A stretch of DNA of 64,000 nucleotides from Macrostomum lignano (lineage: Eukaryota). The notes beneath the pieces were generated by a model that saw only the letters and a list, made by a program, of their open reading frames with translations, ran no database searches and had not been told where the DNA came from. The translations under genes were made by a program, and so were the position numbers. Shown piece by piece: positions 1 through 64,000 of this stretch (its first letter is position 1; every line of letters begins with the position of its first letter). The stretch is taken from the NCBI GenBank assembly GCA_002269645.1, contig NIVC01000219.1:62001-126000 (forward strand). Reading direction: 5' to 3'.

Positions 1-30
1 ATTCTTTTTTCTCATAGATTTCCACGCAAG

Positions 31-7315
<7,285 letters not shown>

Positions 7316-8299
7316 AACCCGACCCCTCCACTTTCTGAGCCTTCAGCAATCAGGATTTCCTTTTGAGTTACGAGAATCTACTCATTTTGCCCACCCGGAG
7401 CTTTTGATAGAGGATTTTAAAGCAACACCTGCTTGCAACGATAATTTTTTAAAATGCATGCCTAGTACGTATGTTGTGGCTCATTTGTTTCATTTTCCTG
7501 AGTTTTCGAATTTAAACAAGACACTTACATGTACATATTGTTTAGGAGTACCTTGAAAACACACATTTTAATGCAGAGCATCACAGGCGTAATTTTAAGT
7601 AATTGTTTATCATAATTTTTCTTCGTTTCGTGTGCTTTTTTCAATGCGGCTCCACTAATTGTTTTATGCAAAAAGTTTAATATCATATAACACGCTAATA
7701 TACACACGAATATCATATAACACGCTAATATACACACGAACATATGTACACATACTCAGTGCTTACGCAATTGTATCTACATGTAAATATGGTTTGCTTG
7801 TAATCGCTTTTTAAAGACTTCAAATACAAACTAATTCGTCAAAACATTATTAATTTCTTTTAACAACGTAAAATGTGTTTTTTCTCTTTCGTTCATGTAA
7901 TCATGCCGTAATTACATATTCCTGTCACATAGTAATTAATTCATTATCTCATAATTTGTTTGACTACTAATTATTTTTTAATTGCACTATACAAACATTC
8001 GCTGCTATGCTATTAAATGTACTCGTTACAAGACTTACATAGCTCGTAGACAGTGAGGAGAATTGTGAAGCACATGCAAATTATGGACGAGTTAATCCTT
8101 GTAAGTCCTTCGGGAGCCTAATGCATGCATGGTGCAACATACATGTATAAAAAGTATTTACTGGCATGCACATGTCAATCAATAAAGCAGATTCAGCTCT
8201 TACATATGTACAATACCAGTCCACTGTCCTGCCAAAGGCTATGGGAGAGTATGTGTATATGTGTACATTTGATATACTTACATGTACATGTATATCAAA

Positions 8300-9230
8300 T
8301 ATGTTTCGCCGTTCCTATACTGTTTGTCCTGGTTGCTTGAATGGGCTGCGGATCGCTCTTCCTCCAATGACGACGACTTTCTCGGTGACGCGGTCGACGA
8401 CCGTGAAGCGTGGTTCGACGCGGATCAGCGCGTGCTTTTGGCTACGCCGACGATCTCGCCCTGCTGTTCTCGACCGTCGAGGGCGCCCAGCGCCAGCTGG
8501 ACCGCTGGTAAGCGTTGCGGCGAGTGTCGGCCTGGTGGTCAACATACGCAGAGAAGACCGTCGACATCGAGCTGGCTGCAATTTTCTGACGTCGAGGCGC
8601 TGACGAAACAGGTGACGAGGCTTCCGCGCTGTCACCAGTTTGTCTACCTTGGCGGTCTGCTGGTGCCTGACGTTCTATCGCAAGGACCCTGCGACGCCGC
8701 CGTGGCCTTGCCTGGCCTGCCTAATTCCGCTCCGTTAGGGCTTTCCTGCAGTCCGAGGTCTTGTCTAACCACGCCAGAGGGCGCGCGGCGTTGTTCTAGT
8801 CGGTAATCGAGACCGTCTGCTGTGCAACGCCGAGACCTGAACGCTGACGGAATCGCGCTCAAACAGCAGGTCGATGCGGCGCACGCTGACTTGCTGCGTG
8901 CCGCCTTTTTTTCAAGATTGCTTACGAGCGTGTTACCCAATGCGGTATTCTATCGCCACACCGCGCGGCCTGTTCCGTCCTAGCGAACTGTTGCGCCGTC
9001 GCCGACTCCAGCTGCAGGCAGGCCATATCCGAGTCGAGACGATCCATATGTACATGTTCTGCCCGCAGCCGTGGTGTAGGAGGTGCTGCTGCTGCTGACG
9101 CTGCAGGCACCCTACCGGCGGAGGCAGGCGCGCACTCGTAGGCGTTTCGACGACTGTCTGCCTTGGCTGATGCCTGTGCCCGGGGACACGACACTGCCGG
9201 CGGTGCGGCCTACATGTACATATATTTCGC
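8300..9230 (+). mobile_element. Decayed, 5'-truncated non-LTR retrotransposon (RT and C-terminal region, RTE-like)
   Basis: Frameshifted RT motifs: SPFLYCLSWLLEW, GYADDLALL (TACGCCGACGAT at 8443-8454), VGLVVN, CHQFVYLGG, NAET, RRRLQ..GH, CPQP. Confidence 0.8.
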
Positions 9231-12200
9231 TTGACATTGTCCTATGCTTGACTGGCTGAGAATGTACATGTATTTTGTTGTTGTTGTTGTTGCACATGTA
9301 CAGTATGTGTACACATTACACATTAGTTATTTTTCGCATATCTACTGCATTAATTTAGATAATAAATTTTCCACTGAAAGAACTATATAGCTTTTGCTGA
9401 CAAGGATGGCTTTTACTGAGCTTTACGTACTTTTACGCGTTCATTAAATCTCTGCAATATGTGTGGATCAGTCTTAGCTAATTAAGCAATTATATGTTTC
9501 TCAGTCTTGACTCTTGACTGCCGTCCGCAAGTTCATAGAAAGTCCTCTAATTTCTGTGCAATCAATAATGTTCTCAAACAATATTGCAAAAATGTTATAT
9601 TTTAGAACTGTAGATTGTCGGCAATTGTTAGGCCCTATATTACATAGGATAGCATAGGAGTTAGCCTCAAATAATCAAGAATGGCGTGGTATGAATAATT
9701 GTTAACTACGAGCTCCTGATACCTTTTGTTAAGTTGCTATCGCCAGTCGGTTCCGATCCGACATAGGGCAAACGGGGTGATTCTCATCGAGAGGTTTCGG
9801 AGGTTTTGAGGTTTTTCAGAGGTTTCATTTCGAACAAATATTTTTGCACAAAAACTTTAATACTGCACAAAAATTAAAATCTTACTAAAATTTACTAATG
9901 AATACAAATTTTCTTTAGAAAATAGCTCGGAGGTTTTGGATTCTTTTTAATTTTGCTTCTGATAGGCACGCGCGGAAATTATTTAACTTAGACAACTATT
10001 TTCATGCTTCAGGGTCGTTCTCAAATCTTAGCTTGAATTTATGAACAAAAAATTAAAAAGCATGAAATATTATTCTTTTGGCTTTAAAATTTTCATTTGT
10101 GGCACCACAACCCATATAGGTTTTTTAAACCACAAAATCCTTGAATATTCAATAAATAAGCGTGTTTGTTTATTTTACCGTAAGGATGTATAGACGACAA
10201 AGTTGTTGTCCTACAATATCTAATTAAAATGCATATGAAACACCTAAAAGTAATATTTCGTCTATTTATTTTTTTATTAAGTTACAAAGATAAACACACT
10301 TAAATAGTCATATTTGATTTTATTTTACTATTAAAAAATAGTTACACCACACGTTTTTAACTTCAAAGAAAAAAGTTCTTTTCGGACATCGTTATTGTTA
10401 AACTTGTTTGTCTTCAAGTTCTTAAAAATTCAGAAAATGTAAATGAGATCATCATTATTTTGAATACTTCTTTCTCCGTTTTCTTCAGAAAATTCATTTA
10501 AATTTGTTTTTGATGTAACTTTAAAATGCGAACTCTGTTCAATTTCTAAAAGTATGTAATATTCATGGAGCGCATAAATTGCAAGCTCACCAGGTAGAGA
10601 TGTTAGAATTTAGAAGTTATCTGATAGCTTACTAGCACATGTAGTGTGAAAGTCAGAAACAAGGCAGTTTAGGGTAAATATCGGTATTTCTATTCTAACT
10701 TTAATCTTTCATTGAAATTGCTGTTGGATTGGTTAAATGCATGCAAAGTAAGATCACATACCTTATTTTGGTTTTAGAGTAATTTGGAAAAAATACATGC
10801 ATCTGTGAAATTTATCAAAGCAATGATAATAATGCAACAACATACAGCATATAAAAGTAATCTAAAATGGGTATAACAATACAATAACAATAACAAAATG
10901 ATTTACTGTAATATTAGAACAATTTTTCTGTATGAAAATAATTAAAAAACTGTTTTTCTTTGAAGTTCAACCATTCACCATTTAGTTTCAATAAGCTAAA
11001 TTTAAAAAGAAAAAAATAACAAGCACCAGTGGAAAAATCTCATTTGTAAAATGAAGCACATATTCGAATCCAATTCCTTGATACAAGAATATGAAACAAA
11101 CCACTGATTTGCCAGTACTTATTAGGACTTCGAAACAAATTTTGAGAAGGCTTTGCATAGCTTCAACAGCATTGAATATTTAGAAACTTCAAAAATACAT
11201 AAAAATGTTAGCTTATTTAATATGGAGCTAATATAATGAGCTTTATTTTACTTCAGATTTGAAGTCAGGTTTTGAAGATAATTCAGAAAATATAGTTTAC
11301 TTTTGCATAAATAATACACTGTATGCCTTGATGACTGTCCTTTAAAAGACCTACACGAGATTCAGGAATCGATCCACTGTATGCTTAAAAGACTACAGTA
11401 GCTATTTTCATTATATGCTCTAAAATATTTTTTTAGTATTGTGTGTTGACTCCTACATTGTTTTAGGTTTTTTAACGTGAGAATTTGGCATTTGGGGCAT
11501 CTCACGTAGTAAAGCCTGTCGTCTCGGGTGACTTATAAATTGTACATGTAGCACTGTAGGGTCTTAGAACTGTTTGATGTCTACACGCCCAAATTTTTGT
11601 TATAGAAGTGATAGATAAGAGTTTCTTTGGGTGCTTCTTTGTAGCCGTGACTTTCCTTAGCATGGATCTGTAAAAGCACTAAGGGGCCGCGTGCTTTAGC
11701 ATGTGGACCTTGACCTTACTGCAATGGCATATCCCCATGGGTTAAAGAGGTCAGCTGTAGTCACACCAGATGGCCGGCTGACTGGGATCTATCGCTATAA
11801 CCCAATACTAGACTTAGTTTTTTGTGAGACCATAAGCGCTGAGCTTCTGTACTGCCCCGACTGGGGGACAAACTGACTGACTACAGACTGGTTGAAGAAA
11901 ATTTCTCTCTCTCTTCTTCACCCCTTGTCTGTTCTGATCTTTGATGTACATAGCATTGCTGTCAAAATGATTCCAAGATCGTTTTTCTCCACCCCCGCCC
12001 ATGCATGTTATCCAGTTCGGTGCCGGTACCGAGTAAGTTCCGGTAGAGATTAATTAAGATCTTTCCAATTATAGTTAGTGTGTGGTGCATAAAGTTTTCA
12101 ACTTTTGTGTGGTGTCTTCATTAAAAACCAAGTGGTGTCTTTCAAACCCACCTAAAGAAAACTTTCTATAACCTAAGTCATAGATCGATGCTTTGCTCGT

Positions 12201-12272
12201 AATAAAAAAGCTAAATATTGATAGCATTAAAAACTAAAAATTGATTCCCATGTGAGTTGAGTTCGTTCATGT

Positions 12273-14588
12273 TCAAAGTTCCCTCATCTCAGCCTGTGTG
12301 AGGTCGAAGGCGCAATCAGGTGAGCAATAATAGTTTTGTGGCAGGTTGCTCTTTGGTGGAAAGCCAGCACATTCACAATGATGCCAGGCATCACAGCCAT
12401 CGCATTGAATCCACTGGATTCTCAAACTTGCAGGCTGAATACAGATGGTAGAACTGCAGCGCTCGACCTCAGTCCCCGACTTACCATGACCCCGACCTCG
12501 CTCTTGACCCCTGACACGCTTGCCAGTTGAACACCTTGCGGCACCAGCTGCATCTTTCACCGAAAGCACTGTCTGCTGTCTTGGCATCGGTGGCAAAGCC
12601 AGCGGTTGCCACAGTCTAGCGTTGTGGCACCGACAGTAATCATTAGCTTTTGTGCAGAGACAGACCAGCTCCCGATACAAGATGCCGCTTTCATCAACTC
12701 GGCAGACGTGGTGGCAGTTGGCAATGCCCGGCATTGTAGACAGGTTCACCATCTGCAGCACATTTCCAAACTCCTCGATGTCACTGGTTGTAACCTCGAA
12801 AAGCAAAATCTTTTTCTCTTCATTACTGCCACCGATCATCATTGCCTCCATCATGTCCTGCACCGTGACCACCTGCCTCTGCTCACCTGTAGACACCCGG
12901 TTGTCGCAACGCCGCTTAATGGCCGCTCCCACACCGTCAGCGGCACCCTTGCCGTGGCCAGCCTCGGTGAAGATCCACTGCCAGCGATGGATGCCAATTC
13001 GCCGCAACAGTCGATCAAACAAAAAAATTGTCATTCTGTTGCGGTATTGGCTGCTGGGGGAGTCGGAAATGATGGTGACTCGCTCAACTTCACCTAAGAC
13101 GGATAAAAAGTGCTTCAGTACAGGTAGCAGGTGTGCAACAATTGCTTCCGCCTTCTTGTTGCGGTCCAACGACAGAGAAGCAAATGACACACCTCGCCGT
13201 TCACACACCCCGTAGGCGACACCCTGGTGAATTGTAACCTGCCCGCGGTCTCCAAAATGGGCTGGTTGCGTCTCGCGGTGGTACTTTGCGCCATACGCTT
13301 CGCTAAAATCAATGTGTAGCACCAGGTGGTGCTCGCCCAGATTGTCCTTCAGCTGACGAATAGCGCGAAATTGATGTCGGAGGCGCAGGAAGTGGGCGCC
13401 ATATTTGCGCAAATGTTTCAAAAGTTTTGCTATGGCAAACTCACAGTTCATCGTTTTCTTTACAACCTCCATGCCATTCGCATCAGTCCTACGCTTCCAC
13501 TTGTCGTACACAACAATTGGCTGATTAGCAGCGGCGCCCGCTTTGATAGGAGAAAGCTGAGTGCACTTCTGGCATATATTGTTCAGACAGTTGTACGACT
13601 CGTCTGAGCAAACAATCTTCCGTAGAAGATCATGCTTGTCAGCTGTTGAATCTATTAGCTTTGCTTTACAAATTCCTTCAACCAAAAGGTCGACGTTGGT
13701 GCACAGTGGGCACAGGCACTGTTCTCGATTGCCTACTTTTGGTTGAAGCACATGTGGCGGCTTGTAACGGTAAAATGAAGCCCTGCTACATTTTACAGTC
13801 GGGTGTTCAGACAGAAATTTTTCGTACAAAATCTGCATTCCGTAAAGAAGATAGCGTTTCTGCTTCTTTTCCGACCCTCTGAGCACGGTCTCTTTTCTTC
13901 CAGCAGTCGCCCGTGAGTTTTGGTCCTCACACAAAAAATCCGAAACAGCCATTGGCAACTTTTTCACTTTTGGCGGTGGAAGCGGCTTCAAAATTTTCCC
14001 GGAACAGTGCAATCGCCGGAGCACCTCTTTTCTTACTCCAGGAGTCTCAGCAGTCTCACAAATGCGCCGAACTACGCCTTGCATGTGCTTCTTTCGTTTC
14101 ACTGCTACGACGCTATCCACAATATGCTTGACGGCGGCATCTGAATCGTCAGAGGCACCTTGTCTAGAAACAGCAGCCTTAGATCTTCGCCGCTTCTGCT
14201 GCTTCAGCTTTTTATTTTCTTCTTCCACCTTCTTCAACCGTTCAAGCAAACGCGAAATTTCTTCCTTTTTCTTTCTCATCTCCCGCTGCTTAGCAGCCTC
14301 AGACCGACTCAATCGCTCATTCGCAGTGCTCTTAATCTGTTTAGTATCATTCCTTGAATTAGGCTTAATCTGACGTCTTCTCTGGTCTTTTACTGCGTCC
14401 GATTCCATGATACTTTTTTGTTTGTAATAGAACTTTTTTTGTCTCAATCGATTCTGCTCTTTGAATCCCTCAAGATCAGCGGAACGCTTTTTATTCTCCC
14501 ATTTTTTATAAGACTCGCGAGCGCGCTGCTTCTTTGATGGCATACTAAAGAAGCAGTTGCTTTTGAGCTGAAAGTGAACGGAATTCAT
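12273..14588 (-). CDS. Intact DDD-type transposase (Sola2-like) with a C-terminal PHD finger, 771 aa (756 aa from ATG 14543)
   Basis: Uninterrupted ORF. Basic N-terminus; Cys clusters CLCPLC and CSDESYNCLNNICQKC; putative catalytic motifs HIDFSEAY, ISDSPSSQYRN, GHGKGAADGVG; C4HC3 PHD at 12312-12458. Confidence 0.9.
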   Translation of the reverse strand: MNSVHFQLKSNCFFSMPSKKQRARESYKKWENKKRSADLEGFKEQNRLRQKKFYYKQKSIMESDAVKDQRRRQIKPNSRNDTKQIKSTANERLSRSEAAKQREMRKKKEEISRLLERLKKVEEENKKLKQQKRRRSKAAVSRQGASDDSDAAVKHIVDSVVAVKRKKHMQGVVRRICETAETPGVRKEVLRRLHCSGKILKPLPPPKVKKLPMAVSDFLCEDQNSRATAGRKETVLRGSEKKQKRYLLYGMQILYEKFLSEHPTVKCSRASFYRYKPPHVLQPKVGNREQCLCPLCTNVDLLVEGICKAKLIDSTADKHDLLRKIVCSDESYNCLNNICQKCTQLSPIKAGAAANQPIVVYDKWKRRTDANGMEVVKKTMNCEFAIAKLLKHLRKYGAHFLRLRHQFRAIRQLKDNLGEHHLVLHIDFSEAYGAKYHRETQPAHFGDRGQVTIHQGVAYGVCERRGVSFASLSLDRNKKAEAIVAHLLPVLKHFLSVLGEVERVTIISDSPSSQYRNRMTIFLFDRLLRRIGIHRWQWIFTEAGHGKGAADGVGAAIKRRCDNRVSTGEQRQVVTVQDMMEAMMIGGSNEEKKILLFEVTTSDIEEFGNVLQMVNLSTMPGIANCHHVCRVDESGILYRELVCLCTKANDYCRCHNARLWQPLALPPMPRQQTVLSVKDAAGAARCSTGKRVRGQERGRGHGKSGTEVERCSSTICIQPASLRIQWIQCDGCDAWHHCECAGFPPKSNLPQNYYCSPDCAFDLTQAEMREL

Positions 14589-14713
14589 TTATTTATTTGA
14601 TAAATGTATAGGTTTTGAGATTTAACTTCTTAGACTTATTGACATAAATCTACGTTTAAGCTTCAAGCAGTGAGCTGATGTGGATAAATTTTTAATACTT
14701 GATGTGGCGTTAT

Positions 14714-15079
14714 CAGTAGCGTCGCCACCGGGGGGGCAGTGCAGGGGGACAAGCCCCCAGTAAAATGCTTTGTCCCCCACCATGCATTCCTTCGTTGACC
14801 TGTTATGGAAAAAAATAATGTTGCTTCAGGACGACAAAAATAGTGTCTGCGGCGCGAAAATGGATCCTGTGGTTCTAAAATGTGTGCCAGCGGTTCTAAA
14901 ATGAATGCCAGCAGTGCTGAAGTGGTGCAGCTGAGGCACTAAAACGAGTGCCTATGGCGCTTAAATGATAGTTGACAACACATTCCGAAAATAATATACA
15001 GCAGAAATTTAGTCGTGTACATGCTGAATTCTTGGCTTCGTCCCCCCCTTCAACCATAGAATCCATGGCGACGTCCCTG
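14714..15079. mobile_element. hAT-type MITE (366 bp) upstream of the transposase
   Basis: Imperfect TIR cagtagcgtcgcca / tggcgacgtccctg; 8-bp flanks ggcgttat / ggcataat (6/8 match). Confidence 0.6.
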
Positions 15080-17249
15080 GGCATAATTATTCGTTTCTGA
15101 TGTACTATTTTTACCATTGCCAGTAGTAATTTTAAAAAATGTTTCTATTTTCTTTTTGTCGTTGGTATGTAACAAAAGTCCGAATCTATTACCTAAAAAT
15201 TGAGATCACTAATCATGCATAATCGATCTAATTAGAAAGTAAGAAGCATAGAAATGTTATTTTAGTAAACTCTAGAAAATTAGTTTCATAATTATAACTA
15301 TCATTTCATACATAGATGCAAGACTGTTTTCTCATGGTATTTCTATAAAAATGCACGGCATCATTTTTATTCATCTTTTATTCTTTCCTGCTTCTTAGCA
15401 TATTAATTTTTGTTTCAGACTACTTAAAATGTACTATAAAATATTAAAAAATCAGTCTAAAAATCTTCTTTTGAGTAAAAACAACTAACAACACCCAGTT
15501 TAAATTAGATCAGTATAAATTTAAGTACAAAGCGTAAAATTCTGTTGTTTTTCATCAACAGATTGGGCATTTAAATGGCCAAGTTTATTTTAGATGTACA
15601 AAAATACCTTCCAAAAACCTAACAATGTGCTGAGAATTTTTTAATACTTTACTAGGGGCATAGAGGCAGTACTTTTTTTCAAGCCACAGATGAAGGCTTT
15701 GAAACAGAACTACTCTGGTACTGCTTGTTTTATTGTAGACAGATTAATCTGTATTTGTTAGGTTAATTTTGTGCTATTGAAAAACTAAAAACTCGTGATT
15801 TAATTAACATAATTCTTACAATTTTAAATGACACTGAATAATTTGATACTATATTGTAAATTGTGACCATCTTTCTTAATAACAGATGAAAACACACCTC
15901 TCTTTTGATTCTATCAGCTGAACGAATGAACTGAAAGTTAGATTTTTTCATCCCATACAGTGTCACGCTTCTAGAAAAGTCAAAATAAAAACGTCAATTC
16001 AACAAGCCAAAGGTTTTAATGGCTTTCAGGTTGTAAGAAATCAAGATATAAATAATATTTGATAGTTTTACTTTTTGATACGACCACGTGAGAAAAATAT
16101 TGTATCTATAAAATGGGTATTACGCTATAAAGCGATAATCCAAAAAATAAATTAAAAAACGAAGATGCGCAGACTCTTGACATTTACTCAAGAATTTTAA
16201 ATAAAAATGACTGTTTATAATCATAAACGTTTATTTTTAATAGTATTGTCGAGCCACATGAAAAAATAAGCCCTCAATTTAAGGCGGATTAAAAAAAATT
16301 TGCTTAACTGCTTACGTCGAAACTTTGAGAACGACCCTTCAAATAAAAGTGGTTTTTTAAAACACTACGCAACACAACACACTGGTAGGCTAATATCAGT
16401 GCCATTGGCATTTACATTCAAGGTGCATAAATAAAATAAAAATATTCGAATTGAAGGCGCTGCTTGAAATATACTGAAAACATATAGACAGCTGTTTCAT
16501 CCGTTTCCCGTTTTTTTACTTTTGAGTGCTGCATACCATTTTGCATTCGAATTCTGTTATGACATTGATGTGATGTTATGTTATGTTATGACATACTGCC
16601 GCACAGAAGTAAATAGCAGAATTATTGTTGTCTCAATGTTTTTTATAAATATTTGAGGGCCTGGAATTACAAGTATGCATTTTACTTTTAACTACTTAAA
16701 GCAGAGCATTTTACTTTTTATCATTAAATTAATTTCAATTGCTAAATGCTATTAGCTTTTCTCTCATAAATAACACTAGTTGCACAACTGTTACTGCTGA
16801 CAAAAGCTCTAACACATTAGAGTCAGTTCTTATGCAAACAAAATGCTTGCAGTAAGACTTTGAACATGTATTGCACTACCTTTGTTTGATGCTAAAAATC
16901 TATGTTGAGCAATAAACTAGATAGCTGATACCAATATATTTACTAGAGTTAAAACTAAAAAGTCATTGGACACATTTTTGGCATTGTTTATTTTAAAATA
17001 ATATAATTTCTTCAATATAAATGTATTGGCATCTTTAAAGATTTCAAGAATAAATGTATAGGAAAATCATTATGTTTCTTGACATTTGAAATTGATTGTT
17101 TATGAAAAGTTATAGATGAAAGTAATCAATACCTTTTATTTCAACATGCCTTATTTCAGCTGCCAATACCATGCCTGAACTACCGCTTGCATGGTCTCCT
17201 GCCTGCATTTTGAGCCTGTACAGGCCAACAATGCTTCATGTTTGTCTAA

Positions 17250-18800
17250 TCTAATAATAGGCATTATGGCATTCCATGTCCTATACCCACTTATGTTGCG
17301 ACTCAGTGCAACGTAGCTCGCCACCCTTAGAGCTTTGGCAGGCTGGGTTGCTTTTGTGGTGGCTATTGGTTTGGTTGTCAGCATACAGAATATGGCTGTG
17401 CTCTAGCTACTAACAAGATGACATAAACCGACAGCCTAGGGGCTAATCTACTGCACACTGCCTTCGAGATGAGTGACTGGAGTTCTTCAACTGCTTGCTG
17501 GCTGACGCGCTACAGCCTTCGTTTTTGCAGGCATCGTCTTTCATATGCGCATTAACTCCCAAAGTTAAGAACTTCACTTTCATCTGAGTAAATAAAAAGA
17601 CAAGACTTATATTCTCTTATGTACATATCTGAAATGTGAACTTTTAAACTGTTTTTATTTGACTCTCAAAGAATATTTATATATAGTGTATTTAGGCAAT
17701 GTAACAGCAATGTATGGATAAATATACATACTGATAGAGAAAATACAAAACGTTCCTTCTTTGGGCCTTTTCATGTTACCAATTCCAGAACCAGAATCGG
17801 TTCGGATTTCCAAGAAAAACAGCAATATAACTATTAAACTCTCTTAATATTTGACTGCCTTAACAACCTAACTTAGCACAATTTTTCACTTTCTTCTTGG
17901 CGATTGTCATTCAATAATAAAAAATTTATAGCACGTATCTCCCTCTAGTTATGGAGACAAAAAGTTATACTTCACAAATTGGTCCTGGTTCTGGAACCAG
18001 AGCAAGCAATATGAAAGGTCCTTTGTTTTTGAAATGCATTCTTGCAATGTTCGATGTTTTAAAAAAGGCTTAAAAAATAAGGCAAGACCAATTGGAAACT
18101 ACTGTGAAGCTCATTTGCTTGGATCAAGCTTGCGCAGTTGACGCATGCTGGCTGACATTGGATTATCTATCAGACTTGGAGTCTCGCCACACTAAACCCT
18201 TGAAAAAACGTTAGCCAGCCTTTTGAGATGCAGCATAGCATTCCAGGTTCAATGGCATGTCTATGAAGATTGCATCCTACATCGTCAAGACCACCAACGT
18301 GATCGAGAGCTCAATATTGTAGGGTGAGGAACATGGGCGATGCTTCTCAGTGTGCGGTTTCCGCTACGGCCAGCAAAGTGCAATCGGGCAGTCGCATCAT
18401 GTCAGTTGTAGTGAGTTCCATTTGTATCAGTAACACTCGGCTGCTGCTGCTGAACAAAAATGATTGGTGTGAGTTCCCTTGGCACAATTCCCTCAGGGCA
18501 ATCAGGTGGGCTGCAAATTCCTCCAAGATTGGCACCAGCATGTCTGACATTGCTTTTCATGGCCTCCAATTGAGACTATCGAACCAGTTGATGCTGGAAG
18601 CCCAAAAATGCGACAATGGGACTCGAGTGATGCAATGATGAGCAACAACGCTGAAGTCGAGCCGCGCCAAAAGCATATCGCGCCAACCGCGACTTCTAGA
18701 AGCATATCATCTTGTGCAATGGTATTTTAGTAGGCCATTGCTTTGCACAAATTCCCATAGTTTGATGGGTTCTGGAAAGATGGCATGATTGAGAAATACA
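17250..18800 (+). pseudogene. Possible heavily decayed MULE transposase remnant inside element A
   Basis: GC-richer islands. At ~18250-18315, QWHVYEDCILH followed after a frameshift by KTTNVIESS resembles the W-x-V-Y...TTN-x-E motif around the MULE/IS256 catalytic Glu. GIVFH at ~17530 resembles GC-x-FH. Many stops. Confidence 0.3.
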
Positions 18801-20033
18801 ATGTTAGTCTTACATTTTAGTATATGGGTGTAGTGTAAGTACTTAACATCATAAGAAAATCTAAAGATTTAGAGCCTTCTCCCCAACATGGTTGGCACCA
18901 TGCATTTCATTGGCATGATAACTACTGTGGATGATAAGAGAACATATTTTTTTAATATTACAACAAATAACTTATAAAGTAAATTAAAAATTGAATAAAA
19001 ATGTGATAACTAGATATACATAAGTACAAGCTACTATTTACTTTGAATATTTGCATAAAAAGAAAGCTAGTTACTAAAGCAAGTTACTAATGTATAAGAG
19101 TAATAGAAATTGTACTAGACTATATCAACTTAAATTATAACTGAATATAAAGTTATTAATAAATTATATTTGAAATTAAAAATGTAAAAATTTCAGATCA
19201 TTAGAGCTTTCAATTTTATAGGTAGAGATAAAGCAGTAAAAATTTTTTCCATTTTTTAAGCTTTGTGAAGAGAATTATTCACTAGTATTAGAGGCTTAGG
19301 TAATAAATTTTTATCCTATGTGCATCGTGTGTTAGGATTTAGGATGATGATGTAAAAATAGTAAATAATATAAAATAGAAAAATAAAAATAAAACTTTTA
19401 GTATAATGGATGTAAAATAAAAAAAGAATATCAAATAAGTGAAATAAAATAAATATATTTTACATTATAGATGCCCAGTAAAATACTTAGGGCCTTTAGT
19501 TAGTTAGACTAACAATCTATATTAAATAGCGGCTGATACTAACTTGATGAAAAAAATACTGATTTGGTCTTGTTAGTCTTAATTTAGTTAGTCTGGCTTA
19601 AAAATTGATAGCTTTCTTAAGACCAAGTCAAAAACAATATGAAATTCGTATTGGTAAATAGTGTCTGTTTTTAATTACATGGACAGGTCTAGTAGAAATT
19701 AGGATAGTTACGAATATGCATTGAAAGGGAACAACACATACTTGTGACTATTCGCAACTCTGCGCTTATGAAATGAAAAGGAAACAATGAAAATGGCATG
19801 GCATAAAATGTGTCAGTTGACTACCACGCATAAAAAACAGTTAAATAATTTCCGCGCGTGCCTATCAGAAGCAAAATTAAAAAGAATCCAAAACCTCCAA
19901 GCTATTTTCTAAAGAAAATTTGTATTCATTAGTAAATTTCAGTAAGATTTTAATTTTTGTGCAGTATTAAAGTTTTTGTGCAAAAATATTTGTTCGAAAT
20001 GAAACCTCTGAAAAACCTCAAAACCTCCGAAAC

Positions 20034-49100: not shown

Positions 49101-51813
49101 AATTTTGCTGCATCCAGCAGAAATGAACTATAAACATATAGCTCCTGGCTTAAAGCACTTCATGGTTTGAGAGTGCCTTTAAAAAAGATAGTACGTTAGT
49201 AGTCAAAAGTTTTGACGACAATGCAGTTTTGGTCATCAACACTTTTTAAATGGTGTTCAATTTAAGAGCTCAGCAGTGGTTCCGGAGATAACTTATCGAG
49301 ATTCGAATTAATTTTGCATCGATTCTTTTCAGCGTAGCCTCAACAAACTCAGACGAGGCGTTCGCGGTGATCGAGCTGCACGATTTGCATTTCGAAGTCA
49401 CCCTCGGCATGGGCGGATTCGGTCGGGTGGAACTGGTTTGCGGCGTCCGTTTTTATTTTTTTTTAATTAGTTGCAATACTTAAAGCTGACAAAGTGAAAA
49501 TACTATTCATCGAATCCAAAAGGTGACGTGGAAGGCCAACCCGGATGTGACATTCGCTTTGAAGTGCTTAAAGAAGCAGCATATTGTACACACACGACAG
49601 CAGGACCACATCTACTCGGAGAAGAATATCCTGATGAGTCTGAAGTCTAACTTTATTTGCAAGTGAGCACTCCGGAAAACCATTGAAATTCAAAGCTACA
49701 ACTACTCGCGACTTTACATATTTGAATCAACCCCCACAACTGCAGGCTATACAAGACATTTAAAGACCGAAAGTACGTCTACATGCTGATGGAAGTCTGT
49801 CTGGGAGGCGAACTCTGGACTATGCTGAGAAATGTGTAAGCTGTGTGGAATGTTCCTCAATTTAACTACTGGCAATCGCAGTTAGAAGTGATAATTCCAA
49901 TCAATTCAACTTCGCTTCGGAAATATTTTGCAAACGCCTTATCTTCTTATTCTAGAGGAAACTTTGATGAACCAACTACAAAGTTTATCATGGCCTGCGT
50001 ACTTGAAGCGTTCCAGCATCTGCACGAGCGCGGCATAATCTACAGAGATTTGAAGCCAGAGAATCTGCTCCTGGATCATCGGGGATACGTCAAGCTGGTA
50101 CGGTATCGTGATGCGCAGTGTTTACAGTTATATTCAATTTACCGGATGGTAGAAATTTTTACCAACCAAACAATCCGCATCCAGTGCGATTTCGGGTTTG
50201 CGAAAAAAATTGGCCACGGCAAGAAGACTTGGACTTTCTGCGGCACGCCGGAGTACGTCAGCCCGGAGATCATCTTGAACAAAGGTCACAGCTTTCCGGC
50301 GGACATCTGGCAGATTGGAGTGCTGCTGTTTGAGCTCATTAGTGGCAGGTGAGGGTTCTTTCAACGTCAGCTCGGCGGTGGATTTCGACACTACCTTGAG
50401 AATTAAGCTCTAGTCTACCCTGGATGCGCAGGCTATGATAGCAGCTCTGCGCTTTAGCTGTGTGGTACAAATACAGAGTGGTAGTTCGAGGCTCCCACAT
50501 TGCCCAAACTGTACAAGCTGTAGAGGACAAGTACAAGCGTTCATAGACCTTCGGAATCACCGCGCAATTGCAACGCGGCTGTGTGCCTTTGGCCGCAAAC
50601 CTAGCCACTCTGAAATGGGGCCATGCAGGCAATGTTCCATTGTATATTTGTTCTTTTGATATATACTCAGCAACATCGAAAAGCCGCCACTCTATGCACC
50701 AGTGAGCAATTTTTCTTGGACTATTCTGAAATAAAAGATAAGAGATAACTGATCGGGGTAGCGTTAGTCCGTCCAACCCTCGCGCACCGCCCCCCCCCCC
50801 CAACTTCATTTCCCAACGCAAGTCTGCCGCGGCGTAGCAAGTTGTGTCACCCGCAAAGATTGAGAGACTTTACCTGCACTCTCAAAAGTGGCGACCACAG
50901 ACGGAATCTTCTGCGATGGTGTCTTTTCGATGTTGCTGAATATACAAGTTAAACTTTAGAAGAATGGAAAATAAACCAGTAATTCTTCGGATTTGATCTA
51001 AGGATGGTTTCGTCTCGTATCTTAATGTCGGAATTTCTAAGCATCCACCGAACTTTCCTGTGACTCCAATGAGATAATGGCTTGATATTGTCTCACTGTT
51101 AGACACGATCTCAATAGGCAATTGAAGTTATCCAACCACACCCCGCCTCGATCTGTTTAACAGTCCGCCATTCAACGCCCCGGATTCCATGAAAATCTAC
51201 AACGTGATCCTTCGCGGCATCGAGGCTGTAGACTTTCCGGCTAGCATGAGCAAGGCTGCTCAGGGCCTCGTGAAGAAATTGTGCCGCGAGTCGCCCCAGG
51301 AGCGACTTGGCAGCGGAATTGGCGGCATCGCCGACATAAAAAAGCACAAATGGTTTCAAGGCTACGATTGGACTGGATTGTCAAGGATGTCGCTTGTGCC
51401 GCCACTGTCTCCGAAGGTAAATAAGGCAATTAGCTATTGACTGGTAGCTGAGAGCTGTTATCGTGTCTGACTCTCTTTGAACATTCTAAACATTAATCTG
51501 GGGCCTTTGCACAAGGTGCCCAGGAGCCAGCGGAATGGGCAGGATGGGCTGGTTTATGGGACCGACGTCGACAAGTGCGTTGCGCTAGGTAGGACGACCA
51601 CAGCCCTCCCGTGAATAGTTATGTTTACCTACCTACAAGTGAATTGGGATTAGCAAACGTTCAATCAGTATTTTTTTACGATTTAAATTATCCTTGTTTG
51701 TTTTATCTGTCTGGCAGATTAACAGTCCAACTGACGCGTCAAACTTTGACAAGTTTGAGTCGCGATCAAGCATTCCTCCGGATGAAACGTCTGGATGGGA
51801 CAAGGACTTCTAG
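43256..51813 (+). CDS. PRKG1: cGMP-dependent protein kinase (PKG; egl-4/foraging-like), 16 exons, 775 aa
   Basis: Exons 43256-43827, 45125-45291, 45652-45765, 46567-46672, 46961-47024, 47115-47192, 48456-48550, 48647-48712, 48804-48881, 49333-49435, 49523-49662, 49746-49835, 49956-50097, 50185-50348, 51164-51416, 51718-51813; all phases compatible (2328 nt). Leucine zipper; pseudosubstrate [10 protein letters not shown]; two cNMP sites ([21 protein letters not shown]...RRTA); kinase [27 protein letters not shown]; tail SNFD...SGWDKDF. Orthology to PRKG1 versus PRKG2 is not resolved. Confidence 0.96.
43850..44060. repeat. Degenerate GTGAC-rich repeat at the 5' end of PKG intron 1
   Basis: Recurring gagtgactgagtgacaatatt. 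Confidence 0.8.
44275..44702. repeat. 14-bp purine-rich minisatellite in PKG intron 1
   Basis: Unit ggagacagggagag, ~30 copies. Confidence 0.96.
45365..45620. repeat. 24-bp minisatellite in PKG intron 2
   Basis: Unit gtgactactagagtgctgatcaga. Confidence 0.93.
45980..46290. repeat. Pyrimidine-rich low-complexity tract in PKG intron 3
   Basis: cccttcacttctctcc motifs. Confidence 0.85.
47215..48345. repeat. 34-bp minisatellite in PKG intron 6, split by a MITE
   Basis: Unit ggtgactcacttagggacactggggagggtaggt on both sides of 47583-48113. Confidence 0.95.
47583..48113. mobile_element. hAT-type MITE (531 bp)
   Basis: Perfect 13-bp TIR cagtggtgtgatt / aatcacaccactg; perfect 8-bp TSD ctggggag (47575-47582, 48114-48121); subterminal tttcgcgcc repeats. 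Confidence 0.92.
50664..50942. mobile_element. Tc1/mariner-type MITE (279 bp) in PKG intron 14
   Basis: TIR tactcagcaacatcgaaaag / cttttcgatgttgctgaata (1 mismatch), TA flanks. Confidence 0.8.
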
Positions 51814-52334
51814 AACCGGGTGGACCAATGCAGCTCCGGTACAAAGACTCAACGGATGATTAGAATGGATAGGGCATTTATGAGCCAGCATCTGACAAAA
51901 TAATATGGTAATTCTTGTTGAGAAAAAAACAAAATATCATAATAATTGCACTAAGAGGAAAGAGATGAACAAACAACTGAGCATAAAAACTTTATATTGT
52001 TACGGTGTATATATTTTTGAAACAGGCTTAGCGAATATTTATTATGAAATCAACCAATATTGCTGCGCAAAGAATGGCTTATCAAGGAATGCGATTTTGA
52101 TTCAAATACACGTTCGAGCGTATGCTCTTCTTTTCGCTTTGCTGGACAAATATAATTGCAGAAAACTATCATTGATAAGAAATTAATTTCAGTTCGATGC
52201 CATTGAAAATTTATTTTAAATGCAATTTATTAAGTCAAATGATCAATTTGGGATGCAAATCAGTTAATATGATTTACATGCTAAATATATGAATAAGCAC
52301 AATGAGACAGGTTCAACTGGTGGGGACTGGGAGA

Positions 52335-52792
52335 GTGGATAAGCTATGGTTCCGTGAGAGCTATGTGTCTTGGAGTGGATAAGCTATGGTTCCGTGAGAG
52401 CTATGTGTCTTGGAGTGGATAAGCTATGGTTCCGTGAGAGCTATGTGTCTTGGAGTGGATAAGCTATGGTTCCGTGAGAGCTATGTGTCTTGGAGTGGAT
52501 AAGCTATGGTTCCATGAGAGCTATGTGTCTTGGAGTGGATAAGCTATGGTTCCGTGAGAGCTATGTGTCTTGGAGTGGATAAGCTATGGTTCCGTGAGAG
52601 CTATGGTTCCTGGAGTGGATATGCTATGGGTCTGGGAGAGTGGATAAGCTATGGTTCTGTGAGAGCTATGGGTCTACGAGTGGATAAGCTATGGTTCTGA
52701 GAGTTATGGTTCTTGGAGTGGATAAGCTATGGGTCTTTGAGTGGATAAGCTATGGTTCTGTGAGAGCTATGGGTCTTTGAGTGGATAAGCTA
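52335..52792. repeat. 40-bp minisatellite abutting the stop codon of the 92-aa ORF
   Basis: Unit gagtggataagctatggttccgtgagagctatgtgtcttg; the terminal agctatgg overlaps the TAG (reverse) at 52790-52792. Confidence 0.93.
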
Positions 52793-53068
52793 TGGATTCA
52801 AGTCGGAGGCGCCGTTAGAAAATCTTAGTGCAGCCTCATTCATCGAGTCAGTGTGCTGCAACAGTATCGATTGAGCCTTTAAGAACTGGCTCTCAACAGA
52901 TTGCATATCAGTTTTTCCCTCGACGCACTGGCGAGCACAGAGGTTAAACTCGTTAACTGCCAAGTTGCCATCTTCAATCATTTGGTTGAACGTTTTAAGC
53001 GCCTCCAATTTGGCTTCCTCTGTGCGTTTAATAGCTTTGCTAACAGTTGTTTTGCGCTTTGCCTCCAT
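52790..53068 (-). CDS. Hypothetical 92-aa alpha-helical protein (single exon), convergent with PKG
   Basis: Non-repetitive 93-codon ORF in AT-rich DNA; ATG context caaaATGG; amphipathic charged sequence. No family recognised. Confidence 0.5.
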   Translation of the reverse strand: MEAKRKTTVSKAIKRTEEAKLEALKTFNQMIEDGNLAVNEFNLCARQCVEGKTDMQSVESQFLKAQSILLQHTDSMNEAALRFSNGASDLNP

Positions 53069-53274
53069 TTTGTTGGTGATTACTGATCAATAAGCAGCAG
53101 TGATTAGTGAGAATGCATGGAATTTGTAAAATATTTTATTACCATCAAATTCAATTTGGCTGAATATAATCCAGCTATTGAACTATTAAATAAAATAATG
53201 CACAAGCTAAGAAGTTAAACAGAAAACCTATTTATAGAAACATAGGTTATTGGTTCATTCTGTTTAACCTATTT

Positions 53275-53276
<2 letters not shown>

Positions 53277-53344
<68 letters not shown>
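53277..53344. repeat. (GT)34 microsatellite
   Basis: Perfect GT run. Confidence 0.97.
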
Positions 53345-53346
<2 letters not shown>

Positions 53347-55531
53347 GGAATATCTATAAAAAGGCTAACTCTTACATTTATTTCAAGGACAAAAACCTGT
53401 CTTGAATGATACAGTTCAAGAACAAGAAATGTTTGCATGGTTTGAAGGATAGAACTTAAAAAGGTTTTAGAAGACACAGTTGAAGGTATAGCACTATGTG
53501 TTGTAGATATAACACTACAACACTGCCCAGTCATTGATTATATAAGTATGCTTCTATTATCTATGCCTATGGCAGATATTAATGATGAAATACAGTTCTA
53601 CAGCGCTAAGCTAAGAAGCCAGAGCGGCATTTCCTACTGCTCGTTTTTACACTTCGTCCCACTGCAATTATCTGCCTTTTTTTCTTAGTTGTAGCACCCG
53701 CTACAAAGAATAGGGTTGGGTTTGTGTTGCAATGTGGTATATATTTAGATGATAGAAGAACATTTTTTGCCTAGAACATTTGAATAATAAGATAGGCTTC
53801 ACAAGGTAGTTAAATACATTTAAAAGACAAAAATAGGGGTTGAGTTGTTTCCAAAGATATAATAAAAGCTAAGATAACTTGTATTTTAGAAGCAAAGCAA
53901 TATAATTGTCACAGGGTCTTTGTTATTTATCCCACTATGTTACTAAATTGTGGTTTACTGTAATCTCTTAGAATCATCTTACCACTATTACCAAAGTTGT
54001 TGCAGGGCTGACTCAATTTGGAATCCTACTAAATACTATCAAGTTGTAGTAAGGATTCTTTATCTTCTAATGTAACACTTAAATGTACTTTTAACACTGC
54101 ATTATACACTAGTAGCATATCATATATTACTGGCCTAAGTAGTCTTTAGGCACTTACTTAGCCTATGTATTTCCCTATTTTGAAATGTGCTCCTATCGAG
54201 GGTTTCTCTCAGTCTGGGCATTATTAAGATTAGAAGGTTACAGCTCATATTTTAATAATTATTTTGACTTAAGGCAATTCCTTAGATTCTGAATCTAGAT
54301 GTCTCATTTCTAAATGGTTATTTCTCTTAAAGTTTTGGGAATTTGTTGATTTACTATTTATTACTCAAATAACTGGTACTGAGATAACTATTAGCCCTAG
54401 GCTACTTATCAATTTGGTCTTAAAGTAGTATAGTTAGAGATTGAAGAGCTCAAGTATTTGAGTGAATAAAACAAAACAAGTCAAGTTTATGATTTTTGTT
54501 TACTTGCTATTATTTATACTAAAACATTAGCTATTTAAAACATAATTATACAGTAATATTCATAATATTTATAAAAAATTTTTTCATATATATACAGCCT
54601 AACAAACTTACAAAATTTATGGCAAGCTATGCATACCATAAACAATTTCGATTCTGCAATGCACAAGTAAGAAAACACTTTTTCAACAAGAGAAATAAGC
54701 ATTTTTGACTAGAAAATTGTCTATAGCCAAGCTAGAAAAAGTCAAGAGACAGAAAATATAGACAGGAAAAGTTAAATAAAAGAATTTTTACTTGTGCCTC
54801 CTTAGTTTGCCATCCCAGCTTACAAAATCTTATAATGCAAGCAGTCAAACAGTGACAACAAGCACTGAAGTAGCCAAGCAAGCCTAGCAAAACTTGGACC
54901 TTAACAGTGAATCAAGCAATAAGTCCAAAGTCAATAACTCCAAATACCAATGCTTGAGCTAATTCTTTCTCTGAGTTCTTTGAGGTAAGTAGAGTAAATC
55001 TGGGATTCTTTGCATTTGCTGATATGGATGATGGCTAGATGAAAATGGAGATAATAGTAAAATAATAATAAACTGGTTTATAGACTTAGAGCTTGGAAGC
55101 CCTGCACTGTTTCTGAGATGACAAAGGTGATTGGCATTTGCATTTTTGAGTTGTTCAAAAACTGGAGCTGACAACTTACTAGTCAAAGGACCTATTCTAC
55201 TTCTATCCCTATTTTTAAAGCATGAAGATGCTCCTTGCTTGCAGTTTCAGCAGATAATGACATTGCTGCATTGCTATGATTATTGACTTTGACACTGATG
55301 ATCCCTTGTGCAAGATAAGGCCATTCCTAGATATTATCTAGATAGTTTGTAAGAATAGCTACTTGCCTAGTCAAAGCATAGCCATTGATAAAGTGCTGCA
55401 CATTTCTACAAAGAGATGCTGCTTTTTAAGCAGTACATGCCTAATAAGAGAGCCAAGTTTAGGCCAGGCATAAATAGTTTAGGCCAGACTTTATGAAACT
55501 ATCTTGATACATTTAACCAGCTATTGCAAAT

Positions 55532-57579
55532 TAGGGGTCCCAATCCTGGAATCCTGAGTTCCCAGGATCCCCAGGATCCCAGCTTTTTGTTACTGTTCGG
55601 GATCTTGGGATTAGGGGTCTGGGATCCCGGTGCACTAAGTGCACTGTCTACAATCTTGGGCTGGTTCGAATTACTGGATCACTGCCAGCTGATTGTCTCA
55701 AAGAAATGTTGATGCAATGCATTTCCGAGTTTGGGCTTAATGCTAAGGACATCATAGCCTGCACCACTGATGGAGCTTCGCTAATGCGGAGGGTCAGTCG
55801 ATTTTGAGCACCAACTGTGCTAGTGCTATGCTCATGGTGTGCATCTTGCTGTTTGCGACGTCCTGTACATCAAGCGATCAAGTGAGAAGGAGCAGGCCGT
55901 TGATAGGGATAGTCATCATCATAACACTGAGGGCAGCAATACCAACAGCAACAGTGTCAGTGAGGAGGAGCATGACAATGATGAGGCAGATGCAGTGAAC
56001 TTTGATCAGCTAATTGCACCTCCGAGGCCCTTGACGATAGAACTGTTGAATATAGTGAAGATTGTCAGGAGAGTGGTGAAGCTGTTTTGCTCCAGCACTT
56101 TTTGCAATGATAAGCTGTAGAAGTTTGTGAAGGAGGATTTTGGAAAGAAACTGTCACTGTTACTTGACACACCAACGCGGTGGAACTCCCTTGTATCAAT
56201 AATGGAATGCTTTGTCCTGCTACACAAACAAGTGCACAAGGCACTTGTGTGCTTAGAGATGCCACTGCCATTTATGCAGCAGACTGTCAAGCAGGCAAAG
56301 GAAGTAGCCGATGCGTTGAAACCACTGGAGCTGATCATCCAGACATTGTCCTGGCATGATTGCAACCTGAGCATGGCTGAAGTTGCTGTTGGATTCGCAA
56401 TTGAAGAGCTGAAGGGACTGGACTCATCCCTGTCCAAGCAGCTTGGCTACACCCTAGAGAGTCACATCAGCGAGCGAAGAAGCAGCATCACCATTGCTGT
56501 GAATGTCCTATCACGTGGCAGACAGACGAAGACAATCTCTGAGTTCAATGCTACGAAGTATCTTTTAGTCTTGATGGCAGACAAGTTGAACCTGAGCGCC
56601 AGTGCTAGCAAAGATCCATAGGCAGCTGATTGCGTGGAAATTGGAGCCAACAAGGAGATCGTTAGCAGCGTACCTCAGGCAACAATGGAGGAACAACTGC
56701 GACTGCCATTAGAGGGTTAGCACTCAGGCCAAGGGCAAGAAGTCGTGCTGAATAAGGAAAATCCCATTGAGGCAAGGGTTGGGTGTGAGCTGGAATTCCT
56801 GCGGGCTACAGGGCAGCAAGGGGAGATGCTAGAGCTGCTGTACTAATCATTGTTGGCCATTCCAGCAACCAGTGTTGAAGCTGAGCATGCCTTTTCTGCT
56901 GCAGGCATCCTCCTGACAAAAGTGAGGTCCAAGCTGAGCGACACGACACTCTCCAAGCTTGCCCTGTTAAGAGCCCACTTTGCTAAATGCTAACTAGACC
57001 AGACAAAGCTTGTGTTGCTGACTGCTATAGTGCCAACGTCATGTAGAATAAGCAACAATATGGACAACTTGCAATTCATTCATGGCTTTTTGTGCTGTTG
57101 CAACAACCCCAATTTGTGAATGCTCATAATTTTTACAATTGAACTGTCACCTGTCATTGTCACTTGCCAGAGTTGAAAGTTTCCATGTCATAGAAACAGT
57201 GCAGTTGCAAATTTCAATTACTGCTGCTGGTAGCCTGGAACTTGTATTGCATTGCATGATTTGCAATACAAAATATATTGCATTGATGGATAGTTGAAAT
57301 AGGAATGAATGTGACAATTTTACAAGGAATAAGTGAGTGACCGAGGATAAGTGAAATGAAATAAAATAACTTAACTTTTTTATCAATATCAATGCAGTAT
57401 AAGCTAGAATAGAAAGTAGAAACCCAAATGATGCTCAAATTAGTTGAGAAATTTGTTTTGTGGGCAATGGAAAGCTTCCCATCAAGTTGTTTATTCAATC
57501 CAAGGATTGGCTCAGGATCCCATGATTGGGTCAATTTTTTTGTCCAGGATTATAAAATGTCCAGGATTTGGGACCCCTA
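55532..57579 (+). mobile_element. Defective hAT transposon (2048 bp) with a broken transposase
   Basis: TIR taggggtcccaatcctgg / ccaggatttgggaccccta; perfect 8-bp TSD ttgcaaat (55524-55531, 57580-57587). Remnants IACTTDGAS, CYAHGVHLAV, TPTRWNS, IPATSVEAEHAFSAAG...RSKLSD (hAT dimerisation domain) carry stops and frameshifts; the N-terminus is missing. Confidence 0.93.
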
Positions 57580-58133
57580 TTGCAAATGAAAAGTTTATCA
57601 ATAACATGCACTAGCTCTTAATCAGTAAAAAATACTGGTTGTTCCCAAAGATAAAAGAACTAACTATATGAAAAGTATTATAATAACTTATCTAAATTAA
57701 GTTCTGCAATTTACTAGTAAGTATAAAAAATTATCTTATAGAATCGTTTGCTAATAGGATCAGCAAGTTACCAAAAAGATAGGACAAATATATAGGCCTA
57801 GTCCTAGCTGAGTCGCAACTACATAGAAAAATATGACTCAAATTTTTAGACTTAAAGCTACTGGCTACTTTAATTAGGCCTAGCAGTTTAACTCTAAGGT
57901 ATAAATTGCATAGGCCCTTATGTATACATTCTAAGCCTTGGGCTATGCTAGGCTAGGGCTAGGCCTAAATAAGAATATAAATCCTACTTAATACCATTTA
58001 GCACTTATTAGTATTATTATTATTATTATTATTAAAAGTTTAAAATGTATATTTTGAATAAAAATATATTATGTCAATAAGCTTAGCCAATTTTATTAAA
58101 AAAGTTAAGTTAAATACGAAATTTGGACAAAGT

Positions 58134-58250
58134 ATACTTTGCAAAATTGAAAAGTCACTACTCTATGCACCGATGAGCAATTTCTCTTGGACTATTCTGA
58201 AATAAAAGATACAAGAAAACTGATTGAGGTCATAGGCCTAGTCCAGATCA
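58134..58250 (+). mobile_element. Diverged, truncated copy of the 50664 MITE family
   Basis: actctatgcacc..tgagcaattt.tcttggactattctgaaataaaagata...aactgat matches 50689-50760. Confidence 0.65.
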
Positions 58251-60617
58251 TGCTAGATATAGACCTATACCTAAACAAAAATTGAATAGATAGACAATAG
58301 ATAGCCTAGGCCTACAAATGCACACCAAAAAATTAAGCACTTGCATTGCCCTGACTCTTAAATCTAGGCCTGAATAACTATTAGGCTGAATAAGACTGAA
58401 TAACTAATAGTTATAATAACTATTATAAATAATAACTAAATTTTTAAGAATGTGCAAGAAATTTTCATACTAGGCTGGCCACCATTGTCAAGTAGGTAGG
58501 CTCACTATTGATAATAATATCATTATGTCCTATGCAAAAAGTTTTCCCTAAAACCTGTGACATCACTGACATGCTGATGCCATCATGCTGATGCTATGCC
58601 CTTAGGCCTTAGGCTCCCTATATGCAGGGGGTAGGAAAACTCTAAGAGCTCTTAGTAAGAGCACCCATTAGGCCTCAAATGGTGGACAGACTAAAGCTAA
58701 TATCACAGTTCTAATTTTGAACTGAGCTGATATAGGCAGATAGCCTGAGATAGGCCTAGTGATATTGTGATATCTGCAGATTTATGTAGGGCCTAGATTG
58801 CAATTATTAGATATAGACCTAGTTTAAGGAAACTCAGACACTGTTTGTACAGGTGGCACCCTTGTATTTAAGGCATATAGGAAAAAATTATGGCTAACTT
58901 TAATTCAAAGCCTAGAATACTACGACATAAACCTGCACCCATATACCCCTATACGTACACGTAGCCGCTGTGGCGTCATGATAATTAAATTAGTAGTAGT
59001 AGTAGTAGTAGTAAGTTTGGCTAACTATTTCGTATTAAAATGTCGCATGTAGGCGACTTTGAAATAACTCTAACTCTATAACATAATAAAACAAATTTGC
59101 AGCGTTAACACATTTTTTTCTGAGCACTAACGGTACAAAAAAACAAAAATCTATAGAACTGCAGTTTTTCTATTGACTAATTTTGTTCACAATAGCCTCT
59201 TAATTTGTACATGTTCCAATTGTGCAACAACTACATATGTAATCGGTCTACAATGCACGCGTATGCATGTGCGAGCGTACAAAAATCTAGGCGTCAACCT
59301 TGACAACATTCAGGTATGATTGTTTACATGTAATGTATTTCATGTATACACACTGCACAGGCACATTCAAGGACTACTCAAGTAGAAGGATGGGAATTAC
59401 TTTGCATGCATATGTACGTTTCTTGGAAATTTTTAGGGAAAAGCAGGTTCTACCGAAAGATAAATTGCAGAGAATGGAGGTTTTAAGTAAAACCTGTCTC
59501 CTAAACATAGAGTCCCCTCGTTCTACTTGAGTAGTCCTTGGTACAATGTGTATAATATCGTGATGAAGTTACATTTAAATATATATGGAAGCCAGGCAAA
59601 GTTACATGTATGAGCGTACTGGGTCGAGTGAGGAGTGACCCCTCCCAGGTAAGAAAGTATTTACATGCATGTACTACACTACACTGTACAATAAGAGAAG
59701 CCCAATTAAATATTCGTCAAGTAAATCTGCTAAAATCGATCAATTATAGTCTCCTATATTGACTAATTGGACGTCATTTTGAAATCGAATTACATGCAGT
59801 ATATGTATCGGTAAAACCTTCCGTCAAGACCGCGGTATTGAACTGAATATATAAGTTTATAGACTGATTTATTTTACCATTAATGCAAAGATGGCAGCGA
59901 TTAGTGCATTGTAGAAGTCTACAGTTCGTCTGCCAGCAACAAGAATATAACGTGCAGCAGTGCGTACGATGGGAACACGAAACGAAAAAACAATTCTGCA
60001 GCAAACCCAAAATTAGCATTTTAGTATTTGCACATATTTTAGATGGTTTTACGGTATTTTAAAAATGTTTAAAATCTGCTGTTTAGTTGAATCTGGTAAT
60101 AGTGCTATCGCATATATAGCTTGAGTCTTTATCTTAACAGGTAACAGATTTTAATATCTATAATTCAGTGATAAGGGTTGGCCTAAGGAATTAGCTTATA
60201 AACAAACCATTGCAAAACAATTAAAATATCACTGTGGTAAAGTTGCGCGTCTGAGAAAAAGTTGAATTAAGAAGGTGAGGGTTATCATTTTGTATGATAA
60301 CGCTCACATTCTTAATTAAAATACCAATATTCATGGCGCATAAAATTTGGCTAAATCAGTTTTGAACGTACAAAGTTAAAGATTGTATTATAATTATTTA
60401 TTTAAACCCTGTTTACGAATAGGATTTGTGTTTCAAAAACTCCCAAACAGCGAAAAGAATTAGACTCTGGTTAGATCGCGTCACAAGGTATGCAAGGTAT
60501 GAAAATGGTTAAATTTGCAGGACGTATTCAGTTTTTTGCACTTTCCAAAGTCAGTCTCGGATACGAACAGAAATACGCAAAACGAAGATGTAAATAATGA
60601 AGCTGGGCCACGCAGGC

Positions 60618-63600
60618 TCAGGCGGTGAAGGATTTCAGCATGTTGTAAAACTCGTCCACAGTCGGCAGGTCAACGTCTTCGAGTTTCAGCTCGGGCAGCT
60701 CCGGACCAGACAGTCTGCGCTGAACCAACTCTTTGTAGCCTGCTGCGAGGTCTGTGCGAGCTGTGGGAGGCGGGGGGTCACTGCTGAGAGGTCTGTGCGA
60801 GCTGTGGGAGGCGGGGGGTCACTGCTGAGAGGTTTGTGCGAGCTGTGGGAGGCGGGGGGTCACTGCTGAGAGGTCTGTGCGAGCTGTGGGAGGCGGGGGT
60901 CACTGCTGAGAGGTCTGTGCGAGCTGTGGGAGGCGGGGGTCACTGCTGAGAGGTCTGTGCGAGCTGTGGGAGGCAGGGGGGTCACTGCTGAGAGGTCTGT
61001 GCGAGCTGTGGGAGGCAGGGGGGTCACTGCTGAGAGGTCTGTGCGAGCTGTGATAGGCAGGGGGTCACTGCTGAGAGGTCTGTGCGAGCTGTGGGAGGCG
61101 GGCAGGGGAATCACTGCTGAGAGGTCTGTGCGAGCTGTGATAGGCAGGGGGGTCACTGCTGAGAGGTCTGTGCGAGCTGTGGGAGGCGGGCAGGGGGGTC
61201 ACTGCTGAGAGGTCTGTGCGAGCTGTGGGAGGCAGGCAGCTAGGGTCAGCTAGGGTCAGCTAGGGTCAAAGGCATTATACTCAGTCCAAGTCAATACAAA
61301 CTGCATGCATTCATCAAAGGTTTGAGGGCGGGCAGGGGGTCAGCTAAGGTCAAAGGCATTATACTCAGTCCAGGTCAATACAAACTGCATGCATTCATCA
61401 AAGGTTTGAGGGCGGGCAGGGGGTCAGCTAAGGTCAAAGGCATTATACTCAGTCCAGGTCAATACAAACTGCATGCATTTATCAATGGTTTGAGGGCGGG
61501 CAGGGGGTCAGCTAGGGTCAGCTAGGGTCAAAGGCATTATACTCAGTCCAGGTCAATACAAACTGCATGCATTTATCAAAGGTTTGAGGGCGGGCAGGGG
61601 GTCAGCTAGGGTCAAAGGCATTATACTCAGTCCAGGTCAATACAAACTGCATGCATTCATCAAAGGTTTGAGGGCGGGCAGGGGGTCAGCTAGGGTCAAA
61701 GGCATTATACTCAGTCCAGGTCAATACAAACTGCATGCATTCATCAAAGGTTTGAGGGCGGGCAGGGGGTCAGCTAGGGTCAAAGGCATTATACTCAGTC
61801 CAGGTCAATACAAACTGCATGCATTCATCAAAGGTTTGAGGGCGGGCAGGGGGTCAGCTAGGGTCAGCTAGGGTCAAAGGCATTATACTCAGTCCAGGTC
61901 AATACAAACTGCATGCATTCATCAATGGTTTGAGGGCGGGCAGGGGGTCAGCTAGGGTCAGCTAGGGTCAAAGGCATTATACTCAGTCCAGGTCAATACA
62001 AACTGCATGCATTCATCAATGGTTTGAGTCCAACCAGAACTCACAAGCGATGATCTTAGCGCAGCTGTGAGACACGTGACAGTCCGTGTCCCAGCTGAAG
62101 GTCAGCTGTGTGCCCTGAAGAATCGGAACATCCCTTGGCGTGGTCAGCCCTAGGGCTTGCAGGCATCCCAGGGGATCAGGAGAGAACCTGGCAGCCAGCT
62201 GCGGGCAGTTGGAGTACGGTCTGAACTCCGGAGCGGCAACCCGACTGACAGGCCGCCGAGGGTCTGCACCGCAGCTAATCAGTTTGCTCAGACGGGAATG
62301 CGAATGCTCATCGTAGGATTGAATGCTCAGCAGCTGCAGCAGAGTCAGCCCGCTGAACCGCCAGAGTCTGCTGCTGACACCCCAGCTGAGTTCGGAGTCG
62401 ATGTCTTTGTTGCAAGCCTTCAGCACTGGATTGCCTGTTGCGGTTGGTTTTGGTGCATTTGGAGCATTTAGCGAGAATATGCGCTACTTTCTACTTGTGA
62501 GTAGGCGAGTCAGCATCTTAAATCTTAACTGGCTAAATTTGAATTCATTTTTATCAGCCATAAGAGCAGAGCAAACAGATGGAAGGAGAGACCGAAGGTC
62601 TGCGTTATGAATTCAAAGCTTGGATTGCGTGTGGCACACTTACTCAAGCTGCTCTGCAAACATGTGGGTGGCGGATGTGGAGCAGCTAAGATTGAGATAC
62701 GAACAGAGCGGCAATAAAATCAGAGACATTTATGGAACCGGATGTCCTTATATTATTTACTGAGTTGACTGAATTTACTCCTGTGCAAACTTAAACTCGC
62801 ATTGGTTATAAAATCTGCAACGTCCTTCTTTAGTGTTGAGTTGCTTCTGCCGCAGCAAAGGCTAGGAGAGGAGAGCAAAGCAGATTCGAAATAGAAGGAT
62901 ATTTGACTATTTTTCAGCCAATGGCAGCACAGACGGTGGGGCCCTGTCTGACAAAGCCCCGCAGTGCAGAAGGATAGGAGAGCTGATAAGGCCGCACAAA
63001 TGTGCGTCTCTTATGTATAGCGACTGGAAGAGAGGCAGCGGGAGAGAGAGGCTGGTAGCACTTGGGTTCTGTTAGTCACCGCATTCGTTAGCTGGCTGGG
63101 GGCCCTCAGAACAGAACAGAAGACTCTCAGAACCCGACATAAACAAAAATACAAAACCGGAGGGTAATTTTGCTATTTTTGGCATCTGCACGACCTGCAC
63201 TTTGCTTGTGCTGGTTGTTGAATTCGGGACTAGGATATTAAAAAGCATCATTTTAGCATTTATTTCGGTTGCCACGTGGTGTAGGGCGATAAATTGTGGA
63301 GATTAAAGATGCACGCACGCGGAAAATTCCAGAAAAAAATGAAAATGCAGAAAAGAAAGATTTGCAATTTCATTTTTGCAACGTCATTTTACAATGAGAT
63401 TGCATTAAGCCGTGAGGCCAAGGACCCCTGAGACAGCCACTTCAGCTGTGAGGCCAAGGACCCCTGAGACAGCCACTACACCTGTGAGGCCAGGGACCCC
63501 TGAGATAGCCACTTCAGCTGTGAGGCCAAGGACCCCTGAGACAGCCACTTCAGCTGTGAGACCAAGGACCCCTGAGCCAGCCACTTCAGCTGTGAGACCA

Positions 63601-64000
63601 AGGACCCCTGAGACAGCCACTTCACCTGTGAGGCCAGAGACCCCTGAGACAGCCACTTCAGCTGTGAGGCCAAGGACCCCTGAGGCAGCCACTCACCGTT
63701 CACGTCCAAGTCCTGGCACAGGGTGGTCAGGACGGTCAGGAAAATTTCCTCATCCGCCGCGGGCAGCAGGGCGGCCTCGGCCAGCGCGGGCAGCAGCAGC
63801 CGATCGGAGCTGCTGGTGAACAGGCAGCAGTAGGCCACGGCTTTGGCGTTCTGCTGCTGCACCGCTTCTAGAAGAACCGTCCGACCGAAGCTGTCGGGGG
63901 TGTTGATGCCCGCGAAGAGGTCGCCGAAGGACGGGTTGCTGAGCTGGCGCTGGTTGAAGGCCACCACCTTGGGCCAGTTGCCCTCGCGAGCCAGCTTGTG
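60618..64000 (-). CDS. Inverted paralog (copy 2) of the AT-hook/ankyrin-like gene; last three exons, 5' part outside the window
   Basis: Exons >64000-63697, 62434-62045, 60739-60618 mirror 2449-2759, 4388-4777, 7209-7315 with the same splice sites and few substitutions; ends DEFYNMLKSFTA*. Confidence 0.75.
60740..61240. repeat. Copy-2 version of the ~40-bp acceptor-anchored minisatellite (~12 copies)
   Basis: Reverse complement of the 6301-7208 unit. Confidence 0.93.
61241..62030. repeat. Copy-2 version of the 84/94-bp minisatellite (~9 copies)
   Basis: Reverse complement of the 4794-6300 unit. Confidence 0.93.
63410..63696. repeat. Copy-2 version of the 36-bp donor-anchored minisatellite (~8 copies)
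   Basis: Reverse complement of the 2760-3226 unit. Confidence 0.93.

What the first reader, a model, noticed from the sequence alone, without database searches (positions are those of the whole stretch)
12273..14588. Intact DDD transposase fused to an H3K4me3-reader-type PHD finger: a candidate chromatin-guided transposon
Seen: a 771-codon uninterrupted ORF, perfect TIRs and TSD, and C-x4-C-x12-C-x2-C-x4-H-x2-C-x14-C-x3-C at 12312-12458, joined by a basic G/R-rich linker. Established: in ING and BPTF PHD fingers the (M/W)I-x-C-D...W-(F/Y/H)-H segment forms the H3K4me3 aromatic cage, and RAG2 uses a PHD to steer the RAG1 transposase-derived recombinase. Here the segment is QWIQCDGCDAWHH. Inference: a probably active element that reads histone marks in cis to choose targets, a single-polypeptide analogue of RAG1/2 targeting and a possible transgenesis tool for this lineage.
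Basis: partly seen in the sequence, partly recalled or inferred. Interest (0 to 1): 0.72.

Follow-up and report, generated by a model that had tools for sequence, protein, structure and literature searches.

The report
Sola2 transposon carrying a histone-reader finger
This is an intact-looking 6.3-kb "cut-and-paste" jumping gene of the known Sola2 type from an unidentified animal. Its transposase ends in a conserved zinc finger closely resembling the fingers that recognise the active-promoter histone mark H3K4me3, so it is a good but untested candidate for chromatin-guided insertion.

Summary
A 771-codon ORF lies at 12273-14588 (-). It sits inside a 6326-bp element (10012-16337) with perfect 14-bp inverted ends (GGGTCGTTCTCAAA) and a perfect 4-bp target duplication (TTCA). 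The C4HC3 pattern lies exactly at 12312-12458, behind a G/R-rich linker.

- **Ends validated.** A relative with 47% identical transposase (L004) has almost the same termini.
- **Classification.** The enzyme is Sola2. The family HMM scores 99 bits on Sola2-1_HM, against 13 bits for Sola1 and 6 bits for Sola3. It is not CMC/Chapaev. The modelled core has the RNase H strand order, with D427/D509/D551 in the catalytic positions.
- **The finger.** Its best solved-structure matches are KDM5B and KDM5A PHD3 (E 8e-8 and 5e-7). It shares their unusual C-x4-C start and both cage tryptophans.
- **Conservation.** The finger is intact in one relative about 50% identical, and remnants survive in two decayed ones. 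It evolves as slowly as the catalytic core. It was absent from the other 168 of 170 family proteins examined.

Histone reading and target steering are inference only. PHD-transposase fusions are already described in Ginger1, Mutator/Rehavkus and piggyBac. I therefore rate this a new variant of a known kind, of moderate interest.

The parts
10008..10011 (.). Left target-site duplication, TTCA
   Evidence: Identical 4 nt directly flank both TIRs. Relatives also show 4-bp TSDs: GTAT in L005 and ATAT in L024.
10012..10025 (+). Left terminal inverted repeat, GGGTCGTTCTCAAA. This is the 3' end of the element relative to the transposase gene.
   Evidence: Perfect 14-nt inverted match with 16324-16337. 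About 35 nt of this end are conserved in the L004 element.
10012..16337 (-). Whole Sola2 element, 6326 bp, with a single long ORF
   Evidence: The TIRs and TSD delimit it. No second copy is in the window. It holds no other ORF of 130 aa or more apart from antisense ORFs inside the transposase gene.
12273..14588 (-). Transposase ORF, 771 codons. The probable true start is Met16 at 14541-14543.
   Evidence: Relatives begin with the equivalent basic motif, M..KK..ER.RR.
14568..14578 (-). Probable 3' splice acceptor (ttcactttcag) just upstream of codon 8
   Evidence: P0001 is identical to the ORF from residue 8 and differs upstream of it.
13989..14543 (-). N-terminal basic, largely helical region (aa 16-200)
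   Evidence: K/R/E-rich sequence. The AF2 model has long helices at residues 19-138. The function was not tested.
13554..13961 (-). Conserved N-terminal Cys-rich region (aa 210-345), with nearly invariant F218, D222, S225, G230, C291, C293, C327, C334, C339 and C342. It is the presumed DNA-binding or zinc module.
   Evidence: Conservation across 150 family members. The role is inferred.
13569..13967 (-). 399-nt in-frame segment bounded by GT...AG (aa 208-340), absent from the transcript-like relative P0001. It is a cryptic or alternative intron.
   Evidence: Exact blocks 8-207 and 341-691 are shared with P0001. The segment starts GTGAAA and ends GCCAG.
12891..13346 (-). RNase H-like DDD catalytic core (aa 415-566). 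D427 is at 13308-13310, D509 at 13062-13064 and D551 at 12936-12938, the last inside GHGKGAADG.
   Evidence: - Conservation.
- hhalign to Sola2_DFa-2: probability 95.8%, E 7.5e-9.
- HMM against Sola2-1_HM: 99 bits.
- AF2 strand and helix order, with pLDDT 80-95.
- Foldseek hits to RNase H-like nucleases.
12624..12662 (-). C-x-C...C-x-C-H motif closing the transposase core (aa 643-655)
   Evidence: The consensus 'LSCxC...CxC' is conserved in the family. The function was not tested.
12462..12584 (-). Linker (aa 669-709) with a G/R-rich stretch at 12474-12524
   Evidence: Composition. The (RG)n linker is shared by clade members P0002, P0003, P0025 and P0026. It is the least constrained segment, with pN 0.475.
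12514..12515 (-). GT of a splice donor (cgt|gtcagg) after codon 691, used in P0001 to skip the linker and PHD
   Evidence: P0001 diverges exactly after residue 691. The sequence is shown.
12312..12458 (-). PHD finger (aa 711-759) of KDM5-PHD3 type. Cage-equivalent W726 lies at 12411-12413 and W735 at 12384-12386.
   Evidence: - PDB phmmer E 7.7e-8 and 5.1e-7, with aligned Trp residues and the C-x4-C start.
- Conserved in P0026/L003, with remnants in L001 and L002.
- pN 0.32, against 0.29 in the core.
16324..16337 (-). Right terminal inverted repeat. This is the 5' end relative to the transposase gene.
16338..16341 (.). Right target-site duplication, TTCA

Best explanation
**Shown**
- Window 10012-16337 is an autonomous Sola2-group DNA transposon in a metazoan genome.
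- It has 14-bp perfect TIRs, a 4-bp TSD and one transposase gene on the minus strand.
- The transposase has, in order: a basic helical N-terminus, a conserved Cys-rich region, an RNase H-fold DDD core (D427, D509, D551), a G/R-rich linker and a C-terminal PHD finger.
- The nearest solved relatives of the finger are the H3K4me3-binding PHD3 fingers of KDM5A and KDM5B. Both cage tryptophans are conserved.
- The finger was already present in the ancestor of a sub-clade now about 50% diverged, and it is as constrained as the catalytic core.

**Inferred**
- The N-terminal and core parts bind the GGGTCG... ends and carry out cut-and-paste transposition with a 4-bp staggered target cut.
- The flexible linker lets the PHD dock on the H3K4me3-marked tails of nucleosomes at active 5' gene ends.
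- That docking tethers, and possibly activates, the transposition complex there. Integration would then be biased toward open, transcribed chromatin, the same logic as RAG2-PHD with RAG1 but in one polypeptide.
- The finger was probably captured from a host KDM5-like gene.
For: **Element and family**
- ORF, TIRs and TSD.
- Homologous termini in L004, and GGGT... termini with 4-bp TSDs in more distant relatives.
- Sola2 assignment: 99 bits, against 13 and 6 bits for Sola1 and Sola3; hhalign 95.8% to Sola2_DFa-2.
- The RNase H order in the AF2 model places the three Asp residues canonically, with RNase H-like Foldseek hits.
- The family is large, with 4942 representatives at E <= 1e-3.

**Finger**
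- Best PDB matches are KDM5B and KDM5A PHD3, sharing C-x4-C, W-(V/I)-Q-C-D-G and W-x-H.
- W1625 and W1635 form the K4me3 cleft in KDM5A (PMC9172573).
- The finger is near neutral (3 K/R against 4 D/E), unlike what a DNA-binding finger would suggest.
- It is intact, with all 8 ligands and both Trp, in P0026. Remnants lie behind a stop in L001 and are truncated in L002.
- Against L003, synonymous sites are saturated (pS 0.78-0.89), while pN is 0.32 in the PHD, 0.29 in the core and 0.475 in the linker.

**Recent life**
- 551 residues are 100% identical in P0001, an independent public sequence.

**Host and precedent**
- The host is an animal, so canonical H3K4me3 chromatin is expected.
- RAG2 localises to H3K4me3 through its PHD (PMC5175335).
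Against: - There are no binding or integration data. One insertion cannot show a target preference.
- This copy sits in 27-30% GC sequence, with no recognised promoter identified next to it.
- The AF2 model of the finger is unreliable, with pLDDT below 50.
- Pfam PHD is below its gathering score.
- The best-studied transposase with a PHD-like C-terminal finger, piggyBac, uses it to bind transposon-end DNA (PMC5861402, PMC8086355).
- Sister element L004 has nearly the same TIRs and no PHD, so the finger is dispensable for the basic reaction.
- The window copy has Ala431 where at least 90% of the family has Asn.
- The only transcript-like sequence splices the PHD away.
Confidence: 0.5

Rival explanations
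1. The C-terminal finger is a transposon-end or DNA-binding module, like the piggyBac cysteine-rich domain. It would help recognise subterminal sequences or assemble the synaptic complex, and would not read histones.
For: - The piggyBac CRD is a PHD-like cross-brace finger at the same C-terminal position. It is essential and binds a repeated motif in the transposon ends (PMC5861402; PMC8086355).
- The adjacent RG-rich linker could contact nucleic acid.
Against: - The finger resembles bona fide histone-reading PHDs far more than anything else, and keeps both cage Trp.
- It is not basic, with 3 K/R against 4 D/E.
- No repeated subterminal motif stands out in this element.
- L004 keeps nearly identical termini without the finger.
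Confidence: 0.15
2. The finger binds chromatin or a protein partner but does not choose targets. It could act as an allosteric switch, licensing catalysis only in certain nuclei or cell states, or it could recognise another ligand such as unmodified or differently modified H3, or a methylated non-histone protein. It could also mediate oligomerisation or stability.
For: - Purifying selection shows a function but not which one.
- CRDs of domesticated piggyBac transposases bind H3 tails with differing or no methyl specificity (PMC8086355).
- The non-core PHD of RAG2 also has inhibitory and regulatory roles (PMC12337333 abstract).
Against: A two-Trp cleft plus the C-D acidic residue is the signature of K4me3 readers. 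Tethering is the simplest consequence of such binding.
Confidence: 0.2
3. The copy is a recently dead element and the finger is a passenger exon with no present function. The intact ORF merely reflects its young age.
For: - Ala replaces a near-invariant Asn beside the catalytic D427.
- The related copies L001 and L002 are decayed.
- P0001 shows splicing that removes essential parts.
- No second copy lies in the window, and the TIR pattern has no hit in JGI metagenome contigs.
Against: - The finger is retained, with all ligands and cage residues, across about 50% protein divergence, with pN equal to that of the core.
- The same N-to-A change occurs in P0023.
- The TIRs and TSD are perfect.
- 551 of 551 shared residues are identical in an independent sequence.
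Confidence: 0.12
4. It is not a mobile element but a domesticated host gene derived from a transposase fused to a chromatin reader.
For: Transposase-derived genes with chromatin domains exist. The ORF is single-copy in this window.
Against: - It is bounded by TIRs homologous to those of another element, plus a perfect TSD.
- Close relatives occur as multiple, partly decayed paralogues in one metagenome sample, which is typical TE behaviour.
Confidence: 0.03

Closest known systems
Sola2 DNA transposons (Sola superfamily, Bao et al. 2009; references Sola2-1_HM and Sola2_DFa-2)
   Same: - Homologous DDD core: 99 bits and E 1.4e-32 to the Sola2-1_HM core fragment; hhalign 95.8% to Sola2_DFa-2.
- The same motif series: DF(S/A)ENY ... 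(S/T)DG..QY(R/K)N ... WNF.E.GHGK...D.
- 4-bp TSD and short TIRs (PMC3627910).
   Different: - It carries a C-terminal KDM5-PHD3-like PHD finger on an RG-rich linker.
- Most sampled relatives instead end in an unannotated small beta-barrel domain (61 of about 108 long tails) or, in one case, a Ulp1 protease.
- The TSD here is TTCA, whereas the amoebozoan Sola2 elements have AT-rich AWWT.
KDM5A/KDM5B (JARID1A/B) PHD3 fingers
   Same: - Best sequence match among all solved structures.
- Same ligand spacing, including the unusual C-x4-C first pair.
- Same W-(V/I)-Q-C-D-G and W-x-H segments holding the two tryptophans that clamp H3K4me3.
   Different: - Identity is only about 35-40%.
- The last pair is C-x3-C.
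- It is attached to a transposase instead of a demethylase.
- Binding was not tested, and the AF2 model of this part is not usable.
PHD-bearing DNA transposases already described: Ginger1-9_HM (Ulp1+PHD), some Mutator transposases, Rehavkus
   Same: A eukaryotic cut-and-paste transposase with an appended PHD finger (PMC2836005; PMC6446971).
   Different: - They belong to other superfamilies (integrase-like Ginger; MULE).
- Those reports list the domain without showing the type or function of the finger.
- No paper in the searchable library links Sola or Sola2 with a PHD.
piggyBac C-terminal cysteine-rich domain and its domesticated relatives (PiggyMac, Tpb2p)
   Same: A cross-brace zinc finger at the C-terminus of a DDD transposase. 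In Tpb2p and Pgm it contacts histone H3 tails (PMC8086355; PMC3861120).
   Different: - There is no homology of the catalytic domains.
- The piggyBac CRD binds TIR DNA.
- Pgm has a different, C1-like fold.
- Tpb2p prefers heterochromatic H3K9me3/K27me3, not an active mark.
RAG1/RAG2 (Transib-derived recombinase with the RAG2 PHD)
   Same: The functional logic is the same: an H3K4me3-reading PHD brings a DDE-type cleavage enzyme to active chromatin (PMC5175335).
   Different: - RAG is a two-protein system.
- RAG1 is Transib-related, not Sola.
- The RAG2 PHD is a divergent finger, and there is no sequence relationship to this transposase.
Chromodomain-bearing LTR retrotransposon and Maverick integrases (from my own knowledge, not tested here)
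   Same: A mobile-element integrase fused to a histone-methyl-lysine reader that biases integration.

Membership tests
Sola2 group of the Sola superfamily | Transposase core homologous to reference Sola2 transposases, and closer to them than to Sola1 or Sola3 | tested here: met
   - Family HMM against published core fragments: Sola2-1_HM 99.0 bits (E 1.4e-32), Sola1-1_AP 13.2 bits, Sola3-1_HM 5.7 bits (sequences from PMC3985635 supplement).
- hhalign to Sola2_DFa-2: probability 95.8%, E 7.5e-9.
Sola2 group of the Sola superfamily | DDD catalytic triad on an RNase H-like fold | tested here: met
   - D427, D509 and D551 are invariant or nearly so.
- In the AF2 model they lie on beta1, just after beta4, and at the start of the helix after beta5, with pLDDT 80-95.
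- Foldseek returns only RNase H-like nucleases at the top, weakly (E about 1e-3).
- The three-dimensional clustering of the three Asp residues was not measured.
Sola2 group of the Sola superfamily | 4-bp target-site duplication | tested here: met
   TTCA lies on both sides. Relatives show GTAT (L005) and ATAT (L024). L004 matches 3 of 4. The 4-bp TSD is stated for Sola2 in PMC3627910.
Sola2 group of the Sola superfamily | Terminal inverted repeats | tested here: met
   A 14-nt perfect TIR, homologous to the 23-nt TIR of L004. Distant relatives start GGGT(C/G)(A/G)TTC.
   No CMC reference sequence was compared. No Pfam transposase family hit the protein. The decisive Sola2 match makes this assignment unnecessary.
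PHD finger | Eight zinc ligands in C4HC3 order with cross-brace-compatible spacing | tested here: met
   C711, C716, C729, C732, H737, C740, C755 and C759. The same spacing as KDM5A/B PHD3 holds for the first six ligands.
PHD finger | Significant sequence similarity to established PHD fingers | tested here: met
   PDB phmmer gives E 7.7e-8 and 5.1e-7, and the matches listed are almost all PHD fingers. The Pfam PF00628 score of 17.6 is below the 24-bit cut-off for the window protein, and 22.6 bits for P0026.
PHD finger | PHD fold in three dimensions | tested here: inconclusive
   The AF2 full-length model has pLDDT below 50 for residues 669-771, because too few finger-bearing sequences were in the alignment.
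H3K4me3-reading PHD subclass | Aromatic cage residues at the positions used by solved readers | tested here: met
   W726 and W735 align with the two Trp residues of KDM5A/B PHD3, which are W1625 and W1635, the K4me3 cleft (PMC9172573). Both are conserved in P0026.
H3K4me3-reading PHD subclass | Measured preferential binding to H3K4me3 peptides or nucleosomes | not testable with these tools
   This needs a peptide pull-down, ITC or array experiment.
Active autonomous transposon | Intact coding capacity, intact ends and near-identical copies | tested here: inconclusive
   - The ORF, TIRs and TSD are intact.
- 551 residues are identical in the independent sequence P0001.
- Against this: N431A at a position at least 90% conserved, no second copy in the window, and the exact protein is not on record elsewhere.
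Active autonomous transposon | Demonstrated excision, integration or insertion polymorphism | not testable with these tools
   This needs a transposition assay or population resequencing of the unidentified host.

The most novel reading that the evidence does not exclude
A lineage of Sola2 transposons has captured a KDM5-type H3K4me3 reader and uses it, within a single polypeptide, to aim cut-and-paste integration at active promoters. This would be a natural, compact, chromatin-guided DNA transposase. More broadly, the C-terminus of Sola2 transposases may be an exchangeable targeting socket. Most relatives carry a small beta-barrel there, one carries a Ulp1 protease, and another carries a possible independent PHD with an AT-hook.
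Probability: 0.33. Interest if true: 0.72.

Novelty: new variant of a known kind. Interest (0 to 1): 0.5.

Why it matters
How DNA transposons choose their targets is mostly unexplained outside a few model elements. Engineered transposases are given chromatin- or DNA-binding domains to bias integration.

A natural transposase that has kept a histone-mark reader under selection would give three things:
- A direct test case: wild type against cage mutants, with integration sites compared to H3K4me3 maps.
- An evolutionary parallel to RAG2-PHD/RAG1, and to retrotransposon integrases that carry chromodomains.
- Possibly a compact promoter-seeking vector for enhancer or promoter trapping.

It also adds a clean, fully delimited Sola2 reference element. 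The ends, TSD, catalytic residues and splice signals are all defined, for a superfamily with no solved structure and no Pfam model.

Tried and rejected
- **CMC/Chapaev assignment.** Not pursued after the decisive Sola2 match.
- **PHD as standard for the family.** Rejected. Only P0026 among 170 representatives matches the finger (phmmer E 2e-16; the next best is 0.24). A loose C4HC3 regular expression finds just one more, P0126, a weak and probably independent PHD-like tail (PDB E about 0.03-0.1).
- **More finger-bearing relatives.** A word-indexed search with the finger alone found no candidates.
- **More copies through the TIR.** A 24-nt degenerate TIR pattern had 0 hits in JGI metagenome contigs. 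The exact protein is not on record.
- **Protein-based metagenome scan.** It returned only relatives about 30-35% identical. These were useful for TIR and TSD rules but lacked the finger.
- **The common C-terminal domain of distant relatives as a Tudor domain.** The model is a confident small beta-barrel (pLDDT about 80). Foldseek places it only weakly (E 0.01-0.05) next to Sm/LSm proteins, so I call it an SH3/Sm-like barrel and not a Tudor domain.
- **Subterminal repeat arrays.** Such possible transposase-binding sites are obvious in distant relatives (for example GTAACAGAGATTAC in L005-L015) but not evident in this element.
- **Ka/Ks.** Synonymous sites are saturated, so only pN and pS could be compared between segments.
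- **Host identification.** An OGFOD3 exon shows only that the host is a metazoan. Mites, fishes, molluscs and a tunicate are all about 60% identical. Rfam and tRNA scans found nothing.
- **Source papers.** The original Sola paper (Bao 2009) and Yuan & Wessler 2011 are not held in the library.
Full report
**1. What is in the sequence**

The minus strand carries an uninterrupted ORF of 771 codons at 12273..14588. The 41 residues before it (669-709) hold 7 Gly, 6 Arg and 3 Lys, with the stretch GKRVRGQERGRGHGKSG.

A search for inverted words on the two sides of the ORF found one long perfect match:
- GGGTCGTTCTCAAA lies at 10012-10025, against its reverse complement at 16324-16337.
- Each copy is directly flanked by TTCA (10008-11 and 16338-41).
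- These are the only two matches to the 14-mer in the whole window, even with two mismatches allowed.
- Only about 0.02 such matches would be expected by chance in the space searched.

The element is therefore 10012-16337 (6326 bp). It holds no other substantial ORF, and no second copy lies in the window.

**2. Independent validation of the ends**

The closest relatives of the protein come from one JGI metagenome sample. One of them, L004, has a transposase 47% identical to the window's. It is bounded by a 23-nt inverted repeat, CAGGGTCGTTCGCAAATCTTGGG. That repeat differs at one position from the window's terminus, and about 35 nt of the two left ends align.

More distant relatives from a metagenome scan (about 30-35% identity) begin GGGTCATTCTACAG..., GGGTGATTCTACAG... 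or GGGTTTC.... Where the flanks are readable they show 4-bp duplications: GTAT in L005 and ATAT in L024. The termini and the 4-bp TSD are therefore family properties, not coincidence.

**3. Which transposase**

Pfam recognises no transposase domain. An exhaustive phmmer search nonetheless finds 4942 representative relatives, so this is a large but uncurated family.

A 150-sequence alignment shows near-invariant D427 (HIDFSEN), D509 (SDGP.TQYRN) and E542/H545/G546/K547/D551 (EAGHGKGAADG).

The family was compared with published reference sequences:
- A profile of the family aligns with Sola2_DFa-2 (sequence from the supplement of PMC3627910) at 95.8% probability, E 7.5e-9, over all three motifs.
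- An HMM of the family was scored against the RNase H-core fragments published by Majorek et al. (PMC3985635 supplement).

| Reference fragment | Score | E-value |
|---|---|---|
| Sola2-1_HM | 99.0 bits | 1.4e-32 |
| Sola1-1_AP | 13.2 bits | 1.3e-6 |
| Sola3-1_HM | 5.7 bits | 2.4e-4 |

An AlphaFold model built on 22 sequences is confident for residues 210-660 (pLDDT mostly 80-95). It shows the canonical RNase H order, with D427 at the end of beta1, D509 just after beta4 and D551 at the start of the helix after beta5. Foldseek against the PDB returns, weakly (E about 1e-3 to 5e-2), only RNase H-like nucleases at the top. These are herpesvirus terminase nuclease, Argonaute PIWI domains, P element transposase and Mos1. 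'DDD transposase' is thus supported.

One blemish: the window copy has Ala431 where at least 90% of the family has Asn. Relative P0023 has the same change.

**4. The finger**

A phmmer search of the last 70 residues against all PDB sequences puts KDM5B PHD3 (2ma5, E 7.7e-8) and KDM5A PHD3 (2kgg/2kgi/3gl6/5c11, E 5.1e-7) first. Next come an Arabidopsis PHD protein and the fingers of CFP1/Spp1, PHF20, PHF8, PHF13, PHF23, PHF2, DIDO1, MLL5 and BPTF, among others.

The alignments show that the unusual C-x4-C first ligand pair is shared with KDM5 PHD3. So are W-(V/I)-Q-C-D-G and W-x-H. In KDM5A these two tryptophans, W1625 and W1635, form the cleft that holds trimethyl-lysine 4 of H3 (PMC9172573). 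The finger is near neutral in charge.

Limits:
- Pfam PHD is sub-threshold (17.6 against 24 bits).
- The AF2 model of this part is unusable (pLDDT below 50).

**5. Is the finger an accident of this copy?**

No.
- P0026 (contig L003, about 50% identical) ends in CAAANCSRPQGKTVQWVQCDGCNGWQHWQCAGITAAKEVPLRFFCSPEC. It has all eight ligands and both tryptophans.
- In L001 a stop codon in the RG linker is followed in frame by VCSSGSCIRPQGRVQWIQCDGC..., and after a deletion by ...FCCSPEC.
- In L002 the finger is cut off after ...QQWIQ by a simple repeat.
- L004 and P0061 have the RG-rich linker but end differently (...SISFQ).

Between the window and L003, synonymous sites are saturated (pS 0.78-0.89). 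The non-synonymous proportions are 0.29 in the catalytic core, 0.32 in the finger and 0.475 in the linker. The finger has therefore been kept under about the same constraint as the enzyme.

It is not a general Sola2 feature, however:
- Of 170 family proteins, only P0026 matches it (E 2e-16; the next best is 0.24).
- One other, P0126, ends in a weak and apparently independent PHD-like motif preceded by an AT-hook-like RRGRPKG.
- Of about 108 relatives with long C-terminal tails, 61 share a different, unannotated domain. It models as a small beta-barrel with weak Sm/SH3-like matches.
- One relative carries a Ulp1 protease.

The C-terminus of this family thus looks like an exchangeable accessory position.

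**6. Activity and expression**

Several points favour a young element. The ORF is intact, and the TIRs and TSD are perfect. A public protein fragment, P0001 (metaclust), is 100% identical to ORF residues 8-207 and 341-691.

P0001 is informative in another way:
- The segment it lacks (residues 208-340, 13569-13967) begins GTGAAA and ends GCCAG in the DNA.
- Its identity starts right after a ttcactttcag acceptor, before codon 8.
- Its identity stops at a cgt|gtcagg donor after codon 691.

It therefore looks like a spliced, probably chimeric, transcript of an identical copy. It continues into a repeat that also occurs at 30-32.7 kb of the window, and then into an RPB3-like sequence. This isoform lacks the conserved Cys-rich region and the whole linker and PHD, so it cannot encode the full transposase.

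The real protein most likely starts at Met16, as relatives do. Whether the splicing is regulatory is unknown.

The exact protein is not on record elsewhere, and the TIR pattern has no hit in JGI metagenome contigs.

**7. Host and context**

An exon at 26593-27051 encodes an OGFOD3 orthologue that is 55-63% identical to those of mites, fishes, molluscs, birds and a tunicate. The host is an animal not closely represented in the database.

The element lies in AT-rich sequence (27-30% GC), beside a GC-richer block to its left. I could not identify a gene or promoter next to it. One insertion says nothing about target preference.

**8. Mechanism**

Shown: this is a Sola2 cut-and-paste element whose transposase carries a selected, KDM5-PHD3-like finger on a flexible RG-rich linker.

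Inferred:
- The enzyme binds the GGGTCG ends, excises the element and inserts it with a 4-bp stagger.
- The finger docks on H3K4me3 tails at active 5' gene ends and so tethers or licenses the complex there.

I put about 0.5 on this whole statement. The identification itself is above 0.9, and the targeting part is about one in three.

The main rivals, with their evidence and refuting results, are given in the Rival explanations section. In brief, they are:
- a piggyBac-CRD-like role in binding the transposon ends;
- a regulatory or protein-binding role without target choice;
- a dead element with a passenger exon.

**9. Comparison with what is known, and verdict**

The element is a member of Sola2; all testable defining features are met. 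Its finger is a member of the PHD family, with the cage residues of H3K4me3 readers. Binding itself is untested.

Fusing a PHD finger to a DNA transposase is not new:
- Ginger1-9_HM and some Mutator transposases carry one (PMC2836005).
- Rehavkus carries one (PMC6446971).
- The PHD-like piggyBac CRD is another example.
- RAG2-PHD/RAG1 provides the functional precedent (PMC5175335).

I found no paper in the searchable library that connects Sola or Sola2 with a PHD finger. Repbase itself could not be consulted.

I therefore rate it a new variant of a known kind. It is a well-delimited, probably young Sola2 element with a conserved histone-reader-type finger, and it offers a specific, cheap-to-test hypothesis of chromatin-guided transposition. 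Interest is moderate, at 0.5.

Noticed in passing
window 13569-13967 (-), 14568-14578 (-), 12514-12515 (-); protein P0001: A public protein fragment is 100% identical to ORF residues 8-207 and 341-691. It lacks an in-frame 399-nt GT...AG segment and leaves the ORF at a GT donor just before the linker and PHD. This looks like alternative or cryptic splicing of the transposase mRNA, yielding a product without the Cys-rich region and the finger. It may be regulatory, as with the P element, or it may be a chimeric read-through transcript.
   Followed up: partly
relatives P0004, P0005, P0007, P0009-P0011, P0013, P0014, P0018, P0021, P0022 (C-terminal ~110 aa); alignment A5: Most Sola2-like relatives end in a shared, Pfam-less domain. 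It models confidently (pLDDT about 80) as a small beta-barrel with weak Sm/SH3-like structural matches. Its role is unknown, and it occupies the position that the PHD has in the window's clade.
   Followed up: partly
P0022 (residues 825-923); P0126 (residues ~780-847): Other accessory modules appear on Sola2-like transposases. One is a Ulp1 protease domain (PF02902, E 4e-11), as in Ginger1 and KI-MULEs. Another is a weak, apparently independent PHD-like tail preceded by an AT-hook-like RRGRPKG.
   Followed up: partly
loci L005-L015, L018, L020, L023-L026: Distant relatives carry many copies of a 13-16-nt subterminal motif in both orientations near both ends, for example GTAACAGAGATTAC or GTCATTACC(G/A)T. 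These are likely transposase-binding sites. No comparable array is evident in the window element.
   Followed up: partly
window 29690-30712 vs 32030-33052, with tandem repeats between (30050-32693): A 1024-bp inverted repeat, 99.7% identical, encloses about 1.3 kb of tandem repeats. The translation of these repeats matches the tail of P0001 (HLQQMTPGDYEHPDANFSSF...).
   Followed up: partly
window 4098-6817 vs 60740-62725: A large inverted duplication (about 1.5 kb at 95% identity, plus repeat-rich extensions) lies near the two ends of the window. It includes identical-looking 136-aa ORFs at 4396-4806 (+) and 62016-62426 (-).
   Followed up: partly
window 2018-2428, 27066-27625, 28145-29103, 33071-35903, 37297-38060, 40485-40989, 44258-44821: There is an unusually high density of long micro- and minisatellite arrays. 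Examples are the arrays that read 'SVCL' when translated, spanning nearly 3 kb at 33-36 kb. They generate many spurious long ORFs.
   Followed up: no
window 25697-27051 (+): Two exons of an OGFOD3-like 2-oxoglutarate/Fe(II) oxygenase gene. The best database matches are 55-63% identical in many animal phyla, which shows that the host is a metazoan without close relatives in the database.
   Followed up: yes
window 43205-43831 (+) and 49843-50352 (+): A protein kinase catalytic-domain exon (Pfam Pkinase, E 3e-33) lies downstream of a coiled-coil N-terminal exon. By eye it resembles a cGMP-dependent protein kinase gene.
   Followed up: partly
window 56127-56621 (+): An ORF containing '...TPTRWNSL...', reminiscent of the C-terminal region of hAT transposases or ZBED proteins. 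It had no Pfam hit at E <= 0.01.
   Followed up: partly
window 14857-14912, 14712-14780 and 15040-15080, 11862-11872 vs 14769-14779: The non-coding parts of the element contain three small features. One is a 21-nt unit repeated 2.7 times. Another is G/C-rich segments with short inverted matches (GCGTCGCCA / TGGCGACG). The third is an 11-nt inverted pair, TGGGGGACAAA. These could be remnants of a nested small element or regulatory sequence.
   Followed up: no
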